Source: Spirochaetia bacterium
Lineage (GTDB): Bacteria; Spirochaetota; Spirochaetia; SZUA-6; Bin103
Assembly: GCA_965208575.1 (NCBI GenBank)
Contig: CBDBOV010000003.1
Coordinates: 224,001-288,000, forward strand
Length of the DNA stretch: 64,000 nt
Direction of reading: 5' to 3'
The position numbers were made by a program, and so were the translations under genes. Shown one piece after another: positions 1 through 64,000 of this stretch; position 1 is the stretch's first letter; every line of letters starts with the position of its first letter. The notes beneath the pieces are model-generated. The model saw nothing but the letters and a program-made list of their open reading frames with translations. It did not search any database and was not told the origin of the DNA.

Positions 1-1739
1 TAGGTGGAATGGCCCGACACGTAGCCGGCGAACGGCGGGGTGACGAATGACGGCCGCTGGTAGGGCCACCAATTCTCGGCCAGGATCCAGCCCACTCCTG
101 CCACGTCCGATTCGGGCCGCTCGATGAACGCCGGTCCGCGCCAGGCATACAGCTTCACCTTGCCGACGTGCTCCCCCTGCTCGCCGGCCAGCGCATCGCC
201 CGCTTCGACCAGTTCCACGTAGCCGTCCACCAGTGGGATCCCGCGCGGGTCGTAGCGTGGCAGGGCCTGGTCCGAGCTCTGGCCGCGCTCCGCCATGCCG
301 CGGATGGCGGAAATGGGACGAATGTAGTCATACCATCCCTTGAGGCCCCAGGCGGCGATGGCGGCATCGTGCACGGCGCCGCCCAGTGCGAAGTAGGCCT
401 TCACGTCCCACTCCAGGCCGTCGAGCTCCGGGCCCCGGCCCCGGAAGCGCCGCTCCAGGGCGGGGTGATCGTTGACGTAGTTCAGGATGGTGAACCAGTG
501 GCCGGGCGGCGTCTCCGAATCGGGGCCGTCGGCCCAGAACTCGGCCAGCACGCGGGCATAATCGGCCCGCGGAACCCACTGCGGCGCGTACGGAAGGCCG
601 GTGCGCGGATTCACCTCGTGCCCCCTCCCGGGGTCGCCGCCTGCCAAAAGATCGAAGAAGGCAGGATATGCCTCGACACTGCGCGGCAGCCCGGGCAGGT
701 TGCCGATCGCCGCCGGGGAGATGTCCCACAGCACGCCGTCCGCCGGATCGAGGTGGGAAGACCAGATCGAGACCAGCACGAAGCCCCATTGGTAGGCGGC
801 GGACTGCCGGTAGCGTCCGCCGGGATCCAGGGAGGGCGGGGCGCCGGGGTCGTGGTACACCCGGTAGCGGTAGCCGTCCCGTTCATGGATGGTGAGATCG
901 TCCTCGGCGAGCGCGAACGGGGTGACCTCGCCCCACTCGGGGCTGATGAACGGCGGGGTGGCGCCGGGGAACTCGTTGCCCGCCTGGTCGATGTATACCT
1001 CCAGGGTGAGCGGCTGCCAGCGGTTGGGATCGACCAGCGTGGGGTTGCCCGGCTCCAGCAGGTTCAGCGGCGGGTTGACCGGTTCGTAGTAGCGGTTCGC
1101 ATAGCTGTCCCACTCGTTGGAGCCGTCCTGCAGCCCGAATTCGAGCAGGCAGCCGGCGATGTGGTTGCCCAGGGCGGCCGCGGAGCCGGTCGCGTAGTCG
1201 GTGGACGTGAACGACCGGTCGTGGCCTTGCGCGGCGAGCAGCGCATTGATGCGGGCGAGCGTCTTGCGCGCACCCGGCGACACCCGGAACCGCTCCCGGA
1301 TGATGCGGTACATGGCGTAGCCGATGGCCTCTTCGCGCGCCTCTCGCACGTCGTCCGGCGCGTTCATGCCGCCGAAGGGACAGGCGAAGCCGCCGACCGC
1401 GGCGCCAAGCAGGTAGGGGGCCGCCGTATCGTCGAATGCCGCCCAGGCGTCGTACATGGCGATGGCGGCGTGGAACAGGTTGCGTGCATGCACCGTGGGG
1501 CGTGCATAGTCGTTGCGGATCGCGTCCAGCAGCGCCTCGTTCCACAAGCGGGCGACCGAATGCGAGCCGTGGTCCGCGGCTGAGGACTCCTGGCTCGGCG
1601 GCGCCTCGGGCGCGAGTGCCGGCGTTGACGCGGCCCCGGCAGAGGCCTGTTGTTGCGCCTGGACGCTGACGGCTGCTGCGAGCAGTGCTGCCGCGGCGGC
1701 AGCCTGGGCGGCCCGTATCCGGTGGCCAACCGGCTGCAT
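1..1739 (-). CDS. Vanadium-dependent haloperoxidase-like (PAP2 superfamily) secreted protein, runs off window edge
   Basis: Not in ORF track (no stop in window). Manual translation gives SVARLWNEALLDAIRNDYARPTVHARNLFH and WWPYQRPSFVTPPFAGYVSGHST (vanadate-binding motif). Ala-rich signal-like N-terminus; alternative GTG start at 1784. Confidence 0.8.
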   Translation of the reverse strand, partial: MQPVGHRIRAAQAAAAAALLAAAVSVQAQQQASAGAASTPALAPEAPPSQESSAADHGSHSVARLWNEALLDAIRNDYARPTVHARNLFHAAIAMYDAWAAFDDTAAPYLLGAAVGGFACPFGGMNAPDDVREAREEAIGYAMYRIIRERFRVSPGARKTLARINALLAAQGHDRSFTSTDYATGSAAALGNHIAGCLLEFGLQDGSNEWDSYANRYYEPVNPPLNLLEPGNPTLVDPNRWQPLTLEVYIDQAGNEFPGATPPFISPEWGEVTPFALAEDDLTIHERDGYRYRVYHDPGAPPSLDPGGRYRQSAAYQWGFVLVSIWSSHLDPADGVLWDISPAAIGNLPGLPRSVEAYPAFFDLLAGGDPGRGHEVNPRTGLPYAPQWVPRADYARVLAEFWADGPDSETPPGHWFTILNYVNDHPALERRFRGRGPELDGLEWDVKAYFALGGAVHDAAIAAWGLKGWYDYIRPISAIRGMAERGQSSDQALPRYDPRGIPLVDGYVELVEAGDALAGEQGEHVGKVKLYAWRGPAFIERPESDVAGVGWILAENWWPYQRPSFVTPPFAGYVSGHST

Positions 1740-2006
1740 TCGAGCGCCGATGCAGCCCGTCCGGCGGCGATGGTCCTTGCTCACATATCGCCCCGAAACC
1801 GCCGTCCAATGGACGCCGCTTTCGGCCCATCTCCACCTACGCGCAGGAACCTGTCGTAACCCGACAACCACCTGTGCCCCGACGTGCCCGTTGGTCGTCG
1901 TGCCTTGCCGGTCGGGCGCCTCGCCGTTCTCGGTGCGGCGCCGGGTTCCACCACCGGCTGCTCGCCTGCAGCGCGCCGTCCCTGGCCCGTGTTCACCACT
2001 CGGTGC

Positions 2007-2951
2007 TCAACCCTTGATCGCTCCCGCGGTGATTCCCGAGACGTAGTATTTCTGCAGCCACAGGAAGAGCATCACGATGGGCGCGGTGGTGAACACGATG
2101 CCGGCCGCCAGCAGCCCGTACGTGTACTGGAACACCCCGGCGTAGCTGGTCATGATTCCGTACGGAACGGTAATCGTGCTGTTGTCGGTGGCGAGCAGCA
2201 GCACGTACAACATGTGATTCCAGGATGCCAGGAAGCAGAAGATCGACACCGCGGCGATGCCCGGCCCGATCAACGGCACCACGATGCTCCAGATTACCCG
2301 GAAGCTGGTGGCGCCTTCGATGAACGCCGCGTCCTCCAGGTCGCGGTCCACGGTATCGCAGAATCCCTTCATCATCCAGATCGAAAATGGCAGCACCAGG
2401 CCCATTTCGGCGAGGATCAGACCGAGGTGGGTGTTCACCAGGCCAAGCGTCCGATACACCATGTAGATCGGCACGATAATCGCGATGTACGGGAACATCT
2501 GCGTGTTCAGAATGGAGATCAGCAACACCTTCTTGCCGGGAAACTCGAATCGCGAAAAGCTGTAGCCCGCCAGTATCGCGAACACGCCGGCCAGCAGGGT
2601 GACCGAGCCGGTGATGATGATGCCGTTCCTGATGTAGCTTGCCAGCGTCTTGAACGGCAGTGTCTGGGTGCGGTCGGTGTCCAGGTTGATGCCGAATATC
2701 ATCAGGTAGTTGTCCAGCGTCCAGGTGACCGGCAGCAGCGTCGGATGCTTGCCCAACGTCTCCGGATTGGGCCGCAGCGACAGCGATACGTACCAGAACA
2801 CCGGGAACATCGCGACCACGATCAGCACCAGCAGGATCAACGCCCTGACGATCGGCGCGAGCACATTGGTGGACTGCACCGGCCCCGCGTGCCGCGGCCG
2901 CAGCCTGGCCAACAGGCCCTGCCGCGGCAGAACCGATTCGCTGTCCGTCAC
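2007..2951 (-). CDS. Carbohydrate ABC transporter permease (MalG-like)
   Basis: EAA loop LEDAAFIEGATSFR, TM helices; GTG start overlaps upstream gene stop. Confidence 0.88.
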   Translation of the reverse strand: MTDSESVLPRQGLLARLRPRHAGPVQSTNVLAPIVRALILLVLIVVAMFPVFWYVSLSLRPNPETLGKHPTLLPVTWTLDNYLMIFGINLDTDRTQTLPFKTLASYIRNGIIITGSVTLLAGVFAILAGYSFSRFEFPGKKVLLISILNTQMFPYIAIIVPIYMVYRTLGLVNTHLGLILAEMGLVLPFSIWMMKGFCDTVDRDLEDAAFIEGATSFRVIWSIVVPLIGPGIAAVSIFCFLASWNHMLYVLLLATDNSTITVPYGIMTSYAGVFQYTYGLLAAGIVFTTAPIVMLFLWLQKYYVSGITAGAIKG

Positions 2952-3856
2952 GACATTACCTTCATCTGCCTGAGATAGGTGTACGAAGCCACCAGCAGCA
3001 GCAACAGCCATACCACCCCGAGGGCGGCGGTGTAACCCACGTCGGCCTGGTCGAAGGCCATGCGCTGGGCGAGGATCACGAACGTCTCCGACCTGCCGAG
3101 CGGCCCTCCCTTCGACACCGTGTAGATCAGGTCGAAGAAGTTGAACCCCCACACCACCGACAGCGTGGTGGAGATCACGATGACGCCCTTGAGCGACGGC
3201 AGCGTAATGCGGAGGAATCGTTGCCAGCCGTTGGCGCCGTCGATGGTAGAGGCCTCGATGATGTCCTGCGGAATGGTCTTGAGGCCGGCGAGAAACATCG
3301 CCATGAAGAACGGAAACGCGATCCACATGGTGGCGCCGATCACCGACGCTCCCACCATGTCCGGGCTCTCGAAGAACTTCAATGCTCTCGATATCAGTCC
3401 GAGGTTCATGAGCAGTTCGTTGATGATGCCGTTGCGCGACGACGCCATGGTGCGGAACATGAACGCAACCGCGACCGGCGGCAGAATCCACGGGATCAGC
3501 AGCATGCCCACGAGAAAACGGTTGGCGCGCGTCTCCCGGTTCAGCAGGACCGCCGCCACCAGGCCAATGAACGCCGCGCCGAACGTCCATATGGTGGTGA
3601 AGATGGCGGTGTTCCGGAGTGCGTTCCAGAAGTAGCGGTCGTTGAACAGCTTGACGTAGTTGTCAAATCCGATCCACGGCGTGTCGCCGAGATTGGTCAG
3701 GCGCACCTGCTGAAAGCTGCTGACGATGCCGAGCAGGAGCGGGTAGAAGATGGTGGAGAAGATCGTGATTACCGCGGGCAGAGAGATGAACAGGCCGAAC
3801 CACTTGCGGCGCTGCTCCAGGGGCAGATTGGTGAACTTGAATGCGCGGGCAACCAT
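2948..3856 (-). CDS. Carbohydrate ABC transporter permease (MalF-like)
   Basis: IEASTIDGANGWQRFLRITLP, GFDNY and GGP motifs. Confidence 0.9.
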   Translation of the reverse strand: MVARAFKFTNLPLEQRRKWFGLFISLPAVITIFSTIFYPLLLGIVSSFQQVRLTNLGDTPWIGFDNYVKLFNDRYFWNALRNTAIFTTIWTFGAAFIGLVAAVLLNRETRANRFLVGMLLIPWILPPVAVAFMFRTMASSRNGIINELLMNLGLISRALKFFESPDMVGASVIGATMWIAFPFFMAMFLAGLKTIPQDIIEASTIDGANGWQRFLRITLPSLKGVIVISTTLSVVWGFNFFDLIYTVSKGGPLGRSETFVILAQRMAFDQADVGYTAALGVVWLLLLLVASYTYLRQMKVMS

Positions 3857-3887
3857 CTTTGATCAGTGGACTTCCGATGGGTCGATG

Positions 3888-3916
3888 GTGGGAGAGGGCG
3901 GCGTGCCCTCTCCCAC
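3888..3916 (-). terminator. Intercistronic stem-loop after SBP gene
   Basis: GTGGGAGAGGGC / GCCCTCTCCCAC perfect 12-bp inverted repeat. Confidence 0.6.
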
Positions 3917-3935
3917 ACGACAAGCGTAGAACCTG

Positions 3936-5243
3936 CTAGAACAGGACCGACTGCAGACCCTTTTCGGCAGTCTTGATGATCTCGTCGATCGGCTCGTCGG
4001 TCAGCACCGATGCCTGCCAGGAGTCGATAATGAGCTTGCCCGTGGCGTGCCAGTTGGGATTGTACGGCATCACCTGCAGGTAGGGATAGGAGTTCTCCAG
4101 GAACCCGCGATGGATGTCATTGTCGTATTCGTTGGCCAGGCGCTTCTGTGCCAGCGACTGCGGCGGCACGATCGAGCCGGTCATCTTGATGTAGTTCTGT
4201 GCGGCATATTCGCTGCCGGCAAAGTACTGCACGAATGCCCACGACTCCGGCTTGACGTCGCTGCCTTCCCAGATCGCGAGCGTGTGGTCGATCACCGGGA
4301 TGACCGGATCCATGCCGGCCTCCACGACCGGGAACCGCTCCACCGAGAACACGTCGAAGATCTTGTCGCCGCCGAGCAGGTCGGGGTTGGTGTTGCGCCC
4401 GAGCGGCAGGGTGTTGCCCGAATCGGTCAGATAGGGCACCTCTTCAAAGTAGAGGGACTGGCGGCCGTCGCCGCAAGTGGCCGCGAACGCATCGATCTCG
4501 GCCATGTCGCGCATGAAGCCGTACATGGTGTGCAGCTCGGGGGAATCGAACCCGGTCTCCCCGTTCGCCACGGCGTCGGGATTCATCGGGAACACGCCGA
4601 AGTTCCAGAACGCCCACAGCACCATGCCGAGGTTGTCGCCGCACATCTGCCAGTTGTGCATGCCGTAGATGTCGTTCTCCTTCAGCTTGACGGCGTTGGC
4701 GTAGACGTCGTCCCAGGTGACCGGAACGGTGAGCCCGTTGCGCTCCAGGAGGCCGCGGTTGGTCCACCAGCCGTGCGAGTTGACCGCGTTCGGTACCGCG
4801 AACAGCTTGCCGTCCACGGTGTTGGTCTGCAGCGACGCCTGGTAGTTGTCGTCCAGGTAGTCCTGCGGCGCCAACTGGTTGAGGTCGGCCAGCGCGCCGG
4901 CGATGCCGAGCTGGTAGGGCCAGTCGGAATCGAGCATCATCACGTCGACCGAATCGCCCGCCGCGGCGCGCGTCATCAGCTTGTTGCGGGTCTCGGCCCA
5001 GCCGCTCGCCTCCATGCGGATGTCGATGGCCGGATTCAACCGCATGTACTCGTCGACCACCGACTGCACGGGGGCCTTGAAGTCGGACTCGCCCCACATC
5101 CAGGAGTCGAACCGGATCACGGTCTTGCCGTCGGCCGTCGCGTCTCCTCCCTCTTCGTCGCCGCTTGCCCACAGGGCAGTGGCGGTCAGGGCGAGTCCGC
5201 AGAGGACTGCCAGAAATGTACGGAATGTTGGGTAATGCACCAT
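3936..5243 (-). CDS. Sugar ABC transporter substrate-binding protein
   Basis: Signal peptide TATALWASGDEE, DGKLFAVP, VPVTWDD; AGGA RBS; upstream of two permeases. Confidence 0.88.
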   Translation of the reverse strand: MVHYPTFRTFLAVLCGLALTATALWASGDEEGGDATADGKTVIRFDSWMWGESDFKAPVQSVVDEYMRLNPAIDIRMEASGWAETRNKLMTRAAAGDSVDVMMLDSDWPYQLGIAGALADLNQLAPQDYLDDNYQASLQTNTVDGKLFAVPNAVNSHGWWTNRGLLERNGLTVPVTWDDVYANAVKLKENDIYGMHNWQMCGDNLGMVLWAFWNFGVFPMNPDAVANGETGFDSPELHTMYGFMRDMAEIDAFAATCGDGRQSLYFEEVPYLTDSGNTLPLGRNTNPDLLGGDKIFDVFSVERFPVVEAGMDPVIPVIDHTLAIWEGSDVKPESWAFVQYFAGSEYAAQNYIKMTGSIVPPQSLAQKRLANEYDNDIHRGFLENSYPYLQVMPYNPNWHATGKLIIDSWQASVLTDEPIDEIIKTAEKGLQSVLF

Positions 5244-5482
5244 AAGGACTCCTTTTCCTGGGCAATACGAGGATTCACCGCCTGCCCGGCGGGCACACGG
5301 TGGACTCGGCTATGAGACCATGCCGCGGGAACCGCGTCAAGCACGCAGCGCCAGGCGCCAGGGAGGCCGCGCACTGCCCGGCACACCGGACGCGGCGATT
5401 GCGTCGTTGCGTGCGGATGCCTATTATGGGGCAGCACTCAGGGGCCCGTGGAGGGGCTCGACAAGGAGAATAAGGAGCAACG

Positions 5483-6793
5483 ATGTATCGACACGTTCTA
5501 CTGATGATGGCCGCCGGTCTGCTGGCGGCGATGCCGCTGGCCGCGGCCGGTGACGACGAGGCCGCCGCGCCCGAGAGCGACGAGCCGGTCAAGCTGGTCA
5601 CCACGTTCTGGGGCGGCGCGGTCAAGGCGACGGCGTTCGAGAACTCCGCCAACGCCTACATGGAGCAGCACCCCAACGTGGTGATCGAGCTGATCAACAT
5701 CCCCGGCGGCGACTACAGCAGCAAGCTGCTGGCGATGATCGCGGGCGGCACGCCGCCGGACGTGATCAACATCAACAGCTTCCTGACGCTGGAGCTGGAC
5801 GGCATGCTGGTGGAGCTGACCGACAAGATGGACGACCTGGGCTACTTCGATCCGCAGAACGGCCTCTACCAGGGCTGGTTCACCATGCTGTCCTCGGACG
5901 GCTTCTACGACCGCGGCGAGTCGCTGTACCAGGCGCCGCTCGGTACCGGCACCACCATCCTGGCCTACAACAAGCGGCTGTTCGACGAGGCGGGCGTGGC
6001 CCACCCGACGACCGACTGGACCTGGGAGGGCGAGTTCCTGGCGGCGGCCAAGAAGCTGTCGGAGCCGGAGAACCAGTGGGGCGTCAACGGTATCAACCGT
6101 GGCCGCTTCGGCATCACCGGCGCCGTGCCGGCGGCGTTTGGCGGCACCTTCATCGACACCGAGACCATGACCTTCGCCGGCGACACGCCGGAGACGCTGG
6201 CCGCGCTGGAGTTCATGCAGGACCTGATCTACGAGCACGGCGCCCACCCGACGCCGGCGGAGCAGGAGGCGTTCGGCGGCCAGGTCGGCATGTTCGAGAA
6301 CGGCTCGGCGGCGATGTACATGCTGCACACGTTCGAGATGCCCACCATCTACGACATGCAGGATCCGTGGGACATCCAATTCCTGCCGCAGGGCCCGGCC
6401 GGAAGCTGGGCGCCGCTGTACGGCGGGCGGCTGGCGGTGATGGCGTCGAGCGAGAATCCGGAGCACGGCTGGGAGTTCGTCAACCTGATCAACGGCCCGG
6501 TGGGCCAGGGCTTCTTCAGCATCTCGAGCGGGTTCAACAACCCGCCGCTGCAGCACGTGGCCAACACCGAGGAGTTCCGCACCGGCCCCGAAGGCGCGCC
6601 GCCCAACAACTGGATCCGCGTGGACGCCCTCAAGCAGGCGGTGGTAACCGGGCCGATCGTGCCCAACATCGGGCGCGTCAACACCCTGATCGACGACCAG
6701 CTCGCACTGATTTGGCAGAACGAGGTCACGCCCGAAGAGGCGATGACGAAGATCAAGGCCGAGGTGCAGTCGCTCCTCGACGAGGGCTTCTAG
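5483..6793 (+). CDS. Sugar ABC transporter substrate-binding protein
   Basis: Signal peptide, AGGTPPDV, YNKRLFDEAGV, WTWE; AAGGAG RBS. Confidence 0.9.
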   Translation: MYRHVLLMMAAGLLAAMPLAAAGDDEAAAPESDEPVKLVTTFWGGAVKATAFENSANAYMEQHPNVVIELINIPGGDYSSKLLAMIAGGTPPDVININSFLTLELDGMLVELTDKMDDLGYFDPQNGLYQGWFTMLSSDGFYDRGESLYQAPLGTGTTILAYNKRLFDEAGVAHPTTDWTWEGEFLAAAKKLSEPENQWGVNGINRGRFGITGAVPAAFGGTFIDTETMTFAGDTPETLAALEFMQDLIYEHGAHPTPAEQEAFGGQVGMFENGSAAMYMLHTFEMPTIYDMQDPWDIQFLPQGPAGSWAPLYGGRLAVMASSENPEHGWEFVNLINGPVGQGFFSISSGFNNPPLQHVANTEEFRTGPEGAPPNNWIRVDALKQAVVTGPIVPNIGRVNTLIDDQLALIWQNEVTPEEAMTKIKAEVQSLLDEGF

Positions 6794-6830
6794 GCAGGTC
6801 GAGTCGGCGAACGCGCGGCGGACGGGCGGC

Positions 6831-7715
6831 GTGACCCCGATCAAGCGGCAGGAGATCATCTCCGCCTACGTGTTCACGGCCCCCTGGTTGATCGGTTTCC
6901 TGGTCTTCCTGGCGGGCCCGATGCTGGGCGCCTTCGTGCTGGCGCTGTACGAGTGGAACGGCATCGGCGCGATGAAGTGGCGCGGGCTGGGCAACTTCTC
7001 GCGCGCGTTCGCCGACTTCGACTTCTGGCAGTCGCTGCGCGTCACCTCCAGCTTCGTGTTCACGGCGCTGCCGGCACGGGTGGTGGTGGCGCTGGCGCTG
7101 GCGCTGCTGGTCAACCGCATCCGCACCAACCAGAACCTGTTCTCGACCGTCATCTTCATCCCGGTGGTGATCCCGGGAGTGGCGCTGGCGATCCTGTTCG
7201 CGCGCGTGCTGAACCCGGAGGTGGGGCTGCTGAACCGCTTCCTGGAGCTGTTCGGCATCATCGGGCCGGGCTGGCTGTTCTCGCCGCAGTGGGCGTTGCC
7301 GGGGCTCGGGCTGATGTTCCTGTGGCAGTCGGGCGGCGCGATGATCCTGTACATCATCGGGCTGGAGGCGATTCCGGGCGAACTGGTGGAGGCGGCGGCG
7401 ATCGACGGCGCGGGCGCCTGGCGGCGCTTCCTGCGCATCACGCTGCCGCTGCTGACGCCGATCATCCTGTTCAACCTGATCGTGGGGGTAATCGGCAACT
7501 TCCAGTACTTCGCGCCGGTGTTCGTGATGACGCAGGGCGGCCCCAACAAGGCGACGCTGTTCTTCGTGTTCAACGTCTACCGCACCGCGTTCCAGTACTT
7601 CGAGTTCGGCTACGCCTCCGCGCTCACCGTGGTGCTGTTCTTCCTGATCGCGCTGATGACCTTCGGGCTGCTGCGCAGCTCGCGCGCCTGGGTGTTCTAC
7701 CGCGGTGCGGCGTAA
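6831..7715 (+). CDS. Carbohydrate ABC transporter permease
   Basis: EAAAIDGAGAWRRFLRITLP, TQGGP. Confidence 0.9.
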   Translation: MTPIKRQEIISAYVFTAPWLIGFLVFLAGPMLGAFVLALYEWNGIGAMKWRGLGNFSRAFADFDFWQSLRVTSSFVFTALPARVVVALALALLVNRIRTNQNLFSTVIFIPVVIPGVALAILFARVLNPEVGLLNRFLELFGIIGPGWLFSPQWALPGLGLMFLWQSGGAMILYIIGLEAIPGELVEAAAIDGAGAWRRFLRITLPLLTPIILFNLIVGVIGNFQYFAPVFVMTQGGPNKATLFFVFNVYRTAFQYFEFGYASALTVVLFFLIALMTFGLLRSSRAWVFYRGAA

Positions 7716-7766
7716 GCGCGGCAGCGGACCGGCGGGCGGCGGCGTGCTGCCGATAGGGCGGGGCTG

Positions 7767-8630
7767 ATGCCCGCGACGCTGTCGGGGGCGCGCTCGCGCC
7801 ACGCGGTGGGCCAGGTCGGCACCTACCTGGTGGTGGTGGCCATCGTGCTCGCGGTGCTGATTCCGCTGTTCTGGATGGTCTCGGCCAGCCTCAAGACACA
7901 GAACGAGGTGTACGACTTCAAGTGGCTGCCGCAGGTGCCGCAGTGGCACAACTACGTGGTGGGGCTCACCACCTTCGAGTTCGGGCGCTATTTCCTGAAC
8001 ACCATCCTGGTCACCGGCATCAACGTGGTCGCCGGCGGCATCGTGGCGTCGTGGACGGCGTTCGCGCTGGCGCGGCTGGAGTTCCCCGGCCGCAACCTTA
8101 TCTTCGCGCTCGTGCTCGGCACCATGATGCTGCCGTTCGCGGCCTACATGATCCCGAGCTTCGTGCTGTTCCGCTGGCTCGGCTGGATCGACACCTACAC
8201 CGTGCTCACGGTGCCGTTCTTTCTCGCCGTGCCCGGCTTCTTCGTGTTCCTGATCCGCCAGTACTACATGACCATCCCGCGCGAGTTCGACGACTCGGCC
8301 AAGATGGACGGCTGCAACTTCTTCAAGATCTACTGGTACCTGCTGCTGCCGCTGTCGCGCCCGGCGCTCACCACCGTCGGCATCTACATCTTCCTGGCCA
8401 ACTGGGAGGACCTGATCCGCCCGGTGCTGTTCATCAACAGCAAGGAGATGCGCACCGTGAGCGTCGGCCTCGCGCTGCTCAGCGAGTCCACCGAGCAGGC
8501 CCCGGAGCACCACCTGATGATGGCGGTGTCGGTGATCTTCATCATTGTCCCGATCGTGATCTTCCTGATGTTCCAGCGCTACTTCCGCCAAATGGGCGAA
8601 GGCGGCCTCGACACCGTATCGATCAAGTGA
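7767..8630 (+). CDS. Carbohydrate ABC transporter permease
   Basis: IPREFDDSAKMDGC EAA loop, TM helices. Confidence 0.9.
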   Translation: MPATLSGARSRHAVGQVGTYLVVVAIVLAVLIPLFWMVSASLKTQNEVYDFKWLPQVPQWHNYVVGLTTFEFGRYFLNTILVTGINVVAGGIVASWTAFALARLEFPGRNLIFALVLGTMMLPFAAYMIPSFVLFRWLGWIDTYTVLTVPFFLAVPGFFVFLIRQYYMTIPREFDDSAKMDGCNFFKIYWYLLLPLSRPALTTVGIYIFLANWEDLIRPVLFINSKEMRTVSVGLALLSESTEQAPEHHLMMAVSVIFIIVPIVIFLMFQRYFRQMGEGGLDTVSIK

Positions 8631-9666
8631 CCGGAGCACGTCCCCGTGTGCGCGCTACGGCGCCGGCGCCGACTGGATCGACGCCGATCCGGTAGCGGGG
8701 CTGCAACGGCCGCTGCGGCTCGAGCGGGAGGCCGCGCCGCGATCCTCGGTTCGTGCCCGCGGCAGCAGGGGTATCTTGGACGGGGAGGGCGCGGATCGGG
8801 ATGGTGCGTATGCCGGCGGGTGGCGTGCGGCGGCGGCCGGCGAGGGCGAGGAGCCGGGCCACGCGCTCGCCGGTCGGGGGGTGGCTGTCGGTGAGCCGTG
8901 CCCGCGCGGGGGCGGCGGGATAGCCGAACATCAGCTCCCACCAGGTGCGGCGGCGCTGCTCCAGGGAGACGAGGGCGGATGCCAGGCCGCGCGGGTCTCC
9001 GCTCAGGGCGCCGGCAGCGCGGTCGGCGTTGAATTCGCGCGAGCGGGCCAGGGCCATCTGCAGCAGGCCGCTCAGGGTGGGCGCCGCCAGCATCAGCAGC
9101 ACGACAGGCAGCGGCACGCTGACCACGCCGCCGGCGAGGGCGGGCAGGGTAAACAGCAGTCCGAGGCCGCCGGCCAGGGCCAGGGCGCCGGTGAAGCGGC
9201 GCATGATGCCGGCCAGGCTGGCCAGCCAGATGTCGTTGGCCTGGATGTGGGCGACTTCGTGCGCCAGCACGCCGCGCACTTCGCGCCGGCCCAGGGACCG
9301 CACCAGCGCGTCGGTCACCGCGACGGCGGCATCGTCGCGCGTGCCCATGGTCATGGCGTTGGGCTGCGGCGCACGCAGCAGGAACAGGGCCGGGGTGCGC
9401 AGGCCGGCGCGCGCGGCCAGTTCGGCGACCTGCCCGTACAGCCACGGCGCCCGGTACGCATCGAGCGGAATGGCGCCGAGGCGCAGCATGTTGGTGGCGG
9501 CCGACCCGCGCGGGAGTGCGCCGATCAGCAGCGCCGCGCCGATGCCGAGCGCGATCAACAGCCCGGCGGCGCCGAACAGGGAGTAGCCGACCAGGATCAG
9601 CAGCGTCGCCATCGCCAGCAGGTAGACGCCGGCGGCGAGCGGAGCGGAGATGGTAGCAGGTCTCAT
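8623..9666 (-). CDS. htpX: M48 zinc metalloprotease, HtpX family
   Basis: PNAM, GVLAHEVAH (HExxH), SREFNAD, SHPPTGER. Confidence 0.82.
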   Translation of the reverse strand: MRPATISAPLAAGVYLLAMATLLILVGYSLFGAAGLLIALGIGAALLIGALPRGSAATNMLRLGAIPLDAYRAPWLYGQVAELAARAGLRTPALFLLRAPQPNAMTMGTRDDAAVAVTDALVRSLGRREVRGVLAHEVAHIQANDIWLASLAGIMRRFTGALALAGGLGLLFTLPALAGGVVSVPLPVVLLMLAAPTLSGLLQMALARSREFNADRAAGALSGDPRGLASALVSLEQRRRTWWELMFGYPAAPARARLTDSHPPTGERVARLLALAGRRRTPPAGIRTIPIRALPVQDTPAAAGTNRGSRRGLPLEPQRPLQPRYRIGVDPVGAGAVARTRGRAPVT

Positions 9667-9886
9667 GGTTGCATTCTCCTGCGGACCACGATGCAAACTC
9701 CGTGCCACCAGGGATCAGCGACAGGCATGAGTGATTCCCGGCCTCGCAGCGGCTTCGTTTCGGGGCTGCTGCCGGCGATTCGCGTCCGCCGACGCGCCGC
9801 TGGGAAGAAATGATCCAACATGGTGCGAAGGCGCGGTGCGGGTGGTTCAGCTTGACCGGCAGGCGGCACGTGACGCTCATTGCTTC

Positions 9887-11878
9887 ATGCTGCTTGCCGA
9901 ACCGCTTCCGGAGCGCATGCGCGCCTGGCAGATCAAGGGAACCGGCTTCGAACGCTTCGGATGCGGAGACGCCCCCGACGAGATTCCGTTTCCGCACCAC
10001 GGCGAGGACGACGTGGTGGCGCGCGTGGACGCGGTCGGCGTCTGTTTCTCCGACGCCAAGCTGGTGCGCGCGGGCTCCGGCCACGCCAGGCTGCGCGGCC
10101 GCGACCTGGCGGCGCGGCCGGTAACGCCGGGGCACGAGGTGGCGCTCACCGTGGTCGGGGTCGGGGAGCGGCGCCGCGGCCAGGTGCGGCTGGGCGGGCG
10201 CTACATCCTGCAGCCGGATGTCTACTACCGCGGACGTACGCTGGCGGTAGGCTACCAGCTCGCCGGCGCGCTGGCCGAGTACGTGGTGCTCGGCACGGAG
10301 GTGCTGGACGGTGACGAAGGCTGTTACCTGGTGGCGCTGCCCGACCAGGTGGGTACGGTCGAGGCCGCGCTGATCGAGCCCTGGACCTGCGTGGTGGCAG
10401 CCTACCGGATCGCCGCCCGCACCCATCTGCGCAGCGGTGGAACACTGCGCCTGACGGGATTCGCAGATCAGCCGCCGCTCGACCTTGCCGGCGTACCGTT
10501 CGGCGCGGTTCCGGAGCGGCTCGGCGTGCCGCTGCCGCCGCCCGAGCCGGATGCTCCGCCGCCGCGGCAGGTGGACGCCGGGGGGCTGAACCGCGCCAAC
10601 CGGGCGGCCGTCGGGGCGTGGTGCGCGCGACTGGGCATCCCGCTGGAGTGCCGGGACGAGCCTGTTCCGCGCGGCGCCGACGACGTGGTGATTGCCGGCA
10701 CGCCGCCCGGAGACCGGTGGATGGCGCGGTTGTTCGCGGACCTGCCGCGCCACGCCGTGGTCAGCGTGCACGTCGCCGACGCCGCCGGCGGCGAACGGCG
10801 CCGGCTGGCGTGCGACATCGGGCGCATCCACTACCAGGGCATTCGCGTGGTAGGGCGCGGCGACGGCAGCGTGGCGCAGGCATACGCGGGTGCGGCGCGC
10901 GAAGGCCTGGCGCCGGGCGGGCGGGCGTGGTTCGTGGGCGGCGGCGGCCCGATGGGCCAGATGCACGTGCTGCTCGCCCTGTCGCAGCCGCATCCGCCGG
11001 CAACGGTGCTGGTTACCGATCTGTCCGAGCGGCGGCTGGCTGCGCTCGGCGAGCGCATCGCGGCACTGGGCCTGCCCATGCCCCACCTGCTGCAGGTCGG
11101 CGGCGAGGGAGATTTCCTGCAACAGCGAGTGTCCGGCCTCGCCGGTGACGGGTTCGACGATGTCGTGCTGCTGGCACCTTCCGTCGCCGCGGCCGAACAG
11201 GCGGCGCCGTTCCTGCGTGCCGGCGGCTACCTGAACGTGTTTGCCGGCGTGGCGGAGGGCAGCGTGGCGCGCATCCCGCTGCACCTGGTCGCCGGCGGCG
11301 GCGTGCGCGTGGCGGGTACCACCGGGTCTCCGCTCGCGGTCACGCAGCAGACCCTGGCGCGGGTAGCGGACGGCACGCTGCACACCGCCTCCGTGCTTGG
11401 CGCCCTGGCCGACCTCGGTCACGGCGGCGCGGCGGTGCGGGCGGTGGCCGAGGGGCGCATCACCGGCAAGGTGGTGGTGCTGCCGTTTGCCCGCGGCCTC
11501 GGGTTCAGGACGCTGGACGAACTGGCCGCCGAGCGCCCGGAGTGGCGCCGCGCGCTGGGCAGTGGATGCCGCTGGACCTCCGCGGCAGAGGAGTTGTGCC
11601 GGGCCGCGTTCGGCTATGCCGGCGGGCCGGGCGGCACGTCCCGCGGCCGGTCGGGTGCATCGCCGGCGGCAGGCGGTGTCGTTCCCGGTTCGCCGGACGG
11701 CTCGTCCTGTTCCGGCGGTGCGTCACCGGCGGCCGGCGGAGCGGGATCGGCATCGGATGGCGCGGCGTCCGGTGCGCCGGGCGCGGACCCGGCGGTGGCC
11801 GGCTCGGCTCCGGGGATGGCCAACTCGGCCGGCCCGCCGCCCGTGCACCCGGGGGCGGGGCAGGAGCCTTCCTCGTAG
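9887..11878 (+). CDS. Zinc-binding (MDR) alcohol dehydrogenase-like protein, sorbose-1-P reductase-like
   Basis: GVCFSD, PGHE, EPWTCV, GGGGPMG; low-complexity C-terminal tail. Confidence 0.75.
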   Translation: MLLAEPLPERMRAWQIKGTGFERFGCGDAPDEIPFPHHGEDDVVARVDAVGVCFSDAKLVRAGSGHARLRGRDLAARPVTPGHEVALTVVGVGERRRGQVRLGGRYILQPDVYYRGRTLAVGYQLAGALAEYVVLGTEVLDGDEGCYLVALPDQVGTVEAALIEPWTCVVAAYRIAARTHLRSGGTLRLTGFADQPPLDLAGVPFGAVPERLGVPLPPPEPDAPPPRQVDAGGLNRANRAAVGAWCARLGIPLECRDEPVPRGADDVVIAGTPPGDRWMARLFADLPRHAVVSVHVADAAGGERRRLACDIGRIHYQGIRVVGRGDGSVAQAYAGAAREGLAPGGRAWFVGGGGPMGQMHVLLALSQPHPPATVLVTDLSERRLAALGERIAALGLPMPHLLQVGGEGDFLQQRVSGLAGDGFDDVVLLAPSVAAAEQAAPFLRAGGYLNVFAGVAEGSVARIPLHLVAGGGVRVAGTTGSPLAVTQQTLARVADGTLHTASVLGALADLGHGGAAVRAVAEGRITGKVVVLPFARGLGFRTLDELAAERPEWRRALGSGCRWTSAAEELCRAAFGYAGGPGGTSRGRSGASPAAGGVVPGSPDGSSCSGGASPAAGGAGSASDGAASGAPGADPAVAGSAPGMANSAGPPPVHPGAGQEPSS

Positions 11879-12225
11879 CGGGCGGTGGCGGCGGCGTCGA
11901 GACCGAAGGTGATGCGCACCGGCAGGCGGACGCCGCAGTACCGGCAATGGGTCGGGAATGCCGTGAGTTTCTTGCGCAGCAGGTAGACTACCCCCGCGGC
12001 CGCGACGAACGGCAGGACGCCGGTCCAGTCGGGCGCGCCGATACGTATCAGGAACAGCACCGCGATCCACATGCCGAGCACCATGCCGGCCCCCAGCATG
12101 GTGACGGTGCGGCGCGCGGCGCTCGGCGAGCCGGTACCGGGCCGGGTCAGGCCGCGCTGAAACTGGCTGAGCAGCAGTATGGCGATCAGTACGAAGGGCA
12201 GGTATTGAGAGAGCTTGGCAAGCAT
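11614..12225 (-). CDS. Hypothetical membrane protein with CxxC
   Basis: Three hydrophobic segments, HCRYCG, Pro/Ala-rich tail; AGGAGG RBS. Confidence 0.55.
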   Translation of the reverse strand: MLAKLSQYLPFVLIAILLLSQFQRGLTRPGTGSPSAARRTVTMLGAGMVLGMWIAVLFLIRIGAPDWTGVLPFVAAAGVVYLLRKKLTAFPTHCRYCGVRLPVRITFGLDAAATARYEEGSCPAPGCTGGGPAELAIPGAEPATAGSAPGAPDAAPSDADPAPPAAGDAPPEQDEPSGEPGTTPPAAGDAPDRPRDVPPGPPA

Positions 12226-12241
12226 CGGTAATCCTCCTGGT

Positions 12242-13789
12242 TCAACGCTCCATGAGCAGCCGCAGCGCGGCAGGTTTTGCGAACGTACGCTGCACGGCAG
12301 CGGGGTCGATGACGGGGTGTGGTGCGCCGTCCGCGGGCGGCGTCCGGCACGCTCCTCCGCAGGCCCGCAGCGGCGCGAGCAGCGCGGCGGCGCGCCGGGC
12401 GAACACCGCCTCGCCGAACGCCGCCTCGATCGCCGGGGCGCGGTCGGGAAGCGGCTGGTGCGGCAGCGCCCGCACGGTGTCGAGCAACGCGGCGTTGGCG
12501 CAGCGCAACTCGCGCGCCACTCCCTGGTCGCCGCAGCGCCGCAGCAGGTCGGCCTGTTGCGCGGCGCCGAGGTAGGAGAAGTCCACGGTGTCGCCCGACA
12601 GGATGGTGTCGAGTTCGGCGTGCAGGTGTTGGCCGGCGGCCGCCGGGAGCGAGCGCGCGGCGCGCTCCGCGGCCGGTTGGTAGGCGGCGCGCAGGGCGCT
12701 ACGCTCGCCGCTCGTCAGCGGACAGCGCACGGCATCGTAGACGGCAGCCGGGTAGCCGTCGAGCAGCGCCTGCAGGTCGTCGAGCACCGGCAGACGGCGG
12801 GCCAGCAGGGGACGCCGCCACTGCATGGCGTTGACGAACTGGAATCCGAACCCCTCTTCCACCGACGGCGAGACGACCAGGTGGGCCGCGGCCAGCAGGT
12901 CGTCGAAAGCCAGCCCGAGCGCGTCCAGCCGATCGCCGACGCCGTACAGGCCGGGGATGGCGCCGTCGCCGTACAGCCGTTCTACTGCGCGCGAATACGG
13001 GGTCTCGGCAGCGGATGAGGCGGGCAGGGTAACCACCAGGTTGGCGCCGGCGAGCCGTGCCAGCAGGCCCGCCTCCAGCACGTTCTTGCGGCGCCGCACC
13101 CGTACCGGGTAGAGCCACAGGGGCCGTCCGGAATCGAGCGTGCCGGTCCCGGCCGGGGGGCCGGCCGCGCCGGCCTCCGCCAACCTGGCGCGCGCCTCCC
13201 GCGCGGCTGCCGCGGCGGGCGCCGGAACCGGCGCGGCCGGCCGCACCGGGTTGCCGAGCAGCGCGATGCGTTCGTCCGGACAGCCGGCGCCGGCCAAAGC
13301 GCGATGGTCGCGCCGGTTCAGCACCGCGTAGCGCACGTTGTCGCCGCCGGGGTAGGGAGAAGCGGGCACCTCGTCCTGCAGGCGCGCCAGGTTCGCCGGC
13401 CGCGCGTTCTCCGGAAAGTCGTGGATCTGCAGAATCATCGGTTGGCCGGCGGCGGCGGCCAGCAGAACGGCTCCGGTAAGGCGCGTGTTCTTGGCCAGGT
13501 GATGGTTGTGGATCCACCACACACCGTCGCCGAAGCGGTTGCGGAGCAGGTCGGCGAGTTGCCGCTGCCCGGCGCAGGTAGCGGGCGCATCGTCGTACCC
13601 CACCGCGTCGAGGCGGCGCCGGTCGACCGGGGTGTCGAGCCCCCCGTCGTCCTCGCCGCCGGCGACCACCACCACGCGCGACAACTCCGGGATCAGGTGC
13701 CGATGGGCGAGCAGGGCGCGCGTGCCGTCGCGGATCACCGTGGTGACGCCGCCGGGCAGCAGGTGGTAGTGGAATACGTACAACTTCAA
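12242..13789 (-). CDS. Glycosyltransferase (GT-B/GT4-like)
   Basis: FHYHLLPGGVTTVI, HNHHLAKN, PVRVRRRKN, SVEEGFGFQF; start approximate. Confidence 0.72.
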   Translation of the reverse strand: MKLYVFHYHLLPGGVTTVIRDGTRALLAHRHLIPELSRVVVVAGGEDDGGLDTPVDRRRLDAVGYDDAPATCAGQRQLADLLRNRFGDGVWWIHNHHLAKNTRLTGAVLLAAAAGQPMILQIHDFPENARPANLARLQDEVPASPYPGGDNVRYAVLNRRDHRALAGAGCPDERIALLGNPVRPAAPVPAPAAAAAREARARLAEAGAAGPPAGTGTLDSGRPLWLYPVRVRRRKNVLEAGLLARLAGANLVVTLPASSAAETPYSRAVERLYGDGAIPGLYGVGDRLDALGLAFDDLLAAAHLVVSPSVEEGFGFQFVNAMQWRRPLLARRLPVLDDLQALLDGYPAAVYDAVRCPLTSGERSALRAAYQPAAERAARSLPAAAGQHLHAELDTILSGDTVDFSYLGAAQQADLLRRCGDQGVARELRCANAALLDTVRALPHQPLPDRAPAIEAAFGEAVFARRAAALLAPLRACGGACRTPPADGAPHPVIDPAAVQRTFAKPAALRLLMER

Positions 13790-13897
13790 CGGGCGCCCTC
13801 GCTCGCCTTGATGGTACCAGTTTCGCCGTGAACTCGCAGGCGGCGCAAGCTCGGCCACGGCGCGGCGTCCCGGGACGATCGAGGCGTGGCGGCTGTC

Positions 13898-15553
13898 CTA
13901 GTCGGACTCCGCTTCCTGCAACTTCTCGGCCTCTTTCTTGATTTCGTCCATCAACACGACCAGGTCGAGCAGGTTCTGGCTCTCGACGGTACCGACGAAG
14001 TCGCCCGATTCGCGGTCATTGATCGGCATCACGGCCAGCGAGTGTTCGTTCATCCGTTCCATCACGTCGACGATCAGCTCGTCGGACCATGCCGCGGGTA
14101 TCTTGGCCCGCAGCACCTCCGCCAGGGTCGTGGTCGCGCGCTTGTCCTTGGCGGTCGAACGGATCTTGCTCAGTGACACGATACCGGCCACCTTGCCGTC
14201 GTCGACCACCACGTAGTCGCGCTCCTTCGGCACCACCCAGTCGTCGGTGAAACTCTGTACCGTCACGTCCGGCGCCGGGTAGGCGCGGGTGCGGTCGAGA
14301 ACGGAACTCACCTTGACGTCGCCGAGCGCCGCGCGGACGTAGGAGAGCGGCACCGACTGCGGCAGCTCGGCGGTGCTGGTCAGGCGGGTTCGCTTGATCG
14401 CGAAGCCGATGATCGGCGGCATGAACAGGATGTAGCCGAACATGATGAGCACGAACAGCGAGAACACGTCCTGCCCGATCACCCCGAATTCGAGCAGGAC
14501 CAGGAGCAGCGCGATTTCGGCAACCCCCTTCGACATCAACCCGGTGGCGAGCGTGAACGGCGCCTCGATGCGGGTCAGGTAGGTGCTGAGGAACGCCCCC
14601 ACGAACTTGCCCACCAGCGGTATCACCGCCAGCGCGGCAATCGTGGCCAGCGGCAGGGCGGTGAAGGAGAGGTCGAACTGCAGGCCGGCCGAGGCGAAGA
14701 ACAGCGGCACGAACAGCCCTTCCGACGCACTGCGCATCCCCGGCATGATCTCCCAGTGGACGCGCTGCGGCAGTCCGGACAGCGCGACCCCGAACAACAG
14801 CGCCCCGATCGTGCCGTGCAGGCCGATCTTCTCGGCCCCCACCACGATCAGGAACAGCCCGCCGAGCAGCAGTCCGAACGACAGCTCGGGAACGTTCAGG
14901 AAGCGCTGCAGAAACAGGATCGCCGGCGGCAGCACCCGGGTGGACAGCACCCAGGTGATCACCACGAACCCGAAGATCTGCAGCAGCAGGGTGACCATCC
15001 CCATCAGGCTCGGTTCGTGGTGTTCGCCGATGGTGAACCCGACCACCAGCAGCGCGGCCACCTCGGCGATCGCCACGATGGTGAAGATCTTCAGGCCGAT
15101 CGGTTCCTTGAGGTGGCCGGAGTCGGCAAGCACCTTGGCCACCAGCCCGAGGCTCGACAGCGACAGGATGCCGGCCAGCGCCAGTGCCTCGGTGAAATGC
15201 AGGCCGAGCGCGAACGGGAGTCCGGCAAGATCGGAGGTGACCAGCATGGCGGCCGCCAGCGAGATGATCACCGACAGCACCGCGGCCACGAAGTAGCGCC
15301 CGCGGATGGTGGCGACGAACCCCTGAATGTCGATCTCGTCGAGACCGACCAGGAAGAACAGCACGAAGATGCCGAGCCCGAGGAACAACTGAATCTCGGG
15401 CGACGGCTGCACGATTCCGAGCACCGGTCCGAGGAGGAGGCCGGTCGCGGTGTAGGCGATGATGGAACTCAGCCCGAAGCGCCCGAGGAAGCCTTCGACC
15501 AGCTTCGCCACGACGATGAGAAGACCAAGTGGGAGCAGAACGTCCAGCAACAT
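13898..15553 (-). CDS. Cation:proton antiporter (CPA2) with C-terminal CBS domains
   Basis: Many TM helices, LFVPLFFASAG, GKFVG; C-terminal VVVDDGKVAGIVS CBS-like repeats. Confidence 0.85.
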   Translation of the reverse strand: MLLDVLLPLGLLIVVAKLVEGFLGRFGLSSIIAYTATGLLLGPVLGIVQPSPEIQLFLGLGIFVLFFLVGLDEIDIQGFVATIRGRYFVAAVLSVIISLAAAMLVTSDLAGLPFALGLHFTEALALAGILSLSSLGLVAKVLADSGHLKEPIGLKIFTIVAIAEVAALLVVGFTIGEHHEPSLMGMVTLLLQIFGFVVITWVLSTRVLPPAILFLQRFLNVPELSFGLLLGGLFLIVVGAEKIGLHGTIGALLFGVALSGLPQRVHWEIMPGMRSASEGLFVPLFFASAGLQFDLSFTALPLATIAALAVIPLVGKFVGAFLSTYLTRIEAPFTLATGLMSKGVAEIALLLVLLEFGVIGQDVFSLFVLIMFGYILFMPPIIGFAIKRTRLTSTAELPQSVPLSYVRAALGDVKVSSVLDRTRAYPAPDVTVQSFTDDWVVPKERDYVVVDDGKVAGIVSLSKIRSTAKDKRATTTLAEVLRAKIPAAWSDELIVDVMERMNEHSLAVMPINDRESGDFVGTVESQNLLDLVVLMDEIKKEAEKLQEAESD

Positions 15554-15656
15554 GTTATGGAAACCTTATCCGTCTATCGAGCATTGCGATACTGAATCCT
15601 ATTATGCCCAGACTGCACGCGGCGTCCAGTTATCGTCCGAACCGCTTGCCGGGGTG

Positions 15657-17411
15657 CTACGGCCGGTCGCCCGGCAGCGGCCAGGTCAGCACCGGCCGGC
15701 GCGCCGCCGTCGCTTCGTCGAGGCGTCCGATGGGCGTGGAGTGCGGTGCGGCGCGGACCAGTTCGGGCGTGGCGGCGGCCTCGGCGAGAATGGCGCGCAG
15801 CGCGGCGATGAAGTGATCGAGGGTGTGCTTGGACTCGGTCTCGGTCGGTTCCACCATCAGCGCCTCCGGAACGATGAGCGGGAAGTAGATGGTGGGCGGG
15901 TGAATGCCGTAGTCGATGAGCCGCTTGGCGATGTCGAGCGTACGGACGCCATGATCCTTCGCCACCCGGCGTGCGCTGAACACCGCCTCGTGCTTGCAGA
16001 TGCGCGGGTACGGCAGCTCCAGGTCGCCGGCGAGAGCGGCGCGCAGGTAATTGGCATTCAACACGGCCAGCCGGCTCATCTCGGCGAGGCCGTCGCCGCC
16101 GAGTGAGCGCAGGTATGCGTAACCGCGCACCGCGTTGTTGAAGTTGCCGTAGAAGGCACGCACGCGGCCGATCGAGCGCGGGCGCCGGTAGTTGTGGCGG
16201 TAGCGGTCGCCGTCGCGGCATACCACCGGCGGCGGCAGAAACGGGGCCAGCTCGGCGGTGACCGCGGTGGCCCCGGCGCCGGGACCGCCGCCGCCGTGCG
16301 GCACGCTGAAGGTCTTGTGCAGGTTGAAGTGCAGAATGTCGGTGCCCAGGTCGCCGGGGCGCGCGACGCCGACCATGGCGTTCATGTTGGCGCCGTCCAT
16401 GTACACCAGCCCGCCGGCCTCGTGCACCGCCGCGGCGATGTCGGTGATGCCCTCCACGAACAGGCCGAGCGTGTTGGGATTGGTGATCATCAGCCCGGCG
16501 ACGTCGTCGCCGAGCGCGTCCTGCAGCGCTGCGAAGTCGAGGCTGCCGTCCTTGCCGGTTGGCACGGTGCGCGCCCGGTAGCCGGCCATGGCGGCGGTGG
16601 CGGGGTTGGTGCCGTGCGCCGAGTCGGGCACCAGCATCGTGGTGCGTTGCCGGCCCGCCGCCTCGTGGTAGGCGCGGATGATCAGCGCGCCGGTCAGCTC
16701 GCCGTGCGCCCCGGCCGAGGGCTGCAGGGATACGGCGGGCAACCCGGCGATCTCGCCGAGCCACTCCTGCAGTTCCCAGAGCAGGCGCAGTGCGCCCTGC
16801 ACCGTTGCCTCGTCCTGGTAGGGGTGGATGGCGGCCAGCCCCGGCAGGTCGGCGACCCGGTCGTTGATCTTCGGGTTGTACTTCATGGTGCACGAGCCGA
16901 GCGGGTAGAAGCCCTGGTCGACCGAGAAATTGCGCCGCGAAGTGTTGGTGAAGTGGCGCACCACCTCCGGCTCCGACAGTTCCGGCAGGGGCAGCCCGGT
17001 GCGCAGCAGCTCGTCCGGCAGCGGCGCGCTGCGCGGTACGTCGAGCGGTGCGAGCTGGACGCCGTTGCGCCCCGGCACCGACTGCTCGAACAGCAGCGGC
17101 GGCGCGGGCAGCAGCCCGGTGTCGACCGGCGCGGCCACGGTCGACGGTGCCGTGCCTGGGAATGGCGTCCGGGCGGCGTCCCGCGTTCCGGCTCCCGCTC
17201 CGCGGCCGGTCTCTGACGACCGCGCGTAGTCCGGCGATGCGCGTGGCGAAGGGGTCCCGGCCGCGGGCGGCGCGCCGGCTTCGGCGCCGCTGGAGGCATC
17301 CGCCGACCGTGCGCTGCCGGGCGTTGCGCCAGGCGGTGGCGCAACCTCGTTGCCCGGCAGCCCCGCTCCGGCGTCTCCTCCGTCCGCGCGGCGGAGTTGC
17401 GCGGCGCTCAT
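15657..17411 (-). CDS. gcvPB: Glycine dehydrogenase subunit 2
   Basis: YPLGSCTMKYNP, SAHGTNPA, HFNLHKTF; ATG overlaps gcvPA stop (start uncertain). Confidence 0.93.
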   Translation of the reverse strand: MSAAQLRRADGGDAGAGLPGNEVAPPPGATPGSARSADASSGAEAGAPPAAGTPSPRASPDYARSSETGRGAGAGTRDAARTPFPGTAPSTVAAPVDTGLLPAPPLLFEQSVPGRNGVQLAPLDVPRSAPLPDELLRTGLPLPELSEPEVVRHFTNTSRRNFSVDQGFYPLGSCTMKYNPKINDRVADLPGLAAIHPYQDEATVQGALRLLWELQEWLGEIAGLPAVSLQPSAGAHGELTGALIIRAYHEAAGRQRTTMLVPDSAHGTNPATAAMAGYRARTVPTGKDGSLDFAALQDALGDDVAGLMITNPNTLGLFVEGITDIAAAVHEAGGLVYMDGANMNAMVGVARPGDLGTDILHFNLHKTFSVPHGGGGPGAGATAVTAELAPFLPPPVVCRDGDRYRHNYRRPRSIGRVRAFYGNFNNAVRGYAYLRSLGGDGLAEMSRLAVLNANYLRAALAGDLELPYPRICKHEAVFSARRVAKDHGVRTLDIAKRLIDYGIHPPTIYFPLIVPEALMVEPTETESKHTLDHFIAALRAILAEAAATPELVRAAPHSTPIGRLDEATAARRPVLTWPLPGDRP

Positions 17412-18751
17412 GAAGCGACCGCCTCTACCAGCCGGTCGATGGCGGCGCGGGAATTGAGCTCGGTGGCGGTCAGCAGCCAGCAGCCCTCCAGGCCCAGGTC
17501 GAAGCGGCCCAGGTCGAGGCCGCCGATGATGCCCTCCCGTTCCCACAGCCGGCGGTTCAGTTGCGCCGGAGGCAGCGGCGGGCGCACCACGAACTCGCGG
17601 AAGAAGGGCGCGGTAAACGGGCGGTCGATGCCGGGAAGCTCGGCGAGCCGGGCGGCCAGGTGATGACTGCGGTGGTAGCATTGGTCGGCCACCTCGCGCA
17701 GTCCCGCCGGCCCGAGCGCCGCCAGGTAGATGGTCACCGCGGTGGCGATCAGCGCCTCGTTGGTACAGATGTTGCTAGTCGCCTTCTCGCGGCGAATGTC
17801 CTGCTCGCGCGGTTTCAGGGTGAGCACGAACCCGCGCCGGCCGTCAGCGTCCTGGGCCAGCCCGGCCAGGCGGCCGGGCATCTGCCGGACGTTGCGCATC
17901 GAGGTGGCGAGCAGGCCGACGTAGGGGCCGCCGTAGAACAGCGGCAGGCCGAGCGGCTGCCCCTCGGCGGTGGCGATGTCGGCGCCCAGTTCCCCCGGCG
18001 GGCGCAGCATCGCCTGGGCGACCGGGTCGGCGGACACCACCGACAGCGCGCCGCCGGCGTGGGCCACCTCGCTGAGTTCCGCGACCGGCTCGATCGCGCC
18101 GAGGAAATTGGGGTATTGCACCAGCACGGCGGCGGTCTCGGAGTCGATGGCCGCGGCAACCGCCTGCGGCTCGGTGCGCCCGGTGGTACGGTCGAACGGG
18201 ATGGTGACGATGCGCAGGCCGATACCCGACAGGTAGGTGGCCAGCACCTCGCGGAACTCCGGATGGACCGCCTCGCTCACGGCGATGGTACCGCGCCCGC
18301 GGCGCAGCCGCGCCGCCATCAGCGCCGCCTCGGCGAGCGCTGTGGAGCCGTCGTACATCGACGCGTTGGCCACCTCCATGCCGAACAGCCGGGCAATCAT
18401 GGTCTGGAACTCGAAGATGGTCTGCAGCGTGCCCTGGCTCACCTCCGGCTGGTAGGGGGTGTAGGCGGTGTAGAATTCGCTGCGGAACAGCAGGTGCGGG
18501 ATCAGCGCCGGCGTGTAGTGGTGGTAGGCGCCGGCGCCGAGGAAGCAACTGTGGGTGTCCGTGGAGCCGTTGCGCCCGGCCAGGTCGCGAAACAGCGCGG
18601 CCACCTCCTGCTCGCTGAGCCCGTCCGGCAGGTCGAGGCGCGGGAAGCGGTGCTCGCGCGGGACGTCGGCGAACAGCTCATCGATCGAGTAGACGCCGAT
18701 GGCGTCCAGCATGGCGGCGATCTCCGCCTCGGTGTGGGGGGTGTAGCGCAC
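17408..18751 (-). CDS. gcvPA: Glycine dehydrogenase subunit 1
   Basis: FYTAYTPYQPEVSQG, ANASMYDG, REQDIRREKATSNICTN. Confidence 0.95.
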   Translation of the reverse strand: MRYTPHTEAEIAAMLDAIGVYSIDELFADVPREHRFPRLDLPDGLSEQEVAALFRDLAGRNGSTDTHSCFLGAGAYHHYTPALIPHLLFRSEFYTAYTPYQPEVSQGTLQTIFEFQTMIARLFGMEVANASMYDGSTALAEAALMAARLRRGRGTIAVSEAVHPEFREVLATYLSGIGLRIVTIPFDRTTGRTEPQAVAAAIDSETAAVLVQYPNFLGAIEPVAELSEVAHAGGALSVVSADPVAQAMLRPPGELGADIATAEGQPLGLPLFYGGPYVGLLATSMRNVRQMPGRLAGLAQDADGRRGFVLTLKPREQDIRREKATSNICTNEALIATAVTIYLAALGPAGLREVADQCYHRSHHLAARLAELPGIDRPFTAPFFREFVVRPPLPPAQLNRRLWEREGIIGGLDLGRFDLGLEGCWLLTATELNSRAAIDRLVEAVAS

Positions 18752-18763
18752 CGCCGTCTCGGG

Positions 18764-19144
18764 TCAGGGCAGCAGTGCGCCGTAGGCCGTAGCGTCGAGC
18801 AGGGCGGCCTGTTCGTCGGCGAACCGGCTCGGACGCACCTTGATCAGCCAGCCGCCGTCGTAGGGCGACTCGTTGACCCGTTGCGGCGCCGCTTCCAGGT
18901 CGCCGTTCACCGCCGTTACCTCGCCGCTGATCGGCGCATACAGGTCGCTGGCCGCCTTGACGCTCTCGATTACGCCGAACGACTCGCCTTGCACGATCGC
19001 GCTGCCGGCCTCCGGCAACTCGAGGTACACCACGTCGCCGAGCTCGCCCTGGGCATGGTCGGTTATGCCGATGACCGCGAGTTCGCCATCCTGGCGCAGC
19101 CACTCGTGCTCCGCGGTGTAGCGCAGCTCCTCGGGAATGCTCAC
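18764..19144 (-). CDS. gcvH: Glycine cleavage system H protein
   Basis: YTAEHEW, GITDHAQGELGDVV, lipoyl motif IESVKAASD. Confidence 0.95.
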   Translation of the reverse strand: MSIPEELRYTAEHEWLRQDGELAVIGITDHAQGELGDVVYLELPEAGSAIVQGESFGVIESVKAASDLYAPISGEVTAVNGDLEAAPQRVNESPYDGGWLIKVRPSRFADEQAALLDATAYGALLP

Positions 19145-19216
19145 TTCACTTGCTCCTGGTCCGATAGTGTCGGTCTGCAGGCACTGCCTGCGCATCGAAT
19201 TCCATCGTCTTCTGTT

Positions 19217-20317
19217 TCACGGAGTGACGGCGCTCCTCTTGTAGAAGGGTCGCGCCACCACGGTGGCGGCCTGTGCACGCCCGCGTACCAGGACGGCCAG
19301 TGCGCTGCCCCTGGTGGCATGCTCGCGCGCGACCAGCGCCATGGCAAGGCTGCGTTCCAGCCACGGTCCATAGCTGCCGCTGGTGACCGTCCCGATCTCG
19401 GTGCCGCCGTTGGTGGTGACCCTGAACCCCTGGCGGGCGATGGCGCGGCCGGCGAGGTGCAGGTGCACCAGCCGGCGCGGAACGCCGGCGGCGCGCTGCC
19501 GGGCGATCGCCGCTGCACCGACGTAGCCGTCGCCGCGCGACACGAACCGGCCGAGGCCCACCTCCAGCGGCGACACCCCGCGGGTCAACTCGTGGCCGTA
19601 CAGCGGCATGCTCGCCTCCAGCCGTAGCGTGTCGCGAGCGCCCAGCCCCGCGGCCTGCAACCCCGACGCCGCGCCCGCCTCCAGCAGCGCGTTCCAGAGC
19701 GTCTCGGCGTACTCGGCGGCGACGAACAGCTCGAAGCCGTCCTCGCCGGTGTAGCCGGTACGCGCCAACAGCACCGCGTGGCCGGCCACGCGGTCAGTCC
19801 GGCAGCGGTAGTTGCCGATGGAGGCGACGTCGCCATCCGCAAGTTGCGCCACGATGTCCAGCGCGCGGGGGCCCTGCACGGCAAGCAAAGCGAGCTCGGC
19901 GCTGCGGTCCACCAGCTCGACCCCGGCGCTGCCGGCGGAATCGGCGCGCGCATGGTCGTGCACGGCGTCGGTATTGGACGCGTTGACCACCAGCCGGTAG
20001 TGGCGGTCGGCGAGCCGGTATACGATCACGTCGTCGATGATGCCGGCGGCCTCGTTCAGGACCAGCGAATAGCGCGCCTGCCCCACCGCGATGCGGTCCA
20101 CGTCCGCGCACGTGAGGCGAGCCACCGCGGCGGCGGCGCCGGTGCCGCGCAGGTCAAGCTCGCCCATGTGGCTGACGTCGAACAGGCCGGCGGCGCTGCG
20201 CACGGCGCGGTGCTCGGCGACGATGCCGGTGTACTGCACCGGCATCTCCCAGCCCGCGAACGGCACCAGGCGTGCCCCCAGGCGCTGGTGAACCGAGTGC
20301 AGCGGCGTGCGGCGCAT
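19217..20317 (-). CDS. gcvT: Glycine cleavage system aminomethyltransferase
   Basis: FAGWEMPVQY, FDVSHMG, RTGYTGEDGFE, GLGARDTLRLEA. Confidence 0.95.
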   Translation of the reverse strand: MRRTPLHSVHQRLGARLVPFAGWEMPVQYTGIVAEHRAVRSAAGLFDVSHMGELDLRGTGAAAAVARLTCADVDRIAVGQARYSLVLNEAAGIIDDVIVYRLADRHYRLVVNASNTDAVHDHARADSAGSAGVELVDRSAELALLAVQGPRALDIVAQLADGDVASIGNYRCRTDRVAGHAVLLARTGYTGEDGFELFVAAEYAETLWNALLEAGAASGLQAAGLGARDTLRLEASMPLYGHELTRGVSPLEVGLGRFVSRGDGYVGAAAIARQRAAGVPRRLVHLHLAGRAIARQGFRVTTNGGTEIGTVTSGSYGPWLERSLAMALVAREHATRGSALAVLVRGRAQAATVVARPFYKRSAVTP

Positions 20318-20394
20318 ACCACCATGATACCGATCCTGCCGGCACAATTCAGCCGCCCGCGGGCCGCTTCCAAGCGCACCTGTATGGCGACCGG

Positions 20395-20740
20395 CGCCCA
20401 CCCTGCGTCAACGGGCCGATGGCCTGGCCCCAGCCAGCGCGGGCCCTGCCCCAGCGCGCCCACATCGACCCGAGGCCTACCCTGCGTCAACGGGCTAATG
20501 GCCTGCTCTGGCCAGCGTGCGGCGGTGCCATGAGCGACCACATGGCGCACCGAAGCCCAAATTGCGTCAACGGGCTGATGGCCTGAATCAGCCAGCGCAC
20601 GGCGGTCCCAAGAGCGACCACATGGCGACCCGAAGCCCACCCTGCGTCAACGGGCTGATGGCCTGAATCAGCTAGCGCAGGGCGGTCTCAAGCGCGCCCA
20701 CCCGGCGACCCTGCGCCCACCTTGCGTCATCGGGCCGGTG
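20395..20740. repeat. Degenerate tandem array with ~80-bp period (4.3 units)
   Basis: Core TGCGTCAACGGGC recurs near 20404, 20483, 20563, 20643, 20723 (last copy variant); intervening parts are homologous too. Confidence 0.85.
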
Positions 20741-20833
20741 GCGCAACAATGCGGGCGCGGGCGCTGCTCTCGGGCGCGGGCCGCACCAAATGCAGCGCGT
20801 GTCGATCGCGCGGGACTTGAGGAACTACCAGCC

Positions 20834-22432
20834 ATGCCCAGGATGACCGGCGGCCAGGCGCTCGCCCGACAGCTTCACCGCGAGGGGGTGCGGGTGATCT
20901 TCGGCCTGCCCGGCGTGCAGCTCTACCACCTGCTCGACGGGCTCGCCGAGCAGGAAGAGATCCGTTTCATCACCACCCGCCATGAGCAGGCCACCACCTA
21001 CATGGCGGACGGCTACTCGCGCACCGGCGCCGGCATCGGCACGGCACTGGTGGTGCCGGGGCCCGGGCTGCAGAACGCCTCGGCGGGCATCGGCACCGCC
21101 TACTCGGCGTCGTCGCCGATGCTGGTGATCGCCGGCCAGGTGGAGCGCGCCCTGATCGGCGTGGACCGCGGCGTGCTGCACGAGATCAACGATCAGCTCG
21201 ACACCGTGCGCCCGGTGATCAAGTGGGGCAAGCGCATCCTGCACGCAGCCGACGCAGCGCAGGGCGTGCACGACGCGTTCGTGCAGTTGCGGTCGGGCCG
21301 CCCGCGCCCGGTCGAGATCGAGATTCCGCCCGAAGCGCTCGCCGAGAAGGCGGAGGTCGAGCTGCTCGACCCGGCGGAGTGCGAGCGTAGCGCCGCCGGC
21401 GACGCGGAAGTCGCGCGCGGGGCGGAACTGCTCGCCGCGGCCGCCAACCCGGCGATCTGGGCGGGCGGCGGCGTCCATGCGTCCGATGCCCACGAGGCGC
21501 TGCTGAAGGTGGCCGAGCACCTGCAGGCTCCGGTGTTCGCCACTGGCGAGGGGCGCGGTGCGATCTCGGACCGCCACCATCTTTCCCTGGGGCCGATCAG
21601 CTTCGGGCGCGACAGCTACCGCGAACGGCGCGCCGAGCATGACGTGATCCTGGCGGTCGGCACGCGGATGGCGATGCCGGCCCTGCTCAGCGGGCAGCAG
21701 GTGGTGCAGATCGACATCGACCCGGCGGAGGTCGGGCGCAACTACGCCAACACCGCCGGCCTGGTGGGCGACGCGCGCGCCACCCTGGAGGCGCTGCACC
21801 GGCAGTTGCAGGAGCGCCTGGCGCCGCGTCCGAGCCGGCAGGCGGAACTGGAGGCGCTCTATGCGCAGCGATTCGACGGGTCCGCGGAGCCGGAGCCGCT
21901 GAAGTCGTTCATGCGGGCGATCCGCTCCGCGACGCCCGAAGACGGCATCATCGTGCAGGACTTCACCCAGCTCGGCTACTACAGCCGCGCCCACTGTCCG
22001 ATCTATGCGCCGCGCTCCTACATCACCCCGTCCTACTTCGGCACCCTCGGCTACGGCTATCCCACCGCGCTCGGGGCCAAGGTCGGGCAGCCGGAGCGCG
22101 CGGTAGTGCTCATCTCCGGCGACGGCGGCTTCCTGTACAACAGCCAGGAGCTGGCCACCGCGGTGCGCTACGGCATCAACGCCGTGGCGGTAGTGTTCAA
22201 CGACCACGCCTACGGCAACGTGCGCCGCGATCAGCGCCGCCGGTTCGCGGGCCGCGTGTACGGCTCGGAGCTGTACAACCCCGACTTCATGAAGCTGGCG
22301 GAAGCGTACGGCGTACGCGGCATGCGCGCGTTCGGCCCTGAGCAACTGGAGGCGGCCTTGCAGCGCGCCGTCGCCAGCCCGGTCCCCACCCTGATCGAGG
22401 TCCCCGTAGGCGAGCTCCCCATCCCCTACTGA
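20834..22432 (+). CDS. Thiamine-diphosphate-dependent enzyme (acetolactate synthase large-subunit-like)
   Basis: IFGLPG, RHEQ, GDGGF...N ThDP motif. Confidence 0.9.
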   Translation: MPRMTGGQALARQLHREGVRVIFGLPGVQLYHLLDGLAEQEEIRFITTRHEQATTYMADGYSRTGAGIGTALVVPGPGLQNASAGIGTAYSASSPMLVIAGQVERALIGVDRGVLHEINDQLDTVRPVIKWGKRILHAADAAQGVHDAFVQLRSGRPRPVEIEIPPEALAEKAEVELLDPAECERSAAGDAEVARGAELLAAAANPAIWAGGGVHASDAHEALLKVAEHLQAPVFATGEGRGAISDRHHLSLGPISFGRDSYRERRAEHDVILAVGTRMAMPALLSGQQVVQIDIDPAEVGRNYANTAGLVGDARATLEALHRQLQERLAPRPSRQAELEALYAQRFDGSAEPEPLKSFMRAIRSATPEDGIIVQDFTQLGYYSRAHCPIYAPRSYITPSYFGTLGYGYPTALGAKVGQPERAVVLISGDGGFLYNSQELATAVRYGINAVAVVFNDHAYGNVRRDQRRRFAGRVYGSELYNPDFMKLAEAYGVRGMRAFGPEQLEAALQRAVASPVPTLIEVPVGELPIPY

Positions 22433-22712
22433 CCCACCGACCGGCGACGTGCGGTATTCCCCGGATCGTGATCGGCGAGCAAGGCGACCTGGCAGGGGTG
22501 ATTGCATTGCCTTGGACTGTCCGAACAAGGGTGCGAGGGCCGTCGAGGTGTGGTTGGATCGGACGGCGGCAAACTTCATCGATCATCTCCTGTGGTTGCC
22601 TGACGTGGGAGACGATGCCGACTTCAACCGGCCACGCTCGGGGCCGCGGCCGGTTGCGCTGTGACCTGATGTGGATTGGGCTGGACCAGGTGGCGTACTA
22701 TCGCCTGAGGCT

Positions 22713-24611
22713 ATGGCGGCGCGCGGACAGCGGAAGAAGACGGGCGGACGAACGCGGCGCGGCTCGCGGGATGGGCGCGGCCGGTTGCGGATCGGCAACC
22801 AGTGGAATGCGATCACCATCATCGCGCTGTCGCAGAACAGTCCGCTGAAGGCGATCGCGGAGTTCGTCGAGAACTCGATCGACGCGCGCGCCAGGAACAT
22901 CACCATTATCCGTGGCCGGGAGCAGGGCGAGCCCTACCTGCGGGTGGTGGACGACGGCGAGGGCATTCGCCTCAACGACGATGGGGTGCCCGACTTCGAC
23001 TACGTCGCCACCCACGTGTGCGACTCGATCAAGCGGCGGCTCAAGGAGCGCGGCGCCACCGGCATTCAGGGTGAGTTCGGCATCGGCCTGCTGAGCTTCT
23101 GGACGGTCGGCGAGCGGATGGTGCTGTCGTCGGCCGCCGCCGACGGCCGGGTGCACGACATGGAGATAGAGAAGGGCGCTCCGCACTACCGGGTCACCAA
23201 GCGGCGGCTGCTGTTCTCGCAGCCGGGCACCGAACTGCTGGTCAAGCCGCTGCTGCCCGGCATCCGCCAGCTCAACCCGGAGCGCATCCAGGCGTTCCTG
23301 GCCAGCGAACTGCGCGAACGGATCCGCTCCTCGGGGGTGCGCATCCGCATCAAGGACCGGCGGGCGCGCAAGGATCTGGAGGTGGTGCCGCGGGAGTTCA
23401 CCGGGAGGCTGTTGCGTGAGATCGGACCGGTCGGCACGCCGGACGGTTCGGTGGAGGTCGAGCTGTACGTCGGGGAGGCGCAGGCCGAGCACCGGGTGGC
23501 GCTGTTTCGCAACGGCACCAGGGTGGTGCCGGACGTAAGCCGGCTGCAGGGACTGGAACGCGAGCCGTGGACCTCCGACCTGCTGCGCGGGCTGATCGAC
23601 GCGCCGTTCCTGCAGCTCACCCCCGGCACCCGCGACGGGGTGGTTTTCGACGCACGCTTCGCGGCCCTGAGCCGGGCGCTGGAGGAGATCGAGCCGCGCG
23701 TCATCGAGCAGGTGGAGCGCGAGCGGGCCGCGGCCGAGGAGGAGGCAAGCCGCAGCATTCTGCGCTCGGTGCGCAAGGCGCTGACCGAGGGCCTGTTGGC
23801 GCTGCCCAACGCCGACTACCAGTGGCTGGAGGTGAACGAACCGCGCCGCACCACGGCCGCCGGCGCCGCCGGCACCGCCACCTCCGCGCCCGGCGTCGGC
23901 CTCGGCGATACGCCGCTGATCGACGCCGCCGACGCCCAGGGTTCCCTGGTGCCGGAGCCCGGCGCCGCCGCTCCCGACGCCGAAGCGCCCGCTTCCGAGG
24001 AGCGCGCGTTCCACGAGCACGCTGGGCCGCTGTACAAGGTGACGGTGTCGCCTGCCTCGGCGGTGGTGAAGGTGGGGGAGACCTGCACCATCCGCTGCCT
24101 GCCCAAGGATCGCCGCGGGCGCGCGATCGAGGCCGGGGTGGAGGTGAGTTGGCAGGTGGTCGAGGGCGCCGGCAGCCTGCGCGACCGCGACCGCGAGGTG
24201 GTGACCTTCGCCGCGCCGGCCGAGCCGGGCCTGTCCGTGATCCGTGTGACCGCCCGCCAGCAGGACAGCGAGTGCAGCGCGGACGCCAGCGTCACCATCA
24301 CCGAGTCGCTCGGCGACCGCTTCGACAGCCCGCAGCAGAACCACGGGCGCGGCATTCCGCGCTATACGTTCCGCCATGCTCCCGGCGAGATGTGGCGCTC
24401 GCGCTACGACGCGCAGAACAACCTGATCGTGGTCAACAACGGCCACAGCGACTTCCGCTACGCGTCCGAGAAGCGGGCGCGCGAGCTGCGCTACATGCTG
24501 CGCCTGTACGCCAAGGAGCTGGTGCTGGAGAACTTCCCCGGCTACGAGCGCGGCGAGCTGCTGGAGCGCATGATCGAGCTCTCCCTGTACGCGGAGGAGC
24601 ACCTGCGCTAG
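22713..24611 (+). CDS. Stand-alone GHKL (MORC/HSP90-like) ATPase with C-terminal Ig-like region
   Basis: EFVENSIDA, DDGEG, GEFGIG Bergerat motifs; VTVSPASAVVKVGET beta-rich segment. Confidence 0.75.
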   Translation: MAARGQRKKTGGRTRRGSRDGRGRLRIGNQWNAITIIALSQNSPLKAIAEFVENSIDARARNITIIRGREQGEPYLRVVDDGEGIRLNDDGVPDFDYVATHVCDSIKRRLKERGATGIQGEFGIGLLSFWTVGERMVLSSAAADGRVHDMEIEKGAPHYRVTKRRLLFSQPGTELLVKPLLPGIRQLNPERIQAFLASELRERIRSSGVRIRIKDRRARKDLEVVPREFTGRLLREIGPVGTPDGSVEVELYVGEAQAEHRVALFRNGTRVVPDVSRLQGLEREPWTSDLLRGLIDAPFLQLTPGTRDGVVFDARFAALSRALEEIEPRVIEQVERERAAAEEEASRSILRSVRKALTEGLLALPNADYQWLEVNEPRRTTAAGAAGTATSAPGVGLGDTPLIDAADAQGSLVPEPGAAAPDAEAPASEERAFHEHAGPLYKVTVSPASAVVKVGETCTIRCLPKDRRGRAIEAGVEVSWQVVEGAGSLRDRDREVVTFAAPAEPGLSVIRVTARQQDSECSADASVTITESLGDRFDSPQQNHGRGIPRYTFRHAPGEMWRSRYDAQNNLIVVNNGHSDFRYASEKRARELRYMLRLYAKELVLENFPGYERGELLERMIELSLYAEEHLR

Positions 24612-26382
24612 CCCGGAAAGCTCACCAGGGGGATAGACACGGGGTGGAATTTGTGGTTATCTGTATATGGTAGCAACAAATACAAAGCCACAAGGAACCA
24701 CCCCGTGGAAACACACTGTACTACAGAACAACTGCTATTTGAAGGTCTCGGACGGCGCTCGGTCGTGGGCGCGTTTGATGGCGGTCGGCTGACATCGGAC
24801 AGCGGCGTGCTGTTGCTCCGCGAAGCTGACCGGTTATTTGACGTGACCGGCCGACTGGCGGCCTGTTTCACCGACTATCGCGATCCGGAGCGGGTCGAGC
24901 ATCCCCTTCAGATCCTGATCGCCCAGCGGGTGCTGGGGCTGGCGGCCGGCTATGAGGACCTCAATGACCATGACCGATTGCGTGACGACAGCGCTCTGGC
25001 GTTGGCCACCGGGTGCGCCGATGTGACCGGCGCGCAGCGCCTGCGCGAACGTGACCGCGGTCACGCCCTGGCCGGGTCCAGCACCTTGAACCGCCTGGAG
25101 CTGGGCGATCCAGACACGGCCAAGTGTCATCGCTACAAGAAGATCCTCGCCGATGGCCGGATCATCGACGACCTGCTGGTGGATCTGTTTCTGGACAGCG
25201 AGCGGCGACCGCCGGCACAGGTAGTGCTGGATCTGGATGCGACCGATGACCGGTTGCACGGCAACCAGGAAGGCCGCTTCTTCCATGGCTACTACGGCCA
25301 TTACTGTTATCTGCCGCTGTACATCACCTGTGGCGAGCATGTGCTGCGCTGCCGTCTGCGCCGCGCCGACTGCGACGCGAGTGACGGAGCGGTGGAGGAA
25401 CTGACAGTGATAGTGGCGCAGATCCGCCAACGCTGGCCGGAGACGAAGATTCTGGTGCGCGGTGACTCGGGATTCTGTCGCGAATCGATCATGGCTTGGT
25501 GCGAGGACAACGGCGTCGATTATGTGCTCGGCTTGGCGCGCAACGCACGCCTGCAGCGGCGCATCGCCAAGGCGCTGCGCAAGTCGCGGCGCCGCAGTGC
25601 GGCGAGCGGGAAGGCGTCGCGACGGTTCCGGGAGTTCCGCTACCGAACGCTGGACTCGTGGAGCCGAAGCCGCCGGGTGGTGGCCAAGGCGGAGTGGCTG
25701 CCTGGCACCGGCGGCGGCAATCCGCGCTTCGTGGTGACCAGCCTCGACCGGCAGACGATTGCCAAGCAGGCCCTCTACGAAGAGCTGTACTGCGCCCGTG
25801 GTGACATGGAGAACCGCATCAAGGAGCAGCAACTGTGGCTGTTCGCCGACCGTACCTCGACGGCGACGATGCGTGCCAATCAGATACGGCTGTACTTCTC
25901 CGCCTTTGCCGGCATCCTGTTGACGATCCTGCGCCGCGTGGGACTGCAAGGAACCGAGCTTGCCAACGCGCGCTTCGACACCATCCGGGCGCGGCTGATC
26001 AAGCTCGCGGGACGTATCAAGGTGTCGGTGCGCAGGGTACGGATCTCGTTGTCATCGGTATATCCGTTGCAGGAGCTGTTCGCACAGGCGCTCACCGCCC
26101 TGCGCGCTGCCCCCGTGTGCGTGGCCCCTGTGCGCGACGCACCTGGGTAGCCCCGCCACAGCGCCACGAAACTCACTGCAGCAGGTCTGACCAGGGGGAG
26201 GTGCGTCCAATTCCGCAGCTTGCAGCGCCTGTGACTGACCATTACGACCTGATCAGCGGCGCGTGGCACGAAAACCACGCTCGCACCGCCGCCCCACGGC
26301 CCCTCCTTGCTCTCTGCACACTTCCGGCGCCCTCAACTCGGGACCAAATCGGCCAGCCGATCCCCTTGGTGAGCGATGCGGG
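24612..26382 (+). mobile_element. IS1380-family insertion sequence
   Basis: Imperfect terminal IRs CCCGGAAAGCTCACCAGGGG vs CCCGCATCGCTCACCAAGGGG; CTAG duplicated at 24608-24611 and 26383-26386. Confidence 0.92.
24705..26150 (+). CDS. IS1380-family DDE transposase
   Basis: FDGGRLTSDSG, GYEDLNDHD, LDLDATDD, RGDSGF, RGDMENRIKE; start approximate. Confidence 0.93.
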   Translation: METHCTTEQLLFEGLGRRSVVGAFDGGRLTSDSGVLLLREADRLFDVTGRLAACFTDYRDPERVEHPLQILIAQRVLGLAAGYEDLNDHDRLRDDSALALATGCADVTGAQRLRERDRGHALAGSSTLNRLELGDPDTAKCHRYKKILADGRIIDDLLVDLFLDSERRPPAQVVLDLDATDDRLHGNQEGRFFHGYYGHYCYLPLYITCGEHVLRCRLRRADCDASDGAVEELTVIVAQIRQRWPETKILVRGDSGFCRESIMAWCEDNGVDYVLGLARNARLQRRIAKALRKSRRRSAASGKASRRFREFRYRTLDSWSRSRRVVAKAEWLPGTGGGNPRFVVTSLDRQTIAKQALYEELYCARGDMENRIKEQQLWLFADRTSTATMRANQIRLYFSAFAGILLTILRRVGLQGTELANARFDTIRARLIKLAGRIKVSVRRVRISLSSVYPLQELFAQALTALRAAPVCVAPVRDAPG

Positions 26383-26499
26383 CTAGCCGTAGCGCCCGCG
26401 GTGCGGACCGTCCCGCCTGGTGGGACCAGGAGCACTTCCTGAGTACTTCCTGAGGCGGTGGTGGCGCCACCTGCCTCGGCTGTGTGCTACAGTGCACGG

Positions 26500-26895
26500 G
26501 TGCCGGTGGACTTCGACATCGATCTGGACCGGGTCAGGGCGTTCTTGCGCGGCAAGGCCGAGGGGCGCTGTGCCCAAATCGATGAGCGCTTTGAGCGCGC
26601 AACGCTCGACGCGCAAGCCATCGTCGCCGAGATCGCGCGGGTGGTGAAGCCACGCCGCATCTATCAGTGGGGATCTCTGCTGAATCGGGACAGGTTCACC
26701 GAGATCTCCGATATCGACATCGCGCTGGAAGGGCTGGCCGGCGCTGAGCAGTTCTTTGCCGCTCTCGGCTTGGCCATGGAGAGGTCCACGTTGCCAGTCG
26801 ATGTGGTCGAGTTGGAGAAGCTCCCGTCCACCACGGCCGAGCGGATACGAGAGCGAGGCAAGTTGGTGTATGAGCGCGAACCAGCAGATCCGTGA
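26500..26895 (+). CDS. Minimal nucleotidyltransferase (MntA-like antitoxin)
   Basis: WGS...SDIDIA motif; overlaps downstream HEPN gene. Confidence 0.85.
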   Translation: MPVDFDIDLDRVRAFLRGKAEGRCAQIDERFERATLDAQAIVAEIARVVKPRRIYQWGSLLNRDRFTEISDIDIALEGLAGAEQFFAALGLAMERSTLPVDVVELEKLPSTTAERIRERGKLVYEREPADP

Positions 26896-27370
26896 CCTGC
26901 TGGCGGTTCTTGAAGATCGTCGGCACACACTCCAGCAGATCTACGCCACCACCGAGCGGGCGCTGATCTGTGAGGTAGCTCAGTTGGGCAGGACCAGCGT
27001 GTCCGCGCTCATCGTCGCGGGCTTGGTAGAGAACTACTACACCTGCCTGGAGACCATCTTCGTCCGCATCTCGCAGTTCTTCGAGAACAGCCTCGATGCG
27101 GCGCGTTGGCACAGCGACCTGTTGGAGAAGATGACCCTGGCGATCGCCGATACGCGCGTCCCGGTGGTCTCCAAGGAGAACTTCCCGCCGCTGCTGGAGC
27201 TGCTCAGGTTCAGACACTTCAAGCGCTACTACTTTGATCTGGAGTATGACTGGGATCGGCTCGATTTCCTGATGGTGAAACTGCGCAAAGCGCACCCCGC
27301 CGTGGTGCGAGACCTCGAGCGGTTTATCGCGTTCCTCGAAGCGCTGATAGAGTCGGCGAAAGACACGTGA
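26870..27370 (+). CDS. HEPN-domain (HepT-like) toxin
   Basis: WHSDLL, LLRFRHFKRYYF; paired with MNT. Confidence 0.8.
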   Translation: MSANQQIRDLLAVLEDRRHTLQQIYATTERALICEVAQLGRTSVSALIVAGLVENYYTCLETIFVRISQFFENSLDAARWHSDLLEKMTLAIADTRVPVVSKENFPPLLELLRFRHFKRYYFDLEYDWDRLDFLMVKLRKAHPAVVRDLERFIAFLEALIESAKDT

Positions 27371-27487
27371 GCACAATCCCTCGAGGCCATCAAGGCGGCG
27401 GGATCCTTATCCGCGGGACGAAGGCGCCAGGGGCCGCTGATGCGCACGGGGCCCGTACCACGGTGACGAGCCGGCCGTGCCAGGCCG

Positions 27488-27526
27488 TGCTTGCTGGTGC
27501 TTGCTGGTGCTTGCTGGTGCTTGCTG
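27488..27526. repeat. 10-bp tandem repeat (TGCTTGCTGG) about 4 copies
   Basis: Directly visible. Confidence 0.9.
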
Positions 27527-27569
27527 CACCACGGCTGCACCACGAACGGAGAGTGCGGCGGCAAAACCG

Positions 27570-27690
27570 GTGTTGACGGTTACCGTGTACAGCCTGAACA
27601 GCCTCGGCGACGCGGTGCGCGACCTGCTCGACCCGCGGCTGATCGGCGGCGCCGGCCGCCTGGGCGCGCAAGACACCCGGTCGGTTCGGG
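27570..27690 (+). pseudogene. Orphan 3-prime end of a DppC-like permease
   Basis: Translates LTVTVYSLNSLGDAVRDLLDPRLIGGAGRLGAQDTRSV. Confidence 0.85.
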
Positions 27691-28012
27691 TGCTGGGGGT
27701 GCTGGGTCGCGCGCCCTATTGCCTCACGTAAAAATCTAACCTTACGGTGAGCGTGCCTCACGTAAGAATCTAACCGAAAGGGAGGCGGAGAACGAGGGGG
27801 GAGCGCGAGGGGGGAGACTCATAAATTGTGGATAAGTGGATAGGCTGCTGGGCGACCGGCCGGGTTGATTCAAGCACACCAACGCGACCGGGGGCGTATC
27901 TGGTTGGTCGGCGCGGATGAGGAGGCGTCAACGGCAGGGAGGTGGTCGGTGCCGTGTCGTGTCGCTGACCGAAGAGGGGGCGGACGGGTCTGGAGGCGAC
28001 TTCGGTGCTGGT

Positions 28013-28093
28013 GACACGGGGATGTCCAGACACCACCTCGTGTCGCGGAGAGGCCTTACAGCGCGGCTGAGGCGACATTTCTTGACGCCGACC
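28013..28093 (+). repeat. ~80-bp direct repeat, copy 1
   Basis: GACACGGGG..TCCAGACACCACCTCGTGTCG..GGCCTTACAGCGCGGCTGAGGCGAC, repeated at 29985. Confidence 0.9.
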
Positions 28094-28394
28094 GTCTGGC
28101 TCACGGATATACGGGCGTCAGAGACGCTCAGAAGTCATTTGCCGAGCCGGGTGATGCCGCCCACGCCGCGATCGGCGCGCAGGTTGCTGCGGAGCGCACG
28201 GAGCGAGGCGCCCCGGACAACTGCACCGAGGTGCGTTGCCCGGGGCAGGGTCATGACAATTCCCCACCGCCGGGACGGGGTAGGCGACGAGGTTGCGACA
28301 CCGGAGCCGTCGGGATCGAACGGGGCGGAGGAGATGCTGTACCCCGCTGACGGACGGAGGGCGTAGCCCGACCGGAGTCAGCCGGCGCGGTGCC

Positions 28395-29966
28395 GTGGAG
28401 GCCACCGTGGACGACGCCGAGATGGCGGACCAGGCAGCCAAGCTGCTCGCTTCCGGGATGAGCGGCTCAGCCTGCGCTCGCGAACTCGGCATCCCGGTGA
28501 GCACCTTCAACGAGAACCGCCGCGCCGGCGTCATCACAGATCCCACCCGGGAGCCCGCCGCCAGCGCCGAGGTTGCGCCGGCGGCCACCACCACTGATCA
28601 CCCGGTCAGCACCGCCGCCGCGGTCAGCGACCCGGCGGTCGCCACTGAGCGCGCCAGCCGCGACGCCCGCGACAAGCACGCGCCCATGGGCCGCGCGGCG
28701 CGCGACGTGGAACGCCGCACGCTCGCCAGAGCCGGCCTGCTGACCGAGGCCACACCAGCGTTCGTCGAGCCCGCCCACGCGGTCGCTGGCGGCGGCGTGC
28801 TGGCCGCACTGGCGATGCTGCTGCGCGAGGGCCTGCTCACCGCCGCCAACCGCCTGTTCCGCCTGCCGGCCGGATTCTACGGCCTGACCACCATCCTCCT
28901 GTTCGTCGCCTGCATGACCCTGGCCCGGGTGCGCAACCCCGAGAGCCTGCGCTACCAGGCACCCGGCGAGTGGGGCGCCATCCTCGGCCTCGACCGCTGT
29001 CCGGAGACCAAGACGCTGCGCCGCAAGATCAGGCTGCTGGCCAGCGCCGAGCACACCGTGCGCGATTGGCAATCGGTACTGGCGCGTACCTGGGCCAGCG
29101 AGCACGACGACGACTGGACGACGCTGGCCGTGGATGGCCACGTGAAGGTGTACACCGGGCGCAACGGGCGGTTGCCGAAACACTTCGTCGCACGCCAGAA
29201 GCTGTGTCTGCCGGCGTCGGTGAGCTACTGGATCAACGCCCTCGGCGGCGCACCGCTGCTGTGCCTGCACAAGGCGCTGGACCCGAAGCCGGTGAATGCG
29301 ATCAAGCACGACGTGGTGCCGCAGTTGCAGCACCTGGGGGTGGTGACCGAAGCGGCCCCCGACCTGACCGGAGCACCGGCCGGTACCCCGCAGCTGACCC
29401 TGGTGTTCGACCGCGAGGGCTGGAGCCCGGACCTGTTCAAGCGCCTGGCCCGGCGTGGCATCGCCTGCATCACCTGGCACAAGAACTTCAACGGCGCGGA
29501 CTGGCTGCCGGAAGACTTCCACACCTTCGAGGTACCGATCCATGGTCCCGCCGGCACCAGCACGACTGCGGTTGATCTGGCCGAGCAGCCGATCATGCTG
29601 CGCAACGGGCTGGTGGTGCGCCAGATCCGGCGGCGTCTGGCCAACGGTCGTCAGGTGGCGGTGATCACCACGCACCCGCAGATGCCGTTGGCGCAGGTCG
29701 CCGGCGCCATGTTCTCGCGCTGGTCGCAGGAGAACTTCTTCAAGTACCTGCGCGAGCAGTTCAACCTTGACGCGCTGCCGAGCCATGACCTTGCGCCGCC
29801 GGAGCCCGACGCACGGGTCGTGAACCGGTGCGCCGGGCCCTGGAAAAGAGCATCAGGCGGGTACGCAGCCGGCTGGCAGCGGTCCGCAATCGCCTCGCCG
29901 AGGCACTGCAGGGACGGCACCGGGACTCCGCCACCCGGCTTACGGTCGCGGATAAAGTTGCACTGA
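28395..29966 (+). pseudogene. Putative DDE transposase, frameshifted/truncated
   Basis: PGEWGAILGLDRCPE, AVDGHVKVY, VFDREG, RWSQENFFKY; frame changes near 29826 (RRALEKSIRR continues in another frame). Confidence 0.7.
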
Positions 29967-29984
29967 ATTGCATGGTTATGCATA

Positions 29985-30067
29985 GACACGGGGGTATCCA
30001 GACACCACCTCGTGTCGTGGAGGGGCCTTACAGCGCGGCTGAGGCGACGTTTTCTCATCGCTGACCG
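29985..30067 (+). repeat. ~80-bp direct repeat, copy 2
   Basis: Near-identical to 28013-28093. Confidence 0.9.
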
Positions 30068-30108
30068 CCCATTCTCCGATTATCGACCGTCAGACCCGCC
30101 TGAGAGGG

Positions 30109-31383
30109 TCATTTTGCCGTGCGACCGCTGCCACCACGCTCCTCGCTCGGTGTTTGCACCGTGCTTGGTGCGGCCTTGGCGGTCTTGCTGACGTTCAGCT
30201 GCAGCAGATCCTCGGTCAACCTGGTCAGCTCGCGCTTGAGGGCGACCGGATTCAACGTCGCGTACTGCTGCTTGAGGCGGTTCTTCACCTTCTCGCTCAC
30301 CGACTCGGAGGCCAGCATGCGGTGATACGGCGTCTGCGGGTCGTCATAGATGCGGCGCACCTTGCTGCCGGTGCGGGTTTTCTTCACCAGCTTCACCGAG
30401 GGATAGAAGAAGTTCACCAGCAGGCACAGCGGGCGGTATATCGCGTTGAGGGCAGCCAGTTCCCGGTCGGTGTCGTAACGCAGGTGGCCGACCGCCCGTC
30501 GCACCACGTGGCCATTCTTCTGCTCGACGTAGCAGGTGTCGTTCTTGCGATGCGGGCGACCCCGAGTGAACGTGATGCCGTGCGCTTCGCAATAGCGCAG
30601 CAAATGATGATTGATGAACTCGCTGCCGTTGTCGGTGTCGATCCCCCGCATCACGATCGGCAGGCTCTGCCGGGCAGCGTCGATCGCCTCGTGGGTCCAG
30701 CGCTGCGCCTTGTTCTGCACGCCGTACAGGTCGACCCAGCCGGTGTCAACGTCGGTGATGGTGAGCGTGTGGCAGAAGTCGCCTGACGCGTTGCCGCCTT
30801 CATGGCCCACCAAGTCGATCTCGAAGAAGCCCGGCTCCTGCTCGTCCCAGTCAGCGAAGGTTCGGATCGCGATCTGATCCTTCAGGAGGGTGCCCGGCTT
30901 GGTGTGCGTGCGACCCTTCAGGCGCAGCCGTGCGCGCTCCTGCTGCAGCAGCCGGTCGATGGTCGCGGCGCTGATGGTCTGCAGCTTGCCGCGCACCGCT
31001 GCGGTCAGCTCGATCTCGCCGAACGACTCCAGCGTCGGCAGCATGGTGCGCAGCACGACCACCAGGCGCTTGCCGCACATGCAGTCGAACACGTACCAGA
31101 TCAGCTTCAGAGCGACCAGCACCTCCTGGTCGTAGCGCCGCGGTCGCACGCGGCGCTGGGCAGGCCGCGGACGCCCGACCACCAGCTTCACCAGTGTGCC
31201 GTCGACTCGCACCATGCGGGTCCGTCCCCACCAGGTCAACAGATGGATCGCGTACTTGCGCTGGTACCCGGTCGACTCGACGAACTCGTCGAGTATGCGC
31301 CCCTTCTCCTTCTTGCCCGCCCGACGATACCGCTGCGCGTGCTGCTCGGTGAGCTCTCGCCTTGAACTCATCTTCAACCCCAT
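30109..31383 (-). CDS. Integrase-core (rve) DDE transposase
   Basis: SAATIDR, GFFEIDLVGH, DTDNGSEF, YVEQKN; GGAGGAG RBS. Confidence 0.9.
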   Translation of the reverse strand: MGLKMSSRRELTEQHAQRYRRAGKKEKGRILDEFVESTGYQRKYAIHLLTWWGRTRMVRVDGTLVKLVVGRPRPAQRRVRPRRYDQEVLVALKLIWYVFDCMCGKRLVVVLRTMLPTLESFGEIELTAAVRGKLQTISAATIDRLLQQERARLRLKGRTHTKPGTLLKDQIAIRTFADWDEQEPGFFEIDLVGHEGGNASGDFCHTLTITDVDTGWVDLYGVQNKAQRWTHEAIDAARQSLPIVMRGIDTDNGSEFINHHLLRYCEAHGITFTRGRPHRKNDTCYVEQKNGHVVRRAVGHLRYDTDRELAALNAIYRPLCLLVNFFYPSVKLVKKTRTGSKVRRIYDDPQTPYHRMLASESVSEKVKNRLKQQYATLNPVALKRELTRLTEDLLQLNVSKTAKAAPSTVQTPSEERGGSGRTAK

Positions 31384-31514
31384 CTCCTCCGGAACCTCCT
31401 CACGTCCCTCGGAGAGGCTCCAACCGGACCCGGAAGGTCCAGCCCGTTCGGTTAGATTTTTAGATGAGGCATGCTTTCGCTACGGTTAGATTTTCGATGA
31501 GTCAATGCGCGCGC

Positions 31515-31544
31515 TTGACACGGATTTGGGCGGCCGCGTACACT
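31515..31544 (+). promoter_or_regulatory. Sigma70-like promoter, module A
   Basis: TTGACA-18nt-TACACT; nearly identical copy at 63636-63665 (-). Confidence 0.7.
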
Positions 31545-31881
31545 CGTCCGCGAATGGGCACTGACAGCGTGCAGCCCAGCCGCCGACTACCGCCAGCCGC
31601 GCAGCAGCCGACCTCGCGGCGCCGGTGCTGACGGCGGCACCATTGATGCGTGTGGCGCACAGCCGCCACCCGTCTGTGTATTCAACGGCCGACCGCGTCG
31701 CCCGCAAACTCCACCGGTCCACACCAGCCGGCCGGTCCACACCGGCCGGTGCCGGCACTTCCATACAGACAACCGACCCATCTGCGCCCGACACAGTTGT
31801 CGACGACAGATGCGCGCTAGCTGCGCCACCGGTTGGTCCGATGGCCGAGCCACCGTCCTGTCAAGCTCCCCAAACAGCTCA

Positions 31882-32075
31882 AGAAAGGGGGTGCAAATGA
31901 TACTCAAAGAGCCGTACGCGCGCGCGGCGTGAGCCCGGGTGAACCCGGTGAGTCACACGCCGCGCGCTTCTGACAACTTGACTCAGGGCAGCCTGCGTTG
32001 CAGGCGTGAGCGTAGCCAGGGAGCGGCAAGTCGCTCCGCAATACGCTCAAAAAACAACGATCTATGGAGAAAACC
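31882..32075 (+). ncRNA. Conserved structured leader motif, copy A (contains uORF 31897-31932 MILKEPYARAA)
   Basis: Alignable with copies B-D; three stems with compensatory changes. Confidence 0.7.
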
Positions 32076-33902
32076 ATGAATGGTATCGTAAGCGTGATGA
32101 GGACCTTCGCGGTTGCGTTGGTCCTCATCCTGACCGCGACCGGCCTGTGGGCCGCTGGCGAAGAAGAGGCACCGGCAGCGGCGGCCGAGAAGGAAATGGT
32201 GCTCGACCCGACCACCGGGGAGATGGTGGAGGCGCCACGATATGGCGGGACGATAACCGTTCTCAGTCATGATTGGGCTCCTGCCACTATGGACCCGTAT
32301 TTTTCGGCCCCTCAGGCCCTTCAGTATCTCACCCAGGTTCTAGAGAAGCTGGCCATTGGCGACTGGGGAATAGACAGGGACGTATATGACTGGTCGGGCC
32401 CCCCGGTCTTTCCTATGAGTGCCATGCGCGGGGCGCTGGCGGAAAGCTGGGAGATTTCCTCGGATAACCTCACTTATACCTTCAAGATCCGCCAGGGCGT
32501 TCAGTTCCACGACAAGGCACCGGTGAACGGCCGGGAGATGACTGCCAAGGACGTAGAATACAGCTTTCAACGCATGTTGGGAAGTAAGCTGACAGGGACC
32601 GAGTTCAGTGAAACCGAACCTTCCCCCCACATTGGTACTTGGAAGGCTAGACAGGTCGAATCGGTGACGGCGACGGACGAATGGACGGTTGTCATGAAGC
32701 TGAAACAGCCAGACCCCATGGCGCTGAGGGATAGCATCGACACGACCGTGTTTTACATGATTCCAAGGGAGGTAATCGATACATACGGTGACATGAAGGA
32801 TTGGCGGAACGCGGTCGGCACCGGACCCTTTGAGATGGCTGAGTATGTCGAGGGCAGCTCTATAACCTATACGAAGCATCCCAACTACTGGAGCTTCGAC
32901 GAAAAATTCCCGGACAACCGCCTGCCCTATGTTGACGAGATGAGGTTCGTGTTCATGACCGAGCCAGCAACGAAAATTGCCGCGCTGCGCACGGCTAAGG
33001 TCGATATCCAGGGCAGTCTCACGTACGCGCTCAAAAACAAGGACGACATGGAGAGGCTGCAACGGACCAACCCTGACATCGTGATAACCGAGCATCCTAA
33101 TCGGTCGGACTACGGTATCGGCATGAACACGCAGAAGGCGCCATTTGATGACATCCAGGTACGCAAGGCAATGCAGATGGCACTGGACCGTGAGACACTT
33201 CACAATACCTACTTCAAGGGGTGGGGAAGCTGGACACCTCACTCATTGCTGGCCAACGATATGCCAGTAGTTGGCACCGCATTCGAAGAGTGGCCCGAAG
33301 AGCTCAAGAAGATCTATGACTACGACCCGACAGAGGCCGAGAGGCTCCTTGATGAGGCGGGGTATCCGCGCGGCGCCGACGGCATCAGGTTCAAGCTCAC
33401 AATGGGACATTGGGAAGGCGGCGATCTGGACTATGCACAATTGGTAGCCGTTACCTACTTTCGTGACATTGGCGTTGAGGTAGAAGTTGAGCCAGTGCCA
33501 GGTGCGGAGTGGGCAAGTTACATTAACGCTGCACAGTGGGACATGTTTGGTGGTATGACAATGGCGGCGAAGTATGGTAATCCCCTGGGTTTTTTGAGTC
33601 AGCTCGGGACGGGTGCTTCTGCGAACCGCTGCAATTGCGCCGATCCGGCTTATGACGCCATTTTGGAAGCCGCCGGAAATGCAACCACGGAAGAGGAGTT
33701 TTTGCTGCAGGTAAGAGAGCTGATTGAGCACATAAAAGAGCAGGTTTGGTTCGTCTCGGGCCCGCAAATCCCATTACTAGGCGTGCACCAACCGTGGGTC
33801 AAAGGTCTCAACAAGGAATTTTGGCTGGGAAGTAACAAGACAAATGCCATCGTCCCCCGCCTCTGGGTCGACCAGGAGTTGAAGGCAGCGATGGGTTTTT
33901 AG
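32076..33902 (+). CDS. Family-5 (DppA/OppA-like) substrate-binding protein A
   Basis: PRYGG, LAESWE, GTGPF, NRLPYVD, PFDDIQVRKA, AGYPRGADG. Confidence 0.92.
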   Translation: MNGIVSVMRTFAVALVLILTATGLWAAGEEEAPAAAAEKEMVLDPTTGEMVEAPRYGGTITVLSHDWAPATMDPYFSAPQALQYLTQVLEKLAIGDWGIDRDVYDWSGPPVFPMSAMRGALAESWEISSDNLTYTFKIRQGVQFHDKAPVNGREMTAKDVEYSFQRMLGSKLTGTEFSETEPSPHIGTWKARQVESVTATDEWTVVMKLKQPDPMALRDSIDTTVFYMIPREVIDTYGDMKDWRNAVGTGPFEMAEYVEGSSITYTKHPNYWSFDEKFPDNRLPYVDEMRFVFMTEPATKIAALRTAKVDIQGSLTYALKNKDDMERLQRTNPDIVITEHPNRSDYGIGMNTQKAPFDDIQVRKAMQMALDRETLHNTYFKGWGSWTPHSLLANDMPVVGTAFEEWPEELKKIYDYDPTEAERLLDEAGYPRGADGIRFKLTMGHWEGGDLDYAQLVAVTYFRDIGVEVEVEPVPGAEWASYINAAQWDMFGGMTMAAKYGNPLGFLSQLGTGASANRCNCADPAYDAILEAAGNATTEEEFLLQVRELIEHIKEQVWFVSGPQIPLLGVHQPWVKGLNKEFWLGSNKTNAIVPRLWVDQELKAAMGF

Positions 33903-33938
33903 GCGTTGCACCCCCGTGCCGCTGACCTTACGGAAAGA

Positions 33939-33976
33939 GGGAGCTGGGAGGCTCAGGATTCCCAGCTCCCCAGCCC
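33939..33976 (+). terminator. Intercistronic stem-loop
   Basis: GGGAGCTGGGA / TCCCAGCTCCC. Confidence 0.6.
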
Positions 33977-34013
33977 ATTGAAATAGCGAACGGACGCGGT
34001 CGGTCATTATCAC

Positions 34014-35024
34014 ATGAGAGCCTATATCATCAGGAGGCTGTTGCTCATGATCCCCACCTTGTGGATATTGAGCATCCTGGTTTTTCTCTCGGTCCGCTTC
34101 ATCCCCGGCGACGCAATAGACGTGTGGGTGGCCAAGATGGCGGTCTATGGCGAGGCCCTCCAGGACTTTGACCGTGAAGATTTCATGCGTTTTCTCGGCT
34201 TGGACGTGCCTGTGTACGTGCAGTATGGACGCTGGATAGGAGTGTTGCCGTCCCCCGACTGGGTCACCGGCGAGCCCTACTTCAGAGGTCTCCTCCAGGG
34301 CACCCTTGGCGAATCAATGGGGGGCAGCGCTGCTTCCATAGAGGAACGCCTGATAGGTAGATTGCCGGTAACCATTCAACTTGGCGTGATGGCAATCGTA
34401 ATCGGGCTGCTGATAGCCCTGCCGGTCGGCATCTACTCGGCGATTCGGCAGGATACGGCCGCCGACTACGCAGGGCGTACCACGGGCATCATCGGCATGT
34501 CAGTGCCTAACTTCTGGCTGGCAATCATGGTCATGATCTACCCGGTAGTCTGGTGGGGCTGGTCGCCACCGCTGGAGTGGGTTCCGTTCACCGAAGACCC
34601 ACTGGGAAGTCTCAAGGGGTTACTCATTCCCAGCGTGATTCTGGGCACGGGCATGTCCGCGGGCACGATGCGGTTGACGCGCACCACGATGCTGGAGGTA
34701 CTCAGGCAAGACTATATCAGAACCGCCTGGTCCAAGGGTCTCAATGAGAGGGTAGTTGTTATGAGACACGCCGTCAAGAATGCCCTCATCCCGGTAGTTA
34801 CTGTGATCGGCATGCAGTTGCCTCTGCTGGTCGGTGGCTCGGTTATCATAGAGAACATATTCAACCTGCCGGGGGTGGGTCGTCTCTTTCTGACCGCACT
34901 CGTTGACCGAGACTACCCGATGGTGTCCGGAGTCAACCTGTTCTTGGCGACCGTGGTGGTAGGGGCCAATCTGATCATCGACCTGATTTATCCGTACTTG
35001 GACCCCAGGGTCCGATACAGCTAA
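34014..35024 (+). CDS. DppB-like permease A
   Basis: YIIRRLL, RFIPGD, QDYIRTAWSKGL, LDPRVRY. Confidence 0.92.
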   Translation: MRAYIIRRLLLMIPTLWILSILVFLSVRFIPGDAIDVWVAKMAVYGEALQDFDREDFMRFLGLDVPVYVQYGRWIGVLPSPDWVTGEPYFRGLLQGTLGESMGGSAASIEERLIGRLPVTIQLGVMAIVIGLLIALPVGIYSAIRQDTAADYAGRTTGIIGMSVPNFWLAIMVMIYPVVWWGWSPPLEWVPFTEDPLGSLKGLLIPSVILGTGMSAGTMRLTRTTMLEVLRQDYIRTAWSKGLNERVVVMRHAVKNALIPVVTVIGMQLPLLVGGSVIIENIFNLPGVGRLFLTALVDRDYPMVSGVNLFLATVVVGANLIIDLIYPYLDPRVRYS

Positions 35025-35042
35025 AAGGGGGAAATCGTGCAT

Positions 35043-35975
35043 ATGAGCGACGCCACAGGGGTACCATCACCAGTAATCGAGGCAAACAGACGGAGCCCGC
35101 TGGCTGATTTCTTTATCAGGCTGGTAACGGAGAAGCCGGTGGGTACTGCCTGCGGGATTATCATATTGATATTGATCCTTGTCGCTATCTTTGGCGGTGT
35201 TCTGACTCCTTATCCATATGATGAAGCAAACATTCATGACATGATGAAGGGCCCATCAGCCCAGTATCTGCTGGGTACCGACCAGTTGGGGCGAGACTTG
35301 TTGAGCCGCATTATCTACGGGGCTCGTATTTCGCTACTTGTCGGTCTGACCGTGACCACTATCAGTGTTGTCGTCAGTACCCTGATAGGCGGCACTTCAG
35401 GATTCATTGGCGGTAAATTGGACCTGGGTGTGCAGCGATTTGTCGATGCTTGGCTGGCTTTCCCGGGACTGCTCCTGCTGCTGACGATGATGTCCATAGT
35501 CGGGCGCGGTCTGCCGCAGATAATACTGGTCCTGGGGATATCAGGAGGTATTGGCGGCAGTTGAGTAATCAGAGGCGCCGTGATCGGCATCAAAGAGAAT
35601 GTGTATTTTCAGGCGGCCGACGCCGTTGGCTCGTCGAGATTGCGAACATTCATGCGCCACGTGGTGCCGAATGTCCTGCCTATCGTAATCATAATGTTCA
35701 GCGTCACCATAGGTGGCGTAATCCTGTCGTTGGCTGCTCTGGGCTTCCTCGGATTTGGTCTGCCTCCCGGCACTCCTGATTGGGGGGGTCTGCTCAGCCG
35801 GGAGGGACGCCAGTACATGGAGGCAGCGCCGCGGCTGGCGTTCTGGCCCGGTCTGTGCCTGACTATCACCGTCTTCAGTCTCAACATGTTCGGCGACGCC
35901 GTGCGAGACCTGCTCGACCCGCGGCTGCGGGGTGGCAGCGGTCGTCTCGCTGGCGGCGGCGCCACGTCGGTTTGA
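35043..35975 (+). pseudogene. DppC-like permease A with internal nonsense codon
   Basis: TGA at 35562-35564 where paralogues have Arg (GSRV); same frame continues to DAVRDLLDPRL. Confidence 0.88.
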
Positions 35976-36114
35976 GAGAGTGCGCGTGCGGGCAGAGGCG
36001 CGCAGGCGCCCACTGCCGGGCACGGGCCGATACCATCGTGACGCGCACGTGACGCTCCGGCCGTGCCTGCGTGTTGCATCGACGACCGGATAGTGTGCTA
36101 CTCTCCCACACTAC

Positions 36115-36351
36115 ATGGGGCTGGTGAACGCCGATCTTGAGCTCTCCAATCCGCGCGACTCCGCCCGCCGTCCGATGCGCGTAAACAGCTTGGTGGATAC
36201 CGGCGCCCTGCATCTCCGTGTTCCAGAGCATGTCGCCCTGCAGCTTGGTCTGGAAGAACTCTACCAGCGCGAAGTAACGACCGCCGACGGCGCCAAGCAC
36301 CTGGCACCGTATGTGTTGCCGCCATGTGTTCCATGTGTTAGGGCTGGTTGA
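36115..36351 (+). pseudogene. Clan AA (retropepsin-like) aspartic protease, C-terminally truncated
   Basis: LVDTGA catalytic motif, TADG; lacks the closing LLG motif. Confidence 0.7.
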
Positions 36352-36377
36352 CCCGCATTGCAGGTCCGTGCTAGGGT
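36348..36377 (+). promoter_or_regulatory. Putative sigma70-like promoter, module B
   Basis: TTGACC-18nt-TAGGGT, resembles module C promoter in position and sequence. Confidence 0.4.
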
Positions 36378-36668
36378 CGCACCGCAAAGTCATGCACGGC
36401 CCCTGTAGGCCCCCACAACAAGTCAAGTTAGCCCCCCCCCAGCTCTTCATATCCCGTAGATCGCTAACTGCTCGGGCTGGTCGCCCCGCGGGCGCCTTCG
36501 GCTTCAGCACTGGGGGTAGCGGCCGGCTCCGTGTACGTCGGCTCAGTCCACGTTCGTTCACTGACCAGCGCAACCGTCCTGGATCCCCGGTCCCCAACTC
36601 ACCGTCGCAAACGCAACGCCGTCAGGTATCTGGCTGGCCACCCTGTGGCCTGTGGCCCCGAAAAAAGC

Positions 36669-36869
36669 AGAAAGGAGGTGCACGCTGGTACTCGAGCAAC
36701 CACGCAACGCGCGCGGCCTGAGCCCATGAGCCCATGAGTGACGTGCCGCGCGCTGGACGATCCGAGATTGCCGTCGCTGCGCAGCCGCCCGCGTTGCGGG
36801 CGCGAAAGTGCGCAGGGAGTGGCGATTCGCTACAAATATACTCTCAAAACCCAACATACGGAGTTACGT
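36669..36869 (+). ncRNA. Conserved structured leader motif, copy B (uORF degenerate)
   Basis: AAAGGAGGTGCA, GCGCGCGGC/GCCGCGCGC stem, GCCCGC-GTT-GCGGGC, TACTCTC. Confidence 0.65.
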
Positions 36870-38690
36870 ATGAACATTGTAATGACTACAAAGACCTTCG
36901 CGGTTGCGTTGGTCCTCGCCCTGGTCGCCACCGGCGTCTCGGCGAGCCCGGCCGGGGAAGAGGAGCCGGCCGCGGCGATGGAGAAGGAGATGGTGATGGA
37001 CCCGTCCACCGGCAAGATGGTGACCGCACCCGAGTACGGCGGCACCCTCACCATCGCATCCAAGAACGAGCTCCTGGACCAGGATCCGTCGATCGGCGGA
37101 CACTGGGCCGGCTTTCAGATCATGGGGGTGAACGAGAAGCTGGCATACGTCAACTGGGCCACGCCGCGGGACGAGTACCCCTTGACCTTTTGGTACACGC
37201 CGCCCCAGCACCTCACCGGGTGGCTGGCAGAGAGCTGGTCGAATCCCGACCTGCAGACGCTCATCGTCAAGGTCCGGCAGGGCGTTCACTGGCACGACAA
37301 GCCGCCGATGAACGGACGCGAGCTGACCGCCGAAGACGTCGCCTGGACCTACCGCCGCATCGGTGGCCTCCTCGACTGGAAGCCGGAGTATACCTACGCC
37401 CTGCGCAACTTTCCGTGGGAATCCATCGAGGCCACCGACCGGTACACGGTCGAGTTCAAGCTGACCGAGCCGCGTCTGGACTTGCAGAACCAGGTGCTCA
37501 CCGAGGTCGGCGTCTGGATCCTGCCACCGGAGGTCATCGAGCAGCACGGCAACTACTCCGATTGGCGGAACGTGGTCGGCACCGGGCCGTTCATGCTGGC
37601 TGACTTCCAACCCGAGGTACGCAAGCAGTGGGTGCGCAATCCCGACTACTGGGGCTTCGACGAGAAGTACCCGGACAACCGGCTGCCCTACGTCGATGAG
37701 CTGGTGGCTCTCCATATGAAGGAAGAGGCGACCTACACTGCCGCGCTGCGCACCGGCCAGGTAGACATGCTTACTGTCGGCGGCGGCATCGCGCTGGCCA
37801 CCGTCGAAGCGGTGGATGCCATCCTGAAGACCAACCCCGACATGCAGGCAGTCCCGTTCTACAGTCGCGCACTGCAGGTGTCCGGCCTGAACATCCGCCG
37901 GCCGCCGTTCGACGACATCCGCGTGCGCAAGGCGATGAACATGGCGATCGACCGCGATGCCATCAACGAGAGCTACTACGGCGGGTATGCCTACCCGACG
38001 GTGCAGGGCTGGGTCGGCGCCGCGCTCGGCGAGATGCACACTCCGTTCGCGGAGCGGTCCGCGGATCTGCAGGCTGAGTACTCCTACCATCCGCAGGAGG
38101 CCGAGCGCTTGCTTGACGAGGCCGGCTACCCGCGCGGCGCGGACGGGGTGCGGTTCAAGGTCACCTACGACCACCGCGACGTGATCGACCTCGGATGGGT
38201 CGAGATCGTGGCCGGCTACTGGAAGGCGATCGGCGTAGAGGTGGAGATCACGGTGATGGACACCGGCGCCTGGGTCGATCGCCGCGCCCGCGGGCTCTAC
38301 GAGATGACGACCGGCGACTCCGGCTGGGATCTGAGTCCCGCGCACATCATGAGCTACTACGGCTACGTCCACAACTACCAGGGCGAAGGGCAGGCGAACC
38401 AGGCGGGCGAATACACCGGCGGGCTCAAGGACGCGACCATGAGTCGGCTCTACGAGGCGTTCCAGGCTGCGACCAGCCAAGAAGCGCGGATCCCGATCAT
38501 GCGAGAGTTCGACGATTACATCATGCGCCAGCACTTCCAGGTCTACGGCCACAAGGCGCCGGCGTTCCAGCTGGCCAACCCCTGGGTCAAGGGCTGGAAC
38601 GGCGAGACGTTCCTCACGGATATGAGCAACAACGAGATTCTGGTGCGGGTCTGGATCGACCAGGACCTGAAGGCGAAAATGGGCTTCTGA
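36870..38690 (+). CDS. Family-5 substrate-binding protein B
   Basis: PEYGG, LAESW, GTGPF, NRLPYVD, AGYPRGADG. Confidence 0.92.
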   Translation: MNIVMTTKTFAVALVLALVATGVSASPAGEEEPAAAMEKEMVMDPSTGKMVTAPEYGGTLTIASKNELLDQDPSIGGHWAGFQIMGVNEKLAYVNWATPRDEYPLTFWYTPPQHLTGWLAESWSNPDLQTLIVKVRQGVHWHDKPPMNGRELTAEDVAWTYRRIGGLLDWKPEYTYALRNFPWESIEATDRYTVEFKLTEPRLDLQNQVLTEVGVWILPPEVIEQHGNYSDWRNVVGTGPFMLADFQPEVRKQWVRNPDYWGFDEKYPDNRLPYVDELVALHMKEEATYTAALRTGQVDMLTVGGGIALATVEAVDAILKTNPDMQAVPFYSRALQVSGLNIRRPPFDDIRVRKAMNMAIDRDAINESYYGGYAYPTVQGWVGAALGEMHTPFAERSADLQAEYSYHPQEAERLLDEAGYPRGADGVRFKVTYDHRDVIDLGWVEIVAGYWKAIGVEVEITVMDTGAWVDRRARGLYEMTTGDSGWDLSPAHIMSYYGYVHNYQGEGQANQAGEYTGGLKDATMSRLYEAFQAATSQEARIPIMREFDDYIMRQHFQVYGHKAPAFQLANPWVKGWNGETFLTDMSNNEILVRVWIDQDLKAKMGF

Positions 38691-38719
38691 CCCCGGCCGG
38701 CAGAGGGTCGAACCAACGC

Positions 38720-38751
38720 GGGGTGGCGGGGACGACCTGCCACCCCGTTTT
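38720..38751 (+). terminator. Intrinsic-terminator-like hairpin between SBP and permease
   Basis: GGGGTGGCGG / CTGCCACCCC followed by GTTTT. Confidence 0.6.
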
Positions 38752-38782
38752 CTTGCGCAACGGAGTGTGGAGGTGAGCTGAC

Positions 38783-39751
38783 GTGCGGGCGTATTTGATC
38801 AGGCGGGTGCTGCTGGTCATCCCCACCATCTTGATCATCACTGTCCTGGTGTTTCTGTCGGTGCGCTTCATTCCCGGCAGCGTCATCGAGGTGATGGTCG
38901 CCCGGATGGGCTACGAAGGCGGCGGCGCGATCGACATTGCTGCCGCGAAAAAGCGGCTCGGGCTCGACGTCCCCGTTCCCGTGCAGTACGGGCGGTGGAT
39001 CGGGAACATCGTCGTGCGTGGCACCCTCGGCAGCTCGCTATACGGCGGCTCGAGCGGCTACACCGTGGAGGCGATGATGGCCTCCAGGATAGGCGTGACC
39101 CTGGAGCTGGGGCTGCTGGCGATCCTGACCGGTTTGATCATCGCGGTGCCGATCGGTATCTATTCGGCGATTCGGCAGTACACGGTGGCCGACTACGCTG
39201 GCCGCTCGGCGGCGATCGTCGGCCTGTCGACCCCGAACTTCTGGCTCGCGCTGCTGGTCATCATCTATCCGGCCATCTGGTGGGGGTGGACGCCGCCGCT
39301 GACGCACGTCCGCTTCGCCGTCGACCCGCTGGCGAACCTCACCATGTTCCTGTTTCCCGCCCTGATCCTGGGGACCTACCTGGCGGCCAGCACGATGCGC
39401 ATGACCCGCACCATGATGCTGGAGGTGCTGCGCCAGGACTATGTAAGGACGGCTTGGGCCAAGGGCCTGCAGGAGCGCAGGGTGGTGCTCCGGCACGTCG
39501 TCAAGAACGCCCTCATCCCGGTGGTCACGCTGATCGGCCTGCAACTGCCGATCATCGCCGGTGGCTCGGTGATCATCGAGACCATTTTCAACCTGCCCGG
39601 GCTCGGACGCCTGATGCTGAGCGCGCTCAACCTGCGCGACTACCCGGTGGTGTCCGGCGTGAACCTGTTCTTCGCCTCGGTGGTGGTGCTGATCAACCTC
39701 GCCACCGACCTGGCGTACGCCTACCTGGATCCGAGGATCCGCTATGAGTGA
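38783..39751 (+). CDS. DppB-like permease B
   Basis: Paralogue of 34014-35024. Confidence 0.92.
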   Translation: MRAYLIRRVLLVIPTILIITVLVFLSVRFIPGSVIEVMVARMGYEGGGAIDIAAAKKRLGLDVPVPVQYGRWIGNIVVRGTLGSSLYGGSSGYTVEAMMASRIGVTLELGLLAILTGLIIAVPIGIYSAIRQYTVADYAGRSAAIVGLSTPNFWLALLVIIYPAIWWGWTPPLTHVRFAVDPLANLTMFLFPALILGTYLAASTMRMTRTMMLEVLRQDYVRTAWAKGLQERRVVLRHVVKNALIPVVTLIGLQLPIIAGGSVIIETIFNLPGLGRLMLSALNLRDYPVVSGVNLFFASVVVLINLATDLAYAYLDPRIRYE

Positions 39752-40736
39752 GTCGAATGCGTCGAATGCGCCGCTTTCGGTCGACGCGGGCGGCAGTCCG
39801 GTGGGTGAGGCGGCGCGTGACCCGGGCGGCGGCCGGCGCCGCCCCTTGACTGACTTCTTCGGTCGATTGCTGCGCCAGCAGCCGCTGGGCGCCGCGGCCG
39901 GCGTGGTCCTGTTGGGGCTGATCTTCGTCGCCGTCTTTGCCGAGCAGTTGACGCCGCACGAGTACGACATCGGCCGCGTGCAGGACCGCTTGCAGGCGCC
40001 CTCCGCCGAGCACCCGCTCGGCACCGATCACGCCGGCCGCGACGTGCTGGCGCGGATCCTCAAGGGCGCTCAGGTGTCGCTGCTGGTGGGGCTGATAGCG
40101 ACCCTGCTGAACACCATCGTGGCGCTGCTGGTGGGCGGCACCACGGGCTTCATCGGCGGCCGGGTCGACATCTACGCCCAGCGCTTCGTCGATGCCTGGA
40201 TGTCGTTCCCGGGATTGCTGCTGCTGCTCACCATCATGTCGTTCGTCGATCGCAGCATCGTCACGGTGATCGTGGTGCTGGGTGTCACCGGCGGCATTCC
40301 GGCGTCGCGGGTGGTGCGCGGCGCGGTGATCGGCGTCAAGGAGAACGCCTACTTCCAAGCCGCGGAGGCGGCCGGCGCGCGCCGGCGCCGGATCCTGGTG
40401 CGCCACGTGCTGCCCAACATCGCCGCGCCGCTGATCGTGATCTTCAGCATCAACGTCGGCAGCGTCATCATCGCCGAGGCCAGCTTGAGCTTCCTCGGTT
40501 TCGGCCTGCCGGTGAACGTGCCGAGCTGGGGCGGCATGCTGAGCCGCGAAGGGCGGAGGTACATGGAGCTGGCGCCGCGGCTGGCGCTGTGGCCCGGTCT
40601 GTTCCTGACGGTGACGGTGTACTGCCTCAACATGGTGGGCGACGCGGTCCGCGACCTGCTCGACCCGCGCCTGCGCGGCACCGCCGGCCGCTACGGGGGC
40701 TCCACGTCCCGCCGCCGCGGAGTTGGCACGCCCTGA
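39744..40736 (+). CDS. DppC-like permease B
   Basis: HPLGTDHAGRD, RHVLPN, LSFLGFG, GDAVRDLLDPR. Confidence 0.92.
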   Translation: MSESNASNAPLSVDAGGSPVGEAARDPGGGRRRPLTDFFGRLLRQQPLGAAAGVVLLGLIFVAVFAEQLTPHEYDIGRVQDRLQAPSAEHPLGTDHAGRDVLARILKGAQVSLLVGLIATLLNTIVALLVGGTTGFIGGRVDIYAQRFVDAWMSFPGLLLLLTIMSFVDRSIVTVIVVLGVTGGIPASRVVRGAVIGVKENAYFQAAEAAGARRRRILVRHVLPNIAAPLIVIFSINVGSVIIAEASLSFLGFGLPVNVPSWGGMLSREGRRYMELAPRLALWPGLFLTVTVYCLNMVGDAVRDLLDPRLRGTAGRYGGSTSRRRGVGTP

Positions 40737-40755
40737 GTGCCCGCGACGACTGACG

Positions 40756-40868
40756 GCGGCAGGATAACGGGGCCGTCAGGCACGCAAGCGTCCGTTACCA
40801 CGGTGTGGATTGTCCGTGACGGCGAGGTTTCGCCACGCTTCGTGACGGCCTATCCTGGGAGTGGATAA
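40756..40868 (+). pseudogene. C-terminal remnant of DUF6883-like protein
   Basis: GRITGPSG..VTTVWIV..PRFVTAYP; stop overlaps DUF4926 start, its usual partner. Confidence 0.6.
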
Positions 40869-41104
40869 TGAAGTTCAGACTACTAGATACGGTCGTGCTC
40901 ACGAGAGATCATGAGGAGTTTGGACTCCGACGCGGAGACGTTGGAGCGGTGGTTGAGGTCTATCAGCCTGACAGGTTTGAAGTCGAGTTCGTCACCGCGT
41001 CCGGAAAGACAGAAGCTGTTGTGACGCTGGGGGATAACGATCTGCGTCCTGTCTGCGATTCTGACCTTCTGTCGGTGAGACCCGTCGTGCAGCGATCGGC
41101 ATAG
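40868..41104 (+). CDS. DUF4926-domain protein
   Basis: LDTVVL..GLRRGDVGAVVEVY..FEVEFV..GKTEAVVTL. Confidence 0.8.
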   Translation: MKFRLLDTVVLTRDHEEFGLRRGDVGAVVEVYQPDRFEVEFVTASGKTEAVVTLGDNDLRPVCDSDLLSVRPVVQRSA

Positions 41105-41148
41105 CCGGCGCGGCCGGCGCTGGTCTGCTCGACCGCGGCCACGTAAAG

Positions 41149-41297
41149 GGACCGCATGCAAGGCCCGCCGGCGGGTGGGGGCGGAGGCGGGCCACCTGAT
41201 CGTGTTCGACCGCGCGCCGGACCGAACCTGGGCGCAGAAGATCTTTGGCTGCGCGCCGTCGGGAGCTGGCGTGCCGGTCACGGTCTGGGGGATGTAG
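41149..41297 (+). pseudogene. C-terminal remnant of an AAA/ATP-binding protein
   Basis: GAEAGHLIVFDR..RTWAQKIF..VTVWGM-stop, recalled as the terminus of such proteins. Confidence 0.55.
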
Positions 41298-41425
41298 CGG
41301 CAAGCGCGATGTCGCTGTTAGCCTGTTGAGCCTGTTGACAGGTGGTCGCGGCGTGAGTTACGGTGGCTGAGAGTGGCAAGCCCGACCGATGGGATGGTGG
41401 TGATCACGTGACCGACGACACGCGG

Positions 41426-41454
41426 TTGACGGCTGTTGCAGAGCCGGCTATGGT
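41426..41454 (+). promoter_or_regulatory. Sigma70-like promoter, module C
   Basis: TTGACG-17nt-TATGGT; homologous to 56159-56187 (-). Confidence 0.65.
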
Positions 41455-41549
41455 GAACACGTTGGGATCGCGACCGATGCGCATGATGCATGACGACCCG
41501 AACCCGCGCAGCCACTGGTGGCCCTCGAAGCGGCCGGTGATACGTCTGT

Positions 41550-41565
41550 CCCCCCCCCCCCCCCC
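41550..41565 (+). repeat. C16 homopolymer in leader C
   Basis: Directly visible; C9 at the equivalent site 36432-36440, G11 at 55974-55984. Confidence 0.9.
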
Positions 41566-41785
41566 AGCGTTTTCGTACATCCGGTAGATCACTAACCGTA
41601 ACCGCTCGGGCTGGTCGCGCCGCGGGCGCTTTCGCCTTCAGCACCGGGGTAGCGGGCGGCTGCGCCGGGCGCCGGCTCAGTCCACGTTCGCTCACTCGTT
41701 CACTGACGCCCGCCACGGTCCTGGATCCCCCTTCCACTGGTCAATCACGTCATCACATCCACAACAACCCGGTATTCCCGGCGTA

Positions 41786-41964
41786 CAGGAGGTGCAAAGT
41801 GGTACGCAAAGAACCGGACGCGCGCGCGGCGTAAGCCCCGTGAGTCACGCGCCGCGCGCCTGCGGAGTTGACTCTGTTCGAACGCCTGCGTTGCGGGCGC
41901 TGAGAGTACCGGAAGCGGCAATCGCTACCCGATACTCTCGAAATCTTTCTATCAGGAGTTGGTT
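41786..41964 (+). ncRNA. Conserved structured leader motif, copy C (uORF 41799-41834 MVRKEPDARAA)
   Basis: AGGAGG, GTG start, same stems as A and D. Confidence 0.7.
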
Positions 41965-43218
41965 ATGAACCATATAGCAAAGACCTGCGCGGTTGCGCTG
42001 GTCCTGGGCCTTGTGCTGACCGCAACCGGCCTGTGGGCCACCGGCGGCACGGAGGAGCCGGCAGCCGCCGCCGAGAAGGAAATGGTGCTCGATCCCACCA
42101 CCGGCGAAATGGTGGAGGCCCCACGATATGGCGGGACATTGACCTACGCCGAACGGGTCGAGCCGCCGGGTACCGACCCCTGGAACCAGGGCCACGGACC
42201 AAGGGGCGTCGATGGCGTTGCAGAGAAACTGGGCATCGCGAACTGGGGAATAGATAGGGATGAATTTGGCTTCGAAAGCAGGTACGTCCCGCTATTTGCC
42301 ATGAGACCGAATCTGGCGGAAAGCTGGGAAAAGCCCGACCCGCTGACTATTATCTTCAAAATCCGCCCGGGCGTTCGCTGGCACGATAAGGCACCGATGA
42401 ACGGTCGGGAGCTAACTGCCCAAGATGTCGAATACAACTTTCACCGCTATACGGGTCTGGGCAGCGGCTTCACCGAACCTAGCCCCTTCGACCCGATGAA
42501 GGCCGCGACATGGGAATCGATTACGGCCACCGACGATTCCACGGTTGTTTTTAAGTTAAAGGCGCCACGCAACGACGCGCTGGAGACTATCATCAGCGGC
42601 TGGTTTCTTTTGATAATGCCCCCCGAGGTAATCGAGCAACATGGTGACGTTCAGGACTGGAGGAACCTGGTAGGCACCGGGCCCTATATGCTGACGGACT
42701 GGGTCAAGGGCAGCTCGATGACCTATACCAAGAATCCGGACTACTGGGGCACCGACGAAAAATACCCAGAGAACCGGTTGCCCTATATTGACCAGTTAAG
42801 ACGGGTGATTATGCCCGAACAAGCAACATTTCTGGCGGCACTGCGCTCGGGTAAGCATGATATCATAGGTATACCCGGCGACACTCAGTTGGGGGATATC
42901 GGCCAGGTAGAGGCCCTCAAACGGACCAACCCCGAGATCAGGTTGTACCCGTGGTATCTAAGGTCGGGCACCTCTGTTACTTTCAACCTGCGCAGGGAGT
43001 CGCTCTTTAACGACATCCGGGTACGCCAGGCCATGCAGATGGCCATTGACCTGGAGACAATGTGGTACATATGGGGTCCTAAACCTCCCTCGTTCAATGC
43101 ATCCCAGCCATGGATCAAAGGCTATAACGGTGAAGTCGAACTGGGACTGTCTCGCTCAGTTGCCATGTTGGCCCGCATCTGGATTGATAGTGATCTGAAG
43201 CAAGAGATGGGAGGCTAG
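41965..43218 (+). pseudogene. Family-5 SBP C with large in-frame deletion
   Basis: AIDLET joined directly to MWYIWG near 43060; lacks about 190 aa including YPRGADG. Confidence 0.82.
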
Positions 43219-43319
43219 TAGCGCCCCGACTGACCTGCGTGCAAGGGGCTGGGATGTTGCGTTCGGAGCGCCGCTTCAGAGCGCGCTCCCAGCCCTCACT
43301 CATTGCATAAGGTGTCCCC

Positions 43320-44279
43320 GTGAGAGCCTATATCATCAGGCGCTTGTTGCTGGTCATCCCCACCCTGCTGCTCCTGAGCATCATCGTCTTTCTCACCGTG
43401 CGCTTCATCCCCGGCGACGTCATAGACGCCATGTTGAGTGAGATACAATGGGTGGGTGGCGGAGATATGGACCGTGCAACGCTCGAGCGTCGGCTGGGAT
43501 TGGACGTGCCGGTGTGGGTGCAGTATGGACGCTGGATCGGCGACATGTTCCGGCACGGCAGCCTGGGCCGATCACTGTGGCGCGATTGGACGGTAGAGGA
43601 GGAGATACTCTCCCGGTTGCCGGTCACCATCGAGCTTGGCCTCCTGGCCATCGTCATCGGGCTCGTGATCGCGCTGCCGGTGGGCATCTACTCGGCGATG
43701 CGCCAGGATACCGCCGCCGACTACCTGGGACGCTCGGTCGCCATCATCGGCCTGGCCACGCCGAACTTCTGGCTCGCCATCATGGTGTTGATCTATCCGA
43801 CCATCTGGTGGGGCTGGACCCCGCCGCTGGAATACGTTCCGTTCGCCGAACACCCGCTGGACAATCTCGCGGGGTTCTTGATCCCCAGCCTGATCCTGGG
43901 GACGGCCATGGCCGCCGCCACCATGCGGATGACGCGCACCATGACGCTGGAGGTGCTGCGGCAGGACTACATCCGCACCGCCTGGTCCAAGGGGATGGCG
44001 GAGCGGGTGGTGATTGTCCGGCACACCCTCAAGAATGCCCTCATCCCGGTGGTGACCCTGGTCGGCCTGCAGATGCCGATCCTGGTCGGAGGCGCGGTGA
44101 TCATGGAGAACATCTTCGCCCTGCCGGGACTCGGCCGTCTCATGCTCAATGCCCTGCAAAGCCGTGACTACCCGGTGGTGCAGGGAACCAACCTGTTCTT
44201 CGCCACCGGGGTGGTGCTGCTCAACCTTCTCATCGACCTGATCTATCCCTACCTGGACCCGAGGGTACGGTATGAGTAG
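43320..44279 (+). CDS. DppB-like permease C
   Basis: Paralogue of 34014-35024. Confidence 0.92.
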   Translation: MRAYIIRRLLLVIPTLLLLSIIVFLTVRFIPGDVIDAMLSEIQWVGGGDMDRATLERRLGLDVPVWVQYGRWIGDMFRHGSLGRSLWRDWTVEEEILSRLPVTIELGLLAIVIGLVIALPVGIYSAMRQDTAADYLGRSVAIIGLATPNFWLAIMVLIYPTIWWGWTPPLEYVPFAEHPLDNLAGFLIPSLILGTAMAAATMRMTRTMTLEVLRQDYIRTAWSKGMAERVVIVRHTLKNALIPVVTLVGLQMPILVGGAVIMENIFALPGLGRLMLNALQSRDYPVVQGTNLFFATGVVLLNLLIDLIYPYLDPRVRYE

Positions 44280-44550
44280 GAACGGTCACTCCGTGCTCCG
44301 CAAGACCATGAACAGGGATGCGCAGACAGCACCCGCCGGTCAGCTTGTTCGGACCGGTGAATCCAGGCGGCGGGGCTGGCTGGCTGATTTCTTCACCAGG
44401 CTGTGGCAGGAGAAGCCCCTGGGCACCGCCTGCGGGATTCTCGTCGTGATCCTGGTTCTCGTCGCGATTCTTGCCGAGCGTCTACGCGCTCAACATGTTC
44501 GGCGACGCGGTGCGCGACCTGCTCGACCCACGCCTGCGAGGCGGCCAGGG
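44272..44550 (+). pseudogene. DppC-like permease C, internally deleted
   Basis: N-terminus EKPLGTACG joined out of frame near 44478 to VYALNMFGDAVRDLLDPRL. Confidence 0.85.
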
Positions 44551-44635
44551 AACCGCATGCGAGGCCTCCTGCGGCGTGGCGGTCACGCTGCTTCCGCATC
44601 GCCACGGGACTCGCGCGTTTGATCCCGGCAGCCCG

Positions 44636-44700
44636 AGCGCGACGGCACCCTGGCCGCTACCGAAGCGCGCGGACTGGCGTTCATCCCCTGGAGTCCCTGG
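44636..44700 (+). pseudogene. Micro-fragment of aldo/keto reductase
   Basis: Translates ERDGTLAATEARGLAFIPWSP. Confidence 0.5.
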
Positions 44701-44727
44701 AGCGCACCACCCCTGGCCGGAGGAGAG

Positions 44728-45069
44728 CTACGAGGTCGGACGCTCGACAATGAGGAGACTCTCGACAGCCGTGTCGAACTCCAATAGTCGATGCTCGTTC
44801 TCGGTGAGCAGTGCAACAAGCTCTCTCACCGTACAGTTCCCGACGCGCAGCCACACCACTTTGGGTGGTGCCCCGTGCAGGAAACTCAATTGTCGGAAGT
44901 CGCTGTCCTTGGAGACGATCGTGAAACCGTTCTGTCCCGCGTAATCGTAGATATGTGCATCGGGGGCATCGTCCAATCCAAGACCGATTACGTGTTCGGA
45001 ACCTGGAAACGTGACGGCCAACGTCTGAATGAGGCTTCGTGGGAGATTCTGGTCGAGAAGAAGCTTCAC
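44728..45069 (-). CDS. DUF5615 PIN-like toxin
   Basis: MKLLLDQNL, IVSKDSDF, PPKVVWLRVGN. Confidence 0.88.
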   Translation of the reverse strand: MKLLLDQNLPRSLIQTLAVTFPGSEHVIGLGLDDAPDAHIYDYAGQNGFTIVSKDSDFRQLSFLHGAPPKVVWLRVGNCTVRELVALLTENEHRLLEFDTAVESLLIVERPTS

Positions 45070-45293
45070 CCGTGACTGGAGGCCAACCTTCGTTCCCGGG
45101 CCGCGGCGAACTGTAGGACTGCCTGCACATCATCGCGGGTCAGCTCGGGGAACTCGCCGAGAAGCTCCTCCGTTGACATTCCTCCGGCCAAGTATTCGAG
45201 AACGTCGTAGACCGTGATGCGAGTCCCACGAATGCACGGCTTGCCCGAACGCCGGGCCGGATCAATGACTATGTGATCCAGGAAATCGTTCAT
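45066..45293 (-). CDS. DUF433 antitoxin
   Basis: GKPCIRGTRITV, FPELTRDDV; overlaps toxin start. Confidence 0.9.
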   Translation of the reverse strand: MNDFLDHIVIDPARRSGKPCIRGTRITVYDVLEYLAGGMSTEELLGEFPELTRDDVQAVLQFAAARERRLASSHG

Positions 45294-45492
45294 GGCATCT
45301 CAGGATAGCCGAGTTGCCGATTGGTGAACACGGCCGCATTACGGCCGCATCGTGGGCCATTACGACGACTCGAGTCGAGCCGCCGCCCCGGACGGCAAAC
45401 CCGGCAGGTCGTTGCCGCGGCCTGCGAGCGGCGGTACGCCGGCGTCACGCGCTGGATCGAGGACATGCCGCTCGGTCGGGTGCTGGGGTGCG

Positions 45493-45630
45493 GTAACCAC
45501 TGTAGGTGCATCGTCCGGCGTCATCCTCACCACGGCGGCGCTGGCCCGGCTCAGGGTCAAGAAGGGCGACACGCTCTACCTGATCGGCGGCGCCGGCCGC
45601 CTGGGCGCGCAAGACACCCGGTCCGTTTGA
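45493..45630 (+). pseudogene. AbrB/MazE-like fragment fused to orphan DppC 3-prime tail
   Basis: VTTVGASSGVIL..LRVKKGDTLYL then IGGAGRLGAQDTRSV; 45580-45623 identical to 27639-27682. Confidence 0.7.
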
Positions 45631-45737
45631 TCTCGTTGTTCCGGGACGAGGAGCATTGGCTTCGGCGAGGTAGACCATTTCGATGGTGTGCGATTGTCAC
45701 CCTTGCAAGCGTCGCATGAGCGCTGTATATTCGTCAT

Positions 45738-46229
45738 ATGGCGCGCGCATCCTCTAAACGGTCCGCGATTCTGCAAGCATATGCTGACCCGGCCGAGATG
45801 CCGGCGAGCGAAGCCACGCGCGTCGCGATGCTCCTGGCTATCGACGAGCCGGACATACGGAGTGACGTACAGCTCGCGCGGCTGGTCGCCGGCGGTTTGC
45901 TTCCGGCATCGGCCGTCGCCCTGGCCGAGGTGCTTGGGCAGCATCGGGTGGTTGGACCGGTAGTCCCCGAAGCAACGCTCCGGCGAGTGCGCAGAGGCAG
46001 GAAAGTGCTGTCCAGACAGCATAGCGAACGACTCTATGAACTGGGACGCGTCGTCGATGCAGTCAGCCGCGCGTACCACGGAGACCGGGACGCAATCGAA
46101 GCGTTCCTGAGCCGTCCACACCCATTGCTCGAAGGCGAGACGCCGTTCGACATGGTGCGCTCCAGCTCGGCAGGTGTGGAAGCGGTCCTGAATCTCATTC
46201 GTCGGGCGGAGGCCGGCGTGGCTGTTTGA
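45738..46229 (+). CDS. Xre/MbcA/ParS-type antitoxin
   Basis: PEATLRR, SERLY, FLSRPHPLLEGETP. Confidence 0.87.
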   Translation: MARASSKRSAILQAYADPAEMPASEATRVAMLLAIDEPDIRSDVQLARLVAGGLLPASAVALAEVLGQHRVVGPVVPEATLRRVRRGRKVLSRQHSERLYELGRVVDAVSRAYHGDRDAIEAFLSRPHPLLEGETPFDMVRSSSAGVEAVLNLIRRAEAGVAV

Positions 46230-46717
46230 CGAAACCGCGAACGCTCCCGCGGACGATGCGTGCCTTTCGGATCGGCGATCCTGCTGGCCGGTTGCCGGTG
46301 TGGAGCACGGCAGGCGCCAGACGCGTGTCCGGCCGGTGGCACGAGGCCGGCGCCGAAGTAATCTACGCCTCCGAATCCTATTCGACAGCCATGTTGGAGA
46401 CGCTCGCCCATTGGAACGGAGCGCCGCCGCCGAACCAGCACTACGTCGAGATCACGATACCTACGGGCACCAGCTATGAGGTGGTAACGGCCGATCTCGT
46501 TCGCGATTGGTCCCATCCGGACGGAGAGGCGGCCCGCCGCTTCGGTCGCGCGTGGTATGCCGACATCCGAAGTACACTCCTGATCGTCCCGTCGGTCGTG
46601 GCACGTATGGAGCGCAACATGGTCATCAACACGCGGCATGCAGATTTCGATCGCTTGACGGTCGGTCTGGAAACCCCCGTCTGGTGGGACAAGCGCCTCT
46701 TTCGCGACTCCGACTGA
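46226..46717 (+). CDS. RES-domain toxin
   Basis: GRWH, YASES..AMLE, VPSVV..ERNMVIN; overlaps antitoxin stop. Confidence 0.88.
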   Translation: MTKPRTLPRTMRAFRIGDPAGRLPVWSTAGARRVSGRWHEAGAEVIYASESYSTAMLETLAHWNGAPPPNQHYVEITIPTGTSYEVVTADLVRDWSHPDGEAARRFGRAWYADIRSTLLIVPSVVARMERNMVINTRHADFDRLTVGLETPVWWDKRLFRDSD

Positions 46718-46825
46718 CCGCGTAGCTGCCGGACGAGCTCCTCTTGGACTGGTTGCGGGGTTGCGGTGGGCCGAGCTGGAGGGAGCCTCGGAACACCTGG
46801 TCGATAATGCGAAGGAAGGAACCAG

Positions 46826-47750
46826 TTGAAGTTGCGGAAGTTGCCGGAAGCCGAGCAAGCGAGACGTCACTGGCTGGTCGATCTTTCGGTCAGACTCATC
46901 AAGACCAAGGCGCTCGGAACCGGATGCGGGATCATCGTGCTGGCCCTGATCCTGGTGAGCATTTTCGCGGATGTTCTGGCTCCCTATCCGTACGATGAGA
47001 TTCGACTGCAGGAGATACTGCAGCCGCCATCGGCACAGCACCTGCTGGGCACCGATCACGTGGGACGCGACTACCTGAGCCGCATCATCCAGGGGGCTCG
47101 GGTCTCGATGCTGGTCGGCCTGGCCGCGACCACCATCAATGTGGTGGTCGCCATCCTGGTGGGTGGCACCACCGGCTTCCTGGGTGGCAAGTTGGATCTG
47201 GTGGTCCAGAGATTCGTGGATGCGTGGATCGCCTTCCGGGCCTGCTCCTGCTGCTCACCCTCATGTCGGTCGCGGGTCGCGGGGTGCTGCAGATGATACT
47301 GGTCCTCGGAATCTCGGGCGGCATCGGGAGCGGCTCACGGGTCGTCAGAAGTGCTGTTATCGGGATCAAGGAGAACGTCTATTTCGAGGCGGGGGAGGCG
47401 ATCGGGGCCTCGAAGTGGCGTGCGCTCACCCGCCACGTCTTACCCAACATCGCGCCGCCCATCATCATCATCTTCAGCATCAGCATCGGCGGCTACATCC
47501 TGAGCGCGGCATCACTGAGCTTCCTCGGCTTCGGCCTGCCGCCCGACATCCCCGACTGGGGCGGGATGCTGAGCCGCGAGGGGCGCCAGTACATGGAGGC
47601 GGACCCGCGGCTGGCGCTCTGGCCGGGCCTGAGCCTGACGCTGGTCGTATACAGCTTGAACATGTTCGGCGACGCGCTGCGCGACCTGCTCGACCCGCGG
47701 CTCAGGGGCGGTGGTGGTGATCTCGGCGCCGGAGCCGCCGGGTCCTGTTC
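46826..47750 (+). pseudogene. Solitary DppC-like permease with -1 frameshift
   Basis: One C missing near 47237 in the FPG codons; native stop lost. Confidence 0.85.
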
Positions 47751-47795
47751 GATAGAGCCGGTGGTACGGTCGCTTCGACCGTGTTACAGTGTGTC

Positions 47796-48200
47796 ATGGC
47801 CGCGCGCTACCGGGACTGGCTTCGGCAGGCGGACGCTGATCTCCGGCACGCTCGCCAGTCGTGCGACCATGGCGCGCACGAGTGGGCCTGTTTTGCCGCC
47901 CAGCAGGCGGCCGAAAAGGCACTCAAGGCGGTCATCCTGAGCCGAGGAGCGGATGCCTGGGGTCATACGGTTACCGCTCTGCTCGGTGTGGTGGCGACCG
48001 CGGCGCAGGCCGGGGAGGACCTGATTACGTGCGCCAAGAGCCTCGACAAGCACTACATCCCCACCCGCTACCCGAACGGCTTCGACACCGGCGCGCCGGT
48101 CGACTTCTACACGAAGAAGGACTCTGACGATGCCATCCTCTGTGCCGAGCGGCTCACCAGCTTCGCTCGTGGTCAAGTCGAACAACCAGAGGACCGTTGA
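47796..48200 (+). CDS. HEPN-domain protein
   Basis: WLRQADADL, AQQAAEKALKA, YIPTRYP. Confidence 0.88.
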   Translation: MAARYRDWLRQADADLRHARQSCDHGAHEWACFAAQQAAEKALKAVILSRGADAWGHTVTALLGVVATAAQAGEDLITCAKSLDKHYIPTRYPNGFDTGAPVDFYTKKDSDDAILCAERLTSFARGQVEQPEDR

Positions 48201-48504
48201 AGCCGCGCTTCGATGCTGGGCCGGTCACGTCGGCGAGAGCCGACCGGAGGTGCGCAGGATCATCTGGTTCGGCTCACGGGTGAACGGCACTCCTGCGCCA
48301 AGCAGCGACGTCGACGTGTGCGTAGTGCTTGCGGGATCGAGCCGGCCCGTTCGGGACCGCGTCGGGGACTACCTTCCGTTCGGATTCCCGGTCGGAATCG
48401 ACCTGTTTCCCTACACCGAGGCGGAACTGGAGCGGCTCAAGAGCGAACACCCCTCGTGGTACGCCGCGATCACGTCCGGAATCGATCTCCCGATACGCCC
48501 GTAG
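48130..48504 (+). CDS. Minimal nucleotidyltransferase
   Basis: WFGSR..SDVDV; start uncertain (GTG 48169 possible). Confidence 0.85.
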   Translation: MPSSVPSGSPASLVVKSNNQRTVEAALRCWAGHVGESRPEVRRIIWFGSRVNGTPAPSSDVDVCVVLAGSSRPVRDRVGDYLPFGFPVGIDLFPYTEAELERLKSEHPSWYAAITSGIDLPIRP

Positions 48505-48534
48505 GGATCTGGGCCTGCGCCACGCGGATTGATG

Positions 48535-48603
48535 CCGTGCAGGCGTCGCCGGAACTCGGTCTTCACCTGCCCCAGCTTGGCCTGCAACCGCACACGCATC
48601 GTG
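48535..48603 (-). pseudogene. Micro-fragment of group II intron RT/maturase
   Basis: Translates TMRVRLQAKLGQVKTEFRRRLH, resembling the start of the maturase X domain. Confidence 0.55.
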
Positions 48604-48636
48604 CACGCGCTGGCTACTTGTTGCTCGATGGCTCTT

Positions 48637-49569
48637 TCAAACCGACCTGGCGGCATCGGCACCCAGGCGCCCCGCACCACCCCGGAGCCGCGGGTCGAGC
48701 AGATCCCGCACGGCATCGCCGAACATGTTCAGGCTGTAAACGACAATAGTCAGGCAAACACCAGGCCAGATCGCCAGCCAGGGGGCCACCTCCATGTACC
48801 TGCGCCCTTCCCGGCTGAGCATACCTCCCCAGCTGGGAATGTTCGGTGGCAGACCGAATCCGAGGAAGCTCAGAGAGGCCTCGGACATGATCACCCCCCC
48901 GATGTTGATGCTGAAGATGACGATGACGGGCGCCACAATATTGGGCAGGACATGCCGTAACAGGATTTGGGTCGTGGGGGTGCCCACGGCCTTGGCTGCC
49001 AGAAAATAGTCATTCTCTTTGATGTCGATAACGGCGCCTCGGAGTACTCTCGAGCCGCCGATGCCTCCTGCTATCCCCAACACCAGGATGATCTGGGGCA
49101 GACCCCGCCCCGCGATGGACATGATGGTCAATAACAGAAGCAGGCCCGGAAAAGCCATCCAGGCATCGACAAATCTTTGCACACCCAGGTCCAGTTTACC
49201 ACCAAAGAATCCTGAAGTGCCACCTATCAGGACAGCCACCGCAACATTGAGAGTGGTCGCGGCCAGACCGACAGTCAACGAAAGACGAGCCCCGTAGACA
49301 AGGCGGCTCAGGAGGTCTCGCCCCAATTGGTCGGTACCCAGCAGATACCGGGCTGATGAGCCCTGCAGCCTGTCCACCGGGTGTATTTCCATATGGCGAT
49401 AAGGAGCCAGAACATCGGCAAAGATAGCGACAAAAACCAATATCAATATGATAATCCCGCCGGCAGTACCCAGTGGCTTCTCCCTCCACAGCCTGCTCAA
49501 GAAATCAACCAGCCGGGAACCTCTCGTCGGCGCAGTTTCTGCTGACGGTCTGTTTATGGCGTCGCTCAT
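48637..49569 (-). CDS. DppC-like permease D
   Basis: Full-length paralogue. Confidence 0.92.
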   Translation of the reverse strand: MSDAINRPSAETAPTRGSRLVDFLSRLWREKPLGTAGGIIILILVFVAIFADVLAPYRHMEIHPVDRLQGSSARYLLGTDQLGRDLLSRLVYGARLSLTVGLAATTLNVAVAVLIGGTSGFFGGKLDLGVQRFVDAWMAFPGLLLLLTIMSIAGRGLPQIILVLGIAGGIGGSRVLRGAVIDIKENDYFLAAKAVGTPTTQILLRHVLPNIVAPVIVIFSINIGGVIMSEASLSFLGFGLPPNIPSWGGMLSREGRRYMEVAPWLAIWPGVCLTIVVYSLNMFGDAVRDLLDPRLRGGAGRLGADAARSV

Positions 49570-49578
49570 GTGCCCCCT

Positions 49579-50535
49579 TTAGCTGTAGCGGACCCTGGGG
49601 TCCAAGTACGGATAAATCAGGTCGATCATCAGATTGGCCCCCAAAACCGCGGTGGCGAAAACCAGGTTTACTCCGGAGACCACCGGGTAGTCTCTTTGAG
49701 TGAGTGCCTTCACCATGAGACGACCTAACCCCGGCAGGTTGAATATGTTCTCCATGATAACGGAGCCGCCTACCAGGATAGGCAACTGCAGGCCGATCAG
49801 GGTAACTATCGGGATGAGGGCATTCTTGATGGCGTGTCTCAGAACGACGACCCTCTCATTGAGACCCTTGGACCAAGCCGTCCTGATATAGTCTTGCCTG
49901 AGCACCTCCAGCATCATGGTGCGCGTCATCCGCATGGTGGCTGCCGACAGGGCCGTCCCCAGAATCACAGCAGGAATGATGAACATCCCGAGATTCCCCA
50001 GCGGGTCTTCGGTGAAGCGAATCAGCTCTACCGATGGCGACCAGCCCCACCAGATTGCCGGGTAGAGAATGACCATGGTTGCCAGCCAGAAGTTGGGCGT
50101 TGCCAGGCCGATGATGGCGATGGTGCGCCCCACGTAGTCGGCGGCCGTATCCTGGCGAATCGCCGAGTAGATGCCGACCGGTAGGGCTATCAACAGCCCT
50201 ATTACGATTGACAGAACACCCAGCTCGATGGTTACTGGCAATCTACCGAGAATCTTCTCTTCTACCGCCGCAACGCCCCACAGTGATCGGCCCAGGGTGC
50301 CGTGCAGGAAAATATCCCCCATCCAGCGTCCATACTGTACGTGGACAGGCACGTCCAACCCCAGCATACGCCGAAGAGCTTCCTCGTCCACTACTTTCCC
50401 TTGCCCAAAGCTCGCATCCGCAAAAAAGTCTACTACATCGCCGGGGATGAAGCGGACAGAGAGAAAGACCAGGATGGTCAGTATGAACAGGGTGGGGATT
50501 GTCAGCAACAACCGCCTGATGGTATAGGCTCTCAT
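49579..50535 (-). CDS. DppB-like permease D
   Basis: Full-length paralogue. Confidence 0.92.
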   Translation of the reverse strand: MRAYTIRRLLLTIPTLFILTILVFLSVRFIPGDVVDFFADASFGQGKVVDEEALRRMLGLDVPVHVQYGRWMGDIFLHGTLGRSLWGVAAVEEKILGRLPVTIELGVLSIVIGLLIALPVGIYSAIRQDTAADYVGRTIAIIGLATPNFWLATMVILYPAIWWGWSPSVELIRFTEDPLGNLGMFIIPAVILGTALSAATMRMTRTMMLEVLRQDYIRTAWSKGLNERVVVLRHAIKNALIPIVTLIGLQLPILVGGSVIMENIFNLPGLGRLMVKALTQRDYPVVSGVNLVFATAVLGANLMIDLIYPYLDPRVRYS

Positions 50536-51444
50536 GTCACAGCTTGTTGAGCGTCCGCAGCAAAACCCGGCGCACGGGCATCAAAAAACAACGTCTACTC
50601 CCCTTTCTCGGAGCTTGGAGATATGGACTTCCTTCGATGTCTCGCTCAAGGGGTTGCCGGACAAACTGACAGTGTCCCCCTCAGAGAGCCCGCGGTTCTC
50701 GACCAGTGGTGAGATGTCGACTATCTGGTTGAACATGAGGTCGAGCTGAGTGAGATTAGTCAGGGAAGCTAGCGGCGAGAGGTCACTTATCTGATTCTGC
50801 TCAAGGCTGAGCGAGGTGATGCTGGTGAGGGAAGCTAGCGGTGAGACGTCGCTTATCTGGTTCTGCTCGAGACTAAGCGCGGTTAAGTTGGTCAGCGGAG
50901 CCAGTACGGAAGCCAGTAGTGAGAGGTCGCTTAGCTCGTTCCCCGTAAGGTCGAGCTGGGTGAGATTAGTCAGGGAAGCTAGCGGTGTAATGTCGCTTAT
51001 CTGGTTCAATGCAAGGTCGAGCTCAGTGAGGTTAGTCAGAGAAGCCAGTGGTGATATGTCGCTTATCCGGTTCTTCCTAAGGCCGAGATTGGTGAGATTA
51101 GTCAGGGTAGCTAGTGGCGAGATGTCGCTTATCCGGTTGTCGTAAAGGCTGAGCGAGGTGAAGTTGGCGAGCGAAGCCAGTGGTGAGAGGTCGCTTATCT
51201 GTCCATAGTGGAAAACCAGCTCGGTAAGGTTGGTCAAATACTCCAATCCGGCGAGGTCGGTGATCTTGACTCTCGCATATCCCCTGCCTGATTCACGAAG
51301 CGAGGTGATGGTTTCCAGCTCCGAAACATGGATCGGACCTTGATGCTTCTGGATAGCTGCTCTTATGACTCTCTCAAGAGCTATCCCACCGGCCCCTGGG
51401 CCGGCGCAGTCATGAAAGAAACAAGGGTGAGCTATAGTGTGGGC

Positions 51445-51640
51445 AGAGTTCTGGGTGGAGCGCGAAAGTAGGCCGGCGCGTCACTGGCGTTACGTTCTGC
51501 GAACCCGTTCAAGAGCTTGGCCCCGGGGCGGGTGGCGTAGTCATTGGTGAGGTTGTCAGCCGGCGCGGCCGGGTGGCGATCATCCCGTTCAGGAGAATAC
51601 CTGCTACACACGCCTTGGCCGCACCACTCAGTCGTAGCGG
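51445..51640 (+). ncRNA. Candidate IS110 bridge RNA
   Basis: TATAGT upstream; TCAAGAGC (51509-51516) matches target flank, TCAGGAG (51589-51595) matches donor end. Confidence 0.65.
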
Positions 51641-51647
51641 AGGTTTC

Positions 51648-53036
51648 ATGGCACGACGCAGACACAGACGCAAGGGCAAGGGCAGTCGCACAGCGCAACC
51701 AAAGGTGATGCACCCGGACGCTGCCGGCTTGGACATAGGCGCTACCGAGGTGTACGCGGCTGTGCGCCCGGAGCGCGACCCGGACCCGATCCGGAACTTT
51801 GCTACGTTCACCGCGGACCTGCACGCCTTGGCCGACTGGCTCAAGGAATGCGAGGTCACCACGGTGGCGATGGAGTCCACCGGTGTGTACTGGATTCCGG
51901 TGTATCAGATCCTGGAGGCACACGGCTTCGACGTGGTGCTGGTGAATGCGCGTCACGTGCACTCGGTACCCGGTCGGAAGTCCGACGTGGCCGACTGCGA
52001 GTGGTTGCGCTACCTGCACTCGGTGGGATTGCTGCGCGGCTCATTCCGCCCTGCCGACGAGGTGTGTGCACTGCGCTCGGTGCTGCGCCATCGCGACACC
52101 TTGATCAAGATGGCGTCGCGCAGCGTGTTGCACATGCAGAAGGCGTACAGCCAGATGAACGTGCATCTGCACCATGCCATCTCTGACCTGACGGGGACGA
52201 CCGGTCTGGCCATTACGGACGCTATCCTGGCGGGTGAGCGGGATCCGGCGCGGTTGGCCGCTCTGGCCGACCGGCGGATCAAAGCCAGCCGCGAGACCTT
52301 GATCAAGGCGCTGCAGGGCGACTGGCGCGCCGAGCACCTGTTGGCGTTGCGGCACGCGCGAGCGACCTATGCCCACTACCAACAACTCATCACGGAGTGC
52401 GATCAGGAAATCGAAGCCGGCATCCGCGCGTTCGAAGCCAGCAGCGAGCCACCCGGCGCGGTGGGCGACGACCCACCGGATGAGGGAATCGATGCGGAGC
52501 CCGAGGCGCCAACCGAGTCACCGGCCAAGCGGTTCGACCTGCGCGGCCACCTTACGCACCTGTTCGGCACTGACCTGACGCTGATTCCCGGCATCGGCGA
52601 AAGTACGGCGCTGGTTCTGTTCACCGAACTCGGCCCGGAACTGTCCCGCTTTCCGACCGCACCGCAATTCGCCTCCTGGCTGCACCTGTGCCCCCACAAC
52701 CAGATCACCGGCGGCAAGATCATCAGCTCGCACACCGGTCGGGGCACCAATCGGGCCGCCCAGGCGCTGCACTGGGCGACCCAGTCGTTGTACCGCAGCC
52801 CATCGGCCCTGGGCCAGCACTTCCGCCGCATGCGGGCGCGTCTGGGTACTCCCGAAGCGACCACTGCAGTCGCGCATAAACTGGCTCGGATCATCTACCA
52901 TCTGATCACGCATCGCGTGGCCTACGATGACAGCATCCTCGCCGCCGAGGAGCGCCAGGACCGGCGCCGCTTTGAACGCCGGCTCCGAAGGCAGGCACAC
53001 GCACTCGGTTATGAGCTTGTCCCGGAGGCCGCCTGA
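51648..53036 (+). CDS. IS110-family DEDD recombinase
   Basis: GLDIG, MESTGVYW, RKSDVAD, IPGIG, TAVAHKL; GGAGG RBS. Confidence 0.93.
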   Translation: MARRRHRRKGKGSRTAQPKVMHPDAAGLDIGATEVYAAVRPERDPDPIRNFATFTADLHALADWLKECEVTTVAMESTGVYWIPVYQILEAHGFDVVLVNARHVHSVPGRKSDVADCEWLRYLHSVGLLRGSFRPADEVCALRSVLRHRDTLIKMASRSVLHMQKAYSQMNVHLHHAISDLTGTTGLAITDAILAGERDPARLAALADRRIKASRETLIKALQGDWRAEHLLALRHARATYAHYQQLITECDQEIEAGIRAFEASSEPPGAVGDDPPDEGIDAEPEAPTESPAKRFDLRGHLTHLFGTDLTLIPGIGESTALVLFTELGPELSRFPTAPQFASWLHLCPHNQITGGKIISSHTGRGTNRAAQALHWATQSLYRSPSALGQHFRRMRARLGTPEATTAVAHKLARIIYHLITHRVAYDDSILAAEERQDRRRFERRLRRQAHALGYELVPEAA

Positions 53037-53084
53037 TTGTTGTTTCTCAGGAGCCTCGTCGGGGATGGTGACCCCTTCGCCCAC

Positions 53085-53195
53085 TTCTTCTGTAGCACTA
53101 ACAGGTTCTTCTGTAGCACTAACAGGTTCTTCTGTAGCACTAACAGGTTCTTCTGTAGCACTGACCGGTTCTTCTGCAGTATTTGCAGGTTCTTC
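53085..53195. repeat. 21-bp coding tandem repeat (EEPVSAT), 5 units
   Basis: TTCTTCTGTAGCACTAACAGG three perfect plus two degenerate copies. Confidence 0.92.
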
Positions 53196-53382
53196 CGCGC
53201 CACAGCCGGAAAGAGTGAATATCATTACGAAGACAGCGAACAAAGGCAAGCATTTCCTATCCATCTGCGTCCACCTCCTGTTGCTTACCGCCCAAATTGT
53301 ACGCTGGCGCTCTATCCCGTTGCCCTGAGCAGAGGAACTGGGAAGCGCGCTTGCAAGCGACAGCCTCCCAGCTCCCTTTTCC

Positions 53383-55200
53383 CTAACGACCCATGGCGTT
53401 CTTCAGCTCACTATCGATCCAGATCCGGGCTTGGACGGTATTACGTTCACCCCATCCCATTCCTGCTTCACCGAAGAAACCCTCGACCCACGGCTGGCTC
53501 ACGGAAAACCGAGGGGACTTGGATTTGACCAGGCCCCAGTGCTCCCTCACCGTGATCTCATCGGCCTGTCTCAAAAGACTCTTATACTCCTCCAAGTCGG
53601 TAGTTTCTTGGGAGGCAAGATACAGGGCGTCCATACGCGGGTCCTTCGCTTTGTCGTAGCTCCAGCCAAAGTTTTGGCTAATCCCCTTCATGGGGTTCCA
53701 AAAGGTGACGCTGCTGCCGCCATTGTATCCCCCTTGCACTAGCGCCCACTCGTGCGTGTCCGCGCTATTGTCAGCGTTATGCTCAGCGATAGTCTGCGGA
53801 ACAAGCTCGCCTTCAACGCCAATGGCGTCGAAGTACCCCATGATGAGTTCTGCATAGTCTGTGGTGTACCTCTCAAAGGCCCTTACCTTGAGCTTGAATC
53901 TATAGCCGTCGGCGCCGCGCGGATACCCGGCCTCATCAAGGAGCTCCTCGGCCCTTTCGGGGTTATAGGTATATTCTTGCTTGACCTCCTCGGGCCACTC
54001 TTCATATGGCCAGGCCCACCCTTCTTCAAGATCTTGTCTCATTAACCCGGCAGGAGCTGGATCTCCATAACCCTTAAAGAAGCTGGCGGAATTCGCCTCG
54101 CGGTCCACTGACATCTGCAGTGCCTTGCGCACAATGGGGTTGTCAGTGGGCGGCAACGCCCAGTTAAAAACGAAAGCGCCGGCCGGTGGCCCAAGAAAGG
54201 GCCACACCTCGATTTCAGGGTTGGTCCGCTCGAGGGTCTCCAGATCGTCGACATTGTATATCCAAGAGTCGCCGAAGTTACCCATCACATCAATTTTGCC
54301 CGTGCGGAATGCCGCCAGACGTGCTGACATCTCTGTCATCATCAGGGACCTTAACTCGTCAATATAGGGTAGCCGGTTCTCCGGGAATTTTTCGTCGTAG
54401 CCCCAGTAGTTAGGATTCTTCTCCCAGGTTACAGAGCTGCCGTCCACGTACTCAGTCAGTCTCCAGGGCCCGGTGCCGACCAGGTTCCTCCAGTCTTTGG
54501 CGTCTCCGTATTTCTCGATTACCTCGGGAGCGTACGCAACCCAGTAGGGGTTGAGCAGTTTCCCCGGCACATCGAGGGTAGGCTCCGTCAGCTTCATAAC
54601 TACCGTCCATTTGTCGGTGGCCGTTACCGATTCGAGACCTACACCCCAGGTGGTAGCAAATGTATGGGCGCTAGGTCCGGCTTCGGTGAAGTCGCCCAGA
54701 CCGAAATAGCGGTGATAGTTGTATTCGACGTCATAGGCATCGAACTCCCGACCGTTCACCGGCTCCTTATCGTCCCAGTAAACGCCCTTGCGGATGTTCC
54801 AGATGAACGTTGTGTCGTCGGGCATCGACCAGCTTTCAGCCAGAGCCCCTGTAGTCATCTCTGGGGTCACAGTGACGTAGTCTCTACCGTTCCATATGTC
54901 CCTGGATAGTGCCCAGTTGGCGAAGGCCAGCCTCTCATTAACACCACCGACAAAGTGATGCGCCCAGCCACTGACCCACCAATGGTCAGCATTCTCAGGA
55001 TACGCCGTAGCGGCCCACGTGAGTGTGCCGCCGTACTCCGGCGCGGTCCACGTCATGCCGGTGGCGGGGTCGAACACCGTCTCTTTGTCGGCAGCGGCTG
55101 CCGGCTCCCCTTCGCTGGCCGCGCCGGCCCAGAGGCCGGTTGCGGGCAGAACGAGGACCAACGCAACCGCGAAGATCCTCGTCGTTTGTACAATAAGCAT
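53383..55200 (-). CDS. Family-5 substrate-binding protein D
   Basis: PEYGG, LAESW, GTGP, NRLPYID, AGYPRGADG. Confidence 0.92.
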   Translation of the reverse strand: MLIVQTTRIFAVALVLVLPATGLWAGAASEGEPAAAADKETVFDPATGMTWTAPEYGGTLTWAATAYPENADHWWVSGWAHHFVGGVNERLAFANWALSRDIWNGRDYVTVTPEMTTGALAESWSMPDDTTFIWNIRKGVYWDDKEPVNGREFDAYDVEYNYHRYFGLGDFTEAGPSAHTFATTWGVGLESVTATDKWTVVMKLTEPTLDVPGKLLNPYWVAYAPEVIEKYGDAKDWRNLVGTGPWRLTEYVDGSSVTWEKNPNYWGYDEKFPENRLPYIDELRSLMMTEMSARLAAFRTGKIDVMGNFGDSWIYNVDDLETLERTNPEIEVWPFLGPPAGAFVFNWALPPTDNPIVRKALQMSVDREANSASFFKGYGDPAPAGLMRQDLEEGWAWPYEEWPEEVKQEYTYNPERAEELLDEAGYPRGADGYRFKLKVRAFERYTTDYAELIMGYFDAIGVEGELVPQTIAEHNADNSADTHEWALVQGGYNGGSSVTFWNPMKGISQNFGWSYDKAKDPRMDALYLASQETTDLEEYKSLLRQADEITVREHWGLVKSKSPRFSVSQPWVEGFFGEAGMGWGERNTVQARIWIDSELKNAMGR

Positions 55201-55390
55201 ACGTAACTCCGTATCTTGATTTTTGAGAGTATTGCGGAGCGGATTGCCCTCCCTGGCTACTCTCGGGCCCGCAACGCGGACGGCCAGTCCGAGTCAAGCT
55301 CCTGAGGCGCGCGGCGTGTGACTCACCGGGTTCGCCCGGGCTCACGCCGCGCGCGCGTGCGGTTCTTTGAGTATCATTTGCACCTCCTGG
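55201..55390 (-). ncRNA. Conserved structured leader motif, copy D (uORF 55342-55377 MILKEPHARAA)
   Basis: AGGAGG-led uORF; stems as in A. Confidence 0.7.
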
Positions 55391-56158
55391 TGCGCCGGCA
55401 AAAACCGGCAAGGTTGTTGTAGCGACCCGCGGCGGCGCCGAGTCATGCATCGTCGCTCGCAAGGGTGGGGAGCTGCCGCAGGCGGCGCGGCTATGGTGAA
55501 CCCTACACGGGCACGCAGGCGGAAACGCCGGACACAGCCAAGGGAGCACCTACGGTCACGCCGGCCGGTAGCGCCCGGGCCGCGGAGCGGGTGGAGGGAA
55601 GGGGCCTGGCCAAAGGGAATCCGCGCCAGCAAAACGCGTCCCGGACACCGTGCCGGATGGGCGTGCGCAGTGCGCCGGAGCGGATACGTCAAGCAGCGCG
55701 ATCCCTTATAGCGCCATGGCACAGGCGTGCCCCTTCCTTTTGTATGGGTGCCGGCAACGCCCTCTGGTGTGGACTGGTGGAGGTTGCGGCCGACGGGGTC
55801 GGCCGTTGGACTCACGGATGTGCGGCGGGTGTGCGCCACACCGATTGATGGTGCCGCAGCCAGCACCGGCGCCGCGCACTGGGCTGCTGCGCGGTTGGCC
55901 GGGCGGCTCCTAGTAGCGCTCGGCTGTCGCGCGGTTAGCTGAGCGGCTAACGGTAGTCGGGTAGACTGCTGCCGGGGGGGGGGGCGGGTAAACGCGCCGG
56001 CCGCTTTGGGGCTAACGAGTTGCTGCGCGGGTAGGGGTCGTCGGGCATCATGCGCATCGGTCGCGAATCCATGGCCGTCAATGATAGCCGACGTCGCAAG
56101 CGCCGGCCGTCAGGCACATGTGGTAGCATCCGCATCGGTCAGGCTCCCAAGGTTGGTC

Positions 56159-56187
56159 AGCATAGCCGACGCGGCAACAACCGTCAA
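56159..56187 (-). promoter_or_regulatory. Sigma70-like promoter, module D
   Basis: TTGACG-17nt-TATGCT. Confidence 0.65.
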
Positions 56188-56201
56188 GCGTCCGTGTGTG
56201 T

Positions 56202-56790
56202 TCACGCCGCCGCGCGCAGAAACTCCAGGAGCAACCCGACGACTCGTTCCGGCTGCTCCTGCTGCACCCAGTGGCCGGCCCCGGGTACCGGATGGCAGCC
56301 GAGCAGGCGGCGGCAGCCCGCTTGCTGCATCTGCTCGTACGCACCGGGGCTCTGGTAGACCCCCCAGTCGTGGGCACCGGCGATGAAGCAGGCGGGGACG
56401 TCGATGGTCCGTCCCGCGAACACCTGCAACTCCGCGGCCCCGACCGCGCCGGTGCCGCAGCGATACCACTGCAGTCCGCCCTGGAAGCCGGTCGCCGCGT
56501 AGGCCGCGGCGTAGACCGCCAGCTCGGCGTCCGGCAGCCAGCCGCACGCGCGCACCGCGGCCGCTGAGGGCGCATGCGGGGCGCCCGCCTCGGGCATCGA
56601 GTGGTGCAGGTTCATCACGTAGTAGGTGGGCAGCTTGGCCAGCTCAGCGGCGGACCACCCCGCCAGGCGGTACGGCCGGTTGCCGCTCCAGTCGGCGCTC
56701 TTGTAGTGGTAGTAGGCGCGCAGGAACGGCTGCAGCCCCTGCCGGCAGTGCAGCATTTCGGCGTTGGCCTGCCGGGTCGAGTAGTAGCCA
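56202..56790 (-). pseudogene. Alpha/beta (epoxide) hydrolase C-terminal remnant
   Basis: TGFQGGLQWYR, FIAGAHDW, GAGHWVQQEQP. Confidence 0.75.
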
Positions 56791-56796
56791 CCCGCC

Positions 56797-57218
56797 ACAG
56801 TCCGGCCAGGTCGTGGTGCGCGAACGCCCCGCAGTTCGGCAGCCGGAATCCGAACGTGGACCTGATTCCCAGTTCGATCTCCTCCGCCGTGGCCACCCCC
56901 ATCGCCCACAGACGCAGCGCTTCCCGCCCCATGGCGCCCTGGATCCGGTTCAGCAGGTAACCGGAGATTTCCTTGAGGACCCGAATCGGCACCTTGCCGG
57001 CGCGCTGCATGAGCTGACAGGTGACGTCGAACGTCTCCTGGCTCGTGCCGGGCCCCTTGGCAACCTCCACGCCGGGGACGATATGGGGCGGTGCGAAGTA
57101 GTGGGTGAGGGCGACCTTGTCCCGGCGCTCGACACCTTCCGCGATGTCGCTGAGCACGAATCCGGAGGTGTTGCTGACCACGATGGTGTGCGGCGGACAC
57201 AGGCGGGTTCGGGGGTCA
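56797..57218 (-). pseudogene. 3-hydroxyacyl-CoA dehydrogenase internal fragment
   Basis: SNTSG, HYFAPPHIVPGVEV, GYLLNRIQ. Confidence 0.75.
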
Positions 57219-57374
57219 GGGTCCGTCAGCGTCCGTGACCGGCTGCACCCCATCCGGCTGGAGACCTCGTGAGATCGCGAAGATTCCTTTCCACCATGGT
57301 TCGGCGGTGTGGTGACGGGATGCGGAGGAGGAGCCGTTCGGCGTGCCGGATGCTGAAGCCGACTGACAGGTCCA

Positions 57375-57699
57375 ATTCCGGCAGGGCAGCGAACATCCAA
57401 GTGCCTCCAAGGTGACCGCTCCGAGCAGGATGCTGTCACCCTCCTCACCGAACACGACCGGTGAGGCGCCGTCCCCGCCCTGATAGAAGAAGAGCGCGTT
57501 GCCCCGTCTTCGGGTGATGATCTGGCCATTGGGAATCGTGAACCGTTGCTCGGAGGTGGGCTCGATGCCCAACTCTACCAACAGGGTCGCCGGCACCACC
57601 GAGCAGGTCGCGCCCGAATCGATCAAGAACTCGACCTCCTTCCTTCGCTCGGGGACACCCGCGTGGGCGACCTCGAGGGGTCAGGTGCACCAGTGCCAT
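57375..57699 (-). pseudogene. Clan AA aspartic protease, frameshifted
   Basis: FLIDSGA..., ILLGAVTLEALG; start codon in a different frame. Confidence 0.7.
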
Positions 57700-57780
57700 G
57701 CCCTATCTATCCTTCAGTGAGTGTATAGGCCGTAGCAGGAGAATCAAGGAGCCCGGCGGCTTTCAATCGGCTTGGACGCG

Positions 57781-57845
57781 TTAGACGGCCCTGGCGGCAT
57801 CGGCACCCGGCCGCCCCCCACCGCCCCGCAGCCGCGGGTCGAGCG
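57781..57845 (-). pseudogene. Orphan DppC 3-prime tail
   Basis: CTCGACCCGCGGCTGCGGGGCGG...GCCGATGCCGCCAGG, resembling the 48637 gene end. Confidence 0.75.
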
Positions 57846-58148
57846 CACCGCATCGAAGTATCCATACGCAAAGGCCGACCGCGCCCGCTACCCCTCCGCG
57901 TCGAGCAACCGATCCAGCTGTTCGCTCAGGGATCCGGGCTCAGGCTCGCATCTTGGCGAGCCTGGCCGAAGACGTCTCCCACAGTTCGCTCGCTCGTGCC
58001 TTGCGCCTTCGCGCGGTCGACCTAGCGTCCTGGCACGGTATATTCGCATACGCCTTTCCCGAAGTATACTGTCGAGAATACGGTAGCTGGTCGAGCTGGT
58101 CGAGATCTACTCCCGGGACGTGTTGGGGACTCTCGCCAATAGTGACAC

Positions 58149-58463
58149 ATGACTGTGAATGCCACGATTGACACCATGGTCGAGCGGATTGTGCAGCGAT
58201 TCCAACCGTTGCGCATCATTCTGTTCGGTTCGCATGCCCGGGGATCAGCCGCCACCGACAGCGACGTCGATCTGCTGGTTGTGCTTCGCGAGGCGACCGA
58301 CAAGCGCAGCACTACCGTAGAGATCCGCCGCGCCCTTGGCGATCTGCCTGTGAGCAAGGACATCGTCGTGACCACGCCCGAAGAAATCGCCCGTCGGGGC
58401 GATCTCGTGGGCAGCGTGCTGAGGCCTGCGCTGCGTGAGGGCACGGTCTTGTATGAGCGATAG
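58149..58463 (+). CDS. Minimal nucleotidyltransferase
   Basis: LFGSHARG..DSDVDLLVV, REGTVLYE. Confidence 0.9.
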   Translation: MTVNATIDTMVERIVQRFQPLRIILFGSHARGSAATDSDVDLLVVLREATDKRSTTVEIRRALGDLPVSKDIVVTTPEEIARRGDLVGSVLRPALREGTVLYER

Positions 58464-58866
58464 TGAGCTGCTCAACGATGTTCGCCGATGGTTGCGCTTC
58501 GCTCGCGAGGACCTCGAGGTTGCCGAGGCGCTATCGTCCGAGGCCAGGTTTCCTCCCCGACACGTCTGCTGGTTGGCTCAGCAAGCGGCTGAGAAGGCTC
58601 TCAAAGGAGCGCTCAGCTCACAACAGATACCGTTTCCGTTCAGGCACGACCTGGACGCGCTCCGGAACCTCCTGCCAGAGAACTGGCAGGTAAGGATTCG
58701 GTGCCCTGATCTCGCCGAGCTGACCGAATGGGCGGTAGAGGCCCGCTACCCCGGCGATCATCCCGAAGCGACTTTGGATGATGCGCGACGCGCGGCCGAG
58801 CAGGGTCGGAGCGTCTACGAAAGCGTCACGAGGGATCTGGCAACCCACGGCATTCAGATCGACTAG
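58453..58866 (+). CDS. HEPN-domain protein
   Basis: WLRFAREDL, AQQAAEKALK, HDL, EARYP. Confidence 0.9.
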   Translation: MSDSELLNDVRRWLRFAREDLEVAEALSSEARFPPRHVCWLAQQAAEKALKGALSSQQIPFPFRHDLDALRNLLPENWQVRIRCPDLAELTEWAVEARYPGDHPEATLDDARRAAEQGRSVYESVTRDLATHGIQID

Positions 58867-59307
58867 TACGCGTCCACTGGGCAGGGGGAGGCAAGTGGAG
58901 GCTCTTACCGAGTGTAATCGAGAAGCACTGCGCGCACTGCGCGAGACGAGCTGCGTCGTCTGGTTTCATCCATTTTTCGGGGGCCACGAATTGACAAGCG
59001 CGACCTCACCTCGGCCACGACGTTAGGCCAGGAGAACCCTGAGATTGGCGGTACCACGGCCACCGGTCTAACTTGGTCTAACCTCGTCCAGTTCTGTTCC
59101 CAATATTCTTGGTCCTCTCTAGGAGCCCCTCGACCGCCGGCTCAACAGCCGCCACGAACCCCCGCCGCGCCTTCCAGCTTGCTTGCCCGCATCAGCGGCG
59201 ATCGCGAGCTTATGATGGAGGGGAACCTCGCGAACCCGTGGGATCGCCAGAACCTGGCGCACCCACGCACCGGAGGTTGGTTCCCGCTCAAGCGGAGTCG
59301 TCCCTTA

Positions 59308-59406
59308 CGTACGACTTCGAGGTGTTGCTGGTCAACGCCAAGCGCATCAAGACGGTGCCGGGGCGCAAGACCGACGTGAAGGACTGCCAGTCGATCGCTC
59401 AGCTAT
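59308..59406 (+). pseudogene. IS110 transposase micro-fragment
   Basis: FEVLLVNAKRIKTVPGRKTDVKDC. Confidence 0.7.
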
Positions 59407-59418
59407 TTCCACGCCATC

Positions 59419-59788
59419 GTGTTGGAAGGCGGTTTCGATGATCAGGGTACCTTCGTCTACATACCGCTTGGCCACCTGCAGGCCATGACCGAGCTGCTGC
59501 GTCGCCGTGTAGTCGCGTTGCTGGTGGATCAGAAGCTACTCGACCGCCGCTTCGCGCGTAACATGCTCTCCTGGCGGCACTCCGGCTTCAGCGTTGACAA
59601 TTCAGTTCGCATCCTCGATCGAGGTGTGCAGCGATCTCTGGCGGAATACATCTCGCGCCCCGCGATCTCCGCGCAAGGACGCTCCCGACGCGCGTGAACG
59701 TCGCCATGCGTGGGCCCGCCTACTCGCCCGGGTGTACGAAGTCGACGCACTCGTCTGCCCCCGCTGCGATCCGACCACCCTCGACTGA
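59419..59788 (+). pseudogene. IS91-like (Y2) transposase remnant
   Basis: LSWRHSGFSVD, YISRP, WARLLARVYEVDALVCPRC. Confidence 0.65.
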
Positions 59789-60010
59789 ACAGGTTACTGG
59801 GCGCTGAGTAGAACTGCCGCTCGGATTGCGGCGGCGGTTCCACCCACGGCAAGGTGCGCACGCCCGCGTCGCCCGCAGTCTTCATCGAGCCTCATTCGCA
59901 GCCCCTATGCGCGGCATTCTCACCGGCACGCGCCTGCGTCAGCTGTCGTTCCTACTGGGAACCCATGCGGCACGCTCCGTTGGTTTCTTTGTTCCTTTGA
60001 TTGCGCTTCT

Positions 60011-60904
60011 CTAAACCGACCCGGCGGCTCCGGCACCGAAACCACCACCGCCACCCCTCAGCCGCGGGTCGAGCAGGTCGCGCACCGCGTCGCCGAGCAT
60101 GTTCAGGCTGTACACGGTAACCGTCAGAGCCAGGCCGGGCCAAAAGGCGAGGTGCGGCGCCGCCTCCATGTACTGGCGCCCCTCCCTGCTGAGCAGACCA
60201 CCCCAGCTGGGAATCTCGATCGGCAGACCGAATCCAAGGAAGCTCAACGCAGCCTCCGAGATAATCACCCCGCCGACGTTGATACTGAAGACAACGATTA
60301 TCGGAGCCGCGATATTGGGAAGCACATGGCGCAGCAGTATCCCCCATTTCGAGGCGCCAATCGCCAGCGCGGACTGAAAGTAGTCGTTCCCCTTTATGCC
60401 GATAACGGCGCTCCTGAGCACTCGCGAGCCGACGATGCCGCCCGAGATGCCCAGGACCAGGATGAGCTGCAACAGCCCCTTGCCCACGATGGATATGATG
60501 GTCAACAACAGCAGCAGTCCCGGGAAAGACATCCAGGCATCGACGAACCGCTGCACCACCAGGTCCAGTCTGCCACCGAGGAATCCTGAGGTGCCGCCGA
60601 GTAGAACAGCGACCAGAACGTTGAGCGCGGTGGCGGCCAGACCCACCGTCAGGGAGATACGGGCGCCGTGGATGATGCGGCTCAGGAGGTCGCGCCCGAG
60701 GTGGTCGGTACCCAGCAGATACTGGGCTGATGAGCCCTGCAATCGGTCGGGAAGGTGCCTCTCACCAATTGGATAGGGAGCGATGACGTCGGCGAAAACA
60801 GCCACCAGAATCAGTATCAATACGACCACGCCGCTCGCCGTGCCGAGCGGCTTCTCCTTGACCAGCCGGGTCAAGAAACGCGTGCGCCCGCTGCCCTGAC
60901 TCAC
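60011..60904 (-). CDS. DppC-like permease E
   Basis: Full-length paralogue; GTG start overlapping DppB stop. Confidence 0.9.
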   Translation of the reverse strand: MSQGSGRTRFLTRLVKEKPLGTASGVVVLILILVAVFADVIAPYPIGERHLPDRLQGSSAQYLLGTDHLGRDLLSRIIHGARISLTVGLAATALNVLVAVLLGGTSGFLGGRLDLVVQRFVDAWMSFPGLLLLLTIISIVGKGLLQLILVLGISGGIVGSRVLRSAVIGIKGNDYFQSALAIGASKWGILLRHVLPNIAAPIIVVFSINVGGVIISEAALSFLGFGLPIEIPSWGGLLSREGRQYMEAAPHLAFWPGLALTVTVYSLNMLGDAVRDLLDPRLRGGGGGFGAGAAGSV

Positions 60905-61116
60905 TGCTGATAGCGGACCCTGGGATCCAGGAACGCATAGACCAGGTCGATCATCAGATTGATCCCCATCACCGCGGTGGCGAACACCAGATTGATGCCG
61001 GCGACCACTGGGTAGTCTCTGTCGTTGAGAGCCCCGAGCATCAGACGACCCAACCCGGGCAGGTTGAATATGTTCTCGATGATGACGGCACCACCCACCA
61101 GGATGGGCAACTGCAG
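60901..61116 (-). pseudogene. DppB-like permease E, only 3-prime end left
   Basis: LQLPILVGG...LDPRVRY with no upstream homology. Confidence 0.85.
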
Positions 61117-61332
61117 ACATTCCTTTATGTTCAGGCTCCTGTGCTCGCTCGACCCCCTGGATGCCCCCACCTTGCAGTCCTGTGCCTGACAAAGCGGCAG
61201 GGCCTTATACACCACGCAGCTATCGTGCGGTTACCCAACACGAACTGTGGCATCACTACGTACCCGAACCGGGCAATTGGTACGGCCGGTCCTTCCCCGG
61301 CTGGAATGCAGTCTGTCGGCTGCTCAAAACCC

Positions 61333-63132
61333 CTAATGCCCCATTTCTGCCTTTAGCTCACTGTCAATCCAGAGGCGCGAGAAGATGGGTAGAGTGTTTA
61401 AGAATGAAAGCCAGACTTCACCGTTATAACCGATGACCCACGGCTGGTGCGCCTGGTACGTTCCAGGCATGGGACCCCATATATACCAGTGGTTCTCCAC
61501 GGTGTACATATCCACTTCTTTGACCAGCCTCTGCCGTTCCTCTTCGGAAGTAGCGGTTCGGGCGGCGTCGAGAAGGGCATCCAACTCAGGGTACCTGGTT
61601 CCGTGTGTATTTCCAAAGCTGCTCGAGTGTACCCATTCGCGTGTAATATCCAACGGAGCGGTATGGTTGCCCAGAGGCATAGTAAACAGACCTTCCCAAG
61701 TACGATCCCTTTGAGCAGCGATACGACTCGCTTCATCCAATACGTCAATCTCTACATCAACGCCAATCTCCTCCCAGTAGGTGGCAGCCAGTTCACTATA
61801 GCCTAAATGAAACTTCTCTGAATGGTTCAACGTGGTCTTGAATCGAGTGCCGTCGGCGCCGCGCGGATATCCGGCTTCATCAAGCAGAGCTTCGGCTCCT
61901 GCCCGATCGTACCGATAGCCCTTCTTGACCTCTTCGGGCCACTCGTCGAAGGGGGTAGAATACCCGCTGATACCACTCCCTACTATACCCTGAGGCTGCC
62001 AGGCTGAAGTGCCCTTGTAGAAGCTGCGGTCGATGCCCTCGAGGTCCAGTGCCAACTGCATGGCCATGCGCACCCTGATGTCGTCAAAGGGCGGCTTGCT
62101 CGCGTCCATGTTAAAAGACGTTTCCGAACGGTTAAACCACGGCTCCAGCACGATTTCAGGGTTAGTCTTCCGGAGGCTATCAAGCACGTCGACCGACGTG
62201 ATATTAGTAGGGAAACCCACGAAATCAATCTTACCGGCGCGCAGTCCCGCCAAACGTGTTGCTTCCTCTTTGATGAAAAGGCCCTGCAACTTGTCAATGT
62301 AGGGCAGACGATTCCCCGGGTACTTCTCGTCGTCTTTCCAGTAGTCAGGATCCTTGGTATGGGTTATTGAGCTGCCCTCCACCCAGTCAGTCAGCATATA
62401 CGGCCCGGTACCGACCAGGTTTCTCCAATCCTTAACGTCGCCATATTGCTTGACGACCTCGGGGGGGTATATCAAGGCGTGGGACGACCCGCCAGCGAAT
62501 AGTACAAGGATAGCCGTATTTGGCTCGGTCAGCTTAACAACAACCGTATATTTGTCGGGCGCCGTTATCGATTCGGCAGATGGCCGCGCGTACGTAAAGG
62601 GGCTAGGTCCGGCTTCGGCGAAGTCATTCATACCCAACATGCGCTGAAAGCTATGGACGACATCATCAGCGGTAAATTCTCTCCCATTCATCGGTGCTTT
62701 GTTTTGCCACTTAATACCTTTGCGGATGTTGAAGATAATAGTCAGTGGGTCGGGAGTGTCCCAGCTCTCAGCCAGATGCGACGTATAGGCAAATTCAGGT
62801 TGGTAATGGGTTCTGAAGGAAAATACGTCCCTATCTATTGCCCAGTTCAGGAGTCCCAGCGTCTCTACAACGCCACCAGCGGCCAGTGCTGGGAGATGGA
62901 AGAAAAAGGAGTCAGCATTGTCTGGCTCGAGCATCGCGCCATAGGTCAATGTCCCGCCGTACTGGGGCGCGACCACCACCTTGCCGGTGGTGGGGTCGGT
63001 CACATACTTCTTGTCGGCGGCGGCTGCCGAGTCGCCACCGTCGCTCGAGCCAGCGGCCCACAGGCCGGTTGCGGTCAGGATGAGGCCACACAGCACTGCG
63101 AGCCCCGTCTTAAATAGAATTGTCTGTCTCAT
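61333..63132 (-). CDS. Family-5 substrate-binding protein E
   Basis: PQYGG, LAESW, GTGPY, NRLPYID, AGYPRGADG. Confidence 0.92.
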   Translation of the reverse strand: MRQTILFKTGLAVLCGLILTATGLWAAGSSDGGDSAAAADKKYVTDPTTGKVVVAPQYGGTLTYGAMLEPDNADSFFFHLPALAAGGVVETLGLLNWAIDRDVFSFRTHYQPEFAYTSHLAESWDTPDPLTIIFNIRKGIKWQNKAPMNGREFTADDVVHSFQRMLGMNDFAEAGPSPFTYARPSAESITAPDKYTVVVKLTEPNTAILVLFAGGSSHALIYPPEVVKQYGDVKDWRNLVGTGPYMLTDWVEGSSITHTKDPDYWKDDEKYPGNRLPYIDKLQGLFIKEEATRLAGLRAGKIDFVGFPTNITSVDVLDSLRKTNPEIVLEPWFNRSETSFNMDASKPPFDDIRVRMAMQLALDLEGIDRSFYKGTSAWQPQGIVGSGISGYSTPFDEWPEEVKKGYRYDRAGAEALLDEAGYPRGADGTRFKTTLNHSEKFHLGYSELAATYWEEIGVDVEIDVLDEASRIAAQRDRTWEGLFTMPLGNHTAPLDITREWVHSSSFGNTHGTRYPELDALLDAARTATSEEERQRLVKEVDMYTVENHWYIWGPMPGTYQAHQPWVIGYNGEVWLSFLNTLPIFSRLWIDSELKAEMGH

Positions 63133-63502
63133 AGAGATCGACCTCCGACAAATATTGTTTGAGAGCAGTCATTCCACTGCCGGCCCCTCGCCTGCTCCAT
63201 TCGAGCGAGGGCGACACCCCTTAGCGGTGCAGCCGCCCGGTCTTTCGTTAGTCTCTTGTCGCGTGCCTCCTTTGGCGCGCCGCGCCGAAAGGCAGCCATG
63301 CGCGCCGCCGCGCGTGGTGGCGGTGCTGCACGTCACCCATCTGCTTCTTGCTGCCGGCAAAGTCGCTACGCATGTTGATGTGGACTGGTGGAGTCGGCCG
63401 ACGTCGGCCGTTGGAGGCACGGATGCGTGGCGGGTGTGTGCCACGCGGATGGCTGGTGCCGCGCTCAGCACCGGCGCCGAGCGGCTGGCTGTCGCGCGGT
63501 CG

Positions 63503-63595
63503 GGTAGTCGGGTAGTCGGTAGTCGGGTAGTCGGTAGTCGGTAGTCGGTAGTCGGTAGTCGGTAGTCGGTAGTCGGTAGTCGGTAGTCGGTAGTC
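63503..63595. repeat. Heptamer SSR (GGTAGTC) x13 in leader E
   Basis: Directly visible; two single-G interruptions. Confidence 0.95.
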
Positions 63596-63635
63596 GGTGG
63601 CTGGGCTGGATGCTGTCGGTGCCCATTTGCGGACG

Positions 63636-63665
63636 AGTGTAGAGGCCGGCCCAAATCCGTGTCAA
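63636..63665 (-). promoter_or_regulatory. Sigma70-like promoter, module E
   Basis: TTGACA-18nt-TACACT. Confidence 0.7.
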
Positions 63666-63768
63666 GCGCGACCCACCGCGTTCACCGCGTTGCGACACCG
63701 CCAACCGGCCACTGCGCTGGCTGTCGTCATGGCTCGTCATCATTCGTCGAACCCGTAGGCGAGGCACA

Positions 63769-64000
63769 CTAGTGTCCCGCATCAGAAATTCTTTCGCAGT
63801 ACTTCTTGACTGATTCAAGGATTTGGTCAGGGCTCTTGGTCCAGATGAATGGCTTGGGGTCCTCGTTGTAAACCGCCAAGTAGTCGTTGATCGCCTTCTC
63901 CAACTCCCTGGTGCTCCGATGGCTGCCACGTCGGATCTGCTTCTCGGTGAGCGCCGCGAACCAGCGCTCGACCTGGTTGAGCCACGACGCGCTGGTCGGC
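63769..64000 (-). mobile_element. IS630-family transposase C-terminus (partial)
   Basis: Manual translation PTSASWLNQVERWF...NEDPKPFIWTK..ILE...ISDAGH-stop. Confidence 0.85.

What the first reader, a model, noticed from the sequence alone, without database searches (positions are those of the whole stretch)
31882..32075. Candidate novel cis-regulatory RNA family upstream of family-5 SBP genes, with covariation
Seen: a ~190-nt motif precedes SBP A, B (36669-36869), C (41786-41964) and D (55201-55390, minus), with a degenerate form at E (63133-63275). P1 is GCGCGCGGC(GTG)/(CAC)GCCGCGCGC. P2 is GCCTGC-GTT-GCAGGC in A but GCCCGC-GTT-GCGGGC in B (compensatory; G-U intermediate in C). P3 is GAGCGTA/TACGCTC in A (32008/32042) but GAGAGTA/TACTCTC in C and D (compensatory); it encloses a GCAA-containing hairpin and ends just before the RBS. 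GAGTCA beside the P1 3-prime arm can alternatively pair with downstream TGACTC in A, C and D, giving a switch or pseudoknot. I recognise no cobalamin, T-box, SAM, TPP or glycine consensus. Inference: an undescribed attenuator/riboswitch controlling an expanded transporter family.
Basis: partly seen in the sequence, partly recalled or inferred. Interest (0 to 1): 0.9.

Follow-up and report, generated by a model that had tools for sequence, protein, structure and literature searches.

The report
Leader-peptide RNA leader before transporter genes
A conserved, folded stretch of about 180 bases carrying a tiny translated reading frame sits in front of some sixty nutrient-uptake operons in this sponge-associated spirochaete genome, and it looks like an undescribed regulatory leader that is read by the ribosome rather than a classic riboswitch.

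Summary
The motif is real. Copies A-D match a covariance model built here at 110-184 bits. Copy E does not match (3.4 bits or less). Rfam 15 gives no hit.

The genome holds 62 copies. Of these, 61 lie directly 5' of a family-5 SBP gene on the same strand. About 270 copies occur in 8 of 11 genomes of one uncultured Spirochaetia genus. None was found in the other 26 genera of the order.

Each leader opens with a Shine-Dalgarno site and an 11-codon ORF encoding MILKEPHARAA. Codons 3-6 vary mostly at third, synonymous positions: 5/10/39 parsimony changes by codon position, p=6e-9. The last codons of this ORF form the 5' arm of hairpin P1.

Helices are conserved and linkers are free. Covariation is modest but exceeds the controls.

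No terminator was found. I also found no predicted unmasking of the SBP ribosome site and no conserved alternative hairpin.

Best reading: a new leader-peptide-dependent cis-regulator. What it senses and how it acts on expression are unknown.

The parts
31884..31892 (+). Shine-Dalgarno site of the leader ORF, copy A. It reads AAAGGGGGT here; the family consensus is AGGAGGTG.
   Evidence: Sequence. Purine-rich SD columns are conserved 5-8 nt before the start codon in alignments A2/A5.
31897..31932 (+). Leader ORF (uORF), copy A: 11 codons plus TGA, encoding MILKEPYARAA. The family consensus is MILKEPHARAA.
   Evidence: Of 96 distinct copies, 71 have a canonical start and exactly 11 codons. Parsimony changes in codons 3-6 by codon position are 5/10/39.
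31920..31931 (+). P1 5' arm. It lies inside the uORF, running from the last base of codon 8 to the first two bases of the stop codon.
   Evidence: 97.7% of cells paired. P1 forms in the minimum-free-energy fold of 49 of 50 copies.
31935..31948 (+). P1a, a small apical hairpin in the P1 loop (CCGGG-TGAA-CCCGG). It is absent in some copies.
   Evidence: 86% of cells paired; GC/CG swaps at 3 of 5 pairs; gaps in 13-24 copies.
31950..31955 (+). PK1 5' strand (GAGTCA). It is the last six bases of the P1 loop and abuts the P1 3' arm.
31956..31967 (+). P1 3' arm
31979..31984 (+). PK1 3' strand (TGACTC). With 31950-31955 it would form an H-type pseudoknot stacked on P1.
   Evidence: 92-96% of cells paired, with double changes at 2 of 6 pairs. 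The intervening linker varies in sequence and length.
31987..31989 (+). PK2 5' strand. The consensus is CTGGC; it is shortened to GGC in copy A.
   Evidence: 93% of cells paired across the family.
31991..32005 (+). P2 hairpin (6-7 bp, GTT loop)
   Evidence: 94.9% of cells paired; 5 of 7 pairs have double changes.
32008..32014 (+). P3 5' arm (GAGCGTA in copy A; GAGAGTA in most copies)
   Evidence: 94.2% of cells paired; 6 of 7 pairs have double changes.
32015..32019 (+). PK2 3' strand (GCCAG). It is contiguous with the P3 5' arm.
32020..32037 (+). P3a hairpin inside P3 (GGAGCGG / loop CAAG / TCGCTCC)
   Evidence: 88.9% of cells paired. At the second pair the 3' base is C (G-C, 46 copies) in some copies and A in others (about 28).
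32042..32048 (+). P3 3' arm (TACGCTC), followed by an A-rich, G-poor spacer at 32049-32065
32066..32078 (+). SD (GGAG) and ATG of SBP gene A
   Evidence: aligned start codon in the copies.
32076..33902 (+). SBP A, a family-5 solute-binding protein (608 aa)
   Evidence: Pfam PF00496, 1.5e-72. No NCBIfam model reaches its cut-off. Permease gene downstream.
36673..36849 (+). Leader copy B, a divergent subfamily. It has one extra base in the uORF, CTG at the start position and the stop shifted into the P1 loop. SBP B follows at 36870-38690.
   Evidence: (110.3 bits).
41787..41943 (+). Leader copy C (GTG start, TAA stop, no P1a). It precedes SBP C at 41965-43218, which carries an internal deletion.
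   Evidence: (125.1 bits).
55221..55389 (-). Leader copy D, with uORF at 55377-55342 encoding MILKEPHARAA. It precedes SBP D at 55200-53383.
   Evidence: (181.9 bits).
63133..63275 (-). Region E. It is not a member of this leader family; it belongs to a different small upstream family.
   Evidence: (3.4 bits or less).

Best explanation
This is a genus-specific, highly amplified 5' leader of about 180 nt. It heads operons that encode a family-5 solute-binding protein followed by ABC permeases, and it most likely acts in cis as a regulator that depends on translation of a leader peptide.

Shown:
- The leader begins with a strong SD and an 11-codon ORF. Its conserved core, I-L-K-E-P, is under selection at the protein level.
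- Codons 8-11 and the stop codon lie in the 5' arm of a 12-bp G+C hairpin (P1). A ribosome that finishes the ORF must therefore melt P1.
- Downstream lie the conserved helices P2, P3 and P3a.
- One short strand, TGACTC-AGA-CTGGC, is complementary both to the P1 loop (PK1) and to the internal loop of P3 (PK2).

Inferred:
- Whether a ribosome passes, pauses at or drops off the early K-E-P motif decides whether P1/PK1 stays folded. When Pro6 is in the P site, the ribosome's leading edge reaches the base of P1.
- The P1/PK1 state would be passed through the bridging strand to the P2-P3-PK2 domain and would set operon expression. Candidate outputs are mRNA stability, Rho access or the rate of downstream initiation.
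- Because about 60 diverged paralogues carry the same leader, the signal should be a global one, such as the translation or nutrient state of the cell, rather than each transporter's substrate.

The sensed signal and the output step are not known.
For: Linkage:
- The genome holds 62 copies.
- Of these, 57 are directly followed by an intact SBP gene, 4 by a broken one and 1 is an orphan fragment.
- Permease genes lie downstream of 59 of 62.
- R1 finds 64/85/43/35/34/6/2/1 matches in eight genomes of one genus.

Selection on the leader:
- The paralogous SBPs have a median amino-acid identity of 46.6%.
- Leader helices show 0.74-0.94 mean pairwise identity, while linkers show 0.36-0.51.
- Parsimony changes per site are 1.9-7 in helices and 13-21 in linkers.
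- The upstream flanks differ between copies.

uORF:
- Of 96 distinct copies, 87 start with ATG, GTG or TTG.
- 71 of 96 have exactly 11 codons, and 7 of 96 end right after the Pro codon as M-x-L-K-E-P-stop (in two of the seven K or E is replaced).
- The Pro codon uses all four third bases. Glu uses GAA/GAG, Lys AAA/AAG and Leu CTC/CTG.
- Changes by codon position in codons 3-6 are 5/10/39, binomial p=6e-9.
- The variable third base of codon 3 shows no compensating change in either candidate RNA partner, judged by inspecting.

Structure:
- 93.6% of cells are paired.
- 25 of 49 pairs carry a double change, against 8.9+-2.2 in shuffles (0 of 500 reach 25) and 8-16 in slid controls.
- The fold of copy A has z=-3.95.

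Transcription:
- Contigs from four metatranscriptome libraries (3 studies) cover the leader.
- One contig spans 31827-31935, from upstream of the SD into the P1 loop. Another spans 32012-32157, from the leader into the CDS.

Analogy:
- In E. coli MgtL, an early E-P-D-P motif destabilises the translating ribosome, and this sets the leader RNA conformation (passages of PMC11282234).
Against: No output mechanism was found.
- There are no terminator-like sites in 31400-32150.
- The predicted unpaired probability of the SBP SD-to-AUG region is the same in all three states modelled: 0.45 without a ribosome, 0.46 with a ribosome at the uORF stop and 0.45 with one at the uORF start.
- With a ribosome at the stop codon, the freed P1 3' arm has no conserved partner. 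It is mostly unpaired in 24 of 50 copies, pairs mainly with the P2 3' strand in 5, and takes other or mixed partners in the rest. P2, P3 and P3a form equally often in both states: 39/39, 35/35 and 41/40.
- These folds cannot model pseudoknots.

The uORF is not universal.
- 9 of 96 copies lack a canonical start, and 8 of 96 have frame-shifted, longer ORFs. The SBP genes of such copies in this genome look intact.

The motif resemblance is partial.
- K-E-P carries one acidic residue. The MgtL-type motif needs two.

The structural evidence is limited.
- Support for PK1 and PK2 rests mostly on conserved complementarity. Double changes occur at only 2 of 6 pairs in PK1 and 2 of 5 in PK2.
- The A5 alignment was fitted to the nested helices of the model.
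- An unbiased mutual-information scan found no additional long-range pairs.

The RNA evidence is weak. It comes from assembled contigs of relatives at 90-95% likeness, not raw reads, and DNA carry-over cannot be excluded.
Confidence: 0.5

Rival explanations
1. Riboswitch-like sensor. The conserved P2-P3-P3a-PK2 pseudoknot domain, with or without P1/PK1, binds a small molecule or second messenger that reports a global state. The uORF would be only an accessory or part of the expression platform.
For: - The domain is compact, conserved and pseudoknot-capable, with free linkers.
- It lies in the 5' UTR of transporter operons.
- No known family matches, so it would be a new class.
- The downstream helices fold independently of the uORF state in models. 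A self-contained aptamer would be expected to behave that way.
Against: - No expression platform was found: no terminator and no SD sequestration that changes with state.
- The peptide-level selection on the uORF is not explained by this reading.
- The same leader sits on about 60 paralogues with diverged binding proteins. This excludes substrate sensing and leaves only a global ligand.
- Covariation is too sparse to define an aptamer.
Confidence: 0.17
2. Constitutive expression module with no sensing. A strong SD with a short translated ORF near the 5' end, plus stable structures, protects the mRNA from 5'-end-dependent decay. It could also load ribosomes, giving the SBP gene high output. This resembles the ribosome-binding 5' stabilisers described for some Gram-positive mRNAs (recalled from memory; no call).
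For: - The SD is strong and the helices are very stable, with P1 formed in 49 of 50 folds.
- Predictions show no switch behaviour.
- The leader sits at the head of operons whose first gene product, the SBP, is usually needed in excess (the stoichiometry argument is general knowledge).
Against: - A stabiliser needs a ribosome-binding site but not a conserved peptide. The synonymous-only variation in L-K-E-P and the 7 copies that keep an M-x-L-K-E-P-type ORF ending right after Pro point to a role for the nascent chain.
- The conservation of two loop-strand complementarities and of P2/P3/P3a is more elaborate than protection would need.
Confidence: 0.15
3. Binding site for a trans-acting regulator, either an RNA-binding protein or an sRNA. 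The regulator would recognise the conserved loops, for example the GGA-containing CCAGGGAGC and the SD sites, and would control the whole set of operons as a regulon.
For: - Identical conserved single-stranded and loop motifs recur in about 60 leaders.
- A single global input fits a shared regulator.
- GGA motifs lie about 55-60 nt apart, at P3a and the SBP SD. That such motifs are typical CsrA-type sites is recalled from memory, not tested.
Against: No candidate regulator was identified or searched for. This reading does not explain the peptide-level constraint on the uORF. No covariation or motif test was run for it.
Confidence: 0.1
4. Non-regulatory repeat. A mobile or recombination-spread cassette, or a sequence homogenised by gene conversion, that merely travels with duplicated SBP genes.
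For: - It is restricted to one genus and has a very high copy number.
- Its distribution on the SBP tree is patchy. 58 of 127 subfamily genes carry it, with 28 parsimony changes.
- The 69 leaderless relatives truly lack it.
- Copies cluster in transporter-rich regions.
- An rve integrase ORF lies upstream of copy A.
Against: - 61 of 62 copies have the same orientation and spacing to an SBP start.
- The consensus shows no terminal inverted repeats (by inspection).
- Conservation follows helices and codon positions rather than being uniform.
- Leaders of paralogues differ by 15-25%, while the best cross-species matches reach 92-94%. That pattern fits descent under constraint, not within-genome homogenisation.
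- Labels on the tree are less scattered than random: 28 changes against a mean of 41.9 and a minimum of 33 in 200 shuffles.
Confidence: 0.05

Closest known systems
MgtL/mgtA (and corA-type) leaders of enterobacteria: a leader peptide with an early acidic/proline motif embedded in a structured transporter leader
   Same: Both have a short ORF in the 5' leader of a transporter gene. Both have an E-P motif within the first six residues. In both, whether the ribosome completes the ORF decides the leader RNA conformation. For MgtL I read passages of PMC11282234: an EPDP motif, ribosome drop-off, and toeprints with Pro3 in the P site. In this leader the uORF overlaps P1.
   Different: There is no sequence or structure homology and no Rfam family matched. 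This motif has one acidic residue rather than two. A Rho-dependent terminator, which is the MgtL output, could not be tested. This leader has pseudoknot-type complementarities and is present in 34-85 copies per genome rather than one.
Classical amino-acid operon attenuators (trp, his, leu, phe and thr leaders; recalled)
   Same: Both have an SD plus a short leader ORF whose 3' part overlaps the first strand of a hairpin, so that ribosome position controls RNA folding.
   Different: There is no run of regulatory codons; the consensus has a single His, a single Arg and three Ala. There is no terminator hairpin with a T tract. No conserved alternative (antiterminator) pairing exists for the freed strand. 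The downstream genes encode transporters, not biosynthetic enzymes.
Nascent-peptide arrest leaders (TnaC, SpeFL, ErmCL/ErmBL, cat and cmlA leaders; recalled)
   Same: These are very short conserved leader peptides (5-34 aa) whose sequence acts inside the ribosome. Some stall at or near a Pro-stop context. Seven copies of this leader end right after the Pro codon.
   Different: In the erm and cat systems the stalled ribosome opens a hairpin that hides the downstream RBS. Here the predicted accessibility of the SBP RBS does not change. No inducer is known, and stalling itself is untested.
Pseudoknot riboswitches in transporter leaders (for example preQ1-II, SAM-II and fluoride classes; recalled)
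   Same: Both have a compact conserved domain in which a loop pairs with a downstream strand. Both lie in the 5' UTR of uptake genes, and both have linkers free to vary.
   Different: No Rfam model matches. This leader holds a translated ORF. No ligand or expression platform was identified. One leader type serves about 60 diverged paralogues.
T-box leaders, as an example of a cis-regulator present in many copies per genome (recalled)
   Same: One leader family is repeated before many functionally related operons in a genome, and it reads a translation-related signal.
   Different: There is no T-box sequence or Stem I/specifier architecture, and no Rfam T-box hit. The copies here are near-identical rather than individually tuned by a specifier codon.

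Membership tests
Any Rfam 15 family (riboswitches, leaders, sRNAs) | Covariance-model match at or above the family's gathering score | tested here: not met
   There are 0 matches in the whole window at gathering thresholds. In the E-value scan of 31700-32150 the best E-value is 0.35 (a microRNA model), and every hit is far below its gathering score.
Leader-peptide (ribosome-mediated) cis-regulators | SD plus short ORF in the 5' leader with evidence of translation-level constraint | tested here: met
   87 of 96 copies have a canonical start and 71 of 96 have 11 codons. Changes by codon position in codons 3-6 are 5/10/39, p=6e-9.
Leader-peptide (ribosome-mediated) cis-regulators | The leader ORF overlaps an RNA helix, so that ribosome position changes folding | tested here: met
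   The P1 5' arm at 31920-31931 lies within the uORF at 31897-31932. P1 is paired in 97.7% of cells.
Leader-peptide (ribosome-mediated) cis-regulators | A defined output: a terminator, RBS-masking helix or Rho site whose state depends on uORF translation | tested here: inconclusive
   No terminator was found. RBS accessibility did not change. No conserved alternative partner exists. Pseudoknots and Rho sites cannot be modelled with these tools.
Classical transcription attenuator (trp/his type) | Tandem regulatory codons in the leader peptide and an intrinsic terminator | tested here: not met
   The peptide MILKEPHARAA has no codon run. There are 0 terminator-like sites.
MgtL-type intrinsic-ribosome-destabilisation leader | Two acidic residues, adjacent or one apart, with proline, within the first residues of the nascent chain | tested here: not met
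   The consensus has a single acidic residue (E5) followed by P6. The requirement for two is taken from passages of PMC11282234. The resemblance is functional and partial.
Riboswitch | Conserved aptamer fold supported by covariation | tested here: inconclusive
   25 of 49 pairs carry double changes, against 8.9 in shuffles and 8-16 in slid controls. Most pairs hardly vary, the alignment was fitted to the model, and the mutual-information scan adds nothing.
Riboswitch | Specific ligand binding and a ligand-dependent expression platform | not testable with these tools
   This needs in-line probing or binding assays. No platform was seen in silico.
MITE / REP-type dispersed repeat | Copies scattered without regard to neighbouring genes; terminal inverted repeats | tested here: not met
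   61 of 62 copies lie directly 5' of an SBP gene on the same strand. The consensus ends, AGGAGGTG and CTCTCAAAA, are not inverted repeats (by inspection).

The most novel reading that the evidence does not exclude
This would be a new class of regulon-wide cis switch read by the ribosome. A nascent K-E-P leader peptide and a tandem pseudoknot leader together would report the cell's translational or nutrient state. They would co-regulate 35-85 nutrient-uptake operons in sponge-associated spirochaetes. That would make it the most highly amplified cis-regulatory RNA family known in a single bacterial genome, and it arose within one genus alongside a burst of transporter duplication.
Probability: 0.3. 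Interest if true: 0.8.

Novelty: new variant of a known kind. Interest (0 to 1): 0.62.

Why it matters
If the leader is a working regulator, one RNA-plus-peptide device controls roughly a third of an extraordinary transporter repertoire. That repertoire has at least 133 family-5 SBP genes in 6.5 Mb, in an uncultured symbiont lineage. The leader would show how a young cis-regulator can spread through a gene family as the family expands. It would also add a leader-peptide motif (I-L-K-E-P) and a hairpin/pseudoknot architecture to the few known cases where the ribosome itself is the sensor.

The element is small (about 180 nt) and self-contained. The hypothesis can therefore be tested directly in cell-free translation or in a heterologous host, without cultivating the organism.

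The finding is also a caution for motif hunters. A conserved, structured 5' UTR with apparent covariation can hide a translated mini-ORF.

Tried and rejected
Frameshift or read-through fusion of the uORF to the SBP gene is rejected. The frame of the SBP start relative to the uORF start is 18/17/15 across the three frames in 50 copies.

Simple RBS unmasking by uORF translation is not supported. The unpaired probability of the SD-to-AUG region is 0.45, 0.46 and 0.45 in the three states modelled.

An attenuator with alternative hairpins is not supported. The freed P1 3' arm has no conserved partner, and no terminator was found.

I considered pairing of the uORF segment ATACTC with GAGTA (P3) or TGAGT (the P1 loop). 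I wrote structures for both but did not count them. By inspection, the copies with CTG in place of CTC keep both candidate partners unchanged. I therefore dropped the idea.

I noted an alternative pairing, GTAGC with GCTAC. It competes with P3, PK2 and P3a in the copies that carry A at the P3a position. I did not test it further.

RNAalifold on the MAFFT alignment recovered only P1 and P2. The other helices were defined by hand and then counted.

The comparison of orthologous loci across genomes was uninformative. The closest genome is nearly identical over flank, leader and CDS. In addition, the first 90 nt of the CDS are themselves conserved, and that conservation is at the protein level.

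The mutual-information scan was dominated by register shifts at the SD and by subfamily signal.

In the upstream 40 nt, a hairpin just before the SD is significant in only 15 of 50 copies. I do not count it as part of the element.

Metatranscriptome contigs cannot give 5' ends, strand or expression level. Parts without cover mean nothing.

Literature searches returned no paper describing this leader. One search found 0 papers. For some searches I saw only the listings and the starts of abstracts. For PMC11282234 I read passages. These searches are narrow and do not prove that the element is unpublished. No supplementary files were consulted.

I did not use the metagenome scan, structure prediction, complex prediction or the protein-atlas tools.
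Full report
WHAT IS THERE. The window is G000:C3:224001-288000 of a 6.5-Mb, 67% G+C genome in six contigs. At the reported place, a block of about 180 nt runs from a Shine-Dalgarno site at 31884 to just before the start codon of a family-5 solute-binding protein (SBP) gene at 32076. Similar blocks precede SBP genes B, C and D. I built a profile HMM from A-D. It found 62 copies in the genome with E-values from 1e-54 to 8e-10. A covariance model, R1, was built from 50 full-length copies (171 positions, 38 pairs). R1 re-finds A-D at 110-184 bits. E instead resembles five other places in the genome, so it belongs to a different small upstream family. Rfam 15 has no match at gathering thresholds anywhere in the window. 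A permissive scan of 31700-32150 returned only noise.

LINKAGE AND SPREAD. Of the 62 copies, 57 are followed immediately, on the same strand, by an intact SBP reading frame. Four are followed by an SBP gene with a frameshift or deletion; copy C of the window is one of these. One is a truncated leader with no SBP. Permease genes lie 1.7-4.5 kb downstream of 59 of 62, so the leader heads SBP-permease operons. The SBPs match Pfam PF00496 but no NCBIfam equivalog above its cut-off. Their nearest solved relatives are peptide, dipeptide, nickel, haem and opine binders.

The genome carries an extreme SBP expansion. The Pfam search scored 133 matches out of 219 candidates, and a subfamily HMM matched 189 ORFs of 400 aa or more.

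With R1, matches number 64 in G000, 85 in G005, 43 in G001, 35 in G006, 34 in G003, 6 in G007, 2 in G008 and 1 in G004. There are none in three other genomes of the genus (81-95% complete) and none in 13 genomes of the sister genus. Only 116 candidates per genome were scored, and a few weak reverse-strand P1 hits may be included, so these counts are approximate. Across the order, 8 of 92 genomes and 1 of 27 genera have it. An exact-pattern scan of 185,579 species' genomes returned 22 stretches. All came from two records titled 'MAG: Spirochaetia bacterium' and one titled 'MAG: bacterium'. Leader counts track SBP candidate counts: 169-226 in the five genomes with 34-85 leaders, 90 or fewer in the other genomes of the genus, and 5-57 in the sister genus. 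These genomes are kin, so this is description and not a test. DNA holders of the stretch include runs labelled sponge metagenome.

THE LEADER IS UNDER SELECTION, AND THE SELECTION HAS A PATTERN. The 57 downstream proteins are only 46.6% identical at the median. Upstream flanks differ between copies. The leader itself keeps a mean pairwise identity of 0.79. The identity is uneven: 0.74-0.94 in helix strands and 0.36-0.51 in linkers. On a tree of 96 distinct copies from eight genomes, helices took 1.9-7 parsimony changes per site and linkers took 13-21. For comparison, third codon positions in variable parts of the SBP genes have an identity of 0.33-0.42. Recent duplication alone would not give this pattern.

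A TRANSLATED LEADER PEPTIDE. In 96 distinct copies the start is ATG in 72, GTG in 11, TTG in 4 and CTG in 3. Seventy-one encode exactly 11 codons. The commonest peptide is MILKEPHARAA (36 copies), followed by MILKEPYARAA (7). Seven copies stop right after the Pro codon. Eight are longer through small indels, and nine lack a canonical start. The stop codon is TGA in 86 of 96.

In codons 3-6 (L-K-E-P), variation is concentrated at third positions and is synonymous. Pro uses CCG, CCC, CCT and CCA. Glu uses GAA and GAG, Lys uses AAA and AAG, and Leu uses CTC and CTG. By codon position, the counts of variant copies are 5/11/58. The counts of parsimony events are 5/10/39, with binomial p=6e-9 against equal rates. 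This is the signature of purifying selection on a translated peptide.

Codons 8-11 (A-R-A-A) and the first two bases of the stop codon form the 5' arm of P1. A ribosome that completes the ORF must therefore open that 12-bp G+C helix. With Pro6 in the P site, the ribosome's leading edge would reach the base of P1. I infer this from the geometry of the sequence and from the usual size of a ribosome footprint, which is general knowledge.

RNA STRUCTURE. P1 (12 bp), the optional apical P1a, P2, P3 and the enclosed P3a are all present. Two further complementarities exist. CTGGC, three bases further on, can pair with GCCAG, which directly follows the P3 5' arm; this is PK2. Both would be H-type pseudoknots with no spacer between the stacked helices. 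One short strand, TGACTC-AGA-CTGGC, would bridge the P1 module and the P3 module.

On the 96-copy alignment, 93.6% of cells form standard pairs. Twenty-five of 49 pairs carry at least one double change, against 8.9+-2.2 in shuffles (0 of 500 reach 25) and 8-16 when partners are slid by 1-3 columns. On the MAFFT alignment of 50 copies the figures were 21 of 55 against 11.1+-2.3.

There are caveats. The family is so conserved that most pairs barely vary. The 96-copy alignment was fitted to the nested helices. PK1 and PK2 were not in the model, yet they rest largely on conserved complementarity. A mutual-information scan gave no new long-range pairs. Copy A folds better than shuffles, with z=-3.95.

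HOW IT MIGHT WORK, AND WHAT FAILED. I found no intrinsic terminator. The uORF and SBP frames are unrelated, at 18/17/15, so frameshift fusion is excluded. Forcing the ribosome footprint single-stranded at the uORF stop or at the uORF start leaves the predicted accessibility of the SBP SD-to-AUG region unchanged, at 0.45, 0.46 and 0.45. The freed P1 3' arm has no conserved alternative partner, and P2, P3 and P3a form equally often with and without the ribosome. The usual outputs of leader-peptide attenuators are therefore not visible. These models cannot treat pseudoknots, Rho or RNases.

What remains is an inference. The peptide core ends in K-E-P, early in the nascent chain. In E. coli MgtL, an early E-P-D-P motif destabilises the ribosome, and whether translation is completed sets the leader RNA conformation and the expression of the downstream transporter. 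A motif NKDEPD derived from such genes confers the same dependence (passages of PMC11282234). I propose that passage, pausing or drop-off at K-E-P decides whether P1/PK1 is melted. This state would be relayed through the bridging strand to the P2-P3-PK2 domain. About 60 diverged paralogues share the leader, so the input should be a global state rather than each transporter's substrate.

The resemblance to MgtL is partial. This leader has one acidic residue where MgtL has two, and there is no homology between them.

TRANSCRIPTION. Promoter-like TTGAC-N17 elements lie 60-70 nt upstream of the uORF start in several copies. I saw these by eye and did not score them. For copy A, the only scanner hit is 350 nt upstream. 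Contigs from four metatranscriptome libraries of three studies cover the leader. One spans 31827-31935, from upstream of the SD into P1. Another spans 32012-32157, from the leader into the CDS. Contigs of paralogous copies continue upstream of the SD. These are assembled contigs of relatives at 90-95% likeness, and DNA carry-over is possible. They count only as weak support that the uORF lies on the mRNA.

ORIGIN. Within the SBP subfamily (127 ORFs), 58 carry the leader. On a tree, the trait needs 28 changes, against a mean of 41.9 and a minimum of 33 for shuffled labels. The 69 leaderless members truly lack it, and many share other upstream similarities. The leader therefore follows descent in part, but it has also been lost, replaced or transferred between paralogues repeatedly. 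Copy A is 92-94% identical to its best matches in two other species and 85% or less identical to paralogues in its own genome. That argues against wholesale homogenisation within a genome.

VERDICT. Copy E is not part of it. The element is an undescribed, conserved, structured 5' leader specific to family-5 SBP operons of one uncultured Spirochaetia genus. Its defining feature is a translated 11-codon leader ORF that overlaps the main hairpin. I rate a ribosome/leader-peptide-dependent cis-regulator at 0.5, a riboswitch-like sensor at 0.17, a constitutive stabiliser or enhancer at 0.15, a site for a trans-acting factor at 0.1 and a functionless repeat at 0.05. I class it as a new variant of a known kind.

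Noticed in passing
whole genome G000 (e.g. C6:770000-981000, C4:380000-564000): There is an extreme expansion of family-5 SBP genes. The Pfam search scored 133 matches of 219 candidates, and a subfamily HMM matched 189 ORFs of 400 aa or more. Many lie in dense clusters of ABC operons. Sister-genus genomes have 5-57 candidates.
   Followed up: partly
window 63125-63340 (minus), upstream of SBP E (61333-63132): The upstream region of SBP E has its own relatives at five other places in the genome, at 75-91% identity over 33-178 nt. It also begins with an AAAGGAGG site but has no obvious start codon after it. It may be a second leader family.
   Followed up: partly
upstream regions of 69 leaderless subfamily SBP genes, G000: Forty of these 69 upstream regions form one similarity cluster and six form another. 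This suggests that further conserved leader types exist in the same gene family.
   Followed up: no
window 32033-32037 and the aligned column in all copies (A5 column 312): There is a two-state polymorphism in the P3a 3' strand. With GCTCC, P3a is a perfect 7 bp (the second pair is G-C in 46 of 96 distinct copies). With GCTAC (about 28 copies), P3a has a G-A mismatch, while a perfect alternative pairing with GTAGC becomes possible. GTAGC overlaps P3 and PK2. This may bias the fold between two states.
   Followed up: partly
40 nt upstream of the uORF SD, e.g. window 55391-55420 (minus) for copy D: A small hairpin with different stem sequences in different copies (GCCGG/CCGGC, GGGCAC/GTGCCC, CCGG/CCGG) sits just before the SD. 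It stands out against shuffles in only 15 of 50 copies. It may be a 5'-terminal stem-loop.
   Followed up: partly
window 32076-32260 and the aligned 5' ends of the paralogous SBP genes: The signal peptide and a following acidic/alanine-rich linker (..ATGLWAAGAEEEPAAAADKE..) are much better conserved among paralogues (amino-acid identity 0.5-0.75) than the region just downstream of the linker (0.17-0.21 over alignment codons 61-80). Third codon positions are the least conserved in most of these N-terminal blocks, so the constraint is at the protein level. No lipobox cysteine is visible in the sequences shown.
   Followed up: partly
window 30109-31383 (minus): An ORF with an rve integrase core domain (4.6e-09) lies about 500 nt upstream of leader copy A.
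   Followed up: no
window 41965-43218 and 35037-35564: SBP C is shortened by an internal deletion; the subfamily-HMM match jumps from model position 368 to 546. The second permease ORF after SBP A is only 175 aa and keeps just the OppC_N part. Some operons of the family are therefore decaying.
   Followed up: partly
about 110 nt upstream of the leader in a subgroup of copies (h09, h11, h13, h14, h23, h26, h30, h38, h49; none in the window): A further conserved upstream block is shared by about nine copies. It may be a common promoter region or the end of a conserved upstream gene.
   Followed up: no

Follow-up and report, generated by a model that had tools for sequence, protein, structure and literature searches.

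To our knowledge, few leader peptides are under selection for their own sequence, and these have come to light in single operons. TnaC and SpeFL, of 24 and 34 codons, arrest the ribosome close to or at their stop codon when a ligand is present. In the translational attenuation of erm and cat genes, the 3' part of a very short leader ORF forms one arm of a hairpin, and in the trp, his and leu attenuators and the pyrBI leader the ORF overlaps an arm of a strong hairpin, such that the position of the ribosome decides which fold is adopted. The RAPP/RAGP arrest peptides ApdA, ApdP and SecM carry R-A-P|P or R-A-G|P at their arrest point (PMC10951233).

We analyzed a 64,000-nucleotide stretch of DNA (hereafter, the window) in which an 11-codon ORF recurs in front of genes for substrate-binding proteins (SBPs). 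Judging by comparative evidence, this is a short, very probably translated ORF with its own Shine-Dalgarno (SD) site in the leader of the operon that it would regulate. By analogy, it would be nearest in mode of action to the stop-codon leaders TnaC and SpeFL and to the hairpin-overlapping leaders of erm and cat, and it appears to be a member of neither group. What it shares with TnaC and SpeFL is a short ORF, equipped with an SD, in the leader of an operon for catabolism or uptake, together with the conservation of specific residues slightly upstream of the C-terminus and a probable site of action at the stop codon. Unlike them, the ORF has only 11 codons, a length at which we claim no sequence likeness, its stop lies inside a GC hairpin (P1) with no known rut-like tract or ligand, and ~50 copies per genome stand before paralogous SBP genes. 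With erm and cat it shares an ORF whose 3' part is a hairpin arm, where a paused ribosome would remodel the leader; here, however, no link from P1 opening to the downstream ribosome-binding site (RBS) is predicted, the SBP start lies ~145 nt past the ORF stop with three conserved helices between, and there is no antibiotic-resistance context.

The trp/his/leu and pyrBI leaders likewise have an ORF that overlaps one arm of a strong hairpin, but in our case no run of regulatory codons lies outside the stem, the peptide sequence itself is conserved, and neither a U-tract terminator nor an antiterminator was found. Tandem codons are present as A-R-A-A, but these coincide with the GC stem and the first Ala varies. 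As in the RAPP/RAGP peptides, an Arg-Ala pair sits two and one residues before the P-site residue of the putative arrest point (R9-A10-A11|stop here); unlike in those peptides, the A site would hold a stop codon, the stem imposes R-A-A, and the gene that follows is not of the Sec/YidC type. Set against PMC10951233, we rejected the likeness to the RAPP motif: the peptide ends in R-A-A-stop and the gene downstream is SBP_bac_5.

Leader ORF copies in the window

A sequence-only reading of the window had reported three mini-ORFs, each following a strong SD and each ending inside P1. All three were recovered, with the same peptides, when we re-read the sequence (copies A, C and D below). A purine-rich SD lies 5-9 nt before each of them, GGGGG in copy A and AGGAGG in copies C and D, and in copy A codons 9-11 together with two nucleotides of the stop pair with 31956-31967, which places the stop inside P1 as proposed.

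31887-31891, + strand: SD site GGGGG of copy A (AGGAGG in most copies)
31897-31932, + strand: leader ORF copy A, MILKEPYARAA, start ATG at 31897, stop TGA at 31930-31932
36685-36729, + strand: degenerate leader ORF copy B, LVLEQPRNARGLSP, CTG start, stop in the P1 loop
41799-41834, + strand: leader ORF copy C, MVRKEPDARAA, start GTG at 41799, stop TAA at 41832-41834
55342-55377, - strand: leader ORF copy D, MILKEPHARAA, start ATG at 55377, stop TGA at 55344-55342

The peptide of copy D is the consensus across the genome. A covariance model of the leader matched the window in four places only, including copy B (36667-36851, 113.6 bits), copy C (41781-41945) and copy D (55219-55395). The reservations made earlier about two further copies also hold: copy B begins with CTG, reads LEQP through the loss of K-E and terminates three codons later than usual, and copy E (63345-63135, reverse strand) is not a detectable copy, as it is not among the four places matched by the covariance model.

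A structured leader in front of the binding-protein gene

Alignment of the window copies delimits a leader of ~180 nt, which runs from the mini-ORF SD to an A-rich tract just 5' of the SD of the long gene. In copy A its predicted parts, and the gene that follows, are:

31920-31931, + strand: P1 5' arm GCGCGCGGCGTG, overlapping codons 9-11 and nucleotides 1 and 2 of the stop (structure prediction)
31935-31948, + strand: P1a, inner hairpin CCGGG-TGAA-CCCGG within the P1 loop, variable and missing from some copies
31950-31955, + strand: conserved GAGTCA in the P1 loop, candidate pseudoknot partner of 31979-31984
31956-31967, + strand: P1 3' arm CACGCCGCGCGC (structure prediction)
31979-31984, + strand: TGACTC, candidate pseudoknot partner of the P1 loop
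31991-32005, + strand: P3, hairpin GCCTGC-GTT-GCAGGC (98.8% paired, 3 of 5 pairs changed on both sides)
32008-32048, + strand: P4, GAGCGTA (32008-32014) with TACGCTC (32042-32048), enclosing P5
32020-32037, + strand: P5, GGAGCG (32020-32025) with CGCTCC (32032-32037), inside P4
32066-32078, + strand: SD of the SBP gene (GGAG) and its likely start ATG at 32076, from SD spacing and alignment with other copies
32076-33902, + strand: SBP_bac_5 substrate-binding protein gene of module A (Pfam PF00496, E 1.5e-72)

P1 is a 12-bp GC hairpin in which 98.0% of cells are paired over the 12 pairs (102 distinct rows); it is nearly invariant and thus shows little covariation. P1a is 84.7% paired, with 2 pairs changed on both sides and 17-20 rows gapped, and is absent from the copy C subfamily. 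The GAGTCA/TGACTC pairing is 94-98% paired, with one pair changed on both sides (AU to GC, in 2 rows) and its last pair unpaired in 19 rows, lending weak support to this predicted pseudoknot as a candidate. Compared with the consensus GAGAGTA/TACTCTC, P4 of copy A has one A-U pair replaced by C-G, a compensatory change.

The fold of copy A has a minimum free energy of -82.2 kcal/mol (z = -3.59 relative to shuffles). Over the whole structure, two pseudoknotted helices included, 94.4% of cells are paired in 102 distinct rows, against 33-47% in a slid-partner control, and 12 pairs have changed on both sides, as compared with 6.5+/-1.7 in shuffles (1/500). Because strong covariation is impossible at such conservation, and because the tested structure was itself drawn from the consensus, we refer to the predicted helices as likely and to the pseudoknots as candidates. 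Rfam 15 gave no match at gathering score across the whole window, and at E<=10 over 31500-32100 only chance-level matches (E 0.21-8.2).

Another in-frame ATG lies upstream of the SBP start, at 32064, and OppB/OppC-type permease genes come after the SBP gene. A promoter-like site, TTGACA-18-TACACT, is found at 31515-31544, ~350 nt upstream of copy A, and transposase and integrase genes adjoin module A. Contigs from RNA libraries (Logan contigs of four metatranscriptome runs) cover 31823-31935, 31941-32040 and 32012-32157 with 3-4 differences each; such contigs show presence rather than start, strand or level, and the stretches that they leave uncovered are uninformative. As DNA carry-over is possible, this cover is weak evidence, and it fits a long 5' leader transcribed together with the gene.

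The module recurs before SBP genes across one genus

Searching the 6.5-Mb genome with the four window copies (nhmmer, E<1e-5) returned 62 matches, far beyond what chance would give, with the ORF core present in 57. The five without the K-E-P anchor, namely window copy B and four partial copies, were omitted, and all ORF statistics below refer to the 56 distinct copies of the source genome (57 anchored minus one exact duplicate), unselected by score. The stem core alone, with 2 mismatches allowed, was found 24 times against 23.4 expected, which is not above chance; the recurrence belongs to the whole module and not to the stem core alone.

Nearly all copies (55/57) lie on the same strand as, and 100-290 nt 5' of, a homologue of the window's binding protein; these downstream homologues were called at blastp E<=1e-53 and share merely 30-58% amino-acid identity. 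One of the remaining two copies has a weak SBP match and the other has none. The genome holds ~124 SBP paralogue loci (tblastn), 51 of them with a recognised leader less than 600 nt away. Mean pairwise nucleotide identity, computed over 47 copies, stands at 0.42-0.47 in the 100 nt ahead of the mini-ORF SD, rises to 0.77-0.79 within the leader, and is 0.71-0.80 over the initial 150 nt of the CDS and 0.41-0.76 deeper. This step in identity at the mini-ORF SD indicates that the conserved unit has a sharp start at its ribosome-binding site.

The covariance model matched 7/10 other genomes of the same genus, with at least 66, 43, 35, 33, 5, 2 and 1 matches per genome; under stricter filters, it matched 0/13 sister-genus genomes and 0/17 genomes from other families of the order. 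Two leader-less members of the genus hold 7 SBP homologues each, the closest of which has a short unrelated upstream region, and the two sister-genus genomes examined hold 1 and 0. No leader stood in front of the closest SBP homologues of genomes G009, G010 and G011, even in unfiltered searches. The leader-less genomes examined thus have few SBP homologues, indicating that the leader occurs where the SBP family has expanded.

Among the matches listed, the leader-bearing public records are titled 'MAG: Spirochaetia bacterium', and the leader is also found on two short contigs, RHO3_bin_31 and RHO1_bin_34 (the latter labelled Acidobacteriota); other listed pattern matches outside Spirochaetia-titled records gave no covariance-model match. 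Metagenome contigs scanned with the P1 3'-arm pattern yielded 4 chance matches and no leader. The sequencing runs that contain the stretch are sponge and coral-reef metagenomes. We found no description of the leader element in the literature, which is no proof of absence.

Substitution patterns point to a selected peptide

Non-consensus bases at codon positions 1/2/3, counted over the 56 distinct copies, were distributed as follows:

Codon 1 (ATG): 17/6/4
Codon 2 (ATA): 12/6/1
Codon 3 (CTC): 0/9/9
Codon 4 (AAA): 1/0/9
Codon 5 (GAA): 1/0/12
Codon 6 (CCG): 0/1/12
Codon 7 (CAC): 11/9/8
Codon 8 (GCG): 15/10/6

Every third base of codons 3-6 is variable, with third-position degeneracy N, R, R, N. 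Four-fold sites take all bases (Leu G 7, A 1, T 1; Pro T 4, A 6, C 2) and changes at two-fold sites are nearly all A to G (Lys G 9; Glu G 11, C 1), giving the variants CTG/CTA/CTT for Leu, AAG alone for Lys, GAG (11) versus GAC (1) for Glu and CCT/CCA/CCC for Pro. The 12-nt L-K-E-P segment, in this frame, has the top 3-periodicity among all segments and phases of the 178-nt leader. A comparison of synonymous and non-synonymous changes over many copies had been proposed together with the leader-peptide claim, and it came out in favor of the claim: single-base K/E/P variants are seen at 5/5 synonymous and 4/22 non-synonymous possibilities (hypergeometric 0.0016), each of the latter being a singleton. 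When changes are counted along a maximum-likelihood tree built from 52 SBP proteins (median support 0.94), the K/E/P third positions require 8, 12 and 11 changes and the six other positions 3 in total, reflecting many independent events at third positions rather than a single inherited change.

The start signals show a similar pattern of retention. In the start codon, T is kept in 50/56 copies and G in 52/56, with 22-27 non-consensus bases at the flanks, and the first base is A, G or T in 53/56. Within the SD, G is kept at -10 (47/56) and at -7 (51/56) amid variable flanks, and an SD-like word is found in 45/56 copies. Non-synonymous K/E/P changes occur in 3/11 copies that lack ATG/GTG/TTG versus 1/45 copies with a start (Fisher 0.021), or 4/12 versus 1/45 when window copy B is included (0.0055). 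The stop is at codon 12 in 42 copies (TGA 39, TAA 3), and in divergent frame-shifted subfamilies the ORF still terminates in the P1 loop, as in the 14-codon VILKEPHHARGPSS*.

Degenerate third bases, retention of an NTG start with its SD, and missense changes mostly in start-less copies bear out the proposal that the mini-ORF is a real conserved leader peptide, and we know of no RNA-level constraint that predicts the full set of these patterns, all of which are expected from translation and selection on the peptide. On the strength of these substitutions, we consider it very probable that the ORF is translated and its peptide under selection. Purifying selection on L/R3-K4-E5-P6 further implies that the nascent peptide would matter, and not the mere act of translation.

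The C-terminal residues give a different picture. Residue 7 had been suggested to confer module specificity, an idea that the 56 copies do not support: it is His in 39, Y in 4, R in 4, W in 2, a stop in 2, and D, L, C, Q and S once each, with all three codon positions variable (11/9/8). From this variation, residue 7 looks like an unconstrained linker that carries no specificity code. Residue 8 likewise varies freely (A 37, P 6, V 3, H 3, T 2, R 2, and in addition G, S and a stop). R9-A10-A11 and the stop form the arm of the GC stem, making their conservation uninformative about a degron, and with A8 variable as well we find no support for the suggestion that the terminal Ala-Ala acts as one; the accompanying caution, that A-R-A-A might be conserved by virtue of the stem alone, was well placed, as R9-A10-A11 coincide with the P1 arm.

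Features that complicate the coding reading

The canonical 11-codon ORF is found in 36/56 copies; the remaining 20 comprise 11 without ATG/GTG/TTG, 3 with a premature stop and 6 that are longer, and most of them still stand in front of full-length SBP genes. Frequent loss of frame in otherwise intact modules had been named in advance as the pattern that would speak against a leader peptide, and it is seen in part: many of the 20 non-canonical copies precede intact SBP genes, against a canonical majority. In four copies (C4:1058432, C5:846905, C5:948868 and one of genome G008) the SD and start are lost and L-K-E-P is kept, with differences at L-K-E-P third positions only, indicating either that the block is also constrained as RNA or that the losses are recent. 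In codon 2, 55/56 copies retain A at the third base even though the encoded residue changes among I, V, T, A, K and L, an anti-coding pattern, and several ORF codons are minority codons in this genome (ATA, 8% of Ile codons; AAA, 18%; GAA, 35%). Together these observations suggest additional selection for an unstructured, A-rich initiation region or for some other feature of the RNA.

Damage to the ORF is frequent where a species has few copies: the 6 copies of the low-copy genomes G004, G007 and G008 comprise 1 intact ORF, 1 in-frame ORF of 9 codons, 1 with a premature TAG, 1 that has lost its stop (3 extra codons) and 2 start-less ones. The 66 copies drawn from G001, G003, G004, G005, G006, G007 and G008 are mostly best-scoring matches and lean toward the consensus. 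Copies are merely ~10-20% diverged, with third positions unsaturated and A-rich relative to genome usage; given this low divergence, and variants that do not track the SBP tree, gene conversion or recent spread adds to their likeness. Pairings of the block with other parts of the leader, ACUCA with UGAGU of the P1 loop or UACUC with GAGUA of P4, were rejected, as the CTG, CGC and GAGCGTA variants are uncompensated, and an all-against-all scan for double changes gave noise from hypervariable columns only.

Alternative explanations

Could the conservation arise without translation? In a purely RNA-level element, a riboswitch-like or protein-binding leader, the block ATACTCAAAGAACC would be a single-stranded recognition site and the ORF incidental. 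Such an element would explain why the leader folds better than shuffles (z -3.59), why 94.4% of cells are paired with 12 both-side changes against 6.5+/-1.7 (1/500), why the A-C that spans the boundary between codons 2 and 3 is invariant, unlike coding sequence, and why the block is kept in SD-less and start-less copies. A/G-only variation can arise opposite U, or in A-R-N type protein sites, and is thus also possible at the RNA level. However, no partner for the block was found, CTC to CTG or CGC changes are uncompensated anywhere, no Rfam family matches, and an RNA element predicts neither the exact N, R, R, N degeneracy of third bases nor an NTG start with conserved SD and an excess of missense changes in start-less copies; we regard it as unlikely. 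Attenuation by amino-acid supply, in which slow ribosomes at GCG CGC GCG GCG would hold P1 open and raise importer expression, draws on the position of the last four sense codons, A-R-A-A, exactly in the stem arm, and on the regulated genes being Opp/Dpp-type uptake systems. It strikes us as quite improbable, as the GC stem fully accounts for the Ala and Arg codons, a variety of residues can replace the first Ala (A in 37/56; otherwise P, V, T, H, R, G, S), no U-tract terminator or antiterminator pairing was found, and selection on K-E-P is left unexplained.

Selection on the amino-acid sequence would also be expected if the released 11-residue peptide acted in trans from ~40 loci, with the hairpin merely tuning its synthesis, and there is a precedent in peTrpL, a leader peptide of 14 residues described as having a function in trans (PMC7298713). 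Against this, the ORF is always tied to the same leader and gene family and overlaps P1, which argues for a role in cis; constraint is seen on only 3-4 residues, with positions 2, 7 and 8 varying freely, and the peptide has no known partner, such that action in trans seems very unlikely. Finally, a selfish or converted repeat, spread or homogenised by recombination with an ORF that has no regulatory role, would be in keeping with restriction to one genus, with leaders far more alike than the genes downstream, with variants that ignore the SBP tree (parsimony counts being near raw counts) and with the transposase and integrase genes beside module A. We give this reading very little credence indeed: position and orientation before the SBP gene are fixed in 55/57 copies, constraint is site-specific (0-1 changes versus 9-30 at neighbours), unlike plain homogenisation, and the alignments show no terminal repeats or target duplications.

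A model for control by the terminating ribosome

The best explanation, which we hold to be probable on balance, is a translated, peptide-selected ORF whose terminating ribosome controls P1 and the SBP operon. In this model, the 36-nt ORF would be a translated upstream ORF that opens a ~180-nt structured 5' leader of 51 of the ~124 paralogous Opp/Dpp-type binding-protein genes. A ribosome with a stop codon in its A site covers about the next dozen bases. The span covered would comprise the whole P1 5' arm and half of the inner hairpin, such that P1 pairing and occupancy of the ORF end by a ribosome would exclude each other; on the predicted fold, it is a sound structural inference that the terminating ribosome controls P1. 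By arriving at the stop, or pausing there, a ribosome would keep P1 open and free the partners of the P1 loop, and P1 would form when initiation fails or the ribosome departs quickly. Ribosome occupancy at the end of the ORF would in this way set the leader fold, and the fold the output of the SBP operon. The nascent chain in the exit tunnel may itself determine this occupancy, with a cellular signal as a possible further input: K-E-P is selected and lies 5-7 residues from the C-terminus, in the tunnel at termination, suggesting that the nascent chain affects how long the ribosome stays.

How an open P1 would be read out was approached by folding. In pseudoknot-free folding of 47 copies, the unpaired probability of the SBP RBS was 0.425 when free and 0.442 with the P1 5' arm blocked; accessibility went up in 4/47 copies and down in 0, and no alternative pairing joining P1 to the SBP start was found. 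With no folding effect in the 47 copies, we rejected an erm-like unmasking of the SBP ribosome-binding site. P1 was likewise rejected as an intrinsic terminator, as it lacks a U-tract; 0 terminator-like sites were found in 31400-32100, a weak test of low power in this genome, where such sites are not enriched (6 versus 6.6 expected). Given no RBS change and no U-tract terminator, we favor an effect in which output would be changed through transcript elongation, processing or stability, by way of the P1/pseudoknot domain.

The sequence data show the ORF with its SD, start and stop, its coding signature, its overlap with P1, its fixed place before SBP genes and its restriction to one genus; that it is translated in vivo, that ribosomes pause or stall at its stop, that a ligand takes part and which way the effect runs are inferred. 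Arrest with sensing of a ligand is plausible, if doubtful. The more specific proposal that MILKEPHARAA represents a new class of very short arrest peptide gating ~50 Opp-type operons is rather unlikely; here, with R-A-A placed at the peptidyl-transferase centre, K-E-P would occupy the upper part of the exit tunnel, release at UGA would be slowed by one shared intracellular signal, and gating would act through P1 and the downstream pseudoknotted domain.

Significance for the sponge symbiont

This genus-restricted leader family, with ~60 copies per genome, is probably a new form of ribosome-dependent leader control and a ribosome-operated switch of a kind so far undescribed, in a sponge-associated spirochaete. 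One 11-residue peptide with its hairpin module is attached to ~50 members of a ~124-member transporter family, and among the genomes compared the module exists only where the SBP family has expanded. With more than 50 copies per genome, the module constitutes a natural mutagenesis series, and the element is small enough for cell-free translation, the organism itself being ungrown. This arrangement suggests that a common signal controls the nutrient-uptake repertoire of the sponge symbiont; if the arrest-peptide proposal is true, it would constitute a genome-wide nascent-peptide regulon in an uncultured sponge symbiont.

A possible second leader family and a conserved upstream block

The leader of module E (63133-63345, reverse strand), an SBP module in which the covariance model does not detect the ~180-nt element found in modules A to D, differs from the leader of the other modules and is unrelated to it. 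It occurs at three more sites in the genome (contig positions C4:384321-384498, C4:1281666-1281832 and C5:329475-329647), at least two of which precede SBP genes, and may represent a second leader family.

Leaders A, D and E are each preceded by a second conserved block, located as follows:

31500-31790, upstream block of module A
55759-55899, reverse strand, upstream block of module D
63380-63700, reverse strand, upstream block of module E

A promoter-like TTGACA-18-TACACT opens the block in A (31515-31544) and E, and RNA-library contigs also cover 31501-31701. About nine partial copies of the block were detected in genome G000 by blastn, only some of them adjoining a leader. Within the block of module E, the heptamer GGTAGTC (other strand CCGACTA) forms a tandem array (63512-63602); copies A and D hold a single unit at this position.

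Inside leader A, the pentamers GAGTC (31950-31954) and GACTC (31980-31984) are conserved GANTC words in inverted orientation, ~30 bp apart. Rather than pairing as an RNA pseudoknot, these words could act as DNA, either as a protein site or as methylation sites.

Possible module damage and duplication, transposase and integrase genes, and repeats

A transposase gene and an integrase-domain gene lie directly upstream of module A, and the window holds several additional repeats:

28293-29966, + strand, Transposase_29 gene
30109-31383, - strand, rve integrase-domain gene
41552-41567, poly-C run of ~16
50703-51247, 66-nt-period repeat
53064-53195, 21-nt tandem repeat
20391-20745, 80-nt-period repeat

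The OppC-like permease of module A is apparently split into two ORFs (35037-35564 and 35580-35975), and the SBP of module C (41959-43218) is shortened to 419 residues; both are possible pseudogenes among the paralogues. Elsewhere in the genome, the leader copies at C3:295774 and C3:301861 are identical in sequence and separated by 6087 nt, as would be expected if a whole module had recently been duplicated in tandem. A full-score leader (183.5 bits) was also found on JAPPFQ010000701.1, a 4-kb contig labelled Acidobacteriota that is probably mis-binned and derived from the spirochaete lineage.

Expansion of the SBP_bac_5 family

Similarity between paralogues extends from the leader into the SBP gene: the first ~150 nt of coding sequence (32076-32225 in A), comprising the signal peptide and the linker after it, show a between-paralogue likeness (0.71-0.80) equal to that of the leader, and this likeness falls to 0.41-0.76 in the coding sequence beyond. 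Genome G000 (6.5 Mb) carries ~124 SBP_bac_5 paralogue loci, 73 of these paralogues having no recognised leader, compared with 7 loci apiece in G009 and G010, two genomes of the genus without the leader. Leader presence and expansion of the SBP_bac_5 family thus go together.
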